Below the pieces are notes generated by a model, which worked only from the letters and a program-made list of their open reading frames with translations, made no database searches and was not told the origin of the DNA. The position numbers and the translations under genes are program-made. Of a stretch of 64,000 nt of DNA, positions 1 to 64,000 are shown in pieces (within the stretch, counting starts at the first letter, position 1; every line of letters starts with the position of its first letter). This stretch comes from Minisyncoccota bacterium (GTDB lineage: Bacteria > Patescibacteriota > Minisyncoccia > Phycocordibacterales > VMEP01). The stretch is from positions 99,833 through 163,832 of the forward strand of contig JBAZUR010000001.1 of the NCBI GenBank assembly GCA_041661305.1, read 5' to 3'.

Positions 1-622
1 TCGTCTCCGAGAAGAGTTCAAATATAAGCACGCTGACATTGCGCAGAAGGTTGGCAAGAGTCGCGAATATGTTTCAAACACAATGCGACTCCTTCTTCTC
101 CCAGAGGAAATGAGAATCGGCCTTGCTCAAGGAAAAATTTCCGAAGGACACACTCGCCCAATTTTGATGCTTGTCGATAGACCTGAGGAGCAAATGACTT
201 TGTACAAAGAAATTGTTTTTAAGCGCATTACTGTGCGTGAGGCAGAAAGCATTGCCAGAAAAATTGCTCACGACCGTGTTCGTAAAAAGGAAATTATATT
301 TGACCCAGAGGCTCTTGAACTTGAGGGAAAAATTGCCGAAGCGCTTGGAACACGTGTCTCCCTTGAGAAGAGAGAGGTTGGGGGCAAGCTAGTAATCGAT
401 TTTTATTCAAACGACGATTTGAGAGCTATTTTCCAGCTCCTAAACGCAAACAAAGAAGACCGCCGAGAATTGCTCGAACAGTTTATTGAAGGGCGTGAAT
501 TGGAAAATACTGTTAACGAAGCAGAAATCGGAGTGGATGCTCTCCTAGACGACCGTTCAAAAGACGAGATACAAGAACAGCAAGAAGACGATTTGTATTA
601 CGTTCGCAACTTCTCTCTCTAG
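1..622 (+). CDS. parB: Chromosome partitioning protein ParB/Spo0J, C-terminal part (5' end outside window)
   Basis: Frame from nt 2 reads RLREEFKYKHADIAQKVGKSREYVSNTMRLL, the ParB HTH; ORF continues to stop at 620-622. Confidence 0.8.
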   Translation, partial: RLREEFKYKHADIAQKVGKSREYVSNTMRLLLLPEEMRIGLAQGKISEGHTRPILMLVDRPEEQMTLYKEIVFKRITVREAESIARKIAHDRVRKKEIIFDPEALELEGKIAEALGTRVSLEKREVGGKLVIDFYSNDDLRAIFQLLNANKEDRRELLEQFIEGRELENTVNEAEIGVDALLDDRSKDEIQEQQEDDLYYVRNFSL

Positions 623-628
623 TTAGGT

Positions 629-2149
629 TTACTTGTTTCCTTTTAGGAATTTAGCAAATTGATCAGCCAATCCTTCCTGTGCGTGAGATTTGATTTGTTT
701 GCGAGCAAAAGCGGTTTTGGTAAACTCAAGCCACTTTGCAGACGGTTTGCTTCCTTCTTTTGTTGATATTTCTACGATATCGGCGTTCTTAAGTTTTGTG
801 TTAAGTGCTACCAATTTTCCGTTGACCTTTGCGCCAGAAACATGGTTTCCAACATCAGAATGGATAGCATACGCAAAATCAATTGGCGACGATTCTTCTG
901 GAAGTTCAATAACATCACCTTGTGGAGTAAACACGAAAACTCGGTTTTTGAAAAAATCCATTTTTAAGTGCTCCAAAAATTCTCCGCTTTTAGAAACATT
1001 TTTTTGCCATTCGGTTATTTCTTGAATCCACTCAAGTTTTTTATTTACGTTTTCCTCTTTTGGCTTACTTTTCTTTTTGCCAACTTCTTTATATCCCAAA
1101 TGTGAGGCGATACCGAACTCTGCTTCCTCGTGCATTTCTTTTGTTCGTATTTGTATTTCAATTATTCCGCCGTCGCCAGAAAAAACAGTAGTGTGAATGC
1201 TTTGATAGCCGTTTGGTTTTGGAAGAGCGATATAATCTTTAATTCTTCCGGGGAGCGGACGCCATTTTTTGTGGATAATTCCAAGTACTCGATAACAATC
1301 TTCGATCGACGGAACAATAATACGCAAGGCGACAAGATCGTATATTTTATCCATATCCATATCATGACGCTTCAACTTTAAGTACAAGCTCCAGAGATGT
1401 TTTATGCGGGAGTCAGTTTTAAAACTTTTTACCCCATTTTCAGCAAGCTCTTTTCGAAGGGAACGTTTTATTTTTTCAGCTTCCAGTTCACCTGCAGTTT
1501 CCCTCTCTTTTAGAAGTTTTTTTACTTGTTCAAATTCTTTTGGGTAGGCGAACTCAAAAGAATAATCTTCGAGCTCTCCTTGAATTCGTCCGATACCAAG
1601 GCGGTTCGCAATTGGCGCATATATTTCAAGTGTCTCTAGTGCTATGCGCTTTCTTTTTGCCTCAGGTACATGTCTCAAGGTGCTCACGTTATGAAGGCGG
1701 TCTGCAAGTTTAATAACGATAACGCGTGCGTCTTGGCCAGTGGCGATGAAGAATTTACGCAAACTTTCTACGTGACGCTCAAGACCGCGATACTTAAGCT
1801 TTCCGAGTTTGGTGACTCCTTTTACGAGGAAGGAAATTTCGGGACCGAACTCTTTTAATATTTCTTCGTCTGAGATGTTTGAGTCCTCAACGGTGTCGTG
1901 AAGAAGTCCGGCGGCAATAGTTTTGGCGTCCATGTGTAGACGGGCCAAATTCTTAGCAACCTCAACAACGTGAGATTCAAAATATGGCTCACCTGAAAAA
2001 CGTTTTTGATCCCCATGTGCTTTTTTTGCAAACGAATAAGCCCTTTCGACAAGAGCTTCATTTTCTTTAGTTTTCTTGACCATCAGGTCGGTAATATCTT
2101 TCGCAGAGACCATTAAATCAATACTAGAACTTAACTTGGCTTTCTGCAA
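629..2149 (-). CDS. rel: Bifunctional (p)ppGpp synthetase/hydrolase, short RelA/SpoT homolog with HD, synthetase and TGS domains and no ACT domain
   Basis: HD motif LLHDTVEDS, RelA/SpoT synthetase core, C-terminal TGS-like segment; 506 aa. Confidence 0.85.
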   Translation of the reverse strand: MQKAKLSSSIDLMVSAKDITDLMVKKTKENEALVERAYSFAKKAHGDQKRFSGEPYFESHVVEVAKNLARLHMDAKTIAAGLLHDTVEDSNISDEEILKEFGPEISFLVKGVTKLGKLKYRGLERHVESLRKFFIATGQDARVIVIKLADRLHNVSTLRHVPEAKRKRIALETLEIYAPIANRLGIGRIQGELEDYSFEFAYPKEFEQVKKLLKERETAGELEAEKIKRSLRKELAENGVKSFKTDSRIKHLWSLYLKLKRHDMDMDKIYDLVALRIIVPSIEDCYRVLGIIHKKWRPLPGRIKDYIALPKPNGYQSIHTTVFSGDGGIIEIQIRTKEMHEEAEFGIASHLGYKEVGKKKSKPKEENVNKKLEWIQEITEWQKNVSKSGEFLEHLKMDFFKNRVFVFTPQGDVIELPEESSPIDFAYAIHSDVGNHVSGAKVNGKLVALNTKLKNADIVEISTKEGSKPSAKWLEFTKTAFARKQIKSHAQEGLADQFAKFLKGNK

Positions 2150-2275
2150 ATAGTATTTTTACTTTCCCTTTTTAAAAACACGATAAAATTCTGCTGAATT
2201 TTTCTATACTCGCGCTCGTCGCGCTCCGTAATGTTTTTAAAAAGGAAAAATTGGGGTTTAGATAAAAGAGGCTAT

Positions 2276-4477
2276 TTACTCGATTTTTTTCTTACCGATT
2301 TTATGTGGATTGTGATTTGGACAAACTTTACTAGAACAGCGTTCGGGGATGGTCTTTGTGCCCTCCATCATGAGGGAGTCGCAAAGTTTACAAAGTTTTC
2401 CAGTTGGGCGCGCCTTGATAGCGTTTTTACAAGAAGGATAATCTGAGCAGGAAAAGAAAACACCAAAGCGCCCACGCCTTTCAACCATTTCACCTTTCTT
2501 ACAAGCAGGGCAGGTAACACCAGTTTTACCTTTGGCCTCCTCCTCGGCACTCTTTTTAATAAACTTACATTTAGGATAGTTTGCACAGGCAATAAATTTT
2601 CCATAACGCCCTTCGCGTTCAATCAATTTTCCTTTTAGACACAAAGGGCAATCCTCGCCAGTTTCTTTTGGTCCTTCTAGTTCTGTTCCGTCTAGTTTTC
2701 TTGCACCGACACAATCGGGAAATTTGGAACAAGAAAGGAATTTGCCACTGCGGCTTAGTTTGATGACCATCGAGCTGTCACATTTTGGACAGCGGATATT
2801 TTCATCAGCTTCGCCGAGGTTTGTTAGCTTGGCGATTTTGTCTTTTGATTTAACGTCTTTAGAGAAAGGCTTGTAGAAATCGCGCAAAGTTTTTTCATAG
2901 TCTCTTTTGCCTTCGGCGATTTGGTCGAGCTTATCTTCCATTTCGGCGGTAAACGAGTCGCTAATATAATTTTCAAAATTTTGCTCAAGGAAACTACTAA
3001 CAACCTCGCCAACATCTGTACCACGAAGAGAGCGCCCTTCTTTTTCCACGTACTCACGCTCCAAAATTGTTTTTATAATCGCAGCATAAGTTGAAGGCCG
3101 GCCGATACCGCGTTTTTCAAGTTCTTTAATAAGACCAGCTTCTGTGTAGCGATTTGGTGGTTCAGTTTGCTTTCCTTCTTCTTCAAGTGAAACAAGTGTT
3201 AATGTTTCGCCAACTTCAGTCAAAGGTAATTCAACATCATCTTCCCGTGAATCTTTGTCTGCCTCTAGCCAACCTAAAAATAGGATTCTGTGACCAGTCG
3301 CAGTGAAGTCTGGAATCTCACCATCCTTTATGTTTGCTGTTATTTTTGTACGCAACATTGTTGCGTCGGCCATTTGAGATGCGACAGTGCGTTGCCAAAT
3401 TAAGCGATAAAGCTTTTTCTCAGCATCGTTTGAGCCACGTTCTTCAAACGAAGCGTTTGTTGGACGGATTGCCTCGTGTGCCTCTTGGGCGCTTTTACTC
3501 TTAGTCTTAAAAACACGAGGTACAACATATTTTTCTCCAAATCTTTTACCAACCATAGTAATGATTTGCTCCTGCGCTTCCTTGGAGAGGTTTGGGCTAT
3601 CTGTACGCATGTAGGTAATATGTCCAGCTTCATATAGGCGTTGTGCGAGCGACATCGTTCTTGATGGAGCAAGACCAAGACGTGAACTTGCGGCCTGCTG
3701 AAGAGTCGAAGTGATGAATGGTGGGCGAGGAGCTCGCGAAGTTTCGCTTTCATCAAGTTTTTTAACAAACCATTCACCTTTCTTACCTAAGGTAAGAATT
3801 TTTTTAACTTCCTTTTCGTCGCGCGGTTCTTCGACGCAAGTAAGCAGAAGTGGAGATTTCTTTTTTGTTTTTGTTTCAGCTCTTATAACCCAATATTGCT
3901 CAGGGATAAAAGCACGGATTTCACGCTCTCGCTCAATCACGATTCGTAGTGCTGGTGATTGCACGCGTCCAGCCGAAAGACCGTAACGAACTTTTTTCCA
4001 AATAAGACCAGAGAGATCGTATCCGAAAAGTCTGTCCAAAACTCGACGTGCTTCTTGAGCCTTTCGTAAATCAGTATCAATATCACGTGGGTGCTTAAGC
4101 GCCTCCTTCACAGCACTTTCGGTAATCTCGTTGAAGACGATTCTTTTAATTGGAATTTTTTTCTTTAGAGATGGAAGTAATATTTCCTTCACGTGCCACG
4201 CGATAGCTTCTCCTTCACGATCCGGGTCGGATGCGAGAATTATTTCAGTTGATTTTTTAGCCTCTTCTTGAAGTTCTGCGACAACCTTTTCTTTTCCTTT
4301 AGAAATTTCATAACGTGGAACAAACCCGCCTTCAATATCAATGGCGGTTTTATTACTCTTTGGCAAATCGCGAACATGGCCAACGCTCGCCATAACAACG
4401 AATTCCTTTCCCACATATTTGGAAATTGTTTTCGATTTGGCGGGTGATTCAACTATAAGAAGTTTTGTCATTGCCAT
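2276..4477 (-). CDS. topA: DNA topoisomerase I
   Basis: TOPRIM N-terminus LLIVESPAKSKTISKY; multiple C-terminal C4 zinc ribbons; 733 aa. Confidence 0.9.
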   Translation of the reverse strand: MAMTKLLIVESPAKSKTISKYVGKEFVVMASVGHVRDLPKSNKTAIDIEGGFVPRYEISKGKEKVVAELQEEAKKSTEIILASDPDREGEAIAWHVKEILLPSLKKKIPIKRIVFNEITESAVKEALKHPRDIDTDLRKAQEARRVLDRLFGYDLSGLIWKKVRYGLSAGRVQSPALRIVIEREREIRAFIPEQYWVIRAETKTKKKSPLLLTCVEEPRDEKEVKKILTLGKKGEWFVKKLDESETSRAPRPPFITSTLQQAASSRLGLAPSRTMSLAQRLYEAGHITYMRTDSPNLSKEAQEQIITMVGKRFGEKYVVPRVFKTKSKSAQEAHEAIRPTNASFEERGSNDAEKKLYRLIWQRTVASQMADATMLRTKITANIKDGEIPDFTATGHRILFLGWLEADKDSREDDVELPLTEVGETLTLVSLEEEGKQTEPPNRYTEAGLIKELEKRGIGRPSTYAAIIKTILEREYVEKEGRSLRGTDVGEVVSSFLEQNFENYISDSFTAEMEDKLDQIAEGKRDYEKTLRDFYKPFSKDVKSKDKIAKLTNLGEADENIRCPKCDSSMVIKLSRSGKFLSCSKFPDCVGARKLDGTELEGPKETGEDCPLCLKGKLIEREGRYGKFIACANYPKCKFIKKSAEEEAKGKTGVTCPACKKGEMVERRGRFGVFFSCSDYPSCKNAIKARPTGKLCKLCDSLMMEGTKTIPERCSSKVCPNHNPHKIGKKKIE

Positions 4478-4643
4478 AACTTGTACAACATTAAATTTAT
4501 TTTTGCAAATTTAGGGTTATTTCTGTTTTTAAAAACACACATAAAACTTTGCTAAGTTTTTGTTATGCTCGGCCCGGTCGGCCTGCGCAATGTTTTAAAA
4601 AACAGAAATGAGAGCACGAAGAAATCGGTTAAATAACAAAAAA

Positions 4644-4667
4644 ACTCGCGCGAGGCGAGTTTTTTTG
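4644..4667 (-). terminator. Intrinsic terminator hairpin (ACTCGC-GCGAG-GCGAGT) with flanking A/T runs, downstream of pilin gene
   Basis: Stem-loop plus T-run on minus strand immediately after pilin stop. Confidence 0.5.
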
Positions 4668-4684
4668 TTTCAAACCATAAAAAA

Positions 4685-5161
4685 TTATGGCTTGTAGTCT
4701 ACGATCAACGTAGGTGTGTCAGCACCGCTGAAGTCAGCACCGCTTCCTGTACAAGCAGTTCCCGCTGTTGCATCTGCGTCACTCGACAAAGCATCGTTTG
4801 TTCCTTCGAGTGTAGCTCCTAAGTGGTAGCTATCACAAGTTGAACCTGCTCCCAAACCAGCATATAGATACTGTGTTGGTGTAGAGGTCGATGTACTTGA
4901 TGGGTCGACTGGAACATTTGCTAAGAAACCACCCGATACGAGTCCTGAAAGGGCTGTTGGGTATTGTTTGTTTGTATCGTAATAAAGAACAAGCGCAGTT
5001 CTAATGCTACCTAAGTCACCAACGCGCTTTGCGTCACGTGCCTTGGCGCGAGCTGAGTTTAAACTTGCCAAAACGATACTCGACAAAATTCCAATAATTG
5101 CGATCACAACTAATAATTCTACGAGCGTAAAGCCGCTCTCGCTTTTTCTTATTTTCATCAT
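4685..5161 (-). CDS. Type IV pilin / pseudopilin with prepilin N-terminal cleavage-methylation domain
   Basis: N-terminus KSESGFTLVELLVVIAIIGIL is a class III signal peptide. Confidence 0.8.
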   Translation of the reverse strand: MMKIRKSESGFTLVELLVVIAIIGILSSIVLASLNSARAKARDAKRVGDLGSIRTALVLYYDTNKQYPTALSGLVSGGFLANVPVDPSSTSTSTPTQYLYAGLGAGSTCDSYHLGATLEGTNDALSSDADATAGTACTGSGADFSGADTPTLIVDYKP

Positions 5162-5206
5162 AACTCAATCAGTATAGCAAAGAAAAACAACAATAACGCA
5201 AGCGTT

Positions 5207-6073
5207 TTAGATTATCCTGTGGATTTCTCCAAATTGTTCCGAAATCAAGCCTTTAATTTCAAGTAGAGAAAGTACTGAATTGAGTTGGTGGACGGGAAGC
5301 TCTGCTTTTTTGACTAGCTCATCGCGTGAGAGAGGTTCGTTAAGTATTTCTAGAATATTTCTTTCGTCTGAAGAGCAATCTAGAAGTAGGGAATTATTTT
5401 GCGAAATATTTCTTTCTACAGAAAAACCAAGCGCCGAAAGTAAATCAGAACTTTCGGTGATTGGTGTTGCTCCTTCTTTGATTAAACGATTTGTCCCTTT
5501 TGAAGACGAAGAAAAAATACTTCCCGGAACGGAGTAAACTTCTTTGTTGTAGTCGAGAGCAAGTCGCGCTGTGATAAGTGAACCAGATTTTTCTGGTGTC
5601 TCGATGACAAGAGTTGCTTTTGAAATGCCAGCCATCAGACGATTCCTTTGTGGAAAAGACCAAGTGGTTGCTCGGAAGTCTGGTTCGTACTCAGAAATTA
5701 ATGCTCCACCACTCTCTACAATCTCATCAGCAAGGCGCGCGTTTGTCGCAGGGTACAAAACTTTTCGTGAAAGCCCAGAGCCAGGGAAAGAAATTGTTTG
5801 CAGTTTCGCGTTGAGCGCTGAGCGGTGGGCAATAGCATCAATGCCGAGGGCGAGACCGGAAACAATAACAATAGGATAGCCACGCAGTCCATCAATAAGA
5901 CGCTCACAAGCTTCTCTTCCATAAGAAGTATATTTCCGCGAACCAATGACAGTCAGAAATGTTTTTGAGTAGTCTGGAAGAGATCCTTCTATATATAGAT
6001 GTTTGGGAGGCTGGGGAATCTCAAGTAAAGCCTCTGGGAATTCGTTTGGTAAAAGTTTTCTTACTGTCTGCAT
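5207..6073 (-). CDS. dprA: DNA processing protein DprA (Smf)
   Basis: Rossmann-like DprA core (VIVSGLALGIDAIAH...) and C-terminal winged helix; 288 aa. Confidence 0.8.
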   Translation of the reverse strand: MQTVRKLLPNEFPEALLEIPQPPKHLYIEGSLPDYSKTFLTVIGSRKYTSYGREACERLIDGLRGYPIVIVSGLALGIDAIAHRSALNAKLQTISFPGSGLSRKVLYPATNARLADEIVESGGALISEYEPDFRATTWSFPQRNRLMAGISKATLVIETPEKSGSLITARLALDYNKEVYSVPGSIFSSSSKGTNRLIKEGATPITESSDLLSALGFSVERNISQNNSLLLDCSSDERNILEILNEPLSRDELVKKAELPVHQLNSVLSLLEIKGLISEQFGEIHRII

Positions 6074-6193
6074 TTTTAAATAATATCACTAGTCTTATCT
6101 TGCCCGAAAGTATGACGGGGATTATACTGAATTTAAGTTTTCGGTTTTTGTATTTACCTAAAAGCTAATACCTAGAAGCTAAAAGCTATTTTC

Positions 6194-7468
6194 ATGCTAG
6201 ATATTAAATTCATTAAAGAAAACCCCGATCTAATCAGGGAAGCTTCTCGAAAAAAACTTATCAATTTTAATGTTGATGAGTTATTAGCTATTGAAGAAAA
6301 AAGACTTTCAGCGCTTTTGGCCGTTGAGGGTTTGCGTGCTGAACAAAACAGAGCAAGCGATGAGGTCGCGAGAGGGGCCGATCCTGTTACGCGCGAAAGG
6401 TTGGTTTCCGAGATGAAGCTTTTGAAAGAACAGCTCAAGCAAAGAGAGGAGGAGTTGAAGGAGATAATGTCCACATGGCAGGCGCTTATGCTTCAGGTTC
6501 CAAATGTTCCAGATATGTCCGTTCCAGATGGTTTGAGTGATGAAGACAATATGGAGGTCAAGAAATGGGGGAATATTCCAGAATTCAAATTTGAACCAAG
6601 AAATCACATAGACCTCATGCAACAAAATGGAATGGTTGATTTTGAGAGAGGTGTTAAGGTCGCCGGTTTCCGTGGATACTTTTTGAAAGGTGATGGCGCG
6701 CTTTTAGCTTTTGCAGTTTGGCAGTATGCGCAAAAGTTTTTCTTGAGTCGTGGCTTTATGCCGATTATTGCGCCGTCACTTGTTCGCCGAGAAGTTTTTC
6801 TTGGAACAGGATATATTCCACAGGGGGAAGAAGATTTGTATAAAACACAAGATGGAGATTTTTTGGCGGGAACAGCAGAGGTCGGTGTTATGGGGTATCA
6901 CATGGATGAAATTATCGACAAAGAAGAATTCCCAAAAAAATATTTAGGATTTTCACCATGCTTTCGTAGGGAAGCAGGAAGTCACGGGAAAGATACAAAA
7001 GGTCTTATTCGAGTTCATGAATTTTATAAATGGGAACAAGTTGTTTTATGTGAAGCTAGTCACGAAGAATCTGCAAAGTGGCACGAGTGGCTCAATCGAA
7101 ATACAGAAGAGTTTATTGAGTCGTTGAACATTCCATATCATACTGTCGCCAATTGTGGCGGTGACTTGGGTCTTGGGCAAGTAAAAAAATATGATATTGA
7201 GCTTTGGGTGCCGGGAGAAAATAAATACCGCGAGATAAGCTCTGCTTCTTATTTCCACGATTTCCAAACAAGAAGAATGAATATTCGCTACAAGGGTGAT
7301 GATGGAAAACTCCGCTTCGCCCACTCGTTAAATAGCACGGCAATCCCAACGCCAAGAATTCTAGTCTCTATTATTGAGAACTTCCAAAACGAAGACGGTT
7401 CAATCACTGTTCCAGAAGCGCTACGTCCGTTTTTTGGTAAAGACGTTATCGACAATATTAATCGCTAA
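6194..7468 (+). CDS. serS: Seryl-tRNA synthetase
   Basis: N-terminal coiled-coil arm, class II aaRS core; 424 aa. Confidence 0.9.
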   Translation: MLDIKFIKENPDLIREASRKKLINFNVDELLAIEEKRLSALLAVEGLRAEQNRASDEVARGADPVTRERLVSEMKLLKEQLKQREEELKEIMSTWQALMLQVPNVPDMSVPDGLSDEDNMEVKKWGNIPEFKFEPRNHIDLMQQNGMVDFERGVKVAGFRGYFLKGDGALLAFAVWQYAQKFFLSRGFMPIIAPSLVRREVFLGTGYIPQGEEDLYKTQDGDFLAGTAEVGVMGYHMDEIIDKEEFPKKYLGFSPCFRREAGSHGKDTKGLIRVHEFYKWEQVVLCEASHEESAKWHEWLNRNTEEFIESLNIPYHTVANCGGDLGLGQVKKYDIELWVPGENKYREISSASYFHDFQTRRMNIRYKGDDGKLRFAHSLNSTAIPTPRILVSIIENFQNEDGSITVPEALRPFFGKDVIDNINR

Positions 7469-7480
7469 ACTTCAATCTCT

Positions 7481-8332
7481 ATGGACTTTGGGCTTCCGGT
7501 TCAAAAAAAAGCACCCACAGCCCGGGATCGTCGGCGCAAGGTGTTAATAAAAAAAGTATCAATAACGCTCGTATCGTTTTTGGTGTTTTTCGGTATTTTT
7601 TCTTATGTAATGAATTTTTCTCCGCTTCGCGTTGAAAAGGTTGTTATCTTCGGCACAAATATCGTGCCAGAGGGTGAGGTGGCGGAGGCGGTAAATACTC
7701 TGATTTCTGGTAAATATTTTTTTCTTATACCAAAGAATAATGTTTTCTTTTACCCCAAAGAGAGACTTAAGAATGATTTGCTAAGTAAGTTTAGTCGAAT
7801 CGAGGCAGTGTATCCGGCGCTTGATAGAGGAAATATTTTGGTTATCACTGTCGCGGAACGTTCTCCGAAATATGTTTGGTGTGGCAAGGAAAACAGGAGA
7901 GATGTTTCTACCCACGAGGAGTGTTATTTTATGGATAAGGATGGTTATATCTTCATTAAGTCTCCAGATTTTTCCCCAAATGTTTTCTTTAGGATTTATG
8001 GTGAACTTGCCTCAACAACCGAACCGATAGGAGCAAGAGTTTTTTCTCCAGATGAATTTGTAAGAATTATGGATTTCAGGAGCGCTGTTTCAAGTATTGG
8101 TTTTAGTCTGAAGGCAGTTGTGTCTTTGAAAGATGGAGATTACGAGTTCGTTCTCAGTAATGGAGGAAAAATTCTTTTTAATTCAAAAAATGATTTTGAT
8201 AAATCTGCCGACAACATTCGTCTAGCTGTTACCTCGGCTCCGCTTTTTGACGAATTAAAAGCAAAACCAAACCAGCTTCTATATATAGACGTGCGTTTTG
8301 GGAACAAGGTCTTCTATAAATTTGACGATTAG
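7481..8332 (+). CDS. FtsQ/DivIB-like cell division protein (POTRA domain, N-terminal TM)
   Basis: Basic N-terminus, single TM, POTRA-like segment VEKVVIFGTNIVPEGEV. Confidence 0.55.
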   Translation: MDFGLPVQKKAPTARDRRRKVLIKKVSITLVSFLVFFGIFSYVMNFSPLRVEKVVIFGTNIVPEGEVAEAVNTLISGKYFFLIPKNNVFFYPKERLKNDLLSKFSRIEAVYPALDRGNILVITVAERSPKYVWCGKENRRDVSTHEECYFMDKDGYIFIKSPDFSPNVFFRIYGELASTTEPIGARVFSPDEFVRIMDFRSAVSSIGFSLKAVVSLKDGDYEFVLSNGGKILFNSKNDFDKSADNIRLAVTSAPLFDELKAKPNQLLYIDVRFGNKVFYKFDD

Positions 8333-8409
8333 GTTAAATTCTCACCTCTTTTAATTTTTGCAATATTGTTGTAGCTTGTCGGTAGGCACAATTTATCTGG
8401 AGGGTTCCC

Positions 8410-8883
8410 ATGAATAATAGTACGGCTTTTCGTTTTCCGATTGGGCTTGCTTACACGCTTTCGGTCGCCGTTGTTGAGGCGATACAGCACAAGCGTAGCT
8501 TTGTCGGCAAGAACGACCTCAAACGACTTCTTGAGTGGTACCAGAACGCAGCGTACCCCTGGAACGCCGCTTTGTTTTCGCGGGAAGGCACAACCGACGA
8601 AGGGCAGGCGCTCTATATTTTGATGAGGCATGTTCACTCGAAAAACGCAGTGAACGGTGTTCGTCAAAGGGTATCGCTCGTAGCTCGGGTTGCCGAGTTC
8701 ATGAGCAGATTTCCGAGGAAAACTTACTCGCATCACGACTTCCACTTCGTACTCGATTTCTTCAACGATTTGTCCATCGAAATAATGAAGTACAGGCGTG
8801 ATGTCGGACGGAGAAAGAGAAGGGCTCGGGCGGGGATGAAAATTGCGCACATCAAAAACAGGATGGCGCACGCGCGGATTTAG
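8410..8883 (+). CDS. Hypothetical basic protein in GC-rich foreign cassette A (157 aa)
   Basis: GGAGGG Shine-Dalgarno 5 nt before ATG; Arg/Lys-rich C-terminus; followed by terminator; GC far above flanks; ORFs open in several frames, so a structured RNA cannot be excluded. Confidence 0.4.
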   Translation: MNNSTAFRFPIGLAYTLSVAVVEAIQHKRSFVGKNDLKRLLEWYQNAAYPWNAALFSREGTTDEGQALYILMRHVHSKNAVNGVRQRVSLVARVAEFMSRFPRKTYSHHDFHFVLDFFNDLSIEIMKYRRDVGRRKRRARAGMKIAHIKNRMAHARI

Positions 8884-8895
8884 TCCGCAGATTAC

Positions 8896-8923
8896 AAAGG
8901 GGCGCTTCGGCGCCCCTTTTTTG
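8896..8923 (+). terminator. Rho-independent terminator GGGGCGCTTCGGCGCCCC + T6
   Basis: Perfect GC-rich hairpin followed by TTTTTTG. Confidence 0.8.
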
Positions 8924-8963
8924 TATCCGACAGAAAAAAACAACTTATGCTAATATCGGGCAA

Positions 8964-9929
8964 ATGAAAGGATTTTGGGGAAAGTTGAATAAGCCATTTT
9001 TTGTTTTGGCACCAATGGCCGATGTCACCGACGCGGCTTTTCGTCGTATCATCGCAAAGTATGGCAAACCAGATGTTTTTTGGACAGAGTTTGTTTCCGC
9101 TGATGGTTTGTGTAATCCAAAAGGGCGAGAGAAGCTTTTGATTGATTTGTCATACACAGAAGCGGAACGTCCGATTATTGCGCAAATTTTTTCTTCTAAA
9201 CCAGACAATGTTCGCGAAGCCGCAAAACTAATTAAAGAATTGGGCTTTGATGGACTCGACATAAACATGGGTTGTCCAGATAGGACGATAGAAAAACAAG
9301 GCGCGGGTGCTTCGCTTATGAAGAATCCAAAACTCGCGCAAGAAATTATCCTCGCCGCGAAAGAAGGCGCAGGGGATATGCCAGTATCTGTCAAAACACG
9401 CCTTGGGTATAACAAAGATATTCTAGAAGAATGGCTCCCGGCTCTACTTGAGACTAAACCAGTCGCGATAACCGTGCATGCTCGCAACAGAAAAGAACTG
9501 TCGGATTTTCCAGCACGATGGGAAATGGTTGCGCGGGCGGTGGAGATTCGCAACGAACTAAAGAGCGATACTTTAATTCTTGGTAATGGCGACGTTAGAG
9601 ATATTGCCGATGCGAAAAGAAAAGTAGAAGAAACTAGCGTTGATGGGGTGATGCTTGGACGAGCGATTTTTGGCAATCCATTTCTTTTTGGTAGCGACAA
9701 GAGAGAAGTATCAATAAAAGAGAGATTGGAAATAATGGTTGAACATACGAAACTTTTTGAGGAATTATTTAAAAACGAGAAAAATTTTGCCGTGATGAAA
9801 AAGCACTACAAAGCGTATGTTCACGGATTTGATGGAGCAAAAGAGCTCCGAGTTGAGTTGATGGAAACAAAAACAGCCAAAGAAGTTGAGGAACTTGTGA
9901 AGAAGTTTCTAGGTGGTAGGGGTGCGTAG
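8964..9929 (+). CDS. dus: tRNA-dihydrouridine synthase (Dus family)
   Basis: FVLAPMADVTDAAFRRI, TIM-barrel FMN motifs, catalytic Cys in GCPD; 321 aa. Confidence 0.85.
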   Translation: MKGFWGKLNKPFFVLAPMADVTDAAFRRIIAKYGKPDVFWTEFVSADGLCNPKGREKLLIDLSYTEAERPIIAQIFSSKPDNVREAAKLIKELGFDGLDINMGCPDRTIEKQGAGASLMKNPKLAQEIILAAKEGAGDMPVSVKTRLGYNKDILEEWLPALLETKPVAITVHARNRKELSDFPARWEMVARAVEIRNELKSDTLILGNGDVRDIADAKRKVEETSVDGVMLGRAIFGNPFLFGSDKREVSIKERLEIMVEHTKLFEELFKNEKNFAVMKKHYKAYVHGFDGAKELRVELMETKTAKEVEELVKKFLGGRGA

Positions 9930-10004
9930 AAACGTTGTAATAAATTTTTGAAGGAATAGAATTAAAGGAGCAGTACAAAACGTATAAAAAGAAAGGAGAG
10001 ACGT

Positions 10005-10427
10005 ATGAGCACGTCACTTGATGTAAAGTTCTTTGCAAAACTCGAGTGTCGTTTAGTGAAACCAGCTTGCTGTGTGGCTGTCGCTACAGTCATCAAGTCA
10101 CAGTATGGTATCCACGACGACGTGGATGTTGTCTTGTGTCGCTTCAGGCGGAGAGAAGTGGCCAAATCATCTTTTCAAGAAGTGTTTGAGGTAATCCGCT
10201 TTTTACCGGAGGATAAAGAGCTAGCTCTCAAATTTTTTCCGCACGGACCACCATTTTTGAATAGTGGTCCAGCATGGAGAGAAACAACCGGATGGCTTGC
10301 CCATGTAGTGAATTCGGACAGACCAATTCGAGAACTTGAATTTGTGCGGATTGAAGAGTATCCCCAAAGGACTCTACCACCGCATTTTAGGGCGAGAGTT
10401 TTCTACAACGCTCCTGCCTTGCGTTGA
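10005..10427 (+). CDS. Hypothetical protein, GC-rich cassette B (140 aa)
   Basis: AGGAGA SD 5 nt upstream; TTGTAA-N16-TAGAAT promoter-like element upstream; no family recognised. Confidence 0.45.
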   Translation: MSTSLDVKFFAKLECRLVKPACCVAVATVIKSQYGIHDDVDVVLCRFRRREVAKSSFQEVFEVIRFLPEDKELALKFFPHGPPFLNSGPAWRETTGWLAHVVNSDRPIRELEFVRIEEYPQRTLPPHFRARVFYNAPALR

Positions 10428-10430
10428 GGC

Positions 10431-10484
10431 CCCAATTTTGTTTGTCGATCTAATCGGCTGACGGAGTTGGGGCTTTTGTTTACA
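10431..10484 (+). terminator. Hairpin GCCCCAA...TTGGGGC followed by TTTTGTTT
   Basis: 7 bp GC-rich stem with long loop and U-run after cassette B. Confidence 0.4.
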
Positions 10485-10547
10485 GTTTTGATATCTTGTG
10501 GTAGCATTTTCCCGGGAATGTTCCCGTAAAACACAAGAAGGATAGTG

Positions 10548-11039
10548 ATGCAAAATCGCACAATAGTAACGGTGTCATCGACGCTGGTTTTCGATCTCGA
10601 GAAGAAGATCGAGGCGTATCTGAAGTCGCACGAGTGGCGTCGCCTGATTCACCCGCAGTTGGGTGATGATTTCCTTGTCACTCTCTGGAGCGAAGGAAAT
10701 GTCCTCGGTGGCCTCGGCAAAGACGGCTTCGTCGAAATCGAGCGCAACAAGATTCCGGGGAAAAAGAACATCACCCGGGCTGTCTCGACCAGGAAGGCGG
10801 TGGAAAACTGTCTGAATGGAACCATTCGCGTTCGCGCTCTCGAAACGCACGAGCTTGTCGAAGTGGTCCAGGGCTGGGCTCTGCTGTCGATTCCCGATGC
10901 GGTGAAGGCGAAGGTCATCAACCACCGCACTGGCGAAGCCAACAACAAGGCGAAGCAGTTGAAGTTGCGTTTCCAGGGCAAGTCCGGCATGGTGCCAGGG
11001 CACGCTTCGATGGAAATCACGGGCCAATCGGCAAGTTGA
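10548..11039 (+). CDS. Hypothetical protein, GC-rich cassette C (about 163 aa)
   Basis: AAGGA SD; GC about 57%; no family recognised. Confidence 0.45.
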   Translation: MQNRTIVTVSSTLVFDLEKKIEAYLKSHEWRRLIHPQLGDDFLVTLWSEGNVLGGLGKDGFVEIERNKIPGKKNITRAVSTRKAVENCLNGTIRVRALETHELVEVVQGWALLSIPDAVKAKVINHRTGEANNKAKQLKLRFQGKSGMVPGHASMEITGQSAS

Positions 11040-11143
11040 TCGGCACCTGTAGACGGCCAATCGGCCTAGTTCAACGGCTTGCGCACAGAAACGTTTTTAG
11101 TTAGTATGTGCCCTGCCGTTCAACCAGAAGAGGAGAAGCACCG

Positions 11144-11338
11144 ATGCATCAACAAGGTTCAGGTTCATCACGCAGTTTTGCAGCCCGACGCGCGAATTAC
11201 TTTGCGGGACAGGGCACGCAAGCACAGCCGATGTCGGGGGGAACAGGGGTCGCCGCAAATGATCCCAAGGCCACTTCCGCCGAAGAAGAAATCGTCGTCG
11301 ACCCGAAAGAGTCGCCGGCAAAGCACCAAAAGCAGTAA
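11144..11338 (+). CDS. Hypothetical small low-complexity protein, GC-rich cassette D (about 64 aa)
   Basis: GAGGAG SD 8 nt upstream of internal ATG; G/S/A/Q-rich, predicted disordered. Confidence 0.35.
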   Translation: MHQQGSGSSRSFAARRANYFAGQGTQAQPMSGGTGVAANDPKATSAEEEIVVDPKESPAKHQKQ

Positions 11339-11437
11339 GTCGGCCACGGCCGATTAACAGGTCCGCAAATCGTCAATCGACGGGGAGCGGGCCTTTTTCA
11401 TTTGGCGAGCTGAACTGATATAATCATTTTTACGAGA

Positions 11438-12508
11438 ATGAAAAATTCAAACGAAAATAAAGCAATGGAAAATGTTGCGTTCTATCGCAAATATCGTCCG
11501 CAGAAATTCGCGGACGTTTTAGGACAAGAGCACGTTGTTTCTGTTATTGAGAATTCGCTTTCGTCTGAAAGCATAGTTCATGCATATCTTTTTGCCGGTT
11601 CTCGCGGAACGGGCAAAACTTCAATCGCGCGCATTCTTGCTCGCGAACTCGGCACGTCGGACAATGACCTATACGAAATAGATGCCGCATCAAACCGTGG
11701 AATCGATGATGTCCGCGCATTGAAAGAATCGGTGCAGTCTCTACCTTTCGATTCAAAGTACAAAGTTTATATTATCGACGAGGTTCATATGCTCACCAAA
11801 GAAGCTTTTAACGCGCTTTTGAAAACTCTTGAAGAACCTCCAAAATATGTAATCTTCATTTTAGCGACGACTGAAATTGAAAAATTACCAGAGACGGTTG
11901 TGTCGCGTTGTCAGGTTTTCCAATTTAAAAAACCATCTCTTGAAACGTTGCGCGGGGTGATAGAAAAAATTGTTAAATCTGAAGGATACAAAATAGAGAA
12001 ATCAGCGGGGGAGCTTATCGCTCTTTTGGGCGAAGGTTCGTTCCGTGACACGCAGGGGATTTTGCAAAAAGTGATCGGACTTTCAAAAGGGAAGGAAATT
12101 ACTCGCACGGAGGTAGAGAACATCACCGGTGCGCCAGCGACAGAACTCGTGCGTGATTTTATTTTGGCGATTGCAACGCACGATTTGGAACGCGGGCTTT
12201 CTGCGGTGGGGAATACAGGAAAAGAGAATCGCGACATGAAGGTATATGCCAAACTCGTCTTGCGACAATTGCGCGCAGGGCTACTTTTGAAATATGCACC
12301 AGCGGGAGCAGAAAGTTTACTTTCAGATTTTGACGAGGACGAAAAGAAGTTTTTGAACACTCTCATTAAAGAAAATGGCAAGAATATCACCTCGGCGGTT
12401 TTAATAGAACTTCTCACCGCATACCAGCTTCTCGACTATTCTTACATCCCAGAACTTCCTTTAGAACTTGCTCTGATTAAGATTGTCGGGCAAAATGACC
12501 GAAGTTAG
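11438..12508 (+). CDS. dnaX: DNA polymerase III subunit gamma/tau (short form)
   Basis: AAA+ clamp-loader motifs GSRGTGKTS, DEVHML, SRC; 356 aa. Confidence 0.9.
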   Translation: MKNSNENKAMENVAFYRKYRPQKFADVLGQEHVVSVIENSLSSESIVHAYLFAGSRGTGKTSIARILARELGTSDNDLYEIDAASNRGIDDVRALKESVQSLPFDSKYKVYIIDEVHMLTKEAFNALLKTLEEPPKYVIFILATTEIEKLPETVVSRCQVFQFKKPSLETLRGVIEKIVKSEGYKIEKSAGELIALLGEGSFRDTQGILQKVIGLSKGKEITRTEVENITGAPATELVRDFILAIATHDLERGLSAVGNTGKENRDMKVYAKLVLRQLRAGLLLKYAPAGAESLLSDFDEDEKKFLNTLIKENGKNITSAVLIELLTAYQLLDYSYIPELPLELALIKIVGQNDRS

Positions 12509-12566
12509 TTAAGGGCTTTAGGCTTTGCTAATAAGCTAATCCCTAAAAGCTAACAGCTGTATTTAT

Positions 12567-12637
12567 TGGGGGATCGTCTAACGGTAGGACATGAGCCTTT
12601 GAAGCTCAGTATCTAGGTTCGATTCCTAGTCCCCCAG
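12567..12637 (+). tRNA. tRNA-Gln (anticodon UUG)
   Basis: Manual fold: 7 bp acceptor TGGGGGA/TCCCCCA, D-arm GTCT/GGAC, anticodon stem TGAGC/GCTCA with loop CTTTGAA, T-arm CTAGG-TTCGATT-CCTAG, discriminator G; no encoded CCA. Confidence 0.85.
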
Positions 12638-12639
12638 TT

Positions 12640-13398
12640 ATGAATGATTTTATAAAATCATCTGTTGATTGGTTTAAAGAGAAAACTAATAGTTCCCTGT
12701 ATTTTACTTATTTTGTTTTTGTTGTTGTTTGGAATTGGAAAACATTTTTCACTTTATTTTTTGAGGACGCCTCTCTTTTTGAGGCGCCTAGAGTTGAGTA
12801 TGTGTTAACCAATTTCGGGGTACACTTTTATGCTACTGAGGAGATTATTCTTTATCGGGTTTTAGAATTTTTTACAAACATCATATGGCATGCAGGAGTA
12901 CCAATATTACTTACTTTTTGGGCGGTAAAATATTTACCTAGATTTAATGCATGGGCACATGAAATTGAAGTGGAAAATTACTATAAAAGGAAGCGCGTTT
13001 ATGACGCCAAGAAGATTACGTATGAAGAAGAAAAGACTTTCTTTTTAAAAACAGAAGCGGAAGAAAAAATAAAACAGAAGACTGCAAAGGATTCCATTCA
13101 GAAATCTCAGACTCAAGAAGAAAAATGGGAGTCTGAATTTTTGAGAATTGACGAGGAAGATGTTCGTGCGATTCAGGTTGGGGTTAGTACTATTTATGGA
13201 AAATCAGGACACTTTACGACTGATCCATTAAAAATGGCAGCAATTTCACAATATGGTAAGTACATCTCGCACGATTTGTATGCACGCCTTGATTCTATGA
13301 ATCTCATAAAAAAGGATAATAACAACTCAAGTAAAATAGAATTCACCGAAAAGGGAAAGTATTTTGTTCGTAAATTACAAGAACAAAAGAGGGTTTAA
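12640..13398 (+). CDS. Hypothetical protein (N-terminal hydrophobic segment), first gene of tRNA-Gln-adjacent island
   Basis: ATG 3 nt after tRNA 3' end; 252 aa; no family recognised. Confidence 0.5.
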   Translation: MNDFIKSSVDWFKEKTNSSLYFTYFVFVVVWNWKTFFTLFFEDASLFEAPRVEYVLTNFGVHFYATEEIILYRVLEFFTNIIWHAGVPILLTFWAVKYLPRFNAWAHEIEVENYYKRKRVYDAKKITYEEEKTFFLKTEAEEKIKQKTAKDSIQKSQTQEEKWESEFLRIDEEDVRAIQVGVSTIYGKSGHFTTDPLKMAAISQYGKYISHDLYARLDSMNLIKKDNNNSSKIEFTEKGKYFVRKLQEQKRV

Positions 13399-13502
13399 AG
13401 GGTAATTTTTGGTTCGTCGTTTAAGTTTGAGATAATTTTCGACTTTGAAGGGTGGGGATAGTGTTTCGCATTCTGTTATATGGCAATTTGGAATAATACA
13501 CA

Positions 13503-13748
13503 ATGGAATATTATGATGTGTATATGCCAAGAGCAATTTATACAAAAGACCATAACGAAATTGTTGAACGCTTGAAAAAGGCGCGACTTAAGGCTGGTTT
13601 TGGGCAGGTTGAGGTTGCAGAAAAACTTGGTAAAACTCAGTCTTATGTTTCTAAGATAGAATCGGGACAAAGACGTTTTGATGTTTTGCAGTTGAAAGAA
13701 TTTGCAAAAATATACAAGAAAAAAATCGATTATTTTATTTCTGACTAA
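13503..13748 (+). CDS. XRE-family HTH controller (C) protein of the R-M module
   Basis: 81 aa with HTH AGFGQVEVAEKLGKTQSYVSKIESGQR; ends 3 nt before the putative restriction endonuclease gene. Confidence 0.7.
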   Translation: MEYYDVYMPRAIYTKDHNEIVERLKKARLKAGFGQVEVAEKLGKTQSYVSKIESGQRRFDVLQLKEFAKIYKKKIDYFISD

Positions 13749-13750
13749 AT

Positions 13751-14785
13751 ATGAAACTAGAACCAAAAAATGTAGTGGAGAGTTTACATAAAATTATGTG
13801 CTCTTCTACGAGCACCCAAGCTGACGCGAGAGTTGATAATAATGATTACTTTAAGAGACGCGTGCTTGGTTTTAAGGCAGAAATTGAATTTGAGAAACTT
13901 ATTGAAAACTATCAAAACATCCAATTTCTTGAGGGAGGACAACTTATATCAAAAGCTCTTTCTGGATCAGCTAGTGATTCAAATAAATTTATATACACTA
14001 CACTTTCTTATGATAAACCAGAGAAATACTTAGAAGTATATAAAGCTGTTTCAAATTGGTCAGATGTTGGCGAAATGTTTTATTTGGAAACAAATGACAA
14101 GTGGACTTATGGTGAACTTCAAGTTAAAGATACATCTACATCTCCAAAAAGAGCAGAAAAGATACTCAAACCTAGTTGTATTTTTTGGATCTATAATAAA
14201 AGTAAGGCAATTTTCGAAAAGCATATTGAGCAAGATTACGGCTGTGTTCTTAGCGGTTTTGAAAATTCAGGTAGAGAACCTTCCGTCTTTCCTTTGAGGA
14301 AACGTGAACAGTTTGATTATTTTTTGGAATATAACATCGATATACTTAAAAAAATATATGCTACAAGATATTTCCTCGATGTAGTATTAAGGAAAGCAAG
14401 TAAAAGAAAAATTATAGATTTTGATGGATTCCTAAAATACAAGCAAGGGCTATCACTCATCGAGATAAAAGAAAAAACACCAATTGTTGGTGAACGGGAT
14501 CCAGCCGATCAAATGCAGTGGAAATATGGCTGGGACTCGAGAAGAATTTTATGGTATCTATATTTTTCGAGTAAGATTAATATGCCAATTATTTATAATG
14601 TTCGACATATTAACAACAGGACTGAAAGAAAATTTATTCAGTGGGATTCTATAACCATTGATACTTTTCTTTCTGGATCTGATTGGTCAAAAGGTAGAGG
14701 AGGCGGAGGTGGGGAGGATACTATGCTTGCCCCATATCTTTTCTTTGAAAGAGTAGAAAAAACACTTGAAAAACTTAATCGGTAA
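13751..14785 (+). CDS. Putative Type II restriction endonuclease (PD-(D/E)XK-like)
   Basis: Position between C protein and convergent MTase; candidate catalytic motif FD...IEIKEK (D-X12-E-X-K); 344 aa. Confidence 0.5.
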   Translation: MKLEPKNVVESLHKIMCSSTSTQADARVDNNDYFKRRVLGFKAEIEFEKLIENYQNIQFLEGGQLISKALSGSASDSNKFIYTTLSYDKPEKYLEVYKAVSNWSDVGEMFYLETNDKWTYGELQVKDTSTSPKRAEKILKPSCIFWIYNKSKAIFEKHIEQDYGCVLSGFENSGREPSVFPLRKREQFDYFLEYNIDILKKIYATRYFLDVVLRKASKRKIIDFDGFLKYKQGLSLIEIKEKTPIVGERDPADQMQWKYGWDSRRILWYLYFSSKINMPIIYNVRHINNRTERKFIQWDSITIDTFLSGSDWSKGRGGGGGEDTMLAPYLFFERVEKTLEKLNR

Positions 14786-16433
14786 ATGCTAAGTTTTTAT
14801 TTTTAGCTAACACTTTACTGACACTAGCTCTTTTTATTTTCTCAATATCTATTCTACCTAATTTATTAGAAGATTTCTCCTCCAATTGATTCAGAGATTT
14901 TAAGACTTCTTTTGCTAATGCTGTAATTACAGGCACAGCAACACTATTCCCAAATTGTTTATATGCTTGCGCATCGCTGACCGGTATCTTGAATGAATCA
15001 GGAAACCCTTGTAATCGTGCAGCCTCTCTAGGAGTGAGTTTTCGAGGATTTTTACTTTTTTGCTCAATGAGAATTTCTGAACCATCTTTATAATATCGTG
15101 CAGATATAGTACTTGTGTATTCTGAATTTTCATTAAACATAGAATATCCGAAACCGTTTCCTTTTTCCCTATGTTCTTTTTTTCTCCTTTGGTGCCCCGC
15201 CCACAACTTGTCGGATATCGTATATTTAGGATCAACCTTTTTTTCAAGAATATTTCCAAGGCGAGTTTTTATGCCCGAAGGTTCAGGAAAAGAAAAATTA
15301 GTTTTTCCTAAAAATCCTATTATATATATACGTTCTCTGTTTTGGGGAACACCAAAGTCTTTTGCATTGAGAACTTTTGAATAGACTTCGTAACCAAGTT
15401 GCTCAAGGATATTATTTATTGTTTCAAAAGTTCTTCCATTATCATGACTCTTAAATCGTTTAACATTTTCTAGAAAAACTACTCTAGGTCTGTGGTATTC
15501 AAGAATTTTAGCGATATCAAAAAATAACGTACCTCTTGTATCTGCAAGACCAAGTTTTTTCCCAGCTTGAGAAAATGGCTGACAAGGGAAGCCAGCAAGT
15601 AATATGTCAAAAGGTGAGATTTCTTCTGGTTTAAACTTGGTAATATCTCCAAACGGAATTTCGGCAAAATTTGCACGATAAGTTTTTTGCGCTGGTTCAT
15701 CCCACTCCGAACTGAAAACTGATTTCGCCCCTATACTTTCAAAGCCTGTTCTTATACCACCTATTCCTGCAAATAGATCTATGACTCTAAGTAATTTTTG
15801 TTGAGAATAATTTTGTTCTTTTTCCGTTTTTTCATTAATGTTTCTTACTATTTGGACAACTACACCTCGGACCTCAACTTCTTTTCTATAAAAAGGGAGC
15901 ATATTTTGATTTCTCGGCTCAAGGCGGAATCCTTTTTTTTCACGATAAAGTTTTTTTAACGTGGCTTGGTTTTCATCAATTATGGCTACAACAGTTTGGC
16001 CATCTTCTGCTACGTCTTGCTTTCTTATGACCACGATGTCTCCCTCAAAAATTCCATCATCCATCATACTGTTTCCAATGACACGGAGAGCATAGTAATC
16101 TTTGGAATTCTTAATATTGGGGTTTACTATCGATATAGTGTCCTGCCTATCTTCTATGGCTTCAATTGGCTGACCGGCGGCAATGGTTCCTAAAATAGGA
16201 ATTTCAAAAATATATTTTATATCTTTTTTGGGTGAAATATTTCTAGATAAATTTTCAGATTTTGAGAGGTAGCCTTTTTCTTTTAAATAGTGAATATGTT
16301 CATGTATTGTGGATATCGCTTTAAGCTTTAGCTTTTTCCTTATTTCTTCAAGGGTTGGCGATATGCCATTTTCAGCGATGTATGTATTTATAAAATCGAA
16401 GACCTGTTTTTGTTTTTTTGTTAGGTTTGCCAT
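14775..16433 (-). CDS. Fusion protein: full-length LexA repressor (HTH + S24 peptidase) joined to a C5-cytosine DNA methyltransferase
   Basis: N-terminus aligns to LexA throughout (LTKKQKQVFDFI; GTIAAGQP Ala-Gly site; GNSM Ser; TLKKL Lys). C-terminus has m5C MTase motifs I FAGIGG, IV GFPCQPFS, VI ENV, VIII QNRERIYIIG, X GNSVAVPV. Single 552 aa ORF. Confidence 0.85.
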   Translation of the reverse strand: MANLTKKQKQVFDFINTYIAENGISPTLEEIRKKLKLKAISTIHEHIHYLKEKGYLSKSENLSRNISPKKDIKYIFEIPILGTIAAGQPIEAIEDRQDTISIVNPNIKNSKDYYALRVIGNSMMDDGIFEGDIVVIRKQDVAEDGQTVVAIIDENQATLKKLYREKKGFRLEPRNQNMLPFYRKEVEVRGVVVQIVRNINEKTEKEQNYSQQKLLRVIDLFAGIGGIRTGFESIGAKSVFSSEWDEPAQKTYRANFAEIPFGDITKFKPEEISPFDILLAGFPCQPFSQAGKKLGLADTRGTLFFDIAKILEYHRPRVVFLENVKRFKSHDNGRTFETINNILEQLGYEVYSKVLNAKDFGVPQNRERIYIIGFLGKTNFSFPEPSGIKTRLGNILEKKVDPKYTISDKLWAGHQRRKKEHREKGNGFGYSMFNENSEYTSTISARYYKDGSEILIEQKSKNPRKLTPREAARLQGFPDSFKIPVSDAQAYKQFGNSVAVPVITALAKEVLKSLNQLEEKSSNKLGRIDIEKIKRASVSKVLAKNKNLAFTD

Positions 16434-16514
16434 ATTGCTAAAAAAATTTATTTGCGATACAGTTTATATTATAACCGAAAATAAACCGAAACATAAGGGC
16501 GACTTATCCACAAG

Positions 16515-17414
16515 ATGAAAAAAGGGAGAAATGAAAAATGTCCATGCGGAAGTGGTTTGAAATATAAGAAATGTCATATGAACAAATCCCGAGAGATTGG
16601 AGTATTACGCAAAGCATACGACATGGGTAAAGACCATGATTTTTATACTCGTTTTTTATTTGGTCTTGGCAACATCAGAAGTTGTGCATACGGAAGAGAT
16701 AAGCAACTTGAGTATGATAAAAGTTTTAGTCCGGTTTTCCAAAATCTAGTTGAAATGAATATTGTAAAAAAGAAATGCGTCGCACTTATTTCTCAACATC
16801 GTGAGGCGGTTGAAACAGGCAAAGATGGGAAATACCATGGTAACCAAATTGACGTAAACGAACCTATTGAGGATGAACTAAATATTTTCTTTAAGGACTT
16901 TTTCATTCGTGGTGAAATGGCAATAGGAAGTCTTATTGCACACTCGCGATACGTGGGATCAAATATCGGGTTTCTTTTTACGGACGACGAAAAGAAATTT
17001 CGCAAGGGATTGGCAAAATTTGTGTTAAACGAGAACGATGAGCGTTTTAAGGGGTTAAATGCGTTCATGAAGCATAATCGAACAACATGGTACGAATCTT
17101 TCAATGACCTTCGCAATAAAATTGAACACGAAGGGTGGCATTTGCCGAATTTGCAGTACACACTTGATTCAAATAATAAAGTGCAGGTTCGGTTACCGAC
17201 ATCCCCCAGTCAAACTATTGAAGAAATTTTGGAGTCATATTGGCAAAGCATGAGTATGTTTTGTGAGGAAGTCATCGTTTTTCTTTTGAGCCTTAAGTTG
17301 AAAGAAGACATGATTATTGTATTTATTCCAGAAGAAAAACGAGATAAAAATTTACCTGTTCGATATATTGTCAGTCATAAAGATTTTCCTGGTGTTTTGT
17401 TGCAGTGCGGGTAA
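16515..17414 (+). CDS. SEC-C motif (CPCGSG..KCH zinc-binding) domain protein, function unknown
   Basis: N-terminal CPCGSGLKYKKCH; 299 aa. Confidence 0.5.
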   Translation: MKKGRNEKCPCGSGLKYKKCHMNKSREIGVLRKAYDMGKDHDFYTRFLFGLGNIRSCAYGRDKQLEYDKSFSPVFQNLVEMNIVKKKCVALISQHREAVETGKDGKYHGNQIDVNEPIEDELNIFFKDFFIRGEMAIGSLIAHSRYVGSNIGFLFTDDEKKFRKGLAKFVLNENDERFKGLNAFMKHNRTTWYESFNDLRNKIEHEGWHLPNLQYTLDSNNKVQVRLPTSPSQTIEEILESYWQSMSMFCEEVIVFLLSLKLKEDMIIVFIPEEKRDKNLPVRYIVSHKDFPGVLLQCG

Positions 17415-17425
17415 AGGGAGCATCC

Positions 17426-17462
17426 CCGCCGTCTCCTATTTTTTCCCACGGCGGGGATATTG
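17426..17462 (+). terminator. Hairpin ATCCCCGCCGT...ACGGCGGGGAT after the SEC-C gene
   Basis: 11 bp perfect stem. Confidence 0.5.
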
Positions 17463-17494
17463 CGCGCGAACGAGGGGTGAGATGAATGGCATTT

Positions 17495-17551
17495 TCAAAA
17501 TGATATAATACGAAAATGGAAAAAGTACCTTATACAAACTTAACCGTATTT
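17495..17551 (+). repeat. Direct repeat copy 1 (about 57 bp): extended -10 TGATATAAT plus truncated 16-codon ORF MEKVPYTNLTVFVLEH
   Basis: About 86% identical to 19656-19712. Confidence 0.8.
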
Positions 17552-17600
17552 GTTCTTGAGCACTAACCATTAGATGAGCTCTTAGAATATATTACTTAAC

Positions 17601-19100
17601 ATGTCTTTCAAGTTATCAAAAACCAATTTTCTAATATGTCTTGATTGTGCAAAAAACGCATGGCTTAAGATTCATAAACCAGACATATACAAGAAAAAAT
17701 CTCCTTCTTCTTTTGAGTTAAACATCATTGATACTGGTAATCAAATTGACGAGCTTGCTCGTGATCTTTTCCCAAACGGAACACTTGTTGATTCTCGTGA
17801 GGATACGGAACTTACAAAAAAACTCATGGCCGATAAAATACCTGTAATTTATCAGCCAGTATTTGCTACAGAAAAATTTATTATCGCCTCCGATATTTTT
17901 GTTTGGAATGCGGATACAAATCTATATGATCTGTATGAAGTAAAATCTTCAACTTCTTCAGAAGAAGAGGGTGGAAGAAAAACTGAAGATTATTTGATTG
18001 ATATGGCTTTTCAAAAAAATATTCTAAATGACTTAGGTATTCAGATTGGCACTCTTAATTTAATTCGACTCAACAAAACATATGTTCGAATGGGAAATAT
18101 TGAGTTAAAAGAACTATTTTTTATTGAAAATTTTACTGATCAAGTAAACGAAAAACTTGAGGATATAAAACAAAAAATGGATGGTGCTTACGAGCTACTA
18201 TCTAAAGAAAAAGAACCGCAAGGGCACTGTGATTGTATTTTGAAAGGGAAAAATTCGCACTGCACGACTTCGTGGTATTCAAACTCTGATCTTCCCGAGT
18301 ACTCTGTTCATTCAATCGCTCGAATTCACAAGAAAAAACTAATTGAATTAGTTGATAGTAATATATTTAGTATTCATGATGTTCCAGACGGTTTTGAGTT
18401 GTCAGATAATCAACGAAGACAGGTAAATACCGCACAGTCGGGTAGGGAGTATATTGATAAGAATGGAATCTCAGAGTTTTTGGAGACTATGAAATATCCT
18501 CTTGCTTTTCTTGATTACGAAACATATCCTTCTGCAATCCCAAAATATAATGGATACAGACCATATCAACAAATTCCATTCCAATTTTCACTTCATGTTA
18601 TTGACTCGCCAACCAGTGAATCTGTTCACTATGATTTTATTTATACAGATCAAGAGTGCCCAGATACATACTTTTCTGAAGCATTAAAAAAGCATCTTCC
18701 AAAAATAGGAAGTATTGTTGTGTGGAGCCAAAGATTTGAAAAAGGTATCAATGAACAAATTGGTGAACGTTTGCCTGACTATAAAAATTTTATGCAGGAA
18801 GTGAATAATCGTGTAGTTGACCTGATGATTCCTTTCTTTGGCAAGACAACAATGTATGACCACCCAAAATTCAAAGGTAGTGCTTCAATAAAATATGTTT
18901 TGCCTGCTCTTGTTCCCACTCTGTCTTATAAAGATATGCACATTCAAGAAGGAGGTACGGCAGCCGACACATGGAATCGTATTGTGTCTGGAGAATATTC
19001 TGAAAATGACAAAAATATGAAAATACAAGCACTCAAGGATTATTGTCATCTCGATACTTTGGCGATGGTTGAAATTTGGAGAGTCTTAAAATCAGTTTAG
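17601..19100 (+). CDS. PD-(D/E)XK (Cas4/RecB-like) nuclease domain fused to a DUF2779 RNase H-like domain
   Basis: N-terminus CLDC and D..LYEVK motif; C-terminus LAFLDYETY...PYQQIPFQFSLH typical of DUF2779; 499 aa. Confidence 0.55.
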   Translation: MSFKLSKTNFLICLDCAKNAWLKIHKPDIYKKKSPSSFELNIIDTGNQIDELARDLFPNGTLVDSREDTELTKKLMADKIPVIYQPVFATEKFIIASDIFVWNADTNLYDLYEVKSSTSSEEEGGRKTEDYLIDMAFQKNILNDLGIQIGTLNLIRLNKTYVRMGNIELKELFFIENFTDQVNEKLEDIKQKMDGAYELLSKEKEPQGHCDCILKGKNSHCTTSWYSNSDLPEYSVHSIARIHKKKLIELVDSNIFSIHDVPDGFELSDNQRRQVNTAQSGREYIDKNGISEFLETMKYPLAFLDYETYPSAIPKYNGYRPYQQIPFQFSLHVIDSPTSESVHYDFIYTDQECPDTYFSEALKKHLPKIGSIVVWSQRFEKGINEQIGERLPDYKNFMQEVNNRVVDLMIPFFGKTTMYDHPKFKGSASIKYVLPALVPTLSYKDMHIQEGGTAADTWNRIVSGEYSENDKNMKIQALKDYCHLDTLAMVEIWRVLKSV

Positions 19101-19621
19101 AAAAGGGGGCAAATGATATTTTTAAAATGGTAGACTTTACGAAACCGAAGCATTCAGCAATTCATATGCCACGAAAAACAATAAAAAATGCCGGCGACCA
19201 AGATTTTAAGCCGGACTTAACTCCGAAGGAAATGCTTGAGCTCGGTGTATTTGGCGGATTATATTTTTCTGATAAACCTAAAGAGTTTCCAAGGAGTTGG
19301 TTTGTGAAAGCAAAATTGTCGCCTGATGGAAAACGCCACAAAGAACTGAACTTTTTCGGCATAAATGCGAGCCAACCGCTTTCTGTGTGGAAAACTAAAG
19401 GGTGGATTCATCCACAAGATCCGCGTGGATGGTTTCAGTGGTACTGCAGATATTACATTGGGCGTCGGACTGTTGATGATGAGCGACAAATAAAAAGGTG
19501 GAGAGCCATACGCAGGCACATTGTGCAAATTAAAAACAATTGCCGAACCGGAGATATTTTTTGCCGACCTCGGCAAAGACAAGCATTGCTTCACTGGGCT
19601 TACGACTCGCGGAAAATGTAA
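19076..19621 (+). CDS. Hypothetical basic protein (true start possibly ATG at 19127)
   Basis: 181 aa ORF overlapping the end of the nuclease gene; Trp/Arg-rich C-terminus. Confidence 0.4.
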   Translation: MESLKISLEKGANDIFKMVDFTKPKHSAIHMPRKTIKNAGDQDFKPDLTPKEMLELGVFGGLYFSDKPKEFPRSWFVKAKLSPDGKRHKELNFFGINASQPLSVWKTKGWIHPQDPRGWFQWYCRYYIGRRTVDDERQIKRWRAIRRHIVQIKNNCRTGDIFCRPRQRQALLHWAYDSRKM

Positions 19622-19655
19622 TAAAGATTCTCCCGAGATAGATTTTTTGCGGGCA

Positions 19656-19712
19656 CCAAAATGATATAATACAAAAATGGAAAAGGTACCATACACAAAT
19701 TTAGCCATCTTT
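19656..19712 (+). repeat. Direct repeat copy 2: TGATATAAT promoter plus start of an intact small membrane-protein gene
   Basis: Matches 17495-17551. Confidence 0.8.
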
Positions 19713-19829
19713 GCCCTTTTCTTTGGTGTTGCTCTTCTAGAAGCAATTCAAAGAAGTAATTGGATTGAAGCAGGCCTTTTTCTCGCCCTAGGTCTTTTAT
19801 TCCTCCGCGCAGATTTTTTAAAGAAATAA
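19677..19829 (+). CDS. Small hydrophobic membrane protein (50 aa), intact copy of the ORF truncated at 17516
   Basis: MEKVPYTNLAIFALFFGVALL...; stop overlaps next start (TAATG). Confidence 0.5.
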   Translation: MEKVPYTNLAIFALFFGVALLEAIQRSNWIEAGLFLALGLLFLRADFLKK

Positions 19830-20425
19830 TGAATATGAAAAATTTTTATACAATCATCCCAATTTTAATCGCTTTGTCTGTCGGGGTTTATTTCTCGCTT
19901 ACAGTTGATGAAAAGAAAGTGACAAATAATAACAACACGTATCCAAATTATTCAAACGAAGTGCTTGGTATCGAATTTGCCTATCGCGCAGGACCAGACG
20001 GATATGTGATACAAGAACACTTTGTATCGAAGTCAGCTGAAGATTTGCTTGGCACGATTGTACTCATGAGGACTGAAGACGCCGAGAGACCAATGCCTGT
20101 CGGTGGTGAGGGTCCAGCAACTATCACTATTCAAGTGCTTAAGAATTCAAAGAAACAACAGTCAGAGGCGTGGGCAAATGCGAATAACATATACAGCAAT
20201 ATCAATCTTAAAACAGGCGAGGTGAGTGAGTATGTTCTCGGTGGAGCAAACGCAATTAGATATTCTGCTACTGGTCTTTATGAATCAGACAATGTGGTGG
20301 TGGCTCACGGCGAGAACGTATATGTGCTCAGCGGAAACTATATGGACGCTGAATCAGATTTGCGAAAAGATTTTACTCCACTTCTTGAATCAGTCAGATT
20401 CATCCCGCAACCAAGACAAAATTAA
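19829..20425 (+). CDS. Hypothetical membrane-anchored protein
   Basis: N-terminal TM; 198 aa. Confidence 0.5.
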   Translation: MNMKNFYTIIPILIALSVGVYFSLTVDEKKVTNNNNTYPNYSNEVLGIEFAYRAGPDGYVIQEHFVSKSAEDLLGTIVLMRTEDAERPMPVGGEGPATITIQVLKNSKKQQSEAWANANNIYSNINLKTGEVSEYVLGGANAIRYSATGLYESDNVVVAHGENVYVLSGNYMDAESDLRKDFTPLLESVRFIPQPRQN

Positions 20426-20585
20426 GGATGAAAAGACAATGTGCAAAAAATGCACACTGTGAATCGAAGGCAAAACATATGGTGGCGTTAGTAACACAGA
20501 TGCTGAAGTAGTTGTTATAAAGAGACGAGAGGGGCTTGTGGAACGAGCCGTTAATATTTTAATCACAACTTGATATAATCTTTTT

Positions 20586-20903
20586 ATGAAAAAACCATTC
20601 CTATACGCATTCTCCGCCGCACTATATATTGTTTCTCTTATTTCCGTTATATATCTTGCCTCTCGTTTTTTGAAAGATGTGCCTGAAACTATAATTATTC
20701 CGATGACTATGCTGAGTATTTTTGTTTTGTCAGCTGCGGTTATGGGGTTCTTGTTTTTATCTGAGCCGTTATCTCTACTAGTTGAAGGCAAGAAGAGAGA
20801 AGCTATTATCTACTTTGCTAAGATTGTCGGATTTTTTGCTTGTTTCGTGATTATTTTTGCAACGATTCTTATCACCGGCCAAACTTTTCTCCCGTCATTT
20901 TAG
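20586..20903 (+). CDS. Small integral membrane protein
   Basis: Three predicted TM helices; GATATAAT -10 upstream. Confidence 0.5.
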   Translation: MKKPFLYAFSAALYIVSLISVIYLASRFLKDVPETIIIPMTMLSIFVLSAAVMGFLFLSEPLSLLVEGKKREAIIYFAKIVGFFACFVIIFATILITGQTFLPSF

Positions 20904-20927
20904 CTTCATATAAATCAACTTATTTTC

Positions 20928-21443
20928 GTGCGATATTTTCTTAAAAATTTTAGGAAGGTCTACAATGCGGACAATCCATTCGGGGCTTTTCCTTTGTGGG
21001 AATATTACCCAAAAACAGGCACACATGTAGGCACAGATTTTAAAATTGCAGTTGGTACGCCAATATTTGCTCCGGCGAACGGTGAGATGTTTAAAGTTTG
21101 GTTTGATAAATATAAAGGAAATGTTGGTGTGTATATATTTGATTATCGAAAAACTACTTGGGGCCTTGAGCTGTGTCATCTAAAAGAATTGCCCGCTGTG
21201 GGAAAATTCAAAGAAGGAGAGATAATTGCTTATTCCGGCAACACCGGCGCATCCACAACCGGCGCTCATCTTCATGCGGTGCTTCATCGTGGTGCCGAGG
21301 TCGCAGAGAATTATCAAGAATTACAAAGTCGGGAAGATTTTCTGCGACTAGAAAAAGAGGGAGCAATTGTTGATTGTTTTCAGTGGTTTTGCTCAAAAAT
21401 GAAAAGAAAAACAAAACGAGAGAAGAAAAGCAAAGCTCTTTGA
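20928..21443 (+). CDS. M23 family (LytM-like) metallopeptidase
   Basis: HVGTDF...GNTGASTTGAHLH motifs. Confidence 0.7.
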   Translation: MRYFLKNFRKVYNADNPFGAFPLWEYYPKTGTHVGTDFKIAVGTPIFAPANGEMFKVWFDKYKGNVGVYIFDYRKTTWGLELCHLKELPAVGKFKEGEIIAYSGNTGASTTGAHLHAVLHRGAEVAENYQELQSREDFLRLEKEGAIVDCFQWFCSKMKRKTKREKKSKAL

Positions 21444-21476
21444 ACCCAGTAAAAAAGGTGCTACAATCGGACGACT

Positions 21477-21593
21477 ATGCCACAAGTAAAAGGATTTCAT
21501 ATAAATAGGGGAAAGTCTCGCTCTAAAAAGACAAAGAAGCGCCTTGCTATAAAGAAGGAAATGCTCGCAAGTCGCAAAACGAAAAAGAAGTAG
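21477..21593 (+). CDS. Very small Lys-rich basic peptide (38 aa), unannotated micro-gene
   Basis: Extended -10 TGCTACAAT upstream; terminator AAGCTCATT..AATGAGCTTTTT downstream. Confidence 0.4.
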   Translation: MPQVKGFHINRGKSRSKKTKKRLAIKKEMLASRKTKKK

Positions 21594-21625
21594 TTTTAGT
21601 TTTAGAAGCCAATACTCGACTCGTC

Positions 21626-21657
21626 AAAAAGCTCATTTCAATCGGAATGAGCTTTTT
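21626..21657 (+). terminator. Intrinsic terminator AAGCTCATT-loop-AATGAGCTT + T5
   Basis: 9 bp stem followed by TTTTT. Confidence 0.6.
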
Positions 21658-21769
21658 GAGCGTTGGTGCAGAGGGAATCTTTGTCTAAATGAAAGAAAAT
21701 TGTATATCGCGTTGTACTAACAGTAGAGATATCGCGAATCTCTACTTAATAAAAAATAATAAAAATAAC

Positions 21770-22147
21770 ATGGAAAAAAGAACATTAAAATTAGGCGCAT
21801 TGGCACTCTTGCTTGGGGCTATGGGGGCACTTACTGGTACAGCTTTTGCATACCAAGGAGATCCGTCAGTTAGAGGCCCAAATTATTCAGCGGAACGTCA
21901 CGCTTCAATGGAGAAGGCGTTTGAGAGCAAAGATTATACAGCTTGGAAAAATCTTATGCCCGGAAGAGGCAGAGTAATGCAAGTTGTTAATAAAGATAAC
22001 TTTGCAAAATTTGCCGAAGCGCACGAATTGGCAGAACAAGGTAAATTTACTGAAGCACAGAAGATTCGACAAGAGATGGGATTAGGACTCCATGATGGTT
22101 TGGGGAAGAAAGTTGGCGGAATGGGGAGGGGTATGATGGGCAGATAA
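21770..22147 (+). CDS. Secreted hypothetical protein (signal peptide; start possibly earlier at 21689)
   Basis: MEKRTLKLGALALLLGAMGALTGTAFA signal peptide. Confidence 0.5.
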   Translation: MEKRTLKLGALALLLGAMGALTGTAFAYQGDPSVRGPNYSAERHASMEKAFESKDYTAWKNLMPGRGRVMQVVNKDNFAKFAEAHELAEQGKFTEAQKIRQEMGLGLHDGLGKKVGGMGRGMMGR

Positions 22148-22162
22148 ACGGTAATGTTTTTA

Positions 22163-22200
22163 CACAGCAAACTCCAGCCACAAAACTGGAGTTTGCTGTG
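22163..22200 (+). promoter_or_regulatory. Perfect 15 bp inverted repeat with 8 nt loop, 20 nt upstream of ECF sigma start
   Basis: CACAGCAAACTCCAG-CCACAAAA-CTGGAGTTTGCTGTG; no U-tract after it. Confidence 0.6.
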
Positions 22201-22220
22201 TAATTGGTATACTCAAACTA

Positions 22221-22768
22221 TGAACGAGGAAAGGAATAAAAAACTATCTGACGAGGAAATTATTGGAAAAGTTCGTTCTAGCGATCAGGAGCTTTACGCC
22301 ATAATCGTTGAACGATATCAGAGCAAGCTCTTTCGTTATGCCAATAATTTAATTAAAGATGAGCACAAATCAGCTGATGTAGTTCAGGAGTCTTTCATTA
22401 AAGCTTTCGTGAATTTGAATAGTTTTGATACAAAAAAGAAATTTTCTAGTTGGATATATCGAATTGTTCACAACGAAGCAATGAATGTTCTAAAGAAAAA
22501 CAAGAAAGAGATATCAATTCCAGATGATATGGATTTTCAGAGTGACGAAGATATTGAAGATGATTTTATAAAAAAAGAGGTTGTCGCAAAGGTCGAGAAA
22601 TGTTTAGGAGAGATGCCAATGCTTTATTCTGAGCCATTGATATTACGCTTCATTGAGGAAAAATCTTATGAGGAAATCAGTGATATATTAAGAATACCAA
22701 TGGGGACGGTCGCAACGCGCATAAGTAGGGCAAAAATATTAATGAAACATCTATGTCAAAAGAACTAA
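22221..22768 (+). CDS. ECF-type RNA polymerase sigma-70 factor
   Basis: Region 2 (ELYAIIVERYQSKLFRYA) and region 4 (SYEEISDILRIPMGTVATRISRA). Confidence 0.8.
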
Positions 22769-23268
22769 AAAATATTAAAGAGTCTGTCATGGGCAAAATT
22801 CATCAGGGCAAGGTGAAGATGCGCCCGAGGATATATTTTGTCATGGGTTCAGTCCTCACTTTTGTGGGACTGGTTTCTTCTGTATTGATTTCTGTTTTTC
22901 TTATTGGATTGATGCGTTTTTCTTTGAGGGCTCACGGACCAATGGGGGAATATCGAGCAGAACAATTACTGACGAGTTTTCCATGGTGGTCGCCAGCTGT
23001 CGCAATTTTGGGACTAGTGGTTGGAATATGGCTACTTCGCCAATATGATTTTTCTTATAAGTTGGACTACAAAATTATAGTTGTTGTTTTTGTGGCTGTT
23101 GTGTTTTCGGCGGGGTGGGTTCTTGATATGACCGGATTGAATGAGGCTTTAACTAGAAGAGGGCCAATGCAAGGAATGATGAGGCAATACCTGGAAGAAA
23201 ATAATATTCAACCAGAGTTCGGTGCCGGCTGGAGAGGTCCGCGAGGTTTAAGGACGATTATTGAATAA
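22753..23268 (+). CDS. Putative anti-sigma factor / membrane protein co-transcribed with the ECF sigma
   Basis: Overlaps the sigma gene 3' end; multiple TM helices. Confidence 0.5.
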   Translation: MSKELKNIKESVMGKIHQGKVKMRPRIYFVMGSVLTFVGLVSSVLISVFLIGLMRFSLRAHGPMGEYRAEQLLTSFPWWSPAVAILGLVVGIWLLRQYDFSYKLDYKIIVVVFVAVVFSAGWVLDMTGLNEALTRRGPMQGMMRQYLEENNIQPEFGAGWRGPRGLRTIIE

Positions 23269-23308
23269 TTCTTGTTTAATTCGGCTGGCGAATTTATAAT
23301 AAAAGAAT

Positions 23309-23857
23309 ATGAATATCTATAGAAACGTAATTATTTTTATTTTAATTCTCGGAGTTATTGGTGCCGGATATTATTTTATTAACAATAAAAGTAGCGAAGA
23401 ATATATTCCACAAGAGATTGTGAATGAGGTTGTGAACGAAACTGAGGAACTTGTAGGTTCTCGAGATGGGACTCATTTTGGTTTTATCCACGGCGTTGAT
23501 GTGGAAAAAGGAGAAATTAAATTTGATAAAACTGTTTGGCTTTCTGGTGTCGAAGGAGAGGAGGCGGCAATTAAAGCAGGCCACTGTACAGAAGAAACAC
23601 GTATTGATTGTCTTCCAAATGATTATTTTATTTCAAACTCTTTGGAAAAAGATGAGGTTCTTTCGGTTGATCCGAGTGTGGTTCTTTTTATGAAGACTTG
23701 GGAAGTTGGAAATTTAGGAATACTAGACCGTGAAATTGGATTTTCTGATTTTGCCAAGCTCGTTTCTGACAAGAGTGCTCAGTGGGATAAGGTGCCGTAT
23801 AATGTCACAATTGAAAACGGAAAAGTGATACACATAGAAGAAGTTTATGTTCCATAG
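23309..23857 (+). CDS. Hypothetical membrane-anchored protein
   Basis: N-terminal TM; 182 aa. Confidence 0.45.
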   Translation: MNIYRNVIIFILILGVIGAGYYFINNKSSEEYIPQEIVNEVVNETEELVGSRDGTHFGFIHGVDVEKGEIKFDKTVWLSGVEGEEAAIKAGHCTEETRIDCLPNDYFISNSLEKDEVLSVDPSVVLFMKTWEVGNLGILDREIGFSDFAKLVSDKSAQWDKVPYNVTIENGKVIHIEEVYVP

Positions 23858-23874
23858 ATTTAAAAAAATGATTA

Positions 23875-24804
23875 ATGATTAACAGTTTATTTATTTTTGC
23901 CGCTTCGCTTTTTATGGTTATAAAAGGCGCGACGATGACAACGCGATACGCTGGACGCTTGGCGGAGAGTTTTCACCTTTCAAAATATACGGTCGGCTTT
24001 ATTATTGTGGCAATTATCTCTATTCTTCCGGAGACATTTATTGCAATAAACTCAGCAATTAAAGGTGTTCCGGCGTTCGGATTCGGCACGCTACTTGGCT
24101 CTAATGTCGCTGATTTGTCTTTGGTTTTTGCGGTGGTTGTGTTTTTGGCAAGACGAAAAATAGTGGTGGAGAGTAAGATTTTAAAAAATAACATTGTTTA
24201 CCCGCTGATACTTCTTTTGCCGATTGTCCTTGGTTTGAATGGACATTTTTCTAGAATGGAAGGCTTGGCCCTTATTATTGCCGGAGGAGTTTTTTATTAT
24301 CTCGCGCTCAGGGACGGTCGTGATGGCGAGAGTACTTTGACAGGACACAATGGTCAGGTAAAAAGTTTTTTTATGCTGTTGTTTGGTATGACAGTACTGC
24401 TCGTCGGCGCATACTTTGTTGTCGCCTCGGCTGTGGGTTTGGCAAATTATCTTGGAGTGAACCCGATTCTTATTGGTATGCTTGTCGTCGGACTTGGTAC
24501 AACTATGCCAGAATTATTTTTTGCTTTGCATTCGGTTAAGAAACAAGATGACTCTCTTGCTATCGGCGACATCCTAGGGACTGTTCTTGCCGACGCGACT
24601 ATCGTAGTTGGAATCCTCGCGCTCATTAGTCCATTCACATTTCCACTTCAGATTATTTACATCACCGGTGTGTTTATGGTGGTGGCCTCGTTTGTCTTAT
24701 TTTATTTTATGAAGACAGGAGAGACTCTCACAAAAAAAGAAGCGCACGCGCTCCTTTTGTTCTGGATAATTTTTGTTCTAGTAGAATTTCTTTTTAGCAA
24801 GTAA
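23875..24804 (+). CDS. Na+/Ca2+ exchanger (CaCA family, YrbG-like)
   Basis: Alpha-repeat motifs GTLLGSNVADL and GTTMPELF; 309 aa, about 10 TM. Confidence 0.75.
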   Translation: MINSLFIFAASLFMVIKGATMTTRYAGRLAESFHLSKYTVGFIIVAIISILPETFIAINSAIKGVPAFGFGTLLGSNVADLSLVFAVVVFLARRKIVVESKILKNNIVYPLILLLPIVLGLNGHFSRMEGLALIIAGGVFYYLALRDGRDGESTLTGHNGQVKSFFMLLFGMTVLLVGAYFVVASAVGLANYLGVNPILIGMLVVGLGTTMPELFFALHSVKKQDDSLAIGDILGTVLADATIVVGILALISPFTFPLQIIYITGVFMVVASFVLFYFMKTGETLTKKEAHALLLFWIIFVLVEFLFSK

Positions 24805-24810
24805 GAGTAC

Positions 24811-25395
24811 TTACTCTAAAATTTTTTGCAAAAGTTTTCCGCTATTTTTTGTTGTGAGTGTTGAGTACGGGAAAATGTTTTCTTCACGAGACGACTGTGC
24901 GATTGCGCGCATTTGTGCCACTGTTTCTTTTTGGTTTAATTTGTCTATTTTGTTGGCGACAATGAGGTAAGGGTAGTTTTTTTCTCGGAGAACTCGAATC
25001 ATCTCTTCGTCGAAAGCGGTGAAGCCAGCTTTAACGTCGAGAATGAGCACTACTTTGTGCAGGGTTGTGTTTGAATACATTAGATACCACAGAATAAGTT
25101 TCTCGATTTTTTCCTTCTCTTTTGGTGACGCCTTGGCGTAGCCATAGCCTGGCAAATCGACAAAATAGCACTTTCTGTTGTTGATAGAAAAGAAGTTTAT
25201 TTCGGTAGTTTTTCCCGGTGTCTTGCCGACCTTCACGAGATTTTTCTTATTTACGAGTGAATTTATGAGACTTGATTTACCAACATTGGAACGTCCAACA
25301 AAGGCGATTTGAGGCACGCCATCTTCGAGGATGTCATTAGTCCCAACTATTCCCCGTACAAATTCTGCGGAGTTAATTTTGTTGATAATAGTCAT
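24811..25395 (-). CDS. engB: Ribosome biogenesis GTP-binding protein EngB/YsxC
   Basis: G1 GRSNVGKSS, G3 DLPGYG, G4 NKID. Confidence 0.85.
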   Translation of the reverse strand: MTIINKINSAEFVRGIVGTNDILEDGVPQIAFVGRSNVGKSSLINSLVNKKNLVKVGKTPGKTTEINFFSINNRKCYFVDLPGYGYAKASPKEKEKIEKLILWYLMYSNTTLHKVVLILDVKAGFTAFDEEMIRVLREKNYPYLIVANKIDKLNQKETVAQMRAIAQSSREENIFPYSTLTTKNSGKLLQKILE

Positions 25396-25524
25396 ATGTT
25401 TAGAACACTACATGAACTGCTAATTTTTTGCTAACTGATTATTTGAAAAAAATGTGGACGATAGTCGCTTATGCACTGAAAATATACCAATATTTTCAGG
25501 ATTTTGATATAATTAGCATTAAGT

Positions 25525-26679
25525 ATGACTCATCAAGAATCACTAGAAGAAGATAATCTTATCTCTGGAAAAGTCTCCTCTGAAGAAGAAGCACGCGATA
25601 TAACAGAAAGTGGTTCGTACGAAAATATCATAAAAGAGCTTTCTGATAAAAAACTATTGGAAGGGTGTATGGAGCGGACAAAAGAGGAGTTTTACCCGCG
25701 TATTGAAAAGGCACATTTTAGTCCCGCAGAAAAAGATTGGGAGATGCTCACCGTTATGCGTTTGTTTCACTTAGATACGGCTGAACACTGTATTCGTACT
25801 TTGGAAATTCTCTCGCACAAAATTCACGAAACACTTATTCGACCAGATGGTTCGGCTGTAAATCTCGACGCAAATATTATTGCGGAAAATATTCAGATTG
25901 AAGAATTTTTGCGTGCGGCCTTGCTTCACGATATCGGCAAAATTGTGATACCTCGTTCAATTCTCGACAACCCACTTTCAAATACAAATTGGTGGGATAT
26001 TTTGAGTTTAGCCGTAAGTACTAAAGGAAAGGAAGCAGATTCAATTCGTGCCCATATTTCGGCGCTGTCAGGTGTTCCTTTTAGTCTCAATACATATAAA
26101 AGTGATCTTAATGCAAAAGAAGTGCGACCAATGCAAGTTTGCCCAGTCTCGGCAATTCTTTCTGAAGAGGAAGTTCGCGATTTAACCAAGCGAGGTTTTT
26201 CTTCAGAGAATACTATTGCCGAAATAATTATGGCGCACGAGGATGAGTCGCGTCGTATTTTGGAGAGTGCAGGTTTTCCTGTTGAGGCAAAACTTGCTGG
26301 CATGCACCATAATTATGCGCGAGAGAATATTGCAAACGAAAGTTTGTCTGTAGAAGCTCTTCAGGTTGGAGCTGATGTCGTTGGAATTTCTATGGCAGAT
26401 ATTATTCATCTTGCTGATGTAACAGATGCTCTCTTGAGCCCGCGTTCATATAAAAAACAGATGCCATTGCCGAAAGTTCTCGTCATTCTGATTCAACACG
26501 CAAAAAGCGGAAAGGTGAGCAAGGAAATGACATATATGTGGATAAAAAGCGAACTCGCCAAAAGCGACATTTCTAATGACGACAAGACAACATTCGCCGG
26601 TGATCTCGGAATGATTGACGCATTTCTTAGGGGAGAAGAAAGGGAAGTCGAAGGAAGACACATGCTTGAAGCGGCTTAA
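25525..26679 (+). CDS. HD-domain phosphohydrolase family protein
   Basis: AALLHDIGK HD motif; 384 aa. Confidence 0.55.
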   Translation: MTHQESLEEDNLISGKVSSEEEARDITESGSYENIIKELSDKKLLEGCMERTKEEFYPRIEKAHFSPAEKDWEMLTVMRLFHLDTAEHCIRTLEILSHKIHETLIRPDGSAVNLDANIIAENIQIEEFLRAALLHDIGKIVIPRSILDNPLSNTNWWDILSLAVSTKGKEADSIRAHISALSGVPFSLNTYKSDLNAKEVRPMQVCPVSAILSEEEVRDLTKRGFSSENTIAEIIMAHEDESRRILESAGFPVEAKLAGMHHNYARENIANESLSVEALQVGADVVGISMADIIHLADVTDALLSPRSYKKQMPLPKVLVILIQHAKSGKVSKEMTYMWIKSELAKSDISNDDKTTFAGDLGMIDAFLRGEEREVEGRHMLEAA

Positions 26680-26694
26680 AAGCCTATAAATAAA

Positions 26695-27456
26695 ATGAAA
26701 CGAATTGTTGTAAAAATCGGAACGAAGGTTCTTTCTCGGGAGAACGGAACGCTTGATTTAGGGGTTCTTGAACATATTGTTCAACAAATAGTCGAGTTGC
26801 GAAAGAATGGACTACAGGTGGTGCTTGTGACATCAGGGGCCGTTGGCGCTGGGAAGAGCTTGGTTTCACTCGGGGAGATAAAGTCAGAGACTGTACAAAA
26901 ACAAGTTTTTGCTGCTATTGGACAGGTGAAGCTCATGTCGACGTACTCTGAGTTTTTTGCAAAATATAATTATTATTGTGCTCAGGTGTTGGCGACAAAA
27001 GAGGATTTTCGAGATGAGACGCACTATCTCAATATGAAAAATTGTTTTGAAGGTTTGCTTTTAGATAACGTAATTCCGATTGTAAATGAAAACGATGTAG
27101 TCGCGACATCAGAGCTACTTTTTACAGACAACGACGAACTCGCTTCACTTGTGGCGGAGCAACTTGGTGTTGATAGTTTGGTTCTTCTCACTGGAACCAA
27201 TGGTATTTTAGATGAAACAAATAATGCAATTGCAGAAGTCGATTTTTCTAATGTTGACATGGTCGCCAAACTTATCAGTCCAAGTAAGTCGTCGTCTGGG
27301 CGCGGGGGGATGGTTTCAAAATTTGCTATTGCTAAAGAATTGTCTGAAAAAGGAATAGTCGTACATGTTGTAAACGGCAAACAAAAAAATATTTTACTTG
27401 ATGTGGTGCGCGGAGAAAAAATAGGAACCAAGTTTATTCCCAAAATTTTACTTTAA
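26695..27456 (+). CDS. proB: Amino-acid kinase family protein, glutamate 5-kinase (ProB)-like without PUA domain
   Basis: RIVVKIGTKVL...VVLVTSGAVGAG, NENDVVATSELLFTDND. Confidence 0.6.
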   Translation: MKRIVVKIGTKVLSRENGTLDLGVLEHIVQQIVELRKNGLQVVLVTSGAVGAGKSLVSLGEIKSETVQKQVFAAIGQVKLMSTYSEFFAKYNYYCAQVLATKEDFRDETHYLNMKNCFEGLLLDNVIPIVNENDVVATSELLFTDNDELASLVAEQLGVDSLVLLTGTNGILDETNNAIAEVDFSNVDMVAKLISPSKSSSGRGGMVSKFAIAKELSEKGIVVHVVNGKQKNILLDVVRGEKIGTKFIPKILL

Positions 27457-27501
27457 ACAATGTTTGCCGACGTTCGTTGTTCTTGTTTTGTTTGATATGA
27501 T

Positions 27502-27729
27502 TTGAAAATGGAAACTAAATCAATTGAAACTCATCATCGTTCGGCAATAAAATCTATTAGCTACCGTGCTCTTTCCGTTGGAGTTGATTCAACTGTCGCA
27601 TATCTTTTTACTCACAACATCGCTCTTTCGGCGGGAATTGTTTTATTTGTGAACCTGTACAGCACCATGTTGTACTATCTTCATGAAAGAGCGTGGGCTC
27701 GCGTGCGTTGGGGAAGGCAGGACGTTTAG
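27502..27729 (+). CDS. DUF2061 family small membrane protein
   Basis: KSISYRALS...HERAWARVRWG signature. Confidence 0.6.
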   Translation: MKMETKSIETHHRSAIKSISYRALSVGVDSTVAYLFTHNIALSAGIVLFVNLYSTMLYYLHERAWARVRWGRQDV

Positions 27730-27777
27730 TTTTTTAAGACAGCGAGTTTACTGTTTTGGTTTTCGCGATATTAACTA

Positions 27778-28044
27778 ATGGTCAATTTTACCTACATTTT
27801 AAAGTGCGCTGACGATACGTTGTATATTGGCTCGACTAATAATTTAGAAAAAAGGTTGGGAGAGCACAACAACTCAAAGTCTGGGGCTCATTACACAAAA
27901 ATTAGAAGACCAGTGGAACTCGTTTATTCTGAGGCGTTTGAAACACTGAAAGAAGCGCGAGGGAGAGAGGTTGAACTTAAGCGTCTAACAAGGGCAGAAA
28001 AGCTGGGTTTAATAAAAACCAAAAAAACGAGACAAAAATCATAA
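27778..28044 (+). CDS. GIY-YIG nuclease superfamily protein (YhbQ-like)
   Basis: FTYILKCADDTLYIGSTNNLEKRLGEHN. Confidence 0.75.
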   Translation: MVNFTYILKCADDTLYIGSTNNLEKRLGEHNNSKSGAHYTKIRRPVELVYSEAFETLKEARGREVELKRLTRAEKLGLIKTKKTRQKS

Positions 28045-28062
28045 ATCTGCTATCTTTTAGAT

Positions 28063-28803
28063 ATGGAAAGAATGGAAGACGGAATTATAGAAGAAAGCCT
28101 AGAGCGGGAGCTAAAGAAGGAAGCCCTCGCCATTTATGCTGAAATCATGAAGAAACCGGAAGTTTCTGAAGCTTTTGCTATTCTTGATCGACTACCTGCC
28201 GAGAAACTTCGTTATCACAATAGGGCTCATACCGAAGATGTTGTGATGGAGACAATATTATTTGCGCTTGCTGACGGAGCTGACAAAGAGACAATAGAAC
28301 AACAAGCGATTTCTGCCGCATGGCATGATGTTGGTTTTGTTGAGCAATATCAAAAAAATGAGCCAAATGCAGTCAGGTTGTTTGAACAAAGTGAAGCATA
28401 CAAAACGCTGTCAGAAGAAGCCCGAGCAGAAATAATTGCAAATATTTTAGATACACAAGTTCAAGTTGATAAGGACGGAAAGCCTTCCTTGGTTCATGAT
28501 AGAAGTAATAATTTTTATATTTTGGATGCGGATGTTAGCAATTTCGGGAGAAAAGATTTTTTTGAAAAGAGAATGATGATAGCAGAGGAGCTTAAAATCG
28601 ATTTGTCCAATCTGGCTGCGAGAAAAGGGTTTTATGGATTTGCTTTGAATCTTTTGAAAAATCACGATTGGGAAACAAATGGAGCAAGAATGCTACGACA
28701 ATCACAGAAGGAAAAAAATATAATACAAGCGGAGGAAGAATACGCTGATCTTTTGGCTCAAGAAGAAAAGGAAGAGAAAAAAGAGGAAGAGCTGATGTAT
28801 TAG
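28063..28803 (+). CDS. HD-domain protein, hypothetical
   Basis: YHNRAHTEDV...AAWHDVG. Confidence 0.5.
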   Translation: MERMEDGIIEESLERELKKEALAIYAEIMKKPEVSEAFAILDRLPAEKLRYHNRAHTEDVVMETILFALADGADKETIEQQAISAAWHDVGFVEQYQKNEPNAVRLFEQSEAYKTLSEEARAEIIANILDTQVQVDKDGKPSLVHDRSNNFYILDADVSNFGRKDFFEKRMMIAEELKIDLSNLAARKGFYGFALNLLKNHDWETNGARMLRQSQKEKNIIQAEEEYADLLAQEEKEEKKEEELMY

Positions 28804-28831
28804 TTGACACCTATTTTAAGTCGTGTAATAT
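28804..28831 (+). promoter_or_regulatory. Near-consensus sigma-70 promoter TTGACA-N16-TAATAT driving cassette E
   Basis: TTGACA at 28804-28809, TAATAT at 28826-28831. Confidence 0.6.
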
Positions 28832-28943
28832 AGCCCAATCGACCTTTTTGGGGTCGATTTCATTTGTCCCACGTGGTTCAAGTGGATGCTCTTTAAAACC
28901 GTTTCTCGTTCAAAAACCCATAAATCTTTTGGAGATTCATCCC

Positions 28944-29279
28944 ATGACTCAGCAATTCAACCAATCGAAACGCAAAGGCCCCTTTGTTCCCAGCAAGATT
29001 TCCGTCATCCTCGCTGGAACGAACATCGTCGGCATGATCGACCGCTCGGCTCTGGCCAAGGACGGCTGGAAGAAGCATTCGGGGAAGGCCCCCGTCGCCG
29101 GCGTGGAAGTGCATTCGCTGGAAAGCCAGAAGATCGACGGTACCGATTCGATCGCGATCAAGGGCAAGGGCGGCTTCATGACGGCAACGAATGGCGAACT
29201 CGAGTGCTTCTGCGCCGACCACCTGACCGGCCTCGGCTACGAAATCATGCCGCCGGGTGGCACCAAGGCCTCGACCTGA
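28944..29279 (+). CDS. Hypothetical protein, GC-rich cassette E (111 aa)
   Basis: GGAGA SD 9 nt upstream of ATG; GC about 58%; no family recognised. Confidence 0.45.
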   Translation: MTQQFNQSKRKGPFVPSKISVILAGTNIVGMIDRSALAKDGWKKHSGKAPVAGVEVHSLESQKIDGTDSIAIKGKGGFMTATNGELECFCADHLTGLGYEIMPPGGTKAST

Positions 29280-29299
29280 ACGACAACGGCAACAACAAC

Positions 29300-29356
29300 C
29301 GCCGATAGTAATATCGGCACCATACAAGGGCGTCTCCTCCGGGAGCGCCTTTTTTC
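29300..29356 (+). terminator. Two hairpins (GCCGATA..TATCGGC, then GGCGTCTCC..GGAGCGCC + T6) after cassette E
   Basis: Second hairpin followed by TTTTTTC. Confidence 0.65.
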
Positions 29357-29421
29357 TTTTCAATATATAATGAGTTGACAGGTTTTTGGATTACAAACTT
29401 ATTTTTAAATAAACAAAATAT

Positions 29422-30384
29422 ATGAAATTTATTTTTAAAGAAATACTAGTGCTCATTTTTGTGGTAGCGCTTTTGTTTGTCGGCATGAATTTTTTGCCAC
29501 CGCCACATAATTTTGTTCCTAAAAATAACGAAGAGGGAAAAATAAAATTGGCACAAAGCTATCTTGATGCCACATATGTTTTAGATGGAAGAGAAGTTAA
29601 ATTGACGGATGGTGTTTCAGAGATTGAGGTTGCGCCTGGTTCAGCTTCAAAAATAATTACTCGCTATTTTGGAAATGAGGTTAAGCACGACCTTGATGAT
29701 GACGGCCGAGAAGATATAGCTTTTCTTTTAACCCAAGAGACAGGGGGAAGCGGAACCTTTTTTTATGTTGTCGCAGCCTTAAATACTCCGTCTGGGTACA
29801 TAGGCTCAGATGCTGTTTTATTGGGTGACCGCATTGCTCCGCAGACGACTCATATGGAGGAAGAAGAAATAGACGGAGGTACGAGAAGACAGAACGTTAT
29901 TGTTGTTAATTATGCCGTTCGTCTCCCTGGGGAACCCATGACGGCACGACCATCCATGGGAAAAAGTATCTGGTTGAAGCTTGATCCAAAGACAATGCAA
30001 TTCGGAGAAGTTGCTCAAAATTTTGAAGGCGAAGCAGATTCCGCCCGTATGACTCTTGGTATGAAAAAATGGAATTGGGTTTCAACCTCGTACAACAATG
30101 ACCAGACGATAGTTCCCAAAAAAGAAAATATTTTTAGCCTAACCCTCAAAAGCGATGGTAGTTTTTCTGCAACAACAGATTGTAATGGTGTCGGCGGAAA
30201 TTACGAGGTTGATGGAAGTCAGATTACGTTCAGTAAAATGATATCAACCATGATGTACTGTGACGGTTCTCAAGAAAGCGAATTTTTGAAAATGTTAAGG
30301 GATACTCAGAGTTATCACTTTACTTCAAAAGGGGAGTTAGTTTTTTCTCTAAAGTTTGATAGCGGTTCCTTTGTTTTTAGATAG
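29422..30384 (+). CDS. Membrane-anchored protein with C-terminal META/HslJ-like domain (DUF306)
   Basis: N-terminal TM; C-terminus TDCNGVGGNYEVDGSQITFSKMISTMMYCDG. Confidence 0.6.
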   Translation: MKFIFKEILVLIFVVALLFVGMNFLPPPHNFVPKNNEEGKIKLAQSYLDATYVLDGREVKLTDGVSEIEVAPGSASKIITRYFGNEVKHDLDDDGREDIAFLLTQETGGSGTFFYVVAALNTPSGYIGSDAVLLGDRIAPQTTHMEEEEIDGGTRRQNVIVVNYAVRLPGEPMTARPSMGKSIWLKLDPKTMQFGEVAQNFEGEADSARMTLGMKKWNWVSTSYNNDQTIVPKKENIFSLTLKSDGSFSATTDCNGVGGNYEVDGSQITFSKMISTMMYCDGSQESEFLKMLRDTQSYHFTSKGELVFSLKFDSGSFVFR

Positions 30385-30501
30385 GCCATATTTGATGGTT
30401 GGTTTGACATACGTTGTTTTTATTGTAGGGTGTAGGGGGTAGTTTTAACGTCGCGTCACTTTATTGTGTCGCTCGATGCACCTTACACGAGGAGGCGAAA
30501 G

Positions 30502-31047
30502 ATGAAGAAGAATAGAAGCGAAATTCTTGCGGGTGCCCGCGAGGCCTTCTTCTATGCGATGTTGCATGGTTGGGTGGCGGGCGGGGACCACAAGAAAGTG
30601 GTCAGAGTTCCTGGAAGTTTTGACAGCAAGGAGGTCTCTTATAGCGCCGGGCTTTTGTACAAAAGGAAGTGGTTTCTTGTTGTTGATCGCTACTGCGTTT
30701 CGGGCGCGGGAAAGTCTGCTGGCACAACAACAATTTGGCTCAGTCACGACCCGGTTTGGTTCATGAGCTACGGCGGTGCTTATCTGAAGGAGGACATCCC
30801 TTTCCTAAAGAATGCCCTTACTCGCGTTTATTCTGAGAAGCAGTTTTTCGGAGGACGTGGGCCGACGAGCCTTGCTATCCCGGCACATCACGTCAACGGT
30901 GGTGTTCTGGTTTACGCGAATGAAGTTGAGAAGGATAGCACCTTCGAAAAATTTCGCGGAAAAGAAGCAATCATCGGCCCATCGAAGGACGGCGGTTCTC
31001 CAGAATTTCGTGGTCACCACGATTACTGGGGGATGTCGCTGATTTGA
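30502..31047 (+). CDS. Hypothetical protein, GC-rich cassette F (181 aa)
   Basis: GAGGAGG SD 6 nt upstream of ATG; TTGACA at 30404; GC about 55%; no family recognised. Confidence 0.45.
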   Translation: MKKNRSEILAGAREAFFYAMLHGWVAGGDHKKVVRVPGSFDSKEVSYSAGLLYKRKWFLVVDRYCVSGAGKSAGTTTIWLSHDPVWFMSYGGAYLKEDIPFLKNALTRVYSEKQFFGGRGPTSLAIPAHHVNGGVLVYANEVEKDSTFEKFRGKEAIIGPSKDGGSPEFRGHHDYWGMSLI

Positions 31048-31083
31048 TGGCGCTATCGTACCTTAGTTTTGTTTTACTCAATT

Positions 31084-31113
31084 GCGTCCCGATAACCTCG
31101 GGACGCTTTTTTT
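31084..31113 (+). terminator. Intrinsic terminator GCGTCCCGA-loop-TCGGGACGC + T7
   Basis: Perfect 9 bp stem followed by TTTTTTT. Confidence 0.8.
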
Positions 31114-31149
31114 GTGGTTGCGACGGAGAGGATAGGGTAATATGTATGG

Positions 31150-31545
31150 ATGGAAAACTATACGAATTACCAAGAATTGATTAAGCCAACATGGAGTCCG
31201 CCAGCTTGGATATTTGGACCGGTTTGGAGTGTGCTCTATCTTTTGATAGCAGTGTCTTTTGGAAAAGTATTTTTGATGCTGTGGCAGAAGCAAATCTCGT
31301 GGCTAGTTGCCTTACCATTTGCACTCAATTTAATTTTTAACCTTTCTTTTACGTGGATTCAGTTTGGTTTGAAAAATAATTATCTTGCTTCGGTTGATAT
31401 TCTCCTTGTTCTTGCAACACTCATTTGGGCGCTGGTTTCTATTTATCCACATATGAAATGGGTGGCTCTCGTGAACATCCCTTATCTGCTCTGGGTCTCT
31501 TTTGCTACAGTCCTTCAGTTAACCATAACTTTTTTGAATAAATAG
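31150..31545 (+). CDS. tspO: TspO/MBR family tryptophan-rich sensory protein
   Basis: PPAWIFGPVWSVLYLLIAVS signature; 5 TM. Confidence 0.8.
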   Translation: MENYTNYQELIKPTWSPPAWIFGPVWSVLYLLIAVSFGKVFLMLWQKQISWLVALPFALNLIFNLSFTWIQFGLKNNYLASVDILLVLATLIWALVSIYPHMKWVALVNIPYLLWVSFATVLQLTITFLNK

Positions 31546-31550
31546 ACTTT

Positions 31551-32057
31551 ATGACAATGATAATGATTGCGATAGTTTTTACGGCTTTAGTGGTCGCTAT
31601 TGTAATTGCGGTTGAAACATTTACAACAGTTGAATCTTCGGACAAAAATGGGAAACCCGTTTTTAATTACGGTCGCAAAGATTTTTTGATGACTCGGGCT
31701 GAGCACGCTTTTTTCGATGTTTTAATTGAGGTTATAGGTGGTCAATATCACGTATTTCCTCAAGTGCATTTGGATGAAATAATTTACCCAAAACCATATT
31801 CTGGGAAAAGAATTTTCCCATTTCGACACGTCAATCAAAAATCAGTTGATTTCGTAATTTGCGATAAGGCAGACATAAAACCACTTCTTGCCATTGAGCT
31901 AGATGATAGAACTCATGAGCTAGAGAATAGAAAGAAAAGAGACGAAGAAGTTGAGAGGATTTTAAGCGGGGCAGGATTTCCTCTTTTGCGAATTAGTAAC
32001 GGTGGTCATTTTGATAAAGAAGAAATAAAAAGACTTGTTTTAGAAAAATTAAGATAA
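31551..32057 (+). CDS. DUF2726 domain protein (restriction-endonuclease-like fold), N-terminal TM
   Basis: FFDVL...VDFVICD...LAIELDDRTHE pattern. Confidence 0.5.
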   Translation: MTMIMIAIVFTALVVAIVIAVETFTTVESSDKNGKPVFNYGRKDFLMTRAEHAFFDVLIEVIGGQYHVFPQVHLDEIIYPKPYSGKRIFPFRHVNQKSVDFVICDKADIKPLLAIELDDRTHELENRKKRDEEVERILSGAGFPLLRISNGGHFDKEEIKRLVLEKLR

Positions 32058-32278
32058 TGGAAAATGAAGACGAAATAGAATTAGGTTTATACGAACACTA
32101 CAAAGGTGGTTTATATGAAGTAGTTGGGGTGGTGAACCACAGCGAAACGCTTGAAAAAATGGTTCTCTATAAACATTTAGACAATGGAGAATTGTGGGTG
32201 CGGCCGCTTCTGATGTTTAAGGAGTTTGTAGAAAAGGATGGGGTCAAGATTCCACGATTTAAAAAAGTAGAAAATTAG
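32057..32278 (+). CDS. DUF1653 family protein
   Basis: LYEHYKGGLYEV signature; start overlaps previous stop. Confidence 0.6.
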   Translation: MENEDEIELGLYEHYKGGLYEVVGVVNHSETLEKMVLYKHLDNGELWVRPLLMFKEFVEKDGVKIPRFKKVEN

Positions 32279-32341
32279 CACCAGACAAGCAAATAAAAAA
32301 CCCCGATTTATGTCGGAGTTTTTTATTCCTGTTGATATTTT

Positions 32342-32977
32342 TTATTTTACAAATTCAACAACTTCGTCGAATGAGCGACGTGTTTTTGGAAGATCTGCAA
32401 ACTCATCATCTCCACGATATCCTAGTGCGAGCATCGTCACTGTTGCTAGGTTTTTCTCTTTTAGTCCGAGAATCTCATCTATTTCTGCGCCGGAGAAGCC
32501 TTCCATTGGCCCAGCGTCTATACCTAAGAGGGCAGAAGTTTCCATCATCATACCAAGAGGGATATAAGTTTGAGCTTGTGCCCAAGCATCAACTGCGTCT
32601 CCTGCCTTATGTGAGATGGCACCAGCCACCATATCTTCAAGACCCTTTAGTTCGGAGATATCTTTACCTTGAGTTTTTGCTGTTCGCTCGACTAGTTCGC
32701 GAGTAATATTTTCGCGAACATCAGTACGACGGGCGATTACTATCAAATGAGAAGCATCAGTCACTTTTGTTTGATCGTAACTAACTGCTCTAATTTTTGC
32801 GCGAATTTCAGGGTTTGAAACCACAATGAACTTCCAGGCCTCAATACCAAATGAACTCGGTGCCATATGAGCACTCTCAAGGATTGTATTTAAATCTGAA
32901 TCCGTTACTTTTTTAGCTGGGTCAAATGTTTTAACTGCATAACGCCAAGAAAGCGCCTTTTTGATTTGTTCTTGCAT
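32342..32977 (-). CDS. Oxygen-insensitive NAD(P)H nitroreductase (NfsB/NfnB family)
   Basis: SWRYAVKTFDP... and nitroreductase fold motifs; 211 aa. Confidence 0.8.
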   Translation of the reverse strand: MQEQIKKALSWRYAVKTFDPAKKVTDSDLNTILESAHMAPSSFGIEAWKFIVVSNPEIRAKIRAVSYDQTKVTDASHLIVIARRTDVRENITRELVERTAKTQGKDISELKGLEDMVAGAISHKAGDAVDAWAQAQTYIPLGMMMETSALLGIDAGPMEGFSGAEIDEILGLKEKNLATVTMLALGYRGDDEFADLPKTRRSFDEVVEFVK

Positions 32978-33057
32978 AATTTATTTTATGTCGTACAATA
33001 TGTTTATTACTAATGTTTCTATAGTACTATAAAAACTATAGTATTCTATTTAAATCA

Positions 33058-33405
33058 ATGAGTCAAGCAATTTCCAAAAAAGGCGACAAAAAAACAAAAA
33101 GTAATCCTGTTTGTGGGAAGGTTTTAGCTACTGGTCTTAAAATCTTTGGTGATACATGGACACTTTTTATTGTGAACTCTCTTTCTACTGGTGAAAAACG
33201 TTTTTGTGAACTTCAGCGCGAGGTTGGTGATTTGAATCCAGTCACTCTGACTAGTCGCTTAAAAAAACTTCAAAGCGAGGGTTTTGTGGATAGAAAAATG
33301 GAGTCAATTGATAAACTTTCGGTTTCTTATGTATTGACCAAAAAAGGCCGTGGAATGTTGCCAGTTCTTCGAAAAATCGAATCTTTTGCTAAGCAATACA
33401 TCTAA
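33058..33405 (+). CDS. HxlR-family winged-helix transcriptional regulator
   Basis: CPV/CGKVLATGLKIFGDTWTLFIVNSL...RFCELQR; divergent from the nitroreductase gene. Confidence 0.75.
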   Translation: MSQAISKKGDKKTKSNPVCGKVLATGLKIFGDTWTLFIVNSLSTGEKRFCELQREVGDLNPVTLTSRLKKLQSEGFVDRKMESIDKLSVSYVLTKKGRGMLPVLRKIESFAKQYI

Positions 33406-33494
33406 ACTATCGATTTTATAGGCCGTTTGGTTAATACCACTGGTTTGCCTTGGTTGTCTTTGTGCTTTATGGAACCGTGCTAAACTTTAATTAA

Positions 33495-34148
33495 ATGGAG
33501 AAAAAATTATCAGTTCTCGTTGTCTTTTTTGGCCTCATCGTTATTTTCTGTGCTGCGCTTTTATTTCAGTCTCAGTTTATCAATATTGAGAATCTGGTTA
33601 ATCTTTATATTATCGAGAGTGGAACGACCGGAGTTTTGATTTTTATTTTGTTTGCGGCTTTCTCAACGGTAATATCAATGTTCTCAAGTCTTCCCGCTGT
33701 TCCATTTGCTGTTTTGGCTTGGGGGAAGACACTCACATTTGTTTTTCTCATCACTGGTTGGGTTATTGGTTCGCTGGTTTCTTATGTGTTGGGGAGATAT
33801 GGACTTTACACGATCTTCAAAAGAAGTGTTTTTCTTAAAAAAGTTGTAGCTTATCAGCAAAAACTTTCTGAAAATTCAGAATTTATTCTCGTGGTTCTTT
33901 TTCGATTAGCCTTACCTTCTGAAATAACAGGGCTTGTTTTGGGTGGTTTGCGTTACAACTTTACTAAATATTTATTGGCAACGTTTATTTCTGAGATACC
34001 ATTCGCTATTGTTGCGGTCTATGCAAGTGGGGCACTTATCTTCAGTGATATTAAAGGTCTTTTGTTGTGGGTTGCCTTGGGGGGTGTTGGTTTTTTCATT
34101 GTTGCAAAGATTTTCACAAAAAGGATTAAATTAGACTGGGAAAAATAG
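33495..34148 (+). CDS. DedA/TVP38-like integral membrane protein
   Basis: Multi-TM protein with GWVIGSLVSYVLGRYG glycine-rich motif. Confidence 0.45.
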   Translation: MEKKLSVLVVFFGLIVIFCAALLFQSQFINIENLVNLYIIESGTTGVLIFILFAAFSTVISMFSSLPAVPFAVLAWGKTLTFVFLITGWVIGSLVSYVLGRYGLYTIFKRSVFLKKVVAYQQKLSENSEFILVVLFRLALPSEITGLVLGGLRYNFTKYLLATFISEIPFAIVAVYASGALIFSDIKGLLLWVALGGVGFFIVAKIFTKRIKLDWEK

Positions 34149-34200
34149 GACACTGTCGTGCGGTCATTATTTGGCTAGCGTTATGATATATAATAATAAG

Positions 34201-34887
34201 ATGAAAAAAGTAGCCATTTTTGATATAGACGGGACGATTTTTCGCTCAAGTCTTTTGATTGAATTGATGGACGTCCTTATTGAGCGCGGAAACATAGATG
34301 AGTCTGCGCGTAAAGAATATGAGAGAGAACATAAACACTGGCTTATGCGTAAGGGTGACTACGAATCATATATCGGGGCGGTAGTGAAATCATTTATCGG
34401 GCACATTAAAGGAGTTCATTATGCTGATTTTGCTGAGGCATCAGAGACTGTCATAGAAAGATATCAAAATCATACATATCGCTATACTAGAGATTTGGTT
34501 ACTCAGCTGAAAAAAGAGAAGTATTTTCTTTTGGCGATTACTCATTCTCCAAAAGGAATTGCCGAAAAATTTTGTAAAGGGTTGGGCTTCGATAAGGTTT
34601 ACGGAAGTCTTTTGGAAATTGGCCCAACAGACCGATTCACGGGAAAGCCTATCGAAGAACACCTCATAATGAATAAGGCCAATATAGTGAAGAGGGCGGT
34701 AGAAAAAGAAGATTTGACACTTGAGGGCTCAATCGGGGTTGGGGACACAGAAAGTGACATTCCGCTTTTGGAAATGGTGACAAATCCGATTTGTTTTAAT
34801 CCCAATATGAAACTATATAAACATGCTAAGAGAAATAAATGGAAAATAGTGGTGGAGCGAAAAGATGTAATTTATGAGATGAATTAG
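34201..34887 (+). CDS. HAD-superfamily hydrolase (subfamily IB-like)
   Basis: Motif I IFDIDGTI, motif IV GDTESDIPLL. Confidence 0.7.
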   Translation: MKKVAIFDIDGTIFRSSLLIELMDVLIERGNIDESARKEYEREHKHWLMRKGDYESYIGAVVKSFIGHIKGVHYADFAEASETVIERYQNHTYRYTRDLVTQLKKEKYFLLAITHSPKGIAEKFCKGLGFDKVYGSLLEIGPTDRFTGKPIEEHLIMNKANIVKRAVEKEDLTLEGSIGVGDTESDIPLLEMVTNPICFNPNMKLYKHAKRNKWKIVVERKDVIYEMN

Positions 34888-34948
34888 TATAAAAAATACA
34901 ATAATAAATTTGATTTGGTATAATTAAATTATTAGAAGCTAACAAATA

Positions 34949-35011
34949 TTTAAATTTTATGGCAAAAGGAAATGATCGTCCTCGTAAAGAGACAAAGAAA
35001 CCAAAAAAGAA
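34949..35011 (+). CDS. Tiny Lys-rich peptide (20 aa) micro-ORF
   Basis: TGGTATAAT -10 upstream; followed by 14 bp perfect hairpin at 35032-35064. Confidence 0.25.
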
Positions 35012-35031
35012 TAAGAAGTAGTCATGCATTA

Positions 35032-35064
35032 GAAAATCCGTCTCATATAGAGACGGATTTTCTA
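35032..35064. terminator. Bidirectional hairpin AGAAAATCCGTCTC-atata-GAGACGGATTTTCT
   Basis: 14 bp perfect inverted repeat with A/T-rich flanks. Confidence 0.55.
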
Positions 35065-35168
35065 ATTATTGATTTTTCGTGGCTTTTATGTTATACATAT
35101 CCCTAAGCACAGGAGCAGAGTCGAGTTTCGTAGTAGCAATTTAAGTAGCAATAAATATAGAAATCAAT

Positions 35169-35366
35169 ATGCAAGGAACAATCAAAACTATCACAGATAG
35201 AGGATTTGGATTCATTTCCCGCGAAGGCGAGTCAAAGGATCTTTTCTTCCACTCTAAGGAGTTGAATGGTGTCACATTTGATGAACTAAAGGTTGGCGAT
35301 GTTGTCAGCTTTGAAGTTACTGACGGTGAAAAAGGCCCAGCAGCAACAAACGTATCACGCGCATAA
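35169..35366 (+). CDS. csp: Cold-shock protein (CspA family)
   Basis: GTIKTITDRGFGFI RNP1 motif, FFHSKEL RNP2-like. Confidence 0.9.
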   Translation: MQGTIKTITDRGFGFISREGESKDLFFHSKELNGVTFDELKVGDVVSFEVTDGEKGPAATNVSRA

Positions 35367-35383
35367 GCTGACGTTTAAGAAAA

Positions 35384-35418
35384 ACACCCTGGGCCAAAGC
35401 TCGGGGTGTTTTTCTTTT
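35384..35418 (+). terminator. Intrinsic terminator ACACCCTGGGCC..GCTCGGGGTGT + T-run
   Basis: Hairpin followed by TTTTTCTTTT. Confidence 0.7.
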
Positions 35419-35501
35419 AGATAAGACATCCGCACTCGGCAAATCTCTTCGTTGCAAACTCCGCTTTTTCCTCATCGTACCTTTCTGTACGACTCGGGCA
35501 A

Positions 35502-35576
35502 ATGCTCGTTTGCGCCTCGAGCTTTACTCAAGTGTGTATGTCCTATCTGGAGATAATATGGATTTTTGTGTGCTAA
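35502..35576 (+). other. 24-codon upstream ORF (MLVCASSFTQVCMSYLEIIWIFVC) ending 13 nt before the ABC-F start; candidate leader peptide
   Basis: ATG at 35502, TAA at 35574; lies in a 200 nt leader. Confidence 0.25.
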
Positions 35577-35589
35577 AGTAATATATCTT

Positions 35590-37053
35590 ATGGCAAAATC
35601 AGAGAGCATAATTTCATTTGAAAAAGTATCATTCGAGTACGGGGTTAATAAGCCTATTTTAGACGAGGCTGATTTTGTTATTCGTCGTGGAACAAAGATT
35701 ACTTTGATGGGTCAAAACGGTGCAGGTAAAAGTACAATTTTTCATCTTATTACAAAGGGTTTACATCCAGAATCTGGCAAAATAAATATTGTTAATAATC
35801 TTTCCATTGCTTTATCGCGACAGGTCATCCCACGTGAAGACTTGGATTTGACCGTGCGCGCATTTTTTGAAAAGTGTTTTACAGACAAGGTCTATGATAT
35901 TGACCCAAGAATCGATGATGTTCTTGAGGTTGTTAATTTGAAGGGGCATGAAAAACTACACGAGAGGATTGTAAAATCATTTTCTGGGGGACAACAGGCT
36001 AGGCTACTTCTCGCATCGGCTCTTATTCAGAACCCAGACTTACTGCTTCTTGATGAGCCAACAAACAATTTAGACAAAGAAGGAATTGAACATTTAACGA
36101 AATTTCTCATTGATTACAAAAAGACTGTAATTGTTATTTCTCACGATGCTGATTTCTTAAATTCATTCAGTCATGGGGTTTTATATCTAGACCTTCATAC
36201 TAGAAAGATTGAGCAATATGCAGGTAATTATTTTGACGTGGTTAAAGAGATTTCTGCGCGTATCGAAAAAGAAAATAGAAAAAATGCTCAACTAGCAAAA
36301 GAAATACAAGAGAACAAAGATAAATCAAACTTCTTTGCCCACAAAGGAGGGCAGATGCGTCTTGTTGCAAAAAGAATGAGAGAGAAAGCAGAGGAGCTTG
36401 AAGAGGAAATGGTTGATGTGAGAAAAGAAGACAGGACAATTAGGCAGTTTATTATCCCTGCTCAAGATGGAGTAGTCGGAGAGATTCTAAGCATAACTTC
36501 TTTTTCGGTAATTGGTAAAAATCATAAACCAGTTGAAAGAAAGGCAAAAATTTCTCTAAAGCGTGGGCAACACTTGTTGTTGAGAGGTCCGAATGGCATT
36601 GGAAAAAGCACCTTACTCGAGGCTCTCGCGAGCGGAAAAGCAAAAGGGGCAACAATAGCAGACGGTGTTCGTGTTGGTTATTATCGACAGGATTTTTCAA
36701 CGCTTAATTTTGACGACACTGTTTTTGAGTCTTTGATGGCAGTAATGGAAACAAGAGACGAAGACAAAATGAGAAGTGTTGCCGCTGGATTTCTCTTGAC
36801 CGGAGAAATTGTAAAAACAAAAATCGGTAGCTTGTCTGAAGGGCAGAAAGGACTTGTTGCTTTTGCTCAGCTCGTACTTCTGCGACCAGGATTACTTATT
36901 TTAGACGAACCGACAAACCACATAAATTTCCGACACATTCCAGTTATTGCGCAAGCTTTGGATAAGTATCTCGGCGCAATGATTATTGTTTCTCACGTTC
37001 CTGAATTTGTGGAACAAATTCGTATTGATGAAACTTTGGATTTAGAGAAGTAA
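35590..37053 (+). CDS. ABC-F family ATPase with two tandem ABC domains and no TMD
   Basis: Walker A GQNGAGKST and GPNGIGKST; signatures LSGGQQARL and LSEGQKGLV; inter-domain linker. Confidence 0.85.
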   Translation: MAKSESIISFEKVSFEYGVNKPILDEADFVIRRGTKITLMGQNGAGKSTIFHLITKGLHPESGKINIVNNLSIALSRQVIPREDLDLTVRAFFEKCFTDKVYDIDPRIDDVLEVVNLKGHEKLHERIVKSFSGGQQARLLLASALIQNPDLLLLDEPTNNLDKEGIEHLTKFLIDYKKTVIVISHDADFLNSFSHGVLYLDLHTRKIEQYAGNYFDVVKEISARIEKENRKNAQLAKEIQENKDKSNFFAHKGGQMRLVAKRMREKAEELEEEMVDVRKEDRTIRQFIIPAQDGVVGEILSITSFSVIGKNHKPVERKAKISLKRGQHLLLRGPNGIGKSTLLEALASGKAKGATIADGVRVGYYRQDFSTLNFDDTVFESLMAVMETRDEDKMRSVAAGFLLTGEIVKTKIGSLSEGQKGLVAFAQLVLLRPGLLILDEPTNHINFRHIPVIAQALDKYLGAMIIVSHVPEFVEQIRIDETLDLEK

Positions 37054-37062
37054 AATATATAC

Positions 37063-38307
37063 ATGAAAGATAAGGTAATAGATGTTGTTGTAATCGGTGG
37101 AGGTCCGGCCGGTATGATGGCGGCTGGGAGAGCTGCTGAACTTGGGCGTTCCGTTTTGTTGCTTGAGAAAAATACTACTCTTGGTAAAAAACTTTTGATT
37201 ACTGGTGGTGGACGCTGTAACGTTACCAATAATAAAAAAGATGTTCGCACGATGCTCTCAAAATATAAAGGTAGTGATAAATTCCTCTTTTCTCCCTTCG
37301 CTCAGTTTGGAGTGAAAGAAACTCTCGAATTTTTTAATAAGCGTGGAATGGCAACAAAAGAAGAAAATGAAGGGAGGGTTTTTCCTGTTTCGGACAAAGC
37401 TCAGTCAGTTTGGGATATTTTAGTAAAATATGTGAAAAATGGTGGGGTGGAAATACAATCTGATGTTGAGGTTATTAGTATTTCTTTTGATAAAAAAACA
37501 AAAAATATTTTTATCAAATTAAAAAAAGGAAAAGAAATAATTGCCAAAAGCTGTGTTCTCGCGACGGGTGGAACTTCGCACCCTGAAACTGGCTCTACTG
37601 GGGAAGGGTTTATGTGGCTTAAAAAACTTGGACACAAAATCGTGGAAAATGACGTAGCTCTTGTGCCACTCAAATTAAAAGATTTTTGGACTAAAAAATT
37701 AAGCGGGGTGACTTTATCGGAAATTAAACTTACTGTTTTCCAAAATGGAGAAAAACGTGGCGTTCAAAAAGGAAAATTACTTTTTACACATTTGGGTATT
37801 AGTGGTCCGACTGTCTTAAATATGAGCCGAGAAGTTGGTGAGTATTTGCAATATGGAGAAGTTAGGATTGATTTAGACTTATTTCCTAAGCTTGACCACA
37901 GCGAGCTGAAGAAAAAACTACAAACACTTTTGGTCGCTGAAAGTAATAAAAAATTAAAAAATACTATTGGCAGACTAATTCCAGAAGCTCTTGGTTTGGC
38001 ATTACTGCAAATTTTAGAAATTGACGGAGAGACGGCCAACCACAGCGTAAAAAGTGTAGATCGTACGAAGCTTGTTGCTCTAATGAAAGCAGTCCCTCTT
38101 AATATTAAGGAATTACTTGGCAGAGATAAGGCAGTCGTTTCTTCTGGTGGGGTTGTGCTTACGGAGGTTGATTTTAGGACAATGCAGTCACGATTAATAC
38201 CAAACCTCTATTTAGTTGGTGATGTTTTGAATATTGATAGGCCGTCTGGAGGTTATAGTCTTCAGATTTGTTGGACGACGGGACATGTAGCTGGAAGCAA
38301 TTGCTAA
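37063..38307 (+). CDS. HI0933/BaiN-like FAD-dependent flavoprotein (YhiN family)
   Basis: DVVVIGGGPAGMMAAGRAAELG...GGGRCNVTN. Confidence 0.75.
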   Translation: MKDKVIDVVVIGGGPAGMMAAGRAAELGRSVLLLEKNTTLGKKLLITGGGRCNVTNNKKDVRTMLSKYKGSDKFLFSPFAQFGVKETLEFFNKRGMATKEENEGRVFPVSDKAQSVWDILVKYVKNGGVEIQSDVEVISISFDKKTKNIFIKLKKGKEIIAKSCVLATGGTSHPETGSTGEGFMWLKKLGHKIVENDVALVPLKLKDFWTKKLSGVTLSEIKLTVFQNGEKRGVQKGKLLFTHLGISGPTVLNMSREVGEYLQYGEVRIDLDLFPKLDHSELKKKLQTLLVAESNKKLKNTIGRLIPEALGLALLQILEIDGETANHSVKSVDRTKLVALMKAVPLNIKELLGRDKAVVSSGGVVLTEVDFRTMQSRLIPNLYLVGDVLNIDRPSGGYSLQICWTTGHVAGSNC

Positions 38308-38365
38308 TGATGATTAGCTGGTTGAATAACTGGTTGTTTGTGGGGTAGAATGTAAAAATAAAAAT

Positions 38366-38728
38366 ATGAGCGAAAAACTTTCCGGTGGATTTGAACAAAA
38401 AAGCGATCTTGAAGAGGCGGCATACGACGCCCGATTAAGAAGAGATGTTGTTTTGCCGAAAGAGGGAACTGGAGCTTATGAGTCTTTGGAAAAAACTTGT
38501 AAGGCTTACTCAAGCGCGGTTGCCCAAGAGATGATTGCACATAGCCCAAAATTTTTTGAGACAAGTGGAAAAACAAGAAGAGCTCTGCACGCAGAGCTCT
38601 GTATAAAACTGTATGGGACGTCCTGGCAGGAAACCTCCCGAGACGATACTGATGCTGCTAGACGTTTTGCGCACTATGTTGCAGGGCGCCCGTCATTTGC
38701 CGAGGATGATTTTGGTGGAAGCCACTAG
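38366..38728 (+). CDS. Hypothetical protein (120 aa)
   Basis: ORF with TAAAAATAAAAAT -10-like upstream; no family recognised. Confidence 0.4.
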   Translation: MSEKLSGGFEQKSDLEEAAYDARLRRDVVLPKEGTGAYESLEKTCKAYSSAVAQEMIAHSPKFFETSGKTRRALHAELCIKLYGTSWQETSRDDTDAARRFAHYVAGRPSFAEDDFGGSH

Positions 38729-38967
38729 CACTCCACCTTTTCGCCGACGTACTGGAACTTCTTGCCCTCGACCGTGACAACGGTCTTGAAAGTGCCGTCG
38801 CCCTGATCAGCGTTGAGCTGGCAGGTATCGTAATTGGCTGAGCACAAGAGGAAACGCAGTTCTTCAAGCTCAATCCAGTAGCTTTTCTTGCTACCGCTCT
38901 CGTTGATACGATTGCGGAGCTTTTCAAGCAGTTTTGCCAACTTTTTCTTGTCACCCGTCGTCGCCAT
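38725..38967 (-). CDS. Hypothetical small protein, GC-rich cassette I (80 aa), convergent with preceding gene
   Basis: GAGGAGG SD 7 nt upstream on minus strand; TTGACA (39033-39038, minus) promoter-like element. Confidence 0.4.
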   Translation of the reverse strand: MATTGDKKKLAKLLEKLRNRINESGSKKSYWIELEELRFLLCSANYDTCQLNADQGDGTFKTVVTVEGKKFQYVGEKVEC

Positions 38968-39098
38968 TTTTTGCCTCCTCAAAAAGATCACGATAAATAA
39001 CCTTATGAAGGATATAACACATATCAATGATTGTCAATATGGTTGAAGTTCGCGGGCCTTTAGTGGAAAAGCCTATTTAATTAAGATAAAATTAACAA

Positions 39099-39494
39099 AT
39101 GTCATACATAACTAATATTCTCAAACAAACGGAAGAAAATACCAATTTTAGAAAAGTGCTTTTTACAGGCAATAAAAGCCAGCTTGTGGTGATGGATATT
39201 CCGGTTGGTGGAGAAATCGGAGAAGAAACACATGGACATGTTGAGCAAACTCTATTTTTTATGAGTGGTACTGGGAAGGTAATTTTAAACGGTGAAGAGA
39301 GCTTGGTTGGCGCTGGTGATGTTGTTGTGGTGACTCCGGGAACAAAGCATAATTTTCTAAATACAGGAGCAGAACCTCTAAAAGTCTATACGATTTATGC
39401 TCCAGCAAACCACATAGACGGACGAATTCATGCCACAAAGGCTGATGCTGACGCAGACGACGAAGACGAGGCGTTTGGAGAAGCGATACAATAG
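39099..39494 (+). CDS. Cupin-domain protein
   Basis: GEETHGHVEQ...VVVVTPGTKHNF cupin motifs; acidic tail. Confidence 0.65.
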   Translation: MSYITNILKQTEENTNFRKVLFTGNKSQLVVMDIPVGGEIGEETHGHVEQTLFFMSGTGKVILNGEESLVGAGDVVVVTPGTKHNFLNTGAEPLKVYTIYAPANHIDGRIHATKADADADDEDEAFGEAIQ

Positions 39495-39525
39495 TTATTA
39501 GTAATTATTAGCTTAAATTAATTTT

Positions 39526-39828
39526 ATGACAGGATTTTTAAACTTTATTCGCGAACAGGGGGTTGTCGGACTAGCTGTCGGTTTTATTTTAGGTGGTGCT
39601 GTTTCTAAGGTTGTAGCTGGTTTGGTTACAGATATAATTAATCCAATTCTAAGCGTCGCCTTAGGTGCAGCGGGGGGGCTAAAGGCTGCAAGCCTAGAGA
39701 TTGGCTCAGTTAGTATTCTCTGGGGTGATTTTGTTAGTGTTCTTATTGATTTTATCGTGATAGCTCTTGTTGTTTATTTTGGAGTTAAACTTATTGGTCT
39801 TGATAAAATAGACAAAAAGAAGGAGTAG
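39526..39828 (+). CDS. mscL: Large-conductance mechanosensitive channel
   Basis: FIREQGVVGLAVGFILGGAVSKVV, two TM; 100 aa. Confidence 0.85.
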   Translation: MTGFLNFIREQGVVGLAVGFILGGAVSKVVAGLVTDIINPILSVALGAAGGLKAASLEIGSVSILWGDFVSVLIDFIVIALVVYFGVKLIGLDKIDKKKE

Positions 39829-39886
39829 TAATTTATTTCTCTAATTTACATCAAGTAAGAATGGGTGTTTTTGTTCGTCTCAATCT

Positions 39887-40396
39887 ATGGAAGACCATTT
39901 AAACGATATTGAAAATATGTTTCTTGGAGCGTACAACCTACACGCTGACTCTATTTTTCGTTTTTGTTATTTTAAAACAAGCGATAGAGAAATAGCGAAA
40001 GACATTGCACAAGATGTTTTTATGAAAACTTGGGAATATCTGGCTCAAGGTGGAGAAGTTCAAAATATGAAAGCATATTTATATAAAGTGGCCCATAACG
40101 CGGTAATTGATTTTTGGCGAAAAAGTAAATCAGTTCCCGAAAGCGACCTACCACTAGGTTTTTTTGAAAACATGGAGGCGAAAGAAAATACCGAGTTGCA
40201 AGCAGAATACTCTATCTTCCTTTCTGTTTTACAAAAGCTTTCAAAAGATGACCGTGACTTGATTACGATGAGGTACGTTGAAGACATGAGCCCAAGGGAA
40301 ATTGCGTATATTTTGAACGAGAAGGAAAATACAATATCAGTGAGGATTAACCGTGCGGTAGCTCGTTTGCGGAATATTGCGGGTGGTAAGGAATAA
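39887..40396 (+). CDS. ECF-type RNA polymerase sigma-70 factor
   Basis: Region 2 DIAQDVFMKTWEYL; region 4 SPREIAYILNEKENTISVRINRAVARLR. Confidence 0.8.
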   Translation: MEDHLNDIENMFLGAYNLHADSIFRFCYFKTSDREIAKDIAQDVFMKTWEYLAQGGEVQNMKAYLYKVAHNAVIDFWRKSKSVPESDLPLGFFENMEAKENTELQAEYSIFLSVLQKLSKDDRDLITMRYVEDMSPREIAYILNEKENTISVRINRAVARLRNIAGGKE

Positions 40397-40400
40397 AAAC

Positions 40401-41648
40401 ATGGATACAAATTTTGAAGAAAAATTAAAAAAATTAAAGGAAATTTCTCTCTCAGAAAGCGAAAAGGCTCTTATTCATGAAAGGTTGATATCTTATATTG
40501 ATAGCAACCCTATTAATTTAGTAAAATCAGATGTAAGAAATGGCGCTGAGGAGCGTCTTAATAGCGAGGGTAGTTTGTTAGACGGTTTTTCATTAGTAAC
40601 CAGCTTATTAGTTAATCAATTAAAAAATATGCCAACATTAATTATTGCACTTATATTAGCTCTCTCAGGAGGGACATCGGTTGTAGCAGAGAATGCGTTG
40701 CCAGGTGACGCACTTTATCCAGTTAAAATATCTTTAAATGAACCAGTTGTCGGGTTGTTTTCTGTATCACAAGAGGCGAAAACAGCTTGGCAGGAGAGAC
40801 TCACAGAGCGCAGATTACAAGAAGTAGATAAACTTGTTGCTAAGGGTGATTTTGATCAGGAAAAAAGAAATGATCTTGAATCAAGATTAAATAATCAGAT
40901 TGAGAAATTCGCTTCAAGCGCAAACGAGCTTTCTAAGAAAGAGGGGGCCAGTTCGTCTGAATTAGCAGTTCGTCTTGAAGCTGCATTGATGGCCCACCAA
41001 GATGTTCTTAAGGCGCTTTCTGAAAATAAAAATGTTGCGACAAGCACAAGAGAGCAAATTGCAACAATACTTTCTTCATTGAAAAATAATGAAAATGTCG
41101 TTAAGGATCATCGCGAAAAAATAGATTCTAAACTTGGAAAAGATATTTCTAAGAGTGACGAAGAAAATAATAAGGCTAGCACAACAAAAGAAAGTGCTCT
41201 TGGAAAACAAGGAGCAGCGGAAAATGTTCTTGATTCTGCAAAAAGAGCTTACTTGAGAGTTAAGGCAGAGCTTTCAGTAGAAACTATTATTGAAGTCGAC
41301 AAGTTCTTTGCTGAGGCAAATACCGCCCTTGTGGAAGGTAAGGCCAAAATAGTAACAGGAGAGTTTGCTGATGCTAGAGATAGTTTCCACAAAGTTATTA
41401 AATTAGCAAACGAAGGGAGGGTCACTGCTCTTAAAAATGCCATCAGAAATGATATTGAAGACGATATGGATAAGAGAGGAGATAATGATAAAAAAGGAGA
41501 AAAGAAAGATGATTGGAATAGAGGAAATAACGCATCATCCACAAGTATTAGGGGCGATGAAAGAGGGCGAAGTGATGACGAAAGAGATAGCAGGAATGGC
41601 ACAAGTACTTCTTCTCGTGACGACGACGAAGATGACGACGATAGGTAG
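40401..41648 (+). CDS. DUF5667-like membrane/coiled-coil protein with acidic low-complexity tail; candidate anti-sigma partner
   Basis: Directly downstream of the ECF sigma; TM + ALPGDALYPVK motif; C-terminal RDDDEDDDDR. Confidence 0.5.
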   Translation: MDTNFEEKLKKLKEISLSESEKALIHERLISYIDSNPINLVKSDVRNGAEERLNSEGSLLDGFSLVTSLLVNQLKNMPTLIIALILALSGGTSVVAENALPGDALYPVKISLNEPVVGLFSVSQEAKTAWQERLTERRLQEVDKLVAKGDFDQEKRNDLESRLNNQIEKFASSANELSKKEGASSSELAVRLEAALMAHQDVLKALSENKNVATSTREQIATILSSLKNNENVVKDHREKIDSKLGKDISKSDEENNKASTTKESALGKQGAAENVLDSAKRAYLRVKAELSVETIIEVDKFFAEANTALVEGKAKIVTGEFADARDSFHKVIKLANEGRVTALKNAIRNDIEDDMDKRGDNDKKGEKKDDWNRGNNASSTSIRGDERGRSDDERDSRNGTSTSSRDDDEDDDDR

Positions 41649-41667
41649 TTTTTAAGAATTATCTTCA

Positions 41668-41695
41668 AAATACCCCCAAAGGGGGTATTTTGTTT
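41668..41695 (+). terminator. Intrinsic terminator AATACCCCC-aaa-GGGGGTATT + TTTGTTT
   Basis: Perfect hairpin plus U-run. Confidence 0.75.
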
Positions 41696-41726
41696 GTAGG
41701 ATAATTTTTTATGATAAAATATTTCC

Positions 41727-42128
41727 ATGAAAAATATTTTAATTGGAACTATTACTTTATTAGTGGTTGGTGCGATTGGTTTTTATTTAATAAAAGGATG
41801 GAATAGTGGAGATTACAAACTCGGTCCGGTTGATAATTCATCCGGTCAAAATGTAGAGGTTTCTCCGACAGTGAGTTCAACCAGTGCGGAAAAAGTTTAC
41901 ACCTTAGCTGATGTCATTTTACATAATTCAGAGGCTAGCTGTTGGTCTGTGGTCAACGACAAAGTTTACGATTTAACTGCTTGGATTTCAAAACACCCTG
42001 GTGGAAGCAAGGCGATTCTTTCTATTTGTGGCAAAGATGGCACCTCTGCGTTTATTGGCCAGCACGAAGGAGATAGTAAGCCCGAGGAAAAACTCACCAC
42101 ATTTTATGTGGGGGCTCTTACTCGATAA
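41727..42128 (+). CDS. Membrane-anchored cytochrome b5-like heme-binding domain protein
   Basis: TLADVILHNSEASCWSVVNDKVYDLTAWISKHPGG...GKDGTSAF. Confidence 0.65.
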   Translation: MKNILIGTITLLVVGAIGFYLIKGWNSGDYKLGPVDNSSGQNVEVSPTVSSTSAEKVYTLADVILHNSEASCWSVVNDKVYDLTAWISKHPGGSKAILSICGKDGTSAFIGQHEGDSKPEEKLTTFYVGALTR

Positions 42129-42148
42129 TTATCATTACCATTAATAGC

Positions 42149-42577
42149 ATGTCGCTTCCAGATATTGTTTTTCCGCTACATATTTCATCACTTATATTTT
42201 CGGTAATAGGAATTTTATTGGCTGACCACAAGGCTCTTAGGTGGTTCTTGGGGAAGGAGCCAACACTTAATAGAACGATACTTTTAAAATATCACCACCA
42301 TGTACTTGCTGGTTTGTCCCTGATGATTATAACTGGAGTTACTCTTTTTTGGTCAATGCGAGAATACCTGCTTGCGTCAAATGTTTTTTACTTAAAAATG
42401 TTTTTTGTTTCAATCCTTATTGTTAATAGTTTTTTTATAGGAAGGTTGATGAATGTGGCGGTTGTAAAAACTTACGCTGAGCTTAATTTTAAAGAAAGGT
42501 TGCCACTTATGATTAGTGGCATGGCTTCCACGTTAGGTTGGTTAGGGGCATTTATTTCAGCTTTTTTCTTGGTGTAA
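42149..42577 (+). CDS. Integral membrane protein, hypothetical
   Basis: 4 TM, 142 aa. Confidence 0.45.
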   Translation: MSLPDIVFPLHISSLIFSVIGILLADHKALRWFLGKEPTLNRTILLKYHHHVLAGLSLMIITGVTLFWSMREYLLASNVFYLKMFFVSILIVNSFFIGRLMNVAVVKTYAELNFKERLPLMISGMASTLGWLGAFISAFFLV

Positions 42578-42627
42578 CCAAACATAAACCAAAAGAAATG
42601 ATGTAGATACGGTGTTTTGAGGTGCCC

Positions 42628-42655
42628 TTGACAAAAAGTTAATTATAGGTATCAT
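42628..42655 (+). promoter_or_regulatory. Consensus-like promoter TTGACA-N16-TATCAT for cassette G
   Basis: TTGACAAAAAGT shared with cassette H promoter. Confidence 0.55.
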
Positions 42656-42717
42656 TTGGTATGGAATGTCTCGGGGGTCCCCGAAACAACGTAGTATCAT
42701 TAAAAGAGGAGAAGTCC

Positions 42718-43128
42718 ATGAAAAAGCTTCTGAGTGTTTTGTTTGCCTCGCTTTTCGCCCTCGTTTTCTTCGCGCCGTCGGCCTTCGCTGACCCCGGGAA
42801 GGGGAAGACGATGCTCGCCAACGCCAATGAAAGCAACGAGCCCGGGCAGGTCATCGCCGACGCGATGTGGGTGGCCGGCGGGGAAGACTATCAGGTCGCC
42901 GTCATCATTCTCGCCAAGAAGTACAACTCGAAGATGGACAAGAACTGCCGCGTCAAGAACTTCGACGTCGGGCTGGCGTCCCAGAACTACCGCTTCGTTC
43001 CGTCCGTCAACAAGGCCGTGCGTGACAAGATGATCCTGAAGCAAGTGGCCACGATGGGTTGCGAGATGAGCCCGTACATCCACAAGGAAGCCAAGACCGC
43101 CGCCATCCAGAAGATCTGGCGCATGTAA
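42718..43128 (+). CDS. Secreted hypothetical protein, GC-rich cassette G (136 aa, signal peptide)
   Basis: AGGAGA SD; signal peptide MKKLLSVLFASLFALVFFAPSAFA/DP; GC about 58%. Confidence 0.5.
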   Translation: MKKLLSVLFASLFALVFFAPSAFADPGKGKTMLANANESNEPGQVIADAMWVAGGEDYQVAVIILAKKYNSKMDKNCRVKNFDVGLASQNYRFVPSVNKAVRDKMILKQVATMGCEMSPYIHKEAKTAAIQKIWRM

Positions 43129-43157
43129 CCGACCGGCGTCGCCAGCAAGAAGAAACA

Positions 43158-43197
43158 GGGGGAGCACGAAAGTGTCTCCCCCTATTTTATTTTTTTT
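43158..43197 (+). terminator. Intrinsic terminator GGGGGAG-loop-CTCCCCC + TATTTTATTTTTTTT
   Basis: Strong hairpin plus long U-run. Confidence 0.8.
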
Positions 43198-43247
43198 AAG
43201 GAGCAATATTTGGTCAGGTGGTAGTTAGTATTTATTTTTATGTTACC

Positions 43248-43280
43248 ATTGACAAAAAGTGTAATTTATGAATTAATTAC
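43248..43280 (+). promoter_or_regulatory. Promoter-like element TTGACAAAAAGT... for cassette H
   Basis: Same -35 + A-tract as at 42628. Confidence 0.45.
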
Positions 43281-43340
43281 AATAGATTTGTGTTTTAACA
43301 AACTTGTTTTTTGAGTAAAATGATTTTTTAGGAGGGTGCC

Positions 43341-43943
43341 ATGAAAAAGCTATTTTTCTGTTTTCTTCTCACTTCTTTCTGTTCGGTTGTTTCTGCTGTC
43401 GAGATGAGGCCATTTCTCTTGGAGAATTACGGCTGGACCATCGACCTTGGCAACAAAGAAAAGAGCTTCTTCGGTTTTTCTTGGAACATTAACTGTCCCA
43501 AAAACGGCCAGATTTTTCCCAAGGAAGGAGTTAACGTCTTTCGTTTTCCGGTATGTGTTCAGAAAGATCGAACTTTTTGGACCGTTATTCTCTGGAGGAC
43601 AAACATGGTGGCACCGGAAGCAATCGAGAAGACGGTGTATAACGCCATGTCTGATGGGCTTGGTTACGGAAAGATTCTTTGTCGCGAGGAACTCGTGTCG
43701 TCTTTTATCAACGAGAGAGGGGTTGTGCGCGACTGTGCAGTCCCACTTCAGCACGGAACGTTCTATGTCTCCTTCTATCATTTCGATATTCTGATGCCGG
43801 CCGGTGGTTCGTTTGTCGACCAGAACGGGGAAAAGGAAAAAACTCTCGGCTTCACCATCTGGGTCCAAAATGCCGGAAACATCGACAGTGGCGTGAAGGA
43901 TAAGTTACGGGAGTTGATCTCGGCCATCAAGGGGAAGGAGTGA
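43341..43943 (+). CDS. Secreted hypothetical protein, cassette H (200 aa, signal peptide)
   Basis: AGGAGG SD 7 nt upstream; signal peptide MKKLFFCFLLTSFCSVVSA; GC about 47%. Confidence 0.5.
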   Translation: MKKLFFCFLLTSFCSVVSAVEMRPFLLENYGWTIDLGNKEKSFFGFSWNINCPKNGQIFPKEGVNVFRFPVCVQKDRTFWTVILWRTNMVAPEAIEKTVYNAMSDGLGYGKILCREELVSSFINERGVVRDCAVPLQHGTFYVSFYHFDILMPAGGSFVDQNGEKEKTLGFTIWVQNAGNIDSGVKDKLRELISAIKGKE

Positions 43944-43963
43944 AGATGTTCTGTTGTTTCAAT

Positions 43964-43998
43964 GCCACCACAGGGAAACCTAGGTGGCATTTTGTTTT
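43964..43998 (+). terminator. Intrinsic terminator GCCACC-loop-GGTGGC + ATTTTGTTTTATTT
   Basis: Hairpin plus U-run. Confidence 0.7.
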
Positions 43999-44027
43999 AT
44001 TTATGTTGATGCGATATTGTGTAATAA

Positions 44028-44909
44028 ATGAATTTTAATAAAGTTTTCCAAAGTATTTTTTTGTTTGTTAAAAAAGTTGCAAGACCCCTGTTTGCTTTGT
44101 CCTTTGTTTTATTTATATTTTTTGGTTTTTGGTATGCCACGGTAAGGCCAACCTATAACCACAAGTATATTTCTATGTATCAAATATTACCTGAAGTTAG
44201 TTTTAGTGGTGATATTGTTACGATACATAACATAAGGAATTTTTCATATATAACCGAGGATGATTTTGAAAAAAATTATTACACCGCTACTTTTGATTTA
44301 AATAAGATCAAATCCGTTGATTATATTTTAGTCCCATTCAGCGACAATAAATTAAAGGCTCATACAATGCTTTCTTTTGTTTTTGAGGATGGTACAAGCT
44401 TCACGCTTTCTCCAGAGGGAAGGAGAGAAAAAGGGGAGCAGTACTCACTTTTTAATGCAACAATTAGGCGACTTGAACTTGCATATTTGATAACTAGTGA
44501 AAATGATGCTTTAACCTTGCGGGCCGTTGCGCGAAATAATTCCGTCTATCTTTACCCGCTCGTTTTAACAAGTGAAAGTAGGAAGACGCTTGCTTTAGAT
44601 ATGCTGGGTCGTTCAAAAGAATTATTCTCCAGTCCGACATGGTATAGTCTGTTTAGCGATGCATGTGCGCTCAACGTTGTTCGTCACATACAAAAATCAG
44701 TACAGAGCGATGTGCCATTGTTTAATTTCAAAATTTTTGTTTCTAGTTTTTCGGATTCATATCTTTACGACAATAATCTAATTGCAACGAGTACTAGATT
44801 TGAAAAAATGAAGCAAGACGCACTTATTAGTGAAAAGATTAGACGTTACGCTGACATGGATGATTTTTCAAGAAAAATTCGCGAAGTAGAATCAGAAGGC
44901 GCTAATTAA
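44028..44909 (+). CDS. DUF4105-like (Lnb N-terminal domain) membrane-anchored protein
   Basis: N-terminal TM; IRNFSY...DYILVPF...MLSFVFEDG pattern. Confidence 0.4.
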   Translation: MNFNKVFQSIFLFVKKVARPLFALSFVLFIFFGFWYATVRPTYNHKYISMYQILPEVSFSGDIVTIHNIRNFSYITEDDFEKNYYTATFDLNKIKSVDYILVPFSDNKLKAHTMLSFVFEDGTSFTLSPEGRREKGEQYSLFNATIRRLELAYLITSENDALTLRAVARNNSVYLYPLVLTSESRKTLALDMLGRSKELFSSPTWYSLFSDACALNVVRHIQKSVQSDVPLFNFKIFVSSFSDSYLYDNNLIATSTRFEKMKQDALISEKIRRYADMDDFSRKIREVESEGAN

Positions 44910-44925
44910 TTGTTTTATTTCAAAG

Positions 44926-45588
44926 ATGACATCTTTTTCCCAGAAAATTCTAGAATATTTTGAAAATAATATGAGGCTATGGCTTGATAAAAATTTTTTG
45001 CTATCGGCCATTCTCTCGTTTAGTCTTCTTTATTTGGCAACCATTATTAACTCAATGGCTGGTATCCTTGCGACAGAAAGGGCAAGTAATTATGTTAATG
45101 ATATTGTCCTTAGCAACATTCCTAGAATGGATACGAGCTTCATTCACGGGGAAATCACTGGACTAGTTCGTGACATAACTTTGTTTTTGCTTTTTTTAAC
45201 TCCACGCTACTTGCCGTTTGCGATGAAAACTATGGCTGTATTAACGGTTGTTCGTGCAGGATTTATTAATATGACTAATATTGGTATATACCCTGATTCA
45301 ATTCCGATTAACTCCCTAGCTACTTTTGGCGGGGATTTATTTTTTTCTGGACACGTGGCGACAAGCTACCTGATGTCTCTTGTTTTTTGGGACAGAAAGT
45401 TTTTACGCTACTTTTTCTTATCCACAGCTATAATTTTTGGAATCAGCGCTCTTCTTGGTCACTATCACTATACAATTGATGTTTTTGCAGCTCCGTTTAT
45501 CGCATATGGAGTATTTACTGTGTGCAGTAGGGTTTTTGTAAATGATTTTAATATGCTTAAAACCAGGTTGTTTACAGCGCAAATGTGA
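44926..45588 (+). CDS. PAP2-superfamily membrane protein
   Basis: SGHVATS and LGHYHYTIDV phosphatase motifs 2/3; multi-TM. Confidence 0.5.
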   Translation: MTSFSQKILEYFENNMRLWLDKNFLLSAILSFSLLYLATIINSMAGILATERASNYVNDIVLSNIPRMDTSFIHGEITGLVRDITLFLLFLTPRYLPFAMKTMAVLTVVRAGFINMTNIGIYPDSIPINSLATFGGDLFFSGHVATSYLMSLVFWDRKFLRYFFLSTAIIFGISALLGHYHYTIDVFAAPFIAYGVFTVCSRVFVNDFNMLKTRLFTAQM

Positions 45589-45621
45589 TAATATTATAAG
45601 TATAATATTTTTGTAATTTTT

Positions 45622-46683
45622 ATGGAAAATAAAAAGTCTATAGTAGTAATCATTCTAACTCTTGTTGCGTTGGTCGCCACTGCTGCCGTTGTTTCTTTTT
45701 TGTTTTTCTCTCAACCAGCACTCTTTGATTTTTTTAAAAACGACGTTCCCAAAATAGCCGAAGAGGAAACTCAATCTCAACAACAGGTATTTGGCCACAT
45801 GCTTTTTTCGATGATTCCAGATAACGCATCAATGCCTTTAGGTATTTATTCCTATGATATTTTTACGAGAAAGCTTAGTCGTGTGTTGGTTGACCCTTCT
45901 GCACAGACATCGGATTATAATGCTTATTTTTCACCATCTTTTTCAGACGATGAGAAGATAATGGTGTTTTCGCAAAGTAAAAAAAGTGAGGGTGTTTCCC
46001 AGATATACATGGCATCTCCAGACGGTACTAATTTAAAGCAAATTACTAGAGGGCCAGAAATTTTCAAAAGAGAACCAGTTGTTAGTCCTAACAATAAATT
46101 AATTGCATATATCGTCCAGCGGACTGACGTCAAAGAAGCAGAAGGCGCAGAGCTACCGGAGAGCTGGACGGTTTTTCTGGCAGATTTTGCTGGAAGGGCA
46201 ATTAAAGTATCAAATGGAACTAACCCACTATTTTCCCCAGACGGAGAAAAACTTTTGGTTTTAAAGAACGATGGTGTTCATCTTTTTGATATTAAGGATA
46301 CTGAGGAGATAAAGGAAATAGGCCTTGTTTTAGTGACAGCAGGAGGAAGGGCGTCTCAGACAATGAAACTTTCTTTGTCGCGCGACAGAAATATGCTTGC
46401 CTGGTCTTCTCCTAGTAAGAATAATCTCATGGTCTATAAAATTACTTCGTGGGATACGTTTTCCGTCACTCCTTTTAAGTCTATTCCAATAAAAGCATAT
46501 TGGTCAGTTTTTTCTCCGGATGGAACTCATTTGGGAATACAAGAGATTAGACTGTCCCCTAAAACCGGTAATGAGTATATTGTTATTGTTGCGTATGAGC
46601 TGAAGACATCAACTTTGGTTGATGTTGTAAAGTTGAATAAATATGCAAATGAGTATTTTTGGTTTGGTGGTTGGGTGAAATAA
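45622..46683 (+). CDS. TolB-like PD40 beta-propeller repeat protein, N-terminal TM
   Basis: Repeated F/YSPDG-like PD40 signatures. Confidence 0.5.
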   Translation: MENKKSIVVIILTLVALVATAAVVSFLFFSQPALFDFFKNDVPKIAEEETQSQQQVFGHMLFSMIPDNASMPLGIYSYDIFTRKLSRVLVDPSAQTSDYNAYFSPSFSDDEKIMVFSQSKKSEGVSQIYMASPDGTNLKQITRGPEIFKREPVVSPNNKLIAYIVQRTDVKEAEGAELPESWTVFLADFAGRAIKVSNGTNPLFSPDGEKLLVLKNDGVHLFDIKDTEEIKEIGLVLVTAGGRASQTMKLSLSRDRNMLAWSSPSKNNLMVYKITSWDTFSVTPFKSIPIKAYWSVFSPDGTHLGIQEIRLSPKTGNEYIVIVAYELKTSTLVDVVKLNKYANEYFWFGGWVK

Positions 46684-46705
46684 TAAAGTTTTTAATTAAT
46701 TTTTT

Positions 46706-47743
46706 ATGGTAAATAAACTAAAAAAAGATATATTGTCACTAGTTTTCTTTTTAGGGGTTTTAGCTTTTTTTAATTTTTTTGTGCCAGTTTCTTTGTTGCC
46801 AAAAGGAGTTTTCTACAATATAGCTTTTGGGTCTTCTGGTTCAGCGGCTGCGTCTGCTTCATGTTCTGCCGATGCGGGGGCTGCATCCTGTGGTGATGGA
46901 GGAGCTAGCGCTGGTGCAGGTGCTGGGAGTAGTGGCGGTGATGGAGGACCAAGTGTTCTGGGAGGTATTGGTGGTGGCAGTATTTTAGATGGGAGGTTAC
47001 TTTGTAGTGTTTATGCTAACCAATCCTGTTCCTCTTCAAACGTCTGTGGTTCAAACCAGGGAACAATAGGTTGTGACGGAGTCTGCAATGCCATAGCCCC
47101 AGCCGTCCCCAGCAATTACGGCAGAGTCTGTCTCGTCTCAAACGTCTGTGGTCAATCAAACCAGGGAACAATAGGTTGTGATGGATCATGTACTGTTAAA
47201 GAAGCACCAGCACTCCCTTCGGGATACGGAACACCATGTCAGTCATCGGTAAATAGCTGTGGTCAAAAAGCTACAGGAATAATCGGTTGTGTCGGTCTAT
47301 GTACAGCAACCACTCCATCTGATCTAAACTGCACCACCTGTGGTAACAATGTCTGTAACTCAAGTGAAGACAACTCAAACTGCCCATCCGACTGTCCATA
47401 TGTCGCCCCAGCAACACCAACAACACCTGCTGGAGAAGGAGCCCTCTGGACAGAAGCCTCACAGTGGACCCTCACCGCTACACCAAACCCAATATTCGCC
47501 AACACAAGAACAACGGTAAGTTGGTCAGTTAGTGGAGCAACAGGATGTACTCTTGTTGGAGTCGGGGCTGTTAGTGGAAAAGAAACAGATAGATTTGTCG
47601 GTGGCCCTGCTCTTGATTATCAATCAAGTAAACTACAAGAAAACACAGACTTCACCCTAACTTGTTCCAATGCCTACAGTGGTAGAAAAGACTCGAAGAC
47701 TGTTACCGTAAAAGTTCGTACGATTAAGATTAGGGAATTTTAG
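46706..47743 (+). CDS. Secreted Cys-rich repeat protein with Gly/Ser/Ala-rich region
   Basis: Signal/TM N-terminus; three about 35-aa modules CG..NQGTIGCDG.C...P..PS.YG; tandem DNA repeats 47035-47300. Confidence 0.55.
   Translation: MVNKLKKDILSLVFFLGVLAFFNFFVPVSLLPKGVFYNIAFGSSGSAAASASCSADAGAASCGDGGASAGAGAGSSGGDGGPSVLGGIGGGSILDGRLLCSVYANQSCSSSNVCGSNQGTIGCDGVCNAIAPAVPSNYGRVCLVSNVCGQSNQGTIGCDGSCTVKEAPALPSGYGTPCQSSVNSCGQKATGIIGCVGLCTATTPSDLNCTTCGNNVCNSSEDNSNCPSDCPYVAPATPTTPAGEGALWTEASQWTLTATPNPIFANTRTTVSWSVSGATGCTLVGVGAVSGKETDRFVGGPALDYQSSKLQENTDFTLTCSNAYSGRKDSKTVTVKVRTIKIREF
47035..47300 (+). repeat. Imperfect tandem repeats (about 105 bp unit) inside the Cys-rich protein gene
   Basis: AACCAGGGAACAATAGGTTGTGA(C/T)GGA recurs at 47051 and 47159. 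Confidence 0.6.
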
Positions 47744-47845
47744 TAAGTTTGGTAGGTTTTTGGATAACTATTTTATCCTTTACAAAAATAGGTAAAGTGT
47801 GTTAATCTTCATGCATCTTTGGCCGATGCAGGGCCATATCGGTAG

Positions 47846-47880
47846 TTAATAGGCACCTGTAGACGGCCTATTTTTTTTAT
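47846..47880 (+). terminator. Hairpin ATAGGC-ACCTGTAGACG-GCCTAT + T9 before typA; contains a 17-mer also found at 11042
   Basis: Stem-loop then TTTTTTTTT. Confidence 0.6.
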
Positions 47881-47889
47881 TCAAAACAA

Positions 47890-49680
47890 ATGGAAATTAG
47901 AAATATTGCAATTATTGCTCACGTTGACCACGGCAAGACCACCTTGACCGATGCTTTAATGCGTCAAACTGGCGTTATGAAGGAGGGGGTCACGATGGAT
48001 TCAAATGCGCTTGAGCTTGAGCGTGGAATTACTATTTACGCCAAGAATACATCCGTTCCCTATAAAGGAACAAAAATAAATATTGTTGATACTCCTGGAC
48101 ACGCGGATTTCGGTTCTGAGGTTGAGCGTGTTTTGCGTTCAATAGACTCAGTGCTTTTAGTTGTTGACGCGCAGGAGGGGCCAATGCCACAAACACGCTT
48201 TGTTCTAAAGAAGTCGCTTGAACTCGGATTAAAACCAATAGTTGTTATTAACAAGATTGATAAACCAGCCGCCAACCCAAAATACTGCGAAGATTTGGTT
48301 CTCGAACTTTTTCTTGAGCTTGGAGCCAATGATGCTCAGGCTGATTTTCCTGTTGTATATGCAATCGGTAGGCAGGGGATTGCAAAAACAAACTTAAATG
48401 ACGATTCAAAGGACCTAACTCCACTTCTGGAAACAATTTTAGAAAAAGTTCCTGCGGCGTCATCTTCAGATTTGGCGACAAAAACGCTTGAGTTTCAACC
48501 ATTCAATCTTGGTTACGATAATTTTCTCGGAAGACTTGCTGTTGGGCGTGTTTACCAGGGGATATTGAAAGCAAATACTAATTTGTTTATAAAAAAGCCA
48601 ACAGGAGAGACCCGTTCGGGAAAAGTTTTAAAGATTTTTACGTTTAATGGAACTGATCGTGTTGAGGAAGATGAAGCTGTTGCTGGCGATATAGTTCTTA
48701 TTTCTGGGTTACCAGATATTTACATTGGAGAAACTATTACAGACGATACAAACACAGAGCCGCTTCCAGCTATAAATATTGATGAGCCTACTATCGCTCT
48801 TTCTTTTTTGGTTAATAATTCGCCATTTGCTGGGCGCGAAGGAAAATTTGTTACTTCACGACAAATTCGTGAATACCTTGAACGTGAACTTGAGGTTAAC
48901 GTCGGACTAAAGGTGGATTTTGATTCAGCTGGCGGTGAAAGCTTTCGTGTTTTTGGGCGCGGTGAACTACATATCTCAATTTTACTTGAAAACATGCGCC
49001 GTGCCGGATATGAAGTACAAGTTTCTCAACCACAGGCAATTATCCGTGAAATTAATGGGGAGAAGCACGAGCCTTTCGAGGAGGTTGTTGTTGATACACC
49101 AGCTGATTTTCAAGGTGCAATTATTGAGCGTTTGAGTATGCGCGGTTTTTTGATGAAGGATATGCATCATGCTGAAAAAACTGTGCGTATGATTTTTGAG
49201 GGACCAACACGTGGTCTTTTGGGATATCGGGGCCAGTTTGTTATTGATACCAAAGGTGAAGGAATTTTGGCTTCTCACTTTATTGGATTTAAGCCATATG
49301 CGGGAGAGATAAAGAAGCGTGCCGTTGGGTCTATGATTTCTATGGCTGCGGGAAAGACTCTCGGATTTTCTTTGTGGACTCTACAAGAGCGTGGTGTTTT
49401 GTATATTGGGCCTGCAACGGAAGTCTACGAAGGAATGGTTATCGGCAATACTTCAAAAGGGGAAGAAATGAATGTTAACCCAACAAAAGGAAAACAGCTT
49501 TCAAACATGCGTTCTTCTGGTACTGACGAAGCTATTAACTTGGTGCCACCGTTTACGCTTTCTATTGAGCGTGGACTCGAAGTTATGTCCGAAGATGAGT
49601 ATTTGGAAGTCACTCCTAAAAACGTTCGCCTACGTAAACAATTCCTAACAGAAAACGACCGTACAAAATCTCGTAGATAA
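47890..49680 (+). CDS. typA: Translational GTPase TypA/BipA
   Basis: [30 protein letters not shown]; 596 aa. Confidence 0.9.
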
Positions 49681-49693
49681 TTTTTAGAAAATT

Positions 49694-49722
49694 AAAATCC
49701 CCCTAAAAACTAGGGGGATTTT
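49694..49722 (+). terminator. Intrinsic terminator AAAATCCCCCT-aaaaa-CTAGGGGGATTTT
   Basis: Perfect hairpin plus U-run. Confidence 0.8.
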
Positions 49723-49730
49723 AATTTCTT

Positions 49731-49759
49731 GACCAAGTACCCTCTGGGGGTATAATGAG
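49731..49759 (+). promoter_or_regulatory. Promoter TTGACC-N17-TATAAT with embedded CsoR-type operator TACCCTCTGGGGGTA
   Basis: GC-rich pseudo-palindrome TACCC-N5-GGGTA overlapping -10, as in copZA-type CsoR sites. Confidence 0.6.
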
Positions 49760-49777
49760 AGGATATTTTTAGTTGAT

Positions 49778-50041
49778 ATGAATCCACAAAAGACAAAATT
49801 AATTAGACGCCTTAAAATTGTTGAAGGACAAGTTCGTGGTTTAATAGAGATGATAGAAAAAGATAAATATTGTATTGATATCATTACCCAGAGTTCTGCT
49901 GCTAAACAAGGACTTTCAAGTTTCGAGGACATACTCATGGAAAATCACTTGTCTGATTGTGCGGTGAGTCAAATAAGAAATGGTAATACTAAAAAGGCGA
50001 TTGGTGAAATTATTGAAGTATATAAGCTAAAAAGAAAATAA
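49778..50041 (+). CDS. csoR: CsoR/RcnR-family metal-sensing transcriptional repressor
   Basis: LKIVEGQVRGLIEMIEKDKYCIDIITQ...HLSDC: W-X-Y-Z residues Cys/His/Cys. Confidence 0.8.
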   Translation: MNPQKTKLIRRLKIVEGQVRGLIEMIEKDKYCIDIITQSSAAKQGLSSFEDILMENHLSDCAVSQIRNGNTKKAIGEIIEVYKLKRK

Positions 50042-50044
50042 ATT

Positions 50045-50866
50045 ATGTCTAACCCAGAACTGTTATCCGAGGAAGATAAAATTATAAAATGGGGGGAGTT
50101 TGTTTATGCACTTCCGATTTCCGCATTAGTTATTTTGGGATTCGTTTTAATCCAAAAAGCTGGTTTGGCCAACTTTATTAATTCGTCTGACGTTAGTTAC
50201 GGAACGGCATTTGTTATTGGACTCATTGCCTCTGTTTCAACGTGTCTTGCAGTTGTTGGTGGAATAGTTCTCTCATTGTCTGCCAACTCGGCAAAAAGAG
50301 GGGGAACATGGCGCCCCCAAGTACTTTTTCATATTGGACGACTTGTAGGATTTTTTGTTTTAGGGGGAATAATTGGACTTATTGGTAGCACATTTCATTT
50401 TAGTATTATAGCTAACATTGTTCTTGGTATTATTGTTGGGATAGTGATGCTTATTTTGGGAATAAACCTTTTGGATGTTTTTAGCCCTATAAGAAAGTTT
50501 CAGGTGCGATTACCTAAATGTTTTTCACGATATGTATTGAATATAAGTGAGCGAAATTATTATTTTACTCCAGCATTATTTGGAGCTGGGACTTTCTTTT
50601 TGCCGTGTGGTTTTACTCAATCGATGCAGGTATATGTTTTAACAGCAGGTGGTTTTATTGAGGGAGCTATTACCATGTTTGTTTTTGCCCTAGGGACATT
50701 TCCAGTACTAGCATTGCTTTCGTTCGGCTCTCTCAATATTGCTAACAGTTCTTGGAGGGGGACATTCTTTAAAATAGCCGGTATTTTAGTTATTGCTCTT
50801 GCCCTCCTTAATATCACCAATTCTCTAGTAGTAGCTGGGGTTATCGCTCCAATTTTCAACTTATAA
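50045..50866 (+). CDS. DsbD_2/CcdA-like transmembrane protein with STC and LPCG cysteine motifs
   Basis: Multi-TM; Cys in TM segments SVSTCLAVVGG and FLPCGFTQS. Confidence 0.5.
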   Translation: MSNPELLSEEDKIIKWGEFVYALPISALVILGFVLIQKAGLANFINSSDVSYGTAFVIGLIASVSTCLAVVGGIVLSLSANSAKRGGTWRPQVLFHIGRLVGFFVLGGIIGLIGSTFHFSIIANIVLGIIVGIVMLILGINLLDVFSPIRKFQVRLPKCFSRYVLNISERNYYFTPALFGAGTFFLPCGFTQSMQVYVLTAGGFIEGAITMFVFALGTFPVLALLSFGSLNIANSSWRGTFFKIAGILVIALALLNITNSLVVAGVIAPIFNL

Positions 50867-50871
50867 ATATT

Positions 50872-51264
50872 ATGAATAAACAAATAATTTTGTCTCTACT
50901 GATAACTGTGGCACTGATTGGAGGAGCCGTCTTTTTTACAAGAGATAATTCTAGAGAGAGTGACCTTGGTGAAATCGCTTCGATTGAAATGGTTGATGGG
51001 AAGCAAATTATAAATATGTCTGCAAAGGGTGGCTACTCGCCAAGAATCGTCAACGCGAAAGCTGGGGTTGATACCATTATTAAAATGAAAACCGAAGGCA
51101 CTTTTGACTGTTCAGCAAGTTTGGTTATTCCAGAAATTTCCTACCAGAAGCTTCTTTCGCCAACTGGTGTTGAAGAAATATTGATTTCTAAGGATAAAGC
51201 AAAAGGGACAATGCAAGGCTTATGCTCAATGGGAATGTATAATTTTCAAATAAGGTTTAATTAG
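50872..51264 (+). CDS. Membrane-anchored periplasmic small protein with conserved Cys pair, hypothetical
   Basis: N-terminal TM; TFDCSASL...GLCSMGMY. Confidence 0.4.
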   Translation: MNKQIILSLLITVALIGGAVFFTRDNSRESDLGEIASIEMVDGKQIINMSAKGGYSPRIVNAKAGVDTIIKMKTEGTFDCSASLVIPEISYQKLLSPTGVEEILISKDKAKGTMQGLCSMGMYNFQIRFN

Positions 51265-51317
51265 TCGCGACTTTGAAGTCTTTGCTTTTTGTTTTTCCTG
51301 CTTGTAGAATTCTTTAG

Positions 51318-52241
51318 ATGAAAAAAACCACTCTAAAAATATGGGTACTTACTATTTTTGTGGCCACGATAGGTGCTTTTGGTGCAAGTGTAAACGCTGC
51401 AACTATTCCAACAACCGAAACTCTTGTTAATGATGGCGCCTCGCAGATTTATGTTGACCGCAATGGGCACGCGGTTATTGGTGGAATTAAGGTGATGCAA
51501 GTTGCTGGTAGCACCTACTTTTCTCGTTTAATTTGGGGTGAAAGTTTTGTCAGAATTACAGTGAAGGCTAATAGTAAAACTAAGTTTGCGAATAAATATG
51601 GAGAGCCTATGTTGGCGAAGGAAATTGCAGAAGGCGATATTCTAGTGGTGGAGGGCGAACTAGAATCCGCTTCTCAAACGATTACGGTTATTCCAAGTGT
51701 TATTCGTGATATTTCAAATCAAACTCAAAATAACGAATTTTCTGGAACAGTCAGTAATATACGCCTCGATTCAGACACGTTTACTCTTACAACAAAAACA
51801 AAAGGGGCGATTACAATTTCGGTAAACAATGGAACTTCTACTCAAATTAGAAAAGGTAGCCGTATTATCAATCTTTCCTCGCTACGTAACGGGGATAAAG
51901 TTACAAAGGTTGACGGTGTTTTGAATCATGCGACAAATCAAATGATTGCTCGTAGTGTTGTGGTTTATGTAGACATGAAGACCTTTAAGCCAAGAAATTT
52001 TGAAGGTAAGATTAAGGAAATTTCTGGAACAACACTCCCGCTCATTTTTACGGCAACAGTTGGTGGGGTTGATTACTCTGTTAAGTTAAATGAAGCTACT
52101 GTTGTTTTGAATAATCTTAGAAAATCAGTTAAGCTTTCGCGCTTTGAGGCGGGGGACAAGGTTAGGTTTTATGGAGAAATAGAAGAAGCCGACTCTCCAA
52201 TTATTGGTAAGGTGGAAATAATTCGAAACTTAGATTTATAA
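51318..52241 (+). CDS. Secreted protein with two internal about 95-aa repeats, hypothetical
   Basis: Signal peptide ...GASVNA; repeated F.G.V..I...GD.V.V.G pattern. Confidence 0.45.
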   Translation: MKKTTLKIWVLTIFVATIGAFGASVNAATIPTTETLVNDGASQIYVDRNGHAVIGGIKVMQVAGSTYFSRLIWGESFVRITVKANSKTKFANKYGEPMLAKEIAEGDILVVEGELESASQTITVIPSVIRDISNQTQNNEFSGTVSNIRLDSDTFTLTTKTKGAITISVNNGTSTQIRKGSRIINLSSLRNGDKVTKVDGVLNHATNQMIARSVVVYVDMKTFKPRNFEGKIKEISGTTLPLIFTATVGGVDYSVKLNEATVVLNNLRKSVKLSRFEAGDKVRFYGEIEEADSPIIGKVEIIRNLDL

Positions 52242-52287
52242 AAGAAATCACAGTTTTGGGGCATGAAAATATGCTACAATTTGCGCA

Positions 52288-53604
52288 ATGCAGAATGTAG
52301 CTAGTGGTAAAATTAAGAATTTTAAAGAACTCGCGATAAATGACTCGCGTCGGGTTGCTCTTGAAATAGCTGAAGCTGGTCTTTGTGCCATTGATACTGG
52401 TAAGGTTGTTAGAAAGTTTATTTCAAAGGACGAAGGTAGGATTGTTTTTGGTGCTGGTTTAACGGTTGAGCCTCTTAGTAACGACAAGAGGATTTTTTTT
52501 ATTGGTGTTGGTAAGTGTGCCTATGACGCAGCTGTTGTGGTTGAAGAAATATTGGGAGAAAAATTAACAGGTGGTATTGTTTTTGATGTAAATATTCCCG
52601 AGGAAAATGTTTTGAAACGGGTCAGAAGTTTTGCCGGTACACACCCATTTCCATCAGAAACAAATGTTGCCGTTTCAAAAGAAATTGTCTTTTTACTTTC
52701 AGATTTAACCGAAAATGATCTTGTGATTATGGCAATTTCTGGTGGCGGTTCGACTCTACTTTGTTTGCCAGATAGAAGCCAAACTTGTCTTGATGAAAAA
52801 TTTATAATTGAAGGACTTTTTGAGTCAGGAGCAACGATTCAGGAGATTAACACAGTTAGAAAACATCTCTCCACAGCGCGCGGTGGTTTTTTGGCGAAAC
52901 ACGCATACCCAGCGAGAGTTGTTTCGTTAATTTTTTCGGATGTTCCTGGAAATGACTTAGGCTTTATTTCTTCCGGCCCAACAGTTGAAGACAAAACTAC
53001 AGTAGAAGAAGCTAAGGTGATTCTTGATAAGTACAACGTCGTAAACTTAACAGGGTCGCCAGTAATTTTGATTGAGACACCAAAAGAAGATCAATATTTT
53101 AAAAACGTTTATAATGTGATTGTTGTTTCAAATGAAATTGCCCTTAAGGCGATGGAAAGAAGAGCGCGAGAACTTTTATTTGAAGCAAAAATTGTAACCG
53201 ATACGCTTTCTGGTGAAGCTAGAGAGGTTGGTTTGTTGGTGGCGGAATCATTACGTAACGTGCACAAAAGATCGGTTTTGCTCTATGGCGGAGAAACAAC
53301 CGTTAAGGTTAAAGGGTCAGGACTTGGTGGAAGAAATCAAGAATTGGCACTAAGTGCGCTTTCTCACCTTGGGTTTGGCGAGCTTGTAGTTTCTTTTGCT
53401 ACCGACGGTAGGGATAATGGAGACTACATGGGGGCGATAGTTGATAATGTTTTAAAAAAAGAAGCCGAAAAACTACTACTAGAGCCGAAGGAGTTTTTGG
53501 AAAAAAACGACAGCTCTTCGTTTTTTAAGAAAACAGGAGGTTTGCTCAAATCGGGGTATACTGGGTCAAACGTTTCTGATTTAATTATAGGGATAAAATT
53601 TTAA
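52288..53604 (+). CDS. Glycerate 2-kinase (MOFRL family)
   Basis: DUF4147-like N-terminus FIGVGKCAYDAA; MOFRL C-terminus ISGGGSTLL...LLYGGETTV. Confidence 0.6.
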   Translation: MQNVASGKIKNFKELAINDSRRVALEIAEAGLCAIDTGKVVRKFISKDEGRIVFGAGLTVEPLSNDKRIFFIGVGKCAYDAAVVVEEILGEKLTGGIVFDVNIPEENVLKRVRSFAGTHPFPSETNVAVSKEIVFLLSDLTENDLVIMAISGGGSTLLCLPDRSQTCLDEKFIIEGLFESGATIQEINTVRKHLSTARGGFLAKHAYPARVVSLIFSDVPGNDLGFISSGPTVEDKTTVEEAKVILDKYNVVNLTGSPVILIETPKEDQYFKNVYNVIVVSNEIALKAMERRARELLFEAKIVTDTLSGEAREVGLLVAESLRNVHKRSVLLYGGETTVKVKGSGLGGRNQELALSALSHLGFGELVVSFATDGRDNGDYMGAIVDNVLKKEAEKLLLEPKEFLEKNDSSSFFKKTGGLLKSGYTGSNVSDLIIGIKF

Positions 53605-53614
53605 CAAGATAAAA

Positions 53615-56050
53615 ATGAACGAGATGAATGAAAATAAATACGTTGTCTGGATGGAGGATGTCGGAATCGAAGATGTTGGAACGGTTGGTGGGAAAAACGC
53701 TTCCTTAGGGGAAATGATAAAAAATTTAGGAGAAAAAGGGGTTGCAGTACCTTCTGGATTTGTTATTACAGCAGACGGATATCGTTATTTCATGAAAGAG
53801 ACGGGAATGGAACAGTTTGTTAAAAAAGCACTTAATGGGCTCGACACTAAAAACCTAAAAGATTTGTCAAAACGTGGAAAGTTGGTTCGCGAAAGTATTA
53901 TTGCAACAAAAGTACCCGTAGAGCTTGATCGTCAAATTGCACTTTGTTATGAGATGATGGAAAAGAGGTATGGTAAAAATATTGACGTCGCTGTTCGTTC
54001 CTCTGCAACAGCGGAAGATTTACCTGGTGCATCGTTCGCAGGAGAACACGAAACGTACTTAGGAATTCGTGGAGCAAAGGATGTGACACAAGCAACAAAG
54101 GCGGCTTTTGCCTCGCTTTTCACCAACAGGGCTATTTCGTATCGTGTTGATAAGGGTTTTGATCATTTCACAATTGCTCTTTCCGTGGGTGTCCAGAGGA
54201 TGGTCCGTTCAGATAAAGGGGTTTCAGGAGTTATGTTTACGGTTGATACCGAATCTGGATTTAGAGACACCGTTGTTATAAACGGCTCCTACGGATTAGG
54301 AGAAATGGTTGTTCAAGGGCAAGTAACACCCGACGAATTTTTTGTTTTTAAAAATACAATTGATACTGCCCCAAAAGCAATTATTTCAAAAACACTTGGT
54401 GAAAAAGCCGACAAGATGATTTATTCAGCAGGGGCCAAAGGAATTCGCCCTGTGAAAATTATCAAGACAACGCCAGCCGAGCGAAATAAATTTTGTCTTT
54501 CCGACGAAGAAGTTTTAAAACTTGCTAGATGGGGGATGATTATTGAAAAACATTACTCAGATAAAAGTGGAAAATGGACACCAATGGATATGGAGTGGGC
54601 AAAAGACGGCAATACTGGAGAGCTTTTTATCGTACAGGCGAGACCAGAGACAGTGCAGGCACTTCGCGATTTCTCTAAGGTGAAGGAATATATCCGCAAG
54701 GAAGAAGGGAAGGTATTAACTGCTGGTGTGTCAGTTGGTAGTTCTATTGCCGTTGGTAAAGCGCGCATCATCATGGACGCCAAAAAGATTGGGGAATTTA
54801 AGCACGGTGAAGTTCTTGTTACTGACATGACAGACCCAGACTGGGAGCCGATTATGAAAATTGCTTCTGCGATTATTACAGATAAAGGGGGGCGAACATC
54901 TCACGCAGCAATTGTTGCTAGAGAGCTTGGGATTCCAGCAGTTGTTGGTTCGAGTGATGCAACTCGAAAAATTAAAACGGGAATGACAGTGACTGTGGAC
55001 ACAACCGGTTCGGACGGGGTTGTTATGGCCGGAGCACTTAAGTTTGATATTGTGACCCATGATTTGGCTTCAATACCAAAAACAAAAACAAAGATTTCTC
55101 TAAATATTGCAACACCTGATACTGCTTTTGAAAAATCATTTTTGCCAGCTGATGGAGTTGGTCTTGCTCGAGAAGAATTTATTATTGCTTCAGAAATCGG
55201 CATTCACCCGCTAGCGCTTTTAAATTATAAAAAACTGTCGGGGGCACTTAAGAAAAAAATTGATGCAAAAACTGTTGGCTATACTGACAAAACACAGTTT
55301 TATGTTGATCGACTTGCTTATGGAATTGGAAAAATTGCGGCAGCCTTTCACCCACGCGAGACAATCGTGCGTTTCTCTGATTTCAAGACAAATGAATACA
55401 GAACTCTTTTGGGTGGCGAGGCTTATGAGCCGTCGGAAGAAAACCCAATGATTGGTTGGCGCGGGGCATCTCGTTACTATGACCCTAAATTTAAAGAAGC
55501 TTTTAAGTTTGAGTGTTTAGCAATAAAAAAAGTTAGAGAAGAAATGGGTCTTGATAATGTTACTCCAATGGTTCCGTTTTGTAGAACAGTTGAAGAAGGA
55601 AAACAGACCCTTGAAATTATGGCGGAGGCAGGACTTGTGGCAAAATCTTTGGCAAAAGAGGGGCAAAAAAGTGTTCCTGTTTATGTAATGTGTGAGATTC
55701 CATCGAACGTTATGCTCGCCGATGACTTTCTGGATATTTTCGATGGTATGTCCATTGGGTCAAATGATCTTGCGCAACTAACCCTCGGCTTAGATAGAGA
55801 TTCTGGAATTGTCAGTCATGTGGCAAACGAAAACAACGAAGCCGTAAAGAAGATGATTAGCGAAGCGATAAAAAAATGTAGAGCTCGCAATAAATACGTC
55901 GGTATTTGTGGACAAGCACCATCAGATTATCCAGAGTTTGCGGCATTTTTAGTGGAAGCAGGAATTGAGAGTATGTCGCTTAATCCAGATACAATAATAA
56001 AAACACGTGGCGTGGTCGCGGAAAAGGAAAAAGAGTTGGGTATTAATTAA
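53615..56050 (+). CDS. ppsA: Phosphoenolpyruvate synthase (pyruvate, water dikinase)
   Basis: N-terminal ATP-grasp GGKNASLGEM; phospho-His domain GGRTSHAAIVARELGIPAVVG; C-terminal PEP-utilising TIM barrel; 811 aa. Confidence 0.9.
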   Translation: MNEMNENKYVVWMEDVGIEDVGTVGGKNASLGEMIKNLGEKGVAVPSGFVITADGYRYFMKETGMEQFVKKALNGLDTKNLKDLSKRGKLVRESIIATKVPVELDRQIALCYEMMEKRYGKNIDVAVRSSATAEDLPGASFAGEHETYLGIRGAKDVTQATKAAFASLFTNRAISYRVDKGFDHFTIALSVGVQRMVRSDKGVSGVMFTVDTESGFRDTVVINGSYGLGEMVVQGQVTPDEFFVFKNTIDTAPKAIISKTLGEKADKMIYSAGAKGIRPVKIIKTTPAERNKFCLSDEEVLKLARWGMIIEKHYSDKSGKWTPMDMEWAKDGNTGELFIVQARPETVQALRDFSKVKEYIRKEEGKVLTAGVSVGSSIAVGKARIIMDAKKIGEFKHGEVLVTDMTDPDWEPIMKIASAIITDKGGRTSHAAIVARELGIPAVVGSSDATRKIKTGMTVTVDTTGSDGVVMAGALKFDIVTHDLASIPKTKTKISLNIATPDTAFEKSFLPADGVGLAREEFIIASEIGIHPLALLNYKKLSGALKKKIDAKTVGYTDKTQFYVDRLAYGIGKIAAAFHPRETIVRFSDFKTNEYRTLLGGEAYEPSEENPMIGWRGASRYYDPKFKEAFKFECLAIKKVREEMGLDNVTPMVPFCRTVEEGKQTLEIMAEAGLVAKSLAKEGQKSVPVYVMCEIPSNVMLADDFLDIFDGMSIGSNDLAQLTLGLDRDSGIVSHVANENNEAVKKMISEAIKKCRARNKYVGICGQAPSDYPEFAAFLVEAGIESMSLNPDTIIKTRGVVAEKEKELGIN

Positions 56051-56067
56051 TGTAGTACAATATAAAC

Positions 56068-57087
56068 ATGACAAAAGTTTCATTTTTCGGTGTGAAGCAA
56101 TGGGAAGAGGAATATCTCAAAGAGAAAATGTCGCAATCTGTGCCCGGAGTGGAGATGTCTTTCTCTACGGAAATACTAGATAAAAGCCATACTCCAGCTG
56201 ACGCAGGTGCGGATATTGTTTCAATCTTCGTCGATTCTACCGTCGACAGTGAGGTTATTAGCAAGTTTCCAAATTTGAAATTTATTCCAACTCGTTCTAC
56301 TGGATATGACCACGTCGACCTAGCAACATGTAAAGAAAAAGGAATTACAGTTTCCTCAGTTCCGTCTTATGGCGAAAATACTGTCGCGGAATTTGCTTTC
56401 GCGCTAATACTATCACTGTCACGTAAAATTTTTGAAGGATATGACAGAATAAAAGAGAAAGGTAGTTTTAGTTTTGACGGTCTTCAAGGTTTTGACTTAA
56501 GAGGAAAAACAATTGGCGTTGTTGGGACAGGTCATATTGGGCGCTTTTCCATAAATATCGCAAAAGGGTTTGGTATGAATATTGTGGCCTATGATCCATA
56601 CCCAAATGAACAATTAGCAAAAGAGCTGGGGTTTGAATATAAATCTTTTGACGACCTACTTTCAGCGAGCGATGTTGTGACTATTCACGTGCCGTATCTT
56701 CCAACAACTCACCACATGTTCAATGAGCAAAAATTCTCATTGATGAAAAAAACTGCAATTCTTGTTAACACAAGTCGTGGACCAATTATTGATACGCAAG
56801 CTTTGGTAAAAGCACTTAAAGATGGAACAATTGCTGGTGCAGGGCTCGATGTTCTTGAGGAGGAAGCGGTAATCAAGGACGAGATGGAGTTTTTGAAAAA
56901 AGGAAGCGGAGAGGGTCATGATTTAAAAACAATTGTTGCTAATCATGTGCTTATAGATTTGCCAAACGTTGTAATGACCCCACACAACGCTTTCAATACT
57001 GGAGAAGCTCTTCGCCGTATTTTGGACACAACCGTAGAAAACATAAAAAATTATTTGGCTGGCACCCCATCAAACGTAGTTAAATAA
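56068..57087 (+). CDS. D-isomer-specific 2-hydroxyacid dehydrogenase (D-lactate/glycerate dehydrogenase-like)
   Basis: NAD-binding GVVGTGHIGR; catalytic R/E/H arrangement; 339 aa. Confidence 0.8.
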   Translation: MTKVSFFGVKQWEEEYLKEKMSQSVPGVEMSFSTEILDKSHTPADAGADIVSIFVDSTVDSEVISKFPNLKFIPTRSTGYDHVDLATCKEKGITVSSVPSYGENTVAEFAFALILSLSRKIFEGYDRIKEKGSFSFDGLQGFDLRGKTIGVVGTGHIGRFSINIAKGFGMNIVAYDPYPNEQLAKELGFEYKSFDDLLSASDVVTIHVPYLPTTHHMFNEQKFSLMKKTAILVNTSRGPIIDTQALVKALKDGTIAGAGLDVLEEEAVIKDEMEFLKKGSGEGHDLKTIVANHVLIDLPNVVMTPHNAFNTGEALRRILDTTVENIKNYLAGTPSNVVK

Positions 57088-57091
57088 AAGC

Positions 57092-58267
57092 ATGTACGAG
57101 ATAGACGACATAAAAGCTGAAATTATTAAGGATTCTCGCGGGGAAGAAACGGTTCAAGCAACGGTTACTCTTACGGGCGGAATAACTGCTTCTGCTTCTG
57201 TTCCACAAGGAAAAAGTCGCGGGGCTGGAGAAGCCCACTATGTTTCTCCAGATTATGCAGTGATAAATATTCAAGAAATTATTTCACCTGCATTGAAGAA
57301 CTCGATGAGTATTATGCAAAAAGAGATTGATGCTAGGCTTAAGGCGCTCGATGGAACACCAACAAAAGAAAAACTTGGAGCAAACGCCATTCTCGCTGTT
57401 TCAATCGCCGTTGCCCGCGCAGCATCTGTCGCGCGTAACATACCACTGTGGGCACATCTTAGAGAGATGACAGGTATTCCAATTTTGGATAATTCTCGTC
57501 CGCGACTTTTTGTTAATTTAATAAACGGCGGTGAACACGCAAAAAACAATCTCGCTTTTCAGGAGTATCTGGCAATTATTGATGGAGCAAATTTTGCTGA
57601 AATGATTGAGGTCCAGGCGTCTCTTTGGAGTAATCTTAAAAAAATGTTTAACGATAAGTTTGGAGATGCTTTACCTCTTGGCGATGAAGGTGGTTTTGCC
57701 CCAGAGGCAATGAGCGATAACCTCGAGCCCTTTCGCCTAATCAAATCTGCAGCAGGGGAACTTATCGAGGATGGTTTTGTTACGTTGGGTACAGACGTAG
57801 CAGGAGCGAATGCAAAACTATCACTAGAAGAGAGGGGTATTCTTTTTGAGACGGCAATAAAAGATTACCAGCTCACTTACATTGAGGATCCATACGGAGA
57901 AGAAGACTTCACTTCTTTTTCCAAAATGACTGCAACATATGGGGATAAGATGATAATTGCAGGGGACGATCTTACTGTGACAAACTCTGAATTGATGCGA
58001 ATGGCTAACCAGAAAAAAAGTATAAACGGGGTCATAATAAAGCCAAATCAAATTGGCACGATTACAGAAGCCTTGGATGCTGTGCGTACAGCGAATAGTT
58101 TTGGTTGGAAGGTTGTTGCTTCACATCGAAGCGGGGAGACCGAGGATACTTTTATTGCAGATTTTGCTTATGCAATTGGTGCCTTTGGCCTGAAATTGGG
58201 TGTGCCAACTCAAGTTGCTAGACATACAAAATATGATAGGTTGCTTGAGATAGACAGGGAGATTTAA
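57092..58267 (+). CDS. eno: Enolase (short form)
   Basis: IKDSRGEETV, GANAILAVSIAVARAAS, DEGGFAP, SHRSGETEDTFIADFA. Confidence 0.85.
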   Translation: MYEIDDIKAEIIKDSRGEETVQATVTLTGGITASASVPQGKSRGAGEAHYVSPDYAVINIQEIISPALKNSMSIMQKEIDARLKALDGTPTKEKLGANAILAVSIAVARAASVARNIPLWAHLREMTGIPILDNSRPRLFVNLINGGEHAKNNLAFQEYLAIIDGANFAEMIEVQASLWSNLKKMFNDKFGDALPLGDEGGFAPEAMSDNLEPFRLIKSAAGELIEDGFVTLGTDVAGANAKLSLEERGILFETAIKDYQLTYIEDPYGEEDFTSFSKMTATYGDKMIIAGDDLTVTNSELMRMANQKKSINGVIIKPNQIGTITEALDAVRTANSFGWKVVASHRSGETEDTFIADFAYAIGAFGLKLGVPTQVARHTKYDRLLEIDREI

Positions 58268-58283
58268 AGGTGGGTTTGTAATT

Positions 58284-58354
58284 CGGGGTATAGTATACCG
58301 GTAGTACGCATGTTTCGGGTGCGTGAAGACAGGGTTCGATTCCCTGTACCCCGA
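58284..58354 (+). tRNA. tRNA, probably Pro (anticodon CGG); Glu(UUC) alternative fold not excluded
   Basis: Manual fold: acceptor CGGGGTA/TACCCCG, T-arm CAGGG-TTCGATT-CCCTG, anticodon loop TTCGGGT with U33 and G37, discriminator A. Confidence 0.65.
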
Positions 58355-58382
58355 CTAATGTTTTAATGAGAACCCTATTTAT

Positions 58383-58967
58383 ATGCTTAGCAAGTTAATT
58401 AATTTTACAAAACTTTTAAATAAATTTCGCTCTGTTGAGCGGGTTCTTTTGGTTAACGAAGAGGAGAGAAACGAAAATGACGTAGAACATAGTTACTATT
58501 TGGCTATGCTTGCGTGGTATGTGATTTCTACTAACAAACTAGACCTAAACCTTGATTTGGTAATCAAGTACGCATTGGTACATGATTTTGTCGAAGTTTA
58601 CGCTGGCGATACTTATATTTATTCTTTAGATAAAACACATACAGGCAGTAAGATGCAAAGGGAAAAAGAAGCGGCAGAACAGTTAGAGAAAAATTTCCCT
58701 GAATTTCAGGACATGCACCAGCTGATTGAAAAGTATGAAAAAAGAGAAGACAAAGAGAGTCGCTTTGTTTATGCTTTGGACAAAATTCAGCCAGTATTAA
58801 ATATCTATACGGACAAGGGGCGAACCTGGAAATTACATAAAGTTGGACTACAAATGCTTATTGAACACAAAAAAGACAAGGTTGCCGTTTCTGGTGAAGT
58901 CGAGGAATACTTTAAGGCGTTGGTCGAGCTTCTTAGGAAGGAGGAAAAAGACCTATTTAATGATTAA
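58383..58967 (+). CDS. HD-domain phosphohydrolase, YfbR-like 5'-deoxynucleotidase family
   Basis: VEHSYYLAML...ALVHDFVEVYAGD. Confidence 0.65.
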   Translation: MLSKLINFTKLLNKFRSVERVLLVNEEERNENDVEHSYYLAMLAWYVISTNKLDLNLDLVIKYALVHDFVEVYAGDTYIYSLDKTHTGSKMQREKEAAEQLEKNFPEFQDMHQLIEKYEKREDKESRFVYALDKIQPVLNIYTDKGRTWKLHKVGLQMLIEHKKDKVAVSGEVEEYFKALVELLRKEEKDLFND

Positions 58968-58991
58968 TGCTCGCGTGTTAATATAACTATT

Positions 58992-59720
58992 ATGTCAGCT
59001 ATTATTTTTATTTTTCTTACACTAATTTCCTCTTTTTTTGGAGGTCTTCTTGCTTTTAGGTATCGTGACCACTTACACATAGTTTTGGGGTTTACTGCAG
59101 GTATTCTTCTTTCTGTTGTCGCTTTTGATTTGATGCCAGAAATTATGGAAATGACTCAAGAGCTCGCGGTCGATCCAATGGTTCCAATGGTTGCTCTTAT
59201 AGCTGGGTTTTTCCTTTTCCACATTCTTGAGAAGGCTGTTTTAGTACATCACGCAAACGAAGATCAATACGGACCACACACTCATCCAACAGTTGGAGTT
59301 GTTTCGGCCTTAGCTCTCGCGGCACACTCATTTTTAGACGGTGTTGGTATTGGACTAGGCTTTCAGGTCTCTCCGGAATTAGGCATGCTCGTTTCCCTTG
59401 GTGTGATCTCTCATGCATTTTCTGATGGTTTAAATACTGTGACAATCATGCTTCAAAATCACAACCCCGCAAAGAAAATTATGTTGTTTTTGTCTATTGT
59501 CGCGGTTGCCCCTGTCTTAGGTGGTATCTCAACATTGTTTTTTAGTGTTCCACAAGAAATCCTTCTTATTTATCTCGGGTTTTTTGCTGGATTCTTTCTT
59601 TATATTGGAGCATCAGAAGTTTTACCTGAGGCACACAGTCAAAGACCGTCTGGTCGTGCAGTCTTAGCAACGATTGTTGGAGTTCTTTTTATGTTTTCTG
59701 CGACAATATTTGCACATTAA
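58992..59720 (+). CDS. ZIP-family divalent metal (zinc) transporter, ZupT-like
   Basis: HSFLDGVGIGLGF and HAFSDGL ZIP signatures; 8 TM. Confidence 0.75.
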   Translation: MSAIIFIFLTLISSFFGGLLAFRYRDHLHIVLGFTAGILLSVVAFDLMPEIMEMTQELAVDPMVPMVALIAGFFLFHILEKAVLVHHANEDQYGPHTHPTVGVVSALALAAHSFLDGVGIGLGFQVSPELGMLVSLGVISHAFSDGLNTVTIMLQNHNPAKKIMLFLSIVAVAPVLGGISTLFFSVPQEILLIYLGFFAGFFLYIGASEVLPEAHSQRPSGRAVLATIVGVLFMFSATIFAH

Positions 59721-59734
59721 AAATAAAATTTAAT

Positions 59735-60556
59735 ATGTATAGTAAAAAAACATATATCTTAGCCACAATTATTGGGTTAGCTTTGTTTGCTTTTACGCCA
59801 ACGATTTCTTTGGCAGTAGACGCCGTTGTTAAGAATGCTGGTTTTGCCCCTGGTAATATTTGGTTTTCAAAAAATGATTTTGCTCCAGGAGATGTTGTAA
59901 AAATTTATACAATTCTTTGGAATGGAGGGAAAGAAACAATTACTGGTGAGGTTGTTTTTTATGATAATGATTTAGTGTTGGATAAGGTCGCGTTCTCTCT
60001 TTCGACTGGTAGTACAAAAATTGCATCGGCTGATTGGAGTGTTGCTGAGGGTTATCACAAGGTTTATGCAGTTGTTGGAACGTCCAAGATTGGAAGCAGT
60101 GGAGCAACTCTTGAATACTCAAAAACAGAAGAAAGTGAGCATTTTATTGGAGCTCCAATAAAAACAACTAGCCCAACTAGTACAGCCCAGCAAATTGTTG
60201 AACAAAAAATTAATTTTGCAAAAGAGTATGCAACTGAAAATTTTCCAGCTCCAGTTGTTGAGACAACAAGCTCTATTACGAGTGTCGTTGAATCGGCGCG
60301 AAAAGATGTAAAGATTTGGAGTGATAGCAAATCAGCGCAAGTGCAAAAAAACATAGAAGCGATAGGCGCGAAGATTGCCAAGAATGATGCAGGGTCCGAT
60401 ACATGGTCTGCTGTTAAGCGCCCACTAAATTACGTGTATTCTTTTTTACTAACGTTAGTTGGTTATATTTTTGGTAACCAGTTTATTTTCTATGGGATTA
60501 TTGCCGTAATTTTGTTTTTATTTTTGAGATTTATTAAAAGACGTTTTATCTTTTGA
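59735..60556 (+). CDS. Secreted/anchored hypothetical protein (N-terminal signal, C-terminal TM)
   Basis: 273 aa; no family recognised. Confidence 0.45.
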   Translation: MYSKKTYILATIIGLALFAFTPTISLAVDAVVKNAGFAPGNIWFSKNDFAPGDVVKIYTILWNGGKETITGEVVFYDNDLVLDKVAFSLSTGSTKIASADWSVAEGYHKVYAVVGTSKIGSSGATLEYSKTEESEHFIGAPIKTTSPTSTAQQIVEQKINFAKEYATENFPAPVVETTSSITSVVESARKDVKIWSDSKSAQVQKNIEAIGAKIAKNDAGSDTWSAVKRPLNYVYSFLLTLVGYIFGNQFIFYGIIAVILFLFLRFIKRRFIF

Positions 60557-60596
60557 CCTAATCGTAAAATTTTGGCAAAGTGCATAGGCTAAACAA

Positions 60597-61802
60597 ATGA
60601 AGCCGATTAAATTTACTATTGATAAAAAGTTACCAAATGCTTTGGGTAGGGCTGGGGTAATTGAGACTCCCCACGGAACACTCGAAACTCCGTCTTTTAT
60701 TGTTGTTGGGACTAAAGGGAGTGTTAAGTCTCTTACAACTGAGCAGGTGTTAGCCTTAGGGGGACAGGCTGTTTTGGCGAATACATATCATCTTTATCTT
60801 GAGCCAGGAGACAGACTTGTAAAAGATTCTGGTGGTTTGGGAAAGTTTATGAATTGGAGCGGACCGACATTTACTGATTCTGGTGGTTTCCAAGTTTTCT
60901 CTCTCGGGGCTGCTATGGGGAAAAGTGTTGGTAAAATTGCCACAGGAGAAGAGATTGCAGAATACACAGACGAGGGAAATTTTGGCGGGAAGCTCGCGCA
61001 AATAGATGAAGAGGGTGTAACCTTCAGGTCTTTTATGGATGGCAGTGAGCATCGTTTTACTCCAGAACGTTCTATGGAGATACAGCAAAATTTGGGAGCC
61101 GATATTATTTTTGCTTTTGATGAATGCACTTCGCCGATGGCTCCGAGAGAATATCAAATGGAAGCGATGGAGAGAACTCATCGCTGGGCAAAAAGATGCT
61201 TAGAAGCACACACCAAAAATGATCAAGCGTTGTTTGGGGTAGTTCAAGGAGGGCGTTTTGAAGATTTAAGAAAAGAAAGTGCCAAGGTCCTCGCTCAACT
61301 TGAGGTGGGTGGTAAAACATTTGATGGTTTTGGTATTGGTGGATCATTCGTCAAAGAAGATATGGCGACAGCTGTAAGGTGGGTAAATGAAATTTTACCG
61401 GAAGACAAACCAAGACATTTGCTTGGGGTGGGTGAGCCAGAAGATTTATTCTTGGGAGTAGAAAACGGATGTGATACGTTTGATTGCGTTGCTCCAACTC
61501 GCCAAGGCAGAAATGGTAATTTTTATACAAACGAAGGACGTATAATAGTGCAAAATTCTAAATTTAGAGAAGACTTAAAACCAATTGAAGAAAGCTGTGA
61601 TTGTTATGCTTGTAAGAATTTTAGTAGAGCTTATATAGCGCACCTTTTTAGAGCGAAAGAAATGCTTGGTCCAACACTAGGTTCTATTCATAATCTGCAC
61701 TTCATCGTCAATTTGGTGAAAAAAATTAGGCAATCAATTTTGGACGATAATTTTACAGAGTTTAAAGAGGAATTTTTAGGGAAGTATCGTAAGTTGACGT
61801 AA
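60597..61802 (+). CDS. tgt: Queuine tRNA-ribosyltransferase
   Basis: TPHGTLETPSF, FTDSGGFQVFSL, Zn site CDCYAC...H. Confidence 0.9.
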   Translation: MKPIKFTIDKKLPNALGRAGVIETPHGTLETPSFIVVGTKGSVKSLTTEQVLALGGQAVLANTYHLYLEPGDRLVKDSGGLGKFMNWSGPTFTDSGGFQVFSLGAAMGKSVGKIATGEEIAEYTDEGNFGGKLAQIDEEGVTFRSFMDGSEHRFTPERSMEIQQNLGADIIFAFDECTSPMAPREYQMEAMERTHRWAKRCLEAHTKNDQALFGVVQGGRFEDLRKESAKVLAQLEVGGKTFDGFGIGGSFVKEDMATAVRWVNEILPEDKPRHLLGVGEPEDLFLGVENGCDTFDCVAPTRQGRNGNFYTNEGRIIVQNSKFREDLKPIEESCDCYACKNFSRAYIAHLFRAKEMLGPTLGSIHNLHFIVNLVKKIRQSILDDNFTEFKEEFLGKYRKLT

Positions 61803-61856
61803 AGATATTTTTATTGTACCATTAAAAAAGATTCTTTCATTTTCTGGAGGGGGATT

Positions 61857-62210
61857 ATGTCACGTCTACTTTTTACTTGGTGTTTTGCGATTGTTTTCCA
61901 AACAATCATCCACCTTGTGATTGTTGTCGTATCAACAATTTGGGCGGAGGGAGATGGTGTGAGATTTCTTTACACATACTCTCTCCTTTCGGTTCTTTGG
62001 CTTCATCCGATAAGGAAGGTGCCAATAAAATCTTTTTCCAAGCTGAGTGTCGTTGGTTCTTTTTCTCTCGGCTTGGTTATTATGATGATGACGGTTAGTC
62101 TCTGGTCTTTCTTTTTTACTCACATTGCCTATATTTTAGTTGGGTACATTTCCCTCTCGGCGAAAGACAGTCCGTTCCAGAAATCAATTACCGCGCTTGT
62201 TCACGATTAA
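61857..62210 (+). CDS. Small integral membrane protein, hypothetical
   Basis: 3-4 TM, 117 aa. Confidence 0.4.
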   Translation: MSRLLFTWCFAIVFQTIIHLVIVVVSTIWAEGDGVRFLYTYSLLSVLWLHPIRKVPIKSFSKLSVVGSFSLGLVIMMMTVSLWSFFFTHIAYILVGYISLSAKDSPFQKSITALVHD

Positions 62211-62306
62211 GCGGTTTTGTTTGCTAATCCGATTTGTTGTCGGTTTGCCGTCGAAAATATCGACGGCTTTCCTTTTTGCTTTACTACAGTATTATTTATT
62301 TTACAT

Positions 62307-64000
62307 ATGTCAGTTTTTAAAATATCAAAACACTTTACCCCAGCCGGAGACCAGCCGAAGGCTATAACTGCGCTTACTAAAGGATTAAAAAAAGGCTATA
62401 AAAAGCAGACGTTACTTGGTGTGACTGGCTCTGGAAAAACATTCACGATGGCAAACGTTATTGCCAAAGAAGGGAAACCGACACTCGTGATTGCTCACAA
62501 CAAAACTCTTGCTGCTCAGCTTGCTCAAGAGTACAAAGAATTTTTTCCAGAAAACGCGGTGCATTATTTTGTTTCCTACTATGACTATTATCAACCAGAA
62601 GCGTATATGCCCGTGACAGACACGTACATTGAGAAAGACGCACAGATTAATGAAGAAATCGACCGCTTGAGGCATGCTTCTACGCAGGCGTTAATGTCAC
62701 GCCGTGACGTGATAATTGTTGCTTCAGTGTCGTGTATTTATGGCTTGGGTAGCCCGGAAGAGTATCGCAAAGAAAATCTTGAGCTTAAGGTTGGGGATCG
62801 TGTCGAGCGGCTAGAATTAATCCGCCGTTTAATCAGTATTCATTTCGAAAGAACAAATGCGGATATAAATCCCGGAGAGTTTCGAAGTATCGGTTCGAGG
62901 GTTGAAATAATGCCAACATCAGAGCGTTATGTTTTAAATATTGATATTGTCGATGGTAAAATTTCAAACATTATTATTGTCGACCCAGTGTCGCAAAAAA
63001 TTCTTGGTGAAGAAAAAAGTGTTTTTCTTTTTCCAGCCAAACATTTCCTTACAGAAAAATCACAGCGAGACCGTGCAATAAAAATTATAAAAAAAGAACT
63101 TGCAGAGAGTTTGAAAAAATTTGAGAAAGAGGGGAAATTGCTTGAAGCCGAAAGGTTAAAACGGAGGACAAATTATGACATGGCGATGATTCGTGAGGTT
63201 GGTTATTGTTCAGGTATTGAAAATTATTCAAGACCTCTTTCAGGAAGACCAGCCGGTGCTGCACCAGACACACTTCTTTCGTATTTTCCAAAAACAAAAG
63301 ATGGCAAGCCAGACTTCCTTACTGTTATAGACGAATCACACGTGACCCTCCCACAGGTTCGCGGAATGCAGGCGGGAGATTTTTCCCGCAAAAGTACTCT
63401 TGTGGATCACGGTTTTCGCTTGCCTTCAGCAATAGACAATCGCCCGCTGACATTTAAGGAATTTGAGGAGCGGATTGCTGATGTGATTTATACCTCAGCA
63501 ACCCCAAGTGAGCTTGAGATGACGACGAGTGATCAGATAGTTGAACAGATTATTCGTCCAACCGGTTTGGTCGATCCTGAAATTACGATAAAACCAATTT
63601 CTTCAAAAGGCACATATGGCGGACAAATTGAAGATTTTATGGCTGAGACGAAAAAGGTTGTTTTGAAAAATGAACGTTCTATTGCAACGACTTTGACCAA
63701 AAAAATGGCAGAAGAGCTCAGTGTGTATTTAAGAGAGAAAGGTATTAAGGCAGAGTATTTACACAGCGATATTAAGACAATAGATAGAATTAAAATATTG
63801 TCAGATTTTAGACGAGGCACATTTGATTGTTTGGTTGGAGTAAACCTTCTTCGTGAAGGTTTAGATTTGCCAGAAGTTTCTTTTATTGGAATTTTGGATG
63901 CAGACAAGGAAGGGTTTTTACGCTCCGCAGTTTCGCTTATTCAAACCATCGGTCGTGCAGCTAGAAATTCTGCGGGGCGAGTGACGCTTTATGCTGATGT
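62307..64000 (+). CDS. uvrB: Excinuclease ABC subunit B (3' end outside window)
   Basis: [20 protein letters not shown]...[15 protein letters not shown]...[10 protein letters not shown]; not in ORF table because no stop before window end. Confidence 0.9.

Follow-up and report, generated by a model that had tools for sequence, protein, structure and literature searches.

Partial duplication of a promoter and gene head beside a DUF2779 gene at the edge of a variable genomic island

Introduction

Target-site duplications left by insertion sequences and transposons measure 2–14 bp. Islands at tRNA and tmRNA genes, like prophages, insert at one end of a gene and bring with them a copy that replaces the end they disrupt. 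In integrons, the Pc promoter drives promoter-less cassettes, and promoter duplications are known upstream of newly acquired genes. Homology-facilitated illegitimate recombination is known from transformation of Acinetobacter and Streptococcus pneumoniae, where foreign DNA with a one-sided anchor gives rise to partial gene duplications.

The 64,000-nucleotide stretch of DNA analyzed here (the window) carries two imperfect direct repeats, each made up of a promoter-like element and the opening 14 codons of a gene for a small membrane protein, which bracket a DUF2779 gene and a basic open reading frame (ORF). Homology-facilitated illegitimate recombination resembles this locus in several respects: it joins foreign DNA beside a homologous anchor, works without a recombinase gene or terminal repeats, and may leave the recipient copy truncated beside an intact one; it also fits the composite nature of the bracketed block and the abrupt break after codon 14. 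The difference is that we only infer the mechanism at the window locus. Promoter capture, as at integron Pc, has its counterpart in an acquired, promoter-less DUF2779 gene behind a resident promoter, and the window locus and its relatives gather variable genes around one strong predicted promoter. Unlike in integrons, no integron integrase, no cassette-type or structured intergenic repeats and no attI/attC sites were found at the window locus; the promoter is also duplicated here, whereas integron cassettes enter downstream of a fixed promoter. Islands bounded by attL/attR share imperfect direct repeats of a gene end, one pseudo-end and one intact gene, and a hot-spot location, but the window locus has no integrase, its repeat is of a 5′ end including the promoter, and the last gene of the bracketed DNA belongs to the backbone. 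Direct repeats also flank DNA inserted by insertion sequences and transposons; the present locus departs from these in its 62-bp repeats, which are several-fold longer, in having no transposase or inverted repeats, and in that the bracketed DNA is not a unit.

Structure of the repeat pair

A repeat search aligned the two copies without gaps over 62 nt, at a spacing of 2161 nt (Table 1). BLASTN of the window against itself returned the pair as 57 nt at 86% identity, which reproduces the imperfect direct repeats of about 57 bp and 86% described in an earlier note on this DNA, and ranked it joint top among dispersed repeats in the 64 kb. The first 28 nt of the repeat have two matches in the window at ≤1 mismatch, compared with 0 expected (100 shuffles), and homology stops sharply at both repeat ends. 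The copies diverge by 16%, partly at synonymous positions, and their longest identical run, read from the copies, is 16 nt.

Both copies contain TGATATAAT (in the right copy at 19662–19670) with an ATG 6 nt past the hexamer, at 17516 and 19677. A TGnTATAAT motif at a suitable distance from the gene start, as expected of a sigma-70 extended −10 element, was thus found in each copy, in agreement with the earlier reading. The element occurs five times in the window against 0.73 expected, each time 6–13 nt ahead of a gene start, and TGATATAAT followed by ATG is the generic gene-start architecture of this genome. Similarity between the repeats continues past the box for 8 nt on its upstream side and for 45 nt on its downstream side, where it enters coding sequence; the flanks of the box together with the 14 codons are common only to these two copies. 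The pair is a true partial duplication of a promoter and a gene head.

The truncated 16-codon peptide reported for the upstream copy was read again from the sequence. In L004 and L008, two 1-nt insertions place the left copy in a different 19-codon frame, so that the remnant peptide is not conserved. The spacer that follows the remnant does not significantly resemble the small gene from codon 15 on, and a longer original duplication was rejected on this ground. The left copy lies 85 nt upstream of the DUF2779 gene, and no intrinsic terminator was predicted between 17557 and the start of that gene.

The downstream copy opens an intact 50-aa membrane protein, as had been claimed. This protein is 90–96% identical in L004, L005, L051, L052, L054, L055 and L059, and more distant 50-aa homologues are 61–64% identical; the L053 gene is divided between two frames. 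Its stop codon overlaps the start of the next gene (TAATG), which encodes a 198-aa protein with 84 homologues, some of them source-named Candidatus Paceibacterota. The 198-aa protein was the query used to find relatives; a species-genome scan with it returned one irrelevant distant match only. Homologues of 250 aa were considered as fusions with the small gene and rejected, as they carry C-terminal extensions instead.

Table 1. Features of the locus, in window coordinates.
Feature	Position	Strand	Remark
tRNA-Gln, left border of the variable low-GC island	12566..12638	+	Same border in L005 and L008
Variable island upstream of the left copy, GC 34.8%	12639..17495	.	Content given in the text
Left repeat copy: promoter and 14-codon remnant of the small gene	17496..17557	+	62 nt, 84% identical to 19657–19718
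Extended −10 element TGATATAAT of the left copy; putative DUF2779 promoter	17501..17509	+	Identical in both alleles
Remnant ORF, 16 codons, MEKVPYTNLTVFVLEH and stop	17516..17566	+	Read from the sequence
Spacer, remnant to DUF2779 start, 43 nt	17558..17600	+	Only in window-type and L008-type alleles, 74% identical
DUF2779 protein, 499 aa; horizontally acquired	17601..19100	+	PF11074, E 2e-37
Basic protein, ~151 aa	19166..19621	+	181-aa ORF of the earlier note opens at TTG 19076
Intergenic spacer, basic ORF to right copy	19622..19656	+	Homologous in the window, L008 and L059
Right repeat copy: predicted functional promoter with codons 1–14 of the small gene	19657..19718	+	Repeat search
Small gene, 50 aa, two predicted membrane helices	19677..19829	+	ORF translation
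Lineage-specific secreted or membrane-anchored protein, 198 aa; downstream partner of the small gene	19829..20425	+	

Relatives and age of the duplication

An identical arrangement occurs on a 3.5-kb contig from another sample, and a second allele, about 91% identical, occurs in at least four further assemblies. The duplicated arrangement is thereby present in at least six assemblies from different samples. The repeats are not an assembly artefact, with the same structure recovered as two alleles in independent assemblies. Among relatives, seven lineages (L005, L051, L052, L053, L054, L055 and L059) have a single copy and no DUF2779 gene on the available DNA, so duplication and nuclease gene are found together. 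These contigs are mostly short (that of L059 starts inside the basic ORF), and absence of DUF2779 upstream is therefore firm only for L005. The relatives were inspected for an uninterrupted small-gene locus, and a single-copy locus was recovered in all seven lineages, with the gene frame-split in L053; their upstream neighbours differ, and the exact empty site, with the same upstream flank joined to one copy, was not found among the relatives examined.

The module is about 91% identical between the two alleles, compared with 98–100% in the downstream backbone, and four-fold degenerate sites differ by 15–23%. The duplication predates alleles this far apart and its own copies differ by 16%; judged by these divergences, the rearrangement is old, not recent as first proposed. 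The box and start region of the left copy keep 27 of 28 nt between the alleles, against 74% identity in the adjacent spacer, in a comparison picked after the alignment had been seen. Substitution patterns were also considered as a guide to a donor or in-situ origin of the left copy and proved uninformative, since left-specific bases are polymorphisms in single-copy orthologues; alignments of 62 nt are too short and homoplasic to separate an in-situ duplication from a donor-derived copy.

The DUF2779 gene and the basic ORF

Residues 303–429 of the first bracketed protein match PF11074 with 128.6 bits, against a gathering cut-off of 23.3, which confirms the DUF2779 assignment made from the sequence. 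The family architecture combines a Cas4-like PD-(D/E)XK N-terminal domain with an RNase H-like exonuclease domain (PMC3985635, PMC13621843). Residues 1–300 had no match among Pfam and PDB sequences. Motif-like stretches picked out by eye in the protein are DLYEVKSS, a C-x2-C near the N-terminus and a C-x-C-x8-C at about residues 209–220. The gene is island-like and low in GC (34.1%; GC3 25.8%). More than 35 other loci, set in about 20 different flank contexts, share nucleotide homology with the gene over 17610–19100 only; across the 44 DUF2779 loci compared, homology never extended beyond the ORF, and no upstream sequence of its own accompanied it in other contexts. At four-fold sites, the window and L017 differ by 35% in DUF2779 versus 68% in an ABC-F core gene. 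The ORF-limited homology and a divergence half that of the core gene indicate that the DUF2779 ORF was acquired horizontally, without a promoter, and it is probably expressed from the left-copy promoter.

The basic ORF has another history. It was first described as a 181-aa ORF, and a basic reading frame of that length does open at TTG 19076 (pI ~10.1–10.3); its orthologues are 146–152 aa long, however, so that the real start is probably ATG 19166. No match, including to any nuclease domain, was found in Pfam, NCBIfam, PHROGs, PADLOC or PDB, and its homologues number more than 8000, with 2005 clusters at 50% identity. Its GC content is backbone-like (43.9% versus 34% in DUF2779). A unit corresponding to 19106–19631 is present in L051, L053 and L059, with no DUF2779 on those contigs; the basic ORF adjoins the small gene in L059 and lies near it in L051 and L053. 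The intergenic spacer between the two genes is homologous in the window, L008 and L059, and their adjacency is therefore ancestral. These comparisons identify the basic ORF as a backbone gene, not a partner of the nuclease, and the earlier view of a nuclease gene pair inserted as one 2.1-kb block fails on the difference in GC content and on the position of the basic ORF beside the small gene in relatives.

The island and its variable edge

A variable, low-GC island of defence type runs from tRNA-Gln to the small gene, which lies at its right edge. Homology to L005 stops at 12512 and resumes at 19655, near the right copy; L005 has a different island and one repeat copy. Upstream of the left copy, the island encodes a 252-aa ORF, an HTH protein, a 344-aa ORF, a LexA-S24-C5 methyltransferase fusion and a SEC-C protein. 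In L008 and L060, other genes occupy the interval from the 252-aa ORF to the left repeat (Mrr, a 277-aa ORF, another LexA-methyltransferase and DUF8370). Homology to the other allele (L008/L004) begins exactly at 17498 in the left copy; upstream of it, the window and L008 have weak similarity with a score reached by 14 of 500 shuffles. All of the variable DNA borders directly on the promoter edge (17498, 19655–19662), and in relatives variable genes have built up both upstream of the promoter and in the gap that separates the small gene from the 198-aa gene. An Rfam scan of 12000–21500 returned the tRNA only, and neither tRNA-derived att repeats nor other long repeats were found across the island. 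The locus from tRNA-Gln to the small gene and 198-aa gene is a recombination hot spot at which restriction-modification and accessory genes are swapped between near-identical strains. A hairpin without a T-tract follows the SEC-C gene at 17424–17457 and was not called by the terminator scan.

Origin of the duplication

Taken together, we consider it probable, with real room for doubt, that the repeats record a partial duplication that arose at the island edge, by recombination of an illegitimate or one-sided homologous kind, and that has persisted as the captured promoter of the acquired DUF2779 gene. The repeats would be paralogous copies of one native signal of the host, a Paceibacterota (candidate phyla radiation) groundwater bacterium, comprising an extended −10 element, a probably leaderless start and the first 14 codons. 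Recombination in the common ancestor of the two sampled alleles would have produced the partial duplication, which may have accompanied or followed acquisition of the promoter-less, horizontally transferred DUF2779 ORF. The right copy would still drive the intact small gene and the coupled 198-aa gene. The left copy, which breaks off after codon 14 and carries a frameshift in the other allele, would have lost its coding function and would persist as the DUF2779 promoter, with read-through perhaps serving the basic ORF as well. Of the two options offered by the earlier note, promoter capture fits best, as DUF2779 has no upstream sequence of its own, and insertion with duplication of the target is unsupported.

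The rearrangement scar is real but ordinary, and involves no new mechanism or element. It provides a clean and dated example of how, in a streamlined candidate-phyla genome, a promoter-less acquired nuclease gene may be wired into expression, with a minimal extended −10 promoter duplicated along with a dispensable stub of the neighbouring gene.

An unlikely reading, and one that still deserves attention, is that recombination at the island edge left the copy behind as a functionless neutral scar and that DUF2779 owes its expression to read-through or to another signal. The remnant peptide is not conserved and is frameshifted in L004/L008, the hairpin at 17424–17457, without a T-tract, might permit some read-through, and only two alleles are present in the dataset. 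Conservation of the −10 box and start at 27 of 28 positions, beside flanking non-coding DNA that is 74% identical or unalignable, argues against this reading, as does the other allele, where the upstream gene differs (DUF8370) and the left copy is still at the same distance from DUF2779.

It is improbable that DUF2779 is instead a selfish mobile nuclease gene of ORF size, in the manner of a free-standing homing endonuclease, which spreads in Paceibacterota by inserting beside active promoters and whose own nuclease-initiated, repair-mediated insertion left the repeat as its footprint. If this were true, the duplicated head would not be a product of random illegitimate recombination.

Transposition of a discrete 2.1-kb mobile cassette (DUF2779 and the basic ORF) into codon 14 of the small gene, with a 62-bp target-site duplication, is very improbable and largely refuted. 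Direct repeats do bracket the block, with the left copy truncated and the right one intact, and no DUF2779 is seen in single-copy relatives. However, neither the block nor its surroundings encode a transposase, integrase or recombinase, its two ends are not connected by inverted repeats (0 of 22 inverted pairs in 16000–21500 joins ~17558 with ~19656), and 62 bp is several-fold above the known size of such duplications, so that target duplication by an inserted block, as suggested earlier, is unsupported. The block is also composite: DUF2779 homology ends at the ORF, and the basic ORF is of backbone type with different GC and an ancestral adjacency. It never recurs as a unit outside this locus, and the basic ORF occurs separately.

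We give hardly any credence to the view that the repeats are attL and attR of a circular element that carried its own promoter and gene head, entered the small gene at the 5′ end by site-specific integration and restored it, in the manner of tRNA-targeting islands. A partial copy at one end with an intact gene at the other, partly synonymous differences between the copies and an island hot spot beside a tRNA are in keeping with such integration. Against it, none of the genes between tRNA-Gln and the small gene, whether in the window, L005 or L060, has an integrase match (tyrosine or serine recombinase Pfam family); the copies share an identical core of at most 16 nt; on its right the element would end in a backbone gene with an ancestral intergenic spacer; and no tRNA-derived repeats were found. 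An assembly artefact or a chance likeness of two consensus promoters has a negligible probability despite the generic nature of TGATATAAT here and the use of metagenome assemblies, because similarity unique to the pair runs beyond the box into coding sequence, the same structure recurs in at least six assemblies from different samples, which also makes strain chimerism (copies from different co-assembled strains) unlikely, and copies 16% diverged would not undergo collapse or mis-joining.

Duplication at the island edge with promoter capture could have proceeded in two ways: a donor segment with its own gene head may have joined inside the recipient's gene head, or the head may have been copied upstream by tandem duplication followed by deletion. 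The region upstream of DUF2779 in L017 was considered as a decayed copy of the promoter head, or as a homologue of the window beyond a hairpin arm, and neither likeness was significant. The arm itself, a 19-mer, is located upstream of the left copy in the window and upstream of DUF2779 in L017. This shared arm is a hint that DUF2779 may already have been in place when the head copy arrived ahead of it, which bears on the choice of sub-mechanism and not on the overall reading.

The repeat pair and its surroundings

From its sequence, the locus is best described as part of a gene duplicated where a variable defence-type island ends, and probably kept because it serves an acquired gene as promoter. 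The duplicated segment spans a promoter and the first 14 codons of a small membrane-protein gene. A repeat search returns it as one two-copy direct-repeat family (62 nt, 84% identity, ungapped, spacing 2161 nt), with other direct repeats in the region reaching 27 nt at most. BLASTN of the 64-kb window against itself reproduces the figures of the earlier note (57 nt, 86%) and places the pair joint first among dispersed repeats. The first 28 nt of the repeat occur twice in the window at one mismatch or fewer versus never in 100 shuffles, and similarity ends sharply at either side. The left ATG opens the truncated peptide MEKVPYTNLTVFVLEH* and the right ATG a 50-aa protein with two hydrophobic segments. 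The repeat itself is as that note described it.

The match between the copies is partly generic because the TGATATAAT box also stands at other gene starts. It occurs five times in the window (0.73 expected), and the genes behind it are ruvB, both repeat copies, a 105-aa gene and a 384-aa gene. This excess, and the position before gene starts, point to the standard extended -10 promoter of the genome. Such promoters probably yield leaderless or very short-leader mRNAs. The box followed by an ATG at 6-13 nt is the apparent standard gene-start layout of the organism, and widespread leaderless or near-leaderless mRNAs are suggested. The other promoters with this box resemble the repeat pair neither in the 5 nt upstream nor in the 45 nt downstream, so the pair is truly homologous.

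Features of the locus and of related loci (window coordinates unless a locus is named)
Feature	Coordinates	Strand	Remarks
Left copy	17496-17557		ATG at 17516
Right copy	19657-19718		ATG at 19677
DUF2779 gene	17601-19100		between the copies
Basic ORF	19166-19621		between the copies
Small gene	19677-19829		50 aa
198-aa gene	19829-20425		downstream partner of small gene
Island	12639-17495		variable, low GC; starts at tRNA-Gln
TGATATAAT sites	11416, 17501, 19662, 20571, 25505		ATG 6-13 nt downstream
Hairpin after SEC-C gene	17415-17465		9-bp GC-rich stem CCCCGCCGT/ACGGCGGGG
L005			ruvB, tRNA-Gln, different island (HicA, T5orf172, N6/N4 methylase, ResIII helicase), then single copy
L051 and L053			basic ORF, PyrE-like gene and OMP decarboxylase (pyrimidine biosynthesis), terminator, then single copy
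L052, L054, L055			single copy with other neighbours
L059			basic ORF, directly followed by single copy; intergenic spacer homologous to window 19622-19656
Extra-gene insertions	L051 3513-4843; L052 452-3270; L053 4750-7416; L054; L055; L059 681-2619		
LexA-S24-methyltransferase fusion	14775-16433	minus	LexA DNA-binding domain, S24 self-cleaving peptidase domain and C-5 cytosine methyltransferase in one protein
Upstream regions of relA/spoT-like gene and topA	2141-2243, 4500-4602	minus	common repeat of ~105-120 nt, 74% identity

Independent assemblies and age

The repeat pair is not an assembly artefact. The window belongs to a 476-kb JGI contig, an identical arrangement lies on a 3.5-kb contig from a different sample, and both copies stand at the same positions in a second allele, known from JGI, WGS, ENA and Logan assemblies (L004, L008, L060, L061 and L062). 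Homologues of the 198-aa protein are named Candidatus Paceibacterota by their sources. The two alleles are ~91% identical over 17498-20900 and 98-100% identical from ~20900 onward, and four-fold degenerate sites differ by 15% in the DUF2779 gene, by 23% in both the basic ORF and the 198-aa gene, and by only 8% in an M23 peptidase gene. Because both copies occur in both alleles, which have themselves diverged, the duplication is older than the allele split; the rearrangement had been called recent, a view that the ~91% identity and the 15-23% divergence in module genes do not support. The mosaic identity of window 17498-22190 with L008 5896-10525 indicates that the whole module was exchanged by recombination between close strains after the alleles split. 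Between the window and L008, the 160-nt intergenic stretch 20426-20585 is barely alignable.

A composite block between the copies

The 2.1 kb between the copies is composite. The DUF2779 gene (PF11074, E 2e-37; GC 34.1%, GC3 25.8%) resembles the island (GC 34.8%), and the basic ORF (GC 43.9%) resembles ruvB and the 198-aa gene. Metagenomes searched with the DUF2779 protein as query gave 44 loci. At loci beyond the two alleles, nucleotide homology to the window is 72-89% and confined to 17610-~19100, start codon to stop codon, and the 2-kb flanks fall into ~20 unrelated groups. Between the window and the locus L017, 35% of four-fold sites differ in DUF2779, compared with 68% (near saturation) in a core gene of the L017 contig that encodes an ABC-F protein. 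DUF2779 is therefore a horizontally moving gene, ORF-sized in its behaviour, that brings no promoter with it; many loci have it immediately behind another gene. More than 35 metagenome contigs (loci L009-L049) show DUF2779 homology, at 72-92% nucleotide identity, that reaches no further than the start codon and the stop codon. The gene often occurs near LexA-methyltransferase fusions or behind genes whose product has a DUF559-like end (a likeness judged by eye). In the literature, the family is said to join a Cas4-like PD-(D/E)XK domain to an RNase H-like 3'-5' exonuclease domain and to be without a tested function (PMC3985635, PMC13621843).

The two genes had been described as a nuclease pair, a label that does not suit the basic ORF: it differs in GC content, occurs with its own upstream region (19106-19631) in L051, L053 and L059 on contigs without DUF2779, and has no Pfam, NCBIfam, PHROG, PADLOC, PDB or fold match. 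Its family of ~150-aa proteins is very large, uncharacterised and highly conserved (>8000 homologues, 2005 clusters at 50% identity). Some members are fusions of up to 1696 aa. The motif DPRGWFQWYCRYY is invariant in the protein, and Cys and His residues are conserved as well.

Single-copy relatives and breakpoints

Seven related lineages have one promoter and small gene, intact except in L053, where the gene is split into two frames. DUF2779 was not found on their available DNA, mostly contigs of only 3-8 kb. The 198-aa protein of L005 is 86% identical to that of the window. In several single-copy lineages, extra genes (SnoaL, DUF3800, NYN and P-type ATPase) separate the small gene from the 198-aa gene; with its varied neighbours upstream, the small gene is therefore insertion-prone on both sides. 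In relatives, one or two extra genes lie exactly between the small-gene stop and the 198-aa-gene start; the junctions show repeats of short A-rich sequences (8-16 nt), which may reflect chance in AT-rich DNA.

Homology between the window and L005 breaks off at 12512 and is found again from 19655, the opening bases of the right copy; that between the window and L008 is found again from 17498, the opening bases of the left copy. Upstream of 17498, the window allele has a SEC-C protein and hairpin, whereas the L008 allele has DUF8370. All variable DNA therefore abuts the minimal promoter, and the original duplication may in turn have been longer on its left side. Breakpoints at the promoter edge would be expected of a compact genome in which the promoter has to be retained.

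Probable promoter capture and mechanism

Two single-base insertions in the left copy of the second allele alter the reading frame and peptide, so the 16-codon peptide is not a conserved product. From the -10 region through ATGGAAAAAG, a stretch picked after seeing the data, 27 of 28 nt are identical between alleles, compared with 74% identity in the 43-nt spacer beside the left copy; upstream of the copy, the alleles can hardly be aligned at all. The DUF2779 start lies 85 nt downstream of the left copy, with no predicted terminator in between. Retention of these bases and an uninterrupted path to the gene support the view that the left copy is a captured promoter, probably retained for DUF2779. 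Of the alternatives first offered, promoter capture fits best, and target duplication does not fare well.

Illegitimate recombination at the island edge would account for the structure, by either of two routes. A donor segment that comprised the spacer, DUF2779, the basic ORF, the promoter and the small gene, anchored on the right by homology, could have been joined illegitimately after codon 14 of the recipient small gene. Alternatively, a tandem duplication ending at codon 14 could have been followed by deletion of the interior of the first copy, which would place the gene head before a resident DUF2779. The two are not separable by the bases distinguishing the left copy (TAT, AAC, GTA), since single-copy orthologues have them too and the right copy carries changes of its own (ATC, GCC). 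The 19-mer AGCATCCCCGCCGTCTCCT, the 5' arm of the hairpin directly behind the SEC-C gene, lies 59 nt upstream of the left copy and recurs exactly ~50 nt upstream of DUF2779 in L017 (868-896); the flanks are otherwise unrelated, with no significant similarity to the window upstream region beyond the 19-mer. This recurrence leans towards the duplication-deletion route.

In geometry the locus resembles attL/attR sites and target duplications, but the defining tests of transposons, integrase islands and integrons come out against it. No transposase, integrase or other recombinase gene lies between tRNA-Gln and the small gene in three island variants, and the bracketed block is not met again as a whole. 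No inverted repeats link the ends of the bracketed DNA, and no tRNA-derived repeats were found. Target duplication of the transposon type and att sites of the integrase type are therefore both unlikely. A further reading, in which DUF2779 is a selfish nuclease gene of the homing type and produced the duplication by its own insertion, is very improbable. The locus resembles promoter capture in how it works and adds one more example, from an under-studied lineage, to a known kind of rearrangement.

Neighbouring features

The LexA-S24-methyltransferase fusion in the window adjoins a 344-aa ORF without a known domain, possibly a restriction enzyme, and other versions of the fusion occur in swapped islands (L008 2738-4315, L019 8747-10378, L026 443-2002). 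The repeat upstream of the relA/spoT-like gene and topA contains a small GC hairpin with compensatory stem changes (CGCG/CGCG versus GGCC/GGCC) and could be a regulatory element common to both genes or a repeated intergenic one.

Follow-up and report, generated by a model that had tools for sequence, protein, structure and literature searches.

Two adjacent, separately transcribed genes for predicted Sec-exported proteins with a maintained G/C-ending codon bias in AT-rich, Parcubacteria-like DNA

Results

Genes and expression signals at the locus

The stretch of DNA analyzed in this study, referred to as "the window", is 64 kb long and AT-rich (39.8% GC), and its host would be a Parcubacteria (Paceibacterota)-like bacterium of the CPR. 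The window carries two adjacent genes, G and H, followed by a cluster of envelope genes on the same strand (Table 1). The GC contents of G and H are 57.9% and 47.1%, respectively, in agreement with the values of about 58% and 47% given in a preliminary description of the locus.

Table 1. Positions (in the window) of G, H, their expression signals and the downstream genes
Feature	Start	End	Strand	Details
G promoter	42628	42655	+	-35 TTGACA 42628-42633; 16-nt spacer; -10 TATCAT 42650-42655
G leader	42656	42717	+	GTCTCGGGGGTCCCCGAAAC-AACG element; hairpin 42671-42684; Shine-Dalgarno GAGGAG 42706-42711
G coding sequence	42718	43128	+	136 aa; ORF and family alignment
G signal peptide (predicted)	42718	42789	+	24 aa; MKKLLSVLFASLFALVFFAPSAFA followed by DPGK; rule-based
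G intrinsic terminator	43157	43198	+	hairpin 43157-43183, GGGGGAGCAC-GAAA-GUGUCUCCCCC, then U-run UAUUUUAUUUUUUUU
H promoter	43249	43277	+	-35 TTGACA 43249-43254; 17-nt spacer with TG 43269-43270; -10 ATTAAT 43272-43277
H leader	43278	43340	+	conserved TAGATTTGTG element; Shine-Dalgarno AGGAGG 43330-43335
H coding sequence	43341	43943	+	200 aa
H signal peptide (predicted)	43341	43397	+	19 aa; MKKLFFCFLLTSFCSVVSA followed by VEMR; rule-based
H intrinsic terminator	43962	44002	+	hairpin 43962-43990, AUGCCACC...GGUGGCAU, then U-run UUUGUUUUAUUU
Downstream envelope cluster	44028	47743	+	Pfam matches and synteny with H
Lnb_N/DUF4105 protein	44028	44909	+	envelope cluster; Pfam
PAP2_C membrane protein	44926	45588	+	envelope cluster; Pfam
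PD40 beta-propeller	45622	46683	+	envelope cluster; Pfam
Gly/Ser/Cys-rich surface protein p345	46706	47743	+	envelope cluster

Both genes are preceded by sigma-70-type hexamers with a spacing within 16-18 nt. The G promoter matches the consensus at 11 of 12 positions, and the -10 hexamer of H is preceded by a TGn motif (read from the sequence). Upstream of G, TTGACAAAA and the -10 region are kept in all seven orthologues; upstream of the H orthologues, TTGACA and ATG(A/T)ATTA are conserved, and a TTGACA or TTGACT box likewise lies upstream of the more distant ones. Within the G leader, the sequence of the GTCTCGGGGGTCCCCGAAAC-AACG element is conserved among orthologues. The hairpin in the same leader is weak (z -1.1) and without covariation support, which leaves the element as a conserved sequence, and no stable structure was predicted for the window copy of the H leader (z +1.7).

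Each gene is followed by an intrinsic terminator, that is, a GC-rich hairpin directly joined to a U-run. The folded 72-nt segment with the G terminator reaches a minimum free energy of -25.8 kcal/mol (z -4.2), a value attained by none of 200 shuffles, and the structure is kept in six aligned G-H loci and in L020. The H terminator has an 8-bp GC-rich stem (fold z -2.2), and an equivalent hairpin is located 3' of H in one relative (L004). These results substantiate the strong Shine-Dalgarno sequences, strong terminators and independent transcription that had been described before: judged by these signals, G and H form separate monocistronic units, each with its own promoter, ribosome binding site and intrinsic terminator.

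The promoter similarity does not extend to a conserved shared control element

The two promoters had been called near-identical, and the upstream regions indeed agree at 20 of 21 positions (CCnTTGACAAAAAGT-TAATT), with only 2 of 2000 shuffles scoring as well. The 12-mer that they share, TTGACAAAAAGT, occurs exactly twice in the window; the first copy begins at 42628, as had been stated, and the second at 43249, one nucleotide from the position (43248) given previously. Its recurrence had been proposed as a check. With one mismatch allowed, four occurrences were found against 1.5 expected, and this is not unusual, as 10 of 100 shuffles reach four. In the closest relative (L020), G retains TTGACAAAAAGT and H carries TTGACAAAATCT instead. 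The exact identity is thus specific to the window, and only TTGACAAAA is conserved among orthologues. By this comparison, the 12-mer in front of both genes does not represent a conserved control element common to them. Perfect TTGACA hexamers are few in the intergenic DNA of the window (only six), and five of them precede genes that are GC-rich at third codon positions (GC3-rich). An ECF sigma factor and a DUF5667 anti-sigma factor, encoded upstream, were also considered as regulators of G and H; this is unsupported because both promoters are sigma-70-like, not ECF-like.

G and H are putative Sec substrates of very small families

Signal peptides were judged by rule: a basic n-region, an h-region of 7-15 residues, small neutral residues at -3 and -1, and no lipobox cysteine at +1. 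The G N-terminus consists of MKK, LLSVLFASLFALVFF and AFA before D (Kyte-Doolittle mean over 12 residues, 2.8), and that of H of MKK, LFFCFLLTSFCSVV and VSA before V (2.3). All 24 G-family sequences keep these features, as do 16 of the 17 sequences aligned for the H family; the remaining one (P0020) begins within the hydrophobic region. The earlier assignment of clear Sec signal peptides is therefore upheld by this rule, and both proteins are predicted to be exported via the Sec pathway with a cleavable type-I (SPase I) signal peptide and an AxA-type site. H has no conserved lipobox: its signal-peptide cysteines vary from one homologue to the next, and the predicted cleavage motif reads V/A-S-A before V-E.

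Mature G would have about 112 residues, a pI of 9.4 and two cysteines. Two cysteines, C77 and C115, are invariant in the family, as are tryptophan residues, and pN/pS among orthologues is 0.27-0.61. The AF2 model is helical, with low confidence (pLDDT 61). G gave no Pfam, NCBIfam, PDB-sequence-profile or fold match, and its family alignment matched nothing in Pfam, so no toxin domain or fold was detected; an exact look-up of the window protein returned no record. In one relative (L004), YcaO and nitroreductase genes lie upstream, which raised the idea of G as a RiPP precursor; this was rejected, as the window lacks these genes and G has the features of a folded Sec substrate.

Mature H would have 181 residues, with four invariant cysteines (C52, C72, C114 and C132) and a pN/pS of about 0.1, indicating strong purifying selection. 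Structure comparison places its predicted fold among the Mog1/PsbP-like alpha/beta sandwiches. The model resembles the extracytoplasmic proteins DcrB (6e8a), LpqN (6e5d), Apa (5zxa) and MTC28 (4pws), but at only 5-13% identity. Window H matched neither Pfam nor NCBIfam; 17 family members gave no match at E up to 1 to the DcrB, LpqN, PsbP and DUF1795 Pfam families, and the H profile gave none at E up to 10 to PDB sequences. As G has no match either, both proteins are still of unknown family, as described before. H also differs from DcrB, which is described as a lipoprotein in its PDB entry, in having a type-I signal peptide without a conserved lipobox cysteine, and from this group of extracytoplasmic proteins in having two conserved disulfide pairs (predicted) and in being confined to Parcubacteria.

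One H homologue (P0015) scored 24.2 bits against PF07675 (Cleaved_Adhesin; cutoff, 21.4) over profile positions 67-161 of 174, and five further homologues scored 12-15 bits over the same region. This is a weak similarity covering about half of the profile, and window H itself gave no match to PF07675 at E up to 1. A beta jelly-roll, the fold of Cleaved_Adhesin domains, would be at odds with the alpha/beta sandwich predicted for H.

The constant neighbors of H are envelope genes

Both families are very small and known solely from Parcubacteria-like contigs. For G, five close homologues were found, and a set of 1.84 billion proteins yielded 20 representatives, one of which is annotated as Candidatus Paceibacterota; the H family comprises 23 clusters among 5.8 billion. 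Named relatives are from Parcubacteria LiPW_30 and Kaiserbacteria MAGs. A search for the pair in other genomes had been suggested, and G was found next to H in six further loci (L020, L001, L003, L004 (= L008), L009 and L010), making seven with the window. However, the two families are separable. G upstream of H is confined to one subclade, in which G is an addition. At least five other lineages have H but lack G (L005/6, L007/11, L012, L016 and L022), and the called genes upstream of H in L018 include no G (called genes rather than a profile search being the basis here). Conversely, G-family genes are present without H in L013/14 and L015, and L002 has lost H by deletion but retains G.

In nearly all lineages examined, H lies directly upstream of the envelope module, and it is this module, not G, that supplies its constant neighbors. 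The cluster is syntenic with H in L001, L003, L004, L009-L012, L016 and L020-L022. Its Lnb_N protein is acyltransferase-like, and its PAP2 protein is of the lipid phosphatase/transferase type. The Lnb/DUF4105 domain encoded by its first gene has been described as a permuted NlpC/P60 acyltransferase (PMC12994826).

G and H keep G/C-ending codons

Codon usage adds a new point to the description of this locus. With GC3 values of 0.87 (G) and 0.58 (H), the two genes stand well above other genes (0.25-0.40; neighbors, about 0.30). Across relatives it holds at 0.77-0.87 (G) and 0.52-0.65 (H), and even at 43% identity the G orthologues retain 0.77-0.79. In several other lineages, the H orthologue, with a TTGACA-type box upstream, has a GC3 above that of most or all of its neighbors.

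In four comparisons, synonymous divergence (pS) of G was 0.157, 0.233, 0.30 and 0.53, versus 0.31-0.49, 0.34-0.62, 0.43-0.46 and 0.64-0.71 for the neighboring genes (Fisher p of 9e-6, 8e-7, 0.02 and 0.006, respectively). Synonymous change in G is thus slower than in flanking genes (2-2.5-fold; pS at 0.4-0.8 times that of its neighbors over the four comparisons); pS of H was not reduced relative to its neighbors. These sequence comparisons show that the G/C-ending codon bias of both genes persists even where the synonymous sites of neighboring genes are saturated.

The C-ending codons of Phe, Tyr, Ile and Asn reportedly mark highly expressed bacterial genes. Their share is 0.85 in G, 0.57 in H, 0.57 in the pilin gene and 0.49 in p345, versus 0.15-0.29 in housekeeping genes. 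Selected codon bias would be expected to show C-ending enrichment together with reduced synonymous divergence, the latter being typical of strongly biased genes; G shows both and H the first. The bias differs from the usual kind in two respects. First, it affects almost every G/C-ending codon, GGG and AAG among them, and is extreme for a genome of 39.8% GC. Second, its carriers are orphan genes, not translation or glycolysis genes; enolase, usually well expressed, has a C-ending share of 0.26 and thus no bias. Ribosomal-protein genes are absent from the window and from the AT-rich relatives fetched, the only one being that for L25 in a locus of 53% GC (L013). Five of the seven glycine codons in G are GGG, which is rarely a translationally optimal codon. 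Because GGG is preferred, plain GC-richness, not tRNA matching, may be what is maintained in G.

Discussion

We consider it somewhat more probable than not (about 55%) that G and H encode separate, highly expressed, Sec-exported envelope proteins that are neighbors by synteny. The codon bias, which may reflect selection for efficient translation, is accompanied by consensus promoters, strong ribosome binding sites and tight terminators, and from this combination we infer high expression of both genes. Both genes would then rank near the top of the cell in expression strength, their products being abundant extracytoplasmic proteins. Most likely, H has a non-enzymatic role in the cell envelope, as a scaffold or binding protein, and would serve the adjacent lipid/lipoprotein-modifying and surface-protein genes; DcrB and LpqN, among the structurally similar extracytoplasmic proteins, have such roles. 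G is most likely a small, basic, disulfide-stabilized helical protein associated with the wall or the cell surface.

An alternative is that G and H are GC-rich as a consequence of horizontal gain from GC-richer organisms or mobile elements, in which case their composition would say nothing about expression. Their GC3 far exceeds the genome norm, and distant G-family members are compositionally at home in genomes of 53-55% GC, on Paceibacterota-like contigs. One H homologue, on a contig of 55% GC, adjoins Replic_Relax (relaxase) and TrwB-like (coupling protein) genes, and one G homologue adjoins a TrwB-like gene. A foreign origin is possible in view of these relatives. However, neutral amelioration should have erased the high GC3, because the neighboring genes are synonymously saturated (pS 0.64-0.71) where the synteny and promoters of G and H are conserved, and yet their GC3 stays high. 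In addition, the synonymous divergence of G is below, not above, that of its neighbors, the promoters and leaders of both genes are AT-rich and host-like, and neither a plasmid tblastn search with a G-family member (P0030) nor viral-contig scans for both families gave a match. We therefore regard foreign origin as a doubtful explanation of the composition when taken alone; an ancient transfer followed by selection is compatible with G and H being highly expressed envelope proteins.

The preliminary description had proposed that the pair could be an exported effector with a partner protein. In this reading, G would be the effector, toxin or bacteriocin-like protein, and H its secreted partner, chaperone or immunity protein. 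The adjacency in seven loci and the small, basic, predictedly disulfide-bonded G would agree with this notion. So would the fold of the H model, which resembles that of the Eag/DUF1795 chaperone SciW (6xrb/6xrr) and of several T6SS immunity proteins, namely TplEi (5h7y), Tsi3 (4luq) and the Tli4_C-domain protein PA3488 of the PldA complex (7wdk). However, Eag chaperones such as SciW act on T6SS effectors in the cytoplasm, whereas H has a signal peptide, and no T6SS or effector gene is present near H. The two families do not strictly co-occur, and H is not strictly paired with a candidate toxin: each family is found without the other in several lineages, one locus kept only G, which already suggests that genomes with G alone are viable, and the lasting neighbors of H are envelope genes. 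Within the 212 nt between the genes lie a strong terminator and a separate promoter, which argues against co-transcription or translational coupling. Toxin and effector domains are absent from both proteins, and H, with its strong purifying selection, bears no mark of an arms race in its mature part. The effector-partner idea is thus unsupported and, in our estimation, improbable; no new kind of system is revealed by the locus, and we regard G and H as syntenic neighbors rather than an obligate functional pair.

Least probable is a second function of the G DNA or RNA that constrains its sequence, be it a structured RNA or an antisense gene (42700-43206, minus strand, 168 aa). Synonymous change in G is suppressed, and the codon-aligned antisense frame is free of stops over the entire G coding sequence in six of seven orthologues. 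However, this frame is interrupted in L010, it is open because a GC3 of at least 0.77 means that the sense strand avoids TTA, CTA and TCA, and no promoter or Shine-Dalgarno sequence was noticed for it in the sequence read; it was rejected as a gene. The protein encoded by sense G shows a signal peptide, Cys and Trp residues that are invariant, and a pN/pS below 1. Rfam, applied with the gathering threshold over the whole window and with an E-value threshold over 42560-44030, matched two tRNAs and otherwise just a fragment of RNAIII that carries no meaning, with nothing meaningful in the latter interval, and the GC-rich stretch was likewise dismissed as a known RNA.

If G and H are indeed separate, highly expressed envelope proteins, they offer concrete targets for proteomics of the CPR surface, for antibodies and for structural work, with H tied to the conserved Lnb_N/PAP2/PD40/surface-protein module. 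Hardly any Parcubacteria or other CPR bacteria have been cultivated, and annotation is lacking for most of their surface proteins. The signature described here, comprising a consensus promoter, a strong terminator and maintained G/C-ending codons, probably picks out the orphan genes whose products are made most abundantly. A broader and more speculative version, which we put forward tentatively, is that a few orphan genes of AT-rich Parcubacteria, which share selected G/C-ending codons, a promoter with perfect TTGACA and a tight terminator, would encode the dominant surface and cytoplasmic proteins. If so: G and H would be major parts of the cell surface or host-contact apparatus of uncultivated episymbionts; the abundant CPR proteome would be readable directly from genome sequence; and, in a sharper form of this idea, G and H might cooperate at the host interface. 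Within the window, the set would comprise G, H and at least three further GC3-rich genes (28944-29279, 30502-31047 and, on the minus strand, 38725-38967).

Gene structure and promoters

G and H, neighbouring genes for predicted secreted proteins, are ordinary and well built and are transcribed independently of each other, and their codon usage and expression signals suggest that the products are probably abundant envelope components. G has a GC content of 0.579 and H one of 0.471, compared with 0.398 for the window; these values match the approximately 58% and 47% of the preliminary description, and the strong terminator that it assigned to each gene was recovered as a hairpin followed by a U-run. 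A longer G reading frame starting at 42661 was rejected, as GAGGAG precedes the ATG at 42718 and the region between the two starts carries indels among orthologues.

Features of the G-H region and other GC-rich units (window positions)
Feature	Position	Strand	Details
G	42718-43128	+	ORF, 136 aa
G promoter		+	TTGACA, 16-nt spacer, TATCAT; 11/12 consensus matches
G terminator		+	hairpin then U-run, z -4.2
H	43341-43943	+	ORF, 200 aa
H promoter		+	TTGACA, 17-nt spacer, ATTAAT, with TGn extension
H terminator		+	hairpin then U-run, z -2.2
12-mer TTGACAAAAAGT	42628; 43249		exactly two copies in the window
Two-haplotype patch	43194-43420		G-H spacer, H promoter, H signal-peptide codons
ECF-type sigma factor and DUF5667 protein	39887-41648	+	169 aa, overlapping the start of the 423-aa DUF5667 protein
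p345	46706-47743		Gly/Ser/Cys-rich surface protein
Self-contained unit	28804-29345	+	TTGACA, 16 nt, TAATAT; 5' leader hairpin ATCGACC...GGTCGAT; GC-rich hairpin and T-run terminator at end
ORF of this unit	28944-29279	+	111 aa; GC 0.60, GC3 0.79; no signal peptide, no Pfam match
Small unit	38725-39042	-	TTGACA box at 39037; GAGGAGG Shine-Dalgarno site
ORF of this unit	38725-38967	-	80 aa; GC3 0.72; no Pfam match
GC-rich island	30404-31110	+	TTGACA box at 30404; strong terminator
DUF5680 protein	30502-31047	+	GC3 0.56
GC-rich island	10545-11357	+	GC 0.56; candidate ORFs of 164 and 92 aa

The 12-mer reported as common to both promoters is present, with its second copy at 43249 rather than 43248. 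Upstream of the two genes, 20 of 21 positions are identical, a score equalled in only 2 of 2000 shuffles. Each promoter is conserved in orthologues, the common part being only TTGACAAAA. In L020, the locus of the closest relative (neighbouring proteins 97-100% identical), G retains TTGACAAAAAGT and H carries TTGACAAAATCT instead. Together with the two haplotypes of the spacer region (window and L003 versus L020 and L001), this indicates that the exact identity is peculiar to the window and does not mark an operator common to both genes; the common motif is mostly what two strong sigma-70 promoters share. Only six perfect TTGACA boxes lie in intergenic DNA within the window, and five of them precede genes rich in G/C at third codon positions (GC3). 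As the haplotypes do not track overall relatedness, a small recombination patch is indicated. The window's H differs from its L020 counterpart at 28 nucleotides, 26 of them inside the first 81 nt, and the mature protein differs at one residue only.

The H leader in L004 (Parcubacteria LiPW_30; 5950-5990), L009 and L010 carries a GCGG-TAAATT-CCGC hairpin followed by TTTTT and, directly ahead of the Shine-Dalgarno site, a second TTGACA box. In the window clade, GTTT-TAAC-AAAC occupies the corresponding site. The arrangement might represent a leader attenuator in which compensatory changes have occurred.

Two small families of secreted proteins

Both N-termini show the classical tripartite signal-peptide layout, with predicted cleavage between AFA and D in G and between VSA and V in H. 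All 24 G-family sequences keep this layout, as do 16 of 17 aligned H-family sequences (the exception, P0020, starts within the hydrophobic region), which supports the Sec signal peptides proposed earlier. Mature G (about 112 aa, pI 9.4) has a Cys77-Cys115 pair, W51, Y58, Y69 and M73 invariant in its family; mature H has 181 aa and four invariant cysteines. Neither protein matched Pfam or NCBIfam, in keeping with their description as members of unknown families, and profile searches of PDB sequences with each family found nothing. One H homologue narrowly exceeded the threshold of Pfam Cleaved_Adhesin, covering half of the profile only; the window's H did not reach it. Structure prediction gave different outcomes for the two proteins. 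H has a predicted Mog1/PsbP-like fold, and G has no recognisable relatives beyond its own family.

Both families are tiny, and all contigs in which they were seen are Parcubacteria-like. Five close homologues of G were found, and when 1.84 billion representatives were scanned in full with an HMM, only 20 family members emerged, one annotated Candidatus Paceibacterota. The H family comprises 23 clusters among 5.8 billion proteins, its named genomes being Parcubacteria LiPW_30, one Kaiserbacteria MAG and three MAGs auto-labelled Saccharibacteria.

Codon usage and synonymous divergence

GC3 is 0.87 in G and 0.58 in H, compared with 0.25-0.40 in the surrounding genes. It remains high in orthologues of G (0.76-0.84, including a clade only 43% identical) and of H (0.49-0.68, exceeding most or all neighbours examined per lineage). 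In the same comparisons, the neighbours' synonymous sites are near saturation (synonymous divergence, pS, 0.64-0.71), so that a foreign composition should have been lost by neutral decay. In each genome pair, the pS of G was below that of the genes flanking it.

Synonymous divergence of G and its neighbours
Comparison	G pS	Neighbours' pS	Fisher p
Window vs L001	0.157	0.31-0.49	9e-6
Window vs L003	0.233	0.34-0.62	8e-7
Window vs L002	0.30	0.43-0.46	0.02
Window vs L004	0.53	0.64-0.71	0.006

This persistent bias and reduced pS argue against a recent horizontal transfer of G and H as the source of their GC-richness, even though G-family members are located in contigs of 53-55% GC and an H homologue has a relaxase and a coupling protein as neighbours. 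If the transfer was ancient and selection acted afterwards, this would be compatible with reading G and H as highly expressed envelope proteins. The H homologue in question (48% identity), in L005 (1-7657) and L006, contigs of 55% GC, adjoins, together with a 210-aa neighbour, genes for a methyltransferase, a Replic_Relax protein and a TrwB/DUF87-like ATPase, a setting that may be a conjugative element of an organism richer in GC. L015 likewise has a G-family gene in the vicinity of RadC and a TrwB-like gene.

The fraction of Phe, Tyr, Ile and Asn codons ending in C, reportedly a near-universal mark of translational selection, separates the gene classes clearly: 0.85 in G, 0.52-0.81 in other GC-rich small genes, 0.57 in both H and a type IV pilin, 0.49 in p345, and 0.15-0.29 in housekeeping genes. 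Together with the consensus promoters, the strength of the ribosome-binding sites and the tight terminators, these codons suggest that G and H are highly expressed. The absence of codon bias in enolase counts against this reading, the preference of G for GGG among glycine codons is a caveat, and the window holds no ribosomal-protein genes against which to calibrate it. Among the by-products of the analysis, the codon-bias signature is the most useful.

Recurrence of the pair and the envelope module

Co-occurrence was determined by tblastn and family HMMs across all fetched loci. G and H are adjacent in the window, L020, L001, L003, L004 (the same genome as L008), L009 and L010; the G copies of the L004 clade, which share only about 43% identity with that of the window, had escaped the first, word-indexed search. 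H occurs without G in L005/6, L007/11, L012, L016 and L022, and among the called genes of L018 no G-like gene lies upstream of H; L013/14 and L015 carry G-family genes but no H. The pair thus recurs but is not obligate. L002 retains G and has lost H with its downstream genes, a short remnant of the H start being read by eye (GTG ACG AAG AAG CTT CTT CGT TGT TTG).

The preliminary description had proposed an exported effector with a partner protein. The two secreted genes do stand side by side and independent, but this reading is unlikely: the families are separable, a terminator stands between the genes, there is no toxin domain, and mature H is under strong purifying selection. An antisense gene or RNA overlapping G is very improbable, since the codon choice of G by itself leaves the antisense frame open, the frame is interrupted in L010, and an Rfam search found nothing.

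The constant companions of H are the downstream genes, encoding a Lnb_N/DUF4105 protein, PAP2_C, a PD40 propeller and the Gly/Ser/Cys-rich surface protein. H therefore belongs with this envelope module and travels with it, G having been added upstream in one subclade only. PMC12994826 describes DUF4105/Lnb as a permuted NlpC/P60 acyltransferase that acts on lipoproteins. The p345 family, which flanks the H cluster, is duplicated upstream of G in L004 (4421-5293), L008 and L010. Two members in L011 (6691-7914 and 11416-13152) share the C-terminal end ...L(S/A)(G/S)FQEF, a candidate sorting signal.

Other neighbours and GC-rich units

Some 1 kb separates G from the sigma factor pair upstream of it, which L001, L002 and L020 also carry in conserved form; the DUF5667 protein, with an acidic, low-complexity tail, is taken as the anti-sigma factor from its position. 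Genes for a membrane-anchored cytochrome b5-like protein and a 142-aa membrane protein follow. In L002 (5710-6760) these two have been lost, as have H through PD40 downstream; the G promoter, leader and terminator are retained, and a degraded H promoter with about 12 signal-peptide codons seems to persist. A few genes upstream of G-H, L004 carries nitroreductase, YcaO and TPR genes (1341-4360), an azoline-type RiPP-like set absent from the window.

Among the other GC-rich units, island 10545-11357 has no TTGACA box and no Rfam match, and its 164-aa ORF, the one scanned, has no Pfam match. The unit at 28804-29345 resembles G in architecture. For the 80-aa ORF, pS against L001 is 0.24 compared with 0.54-0.59 for its neighbours, less than half, as for G.
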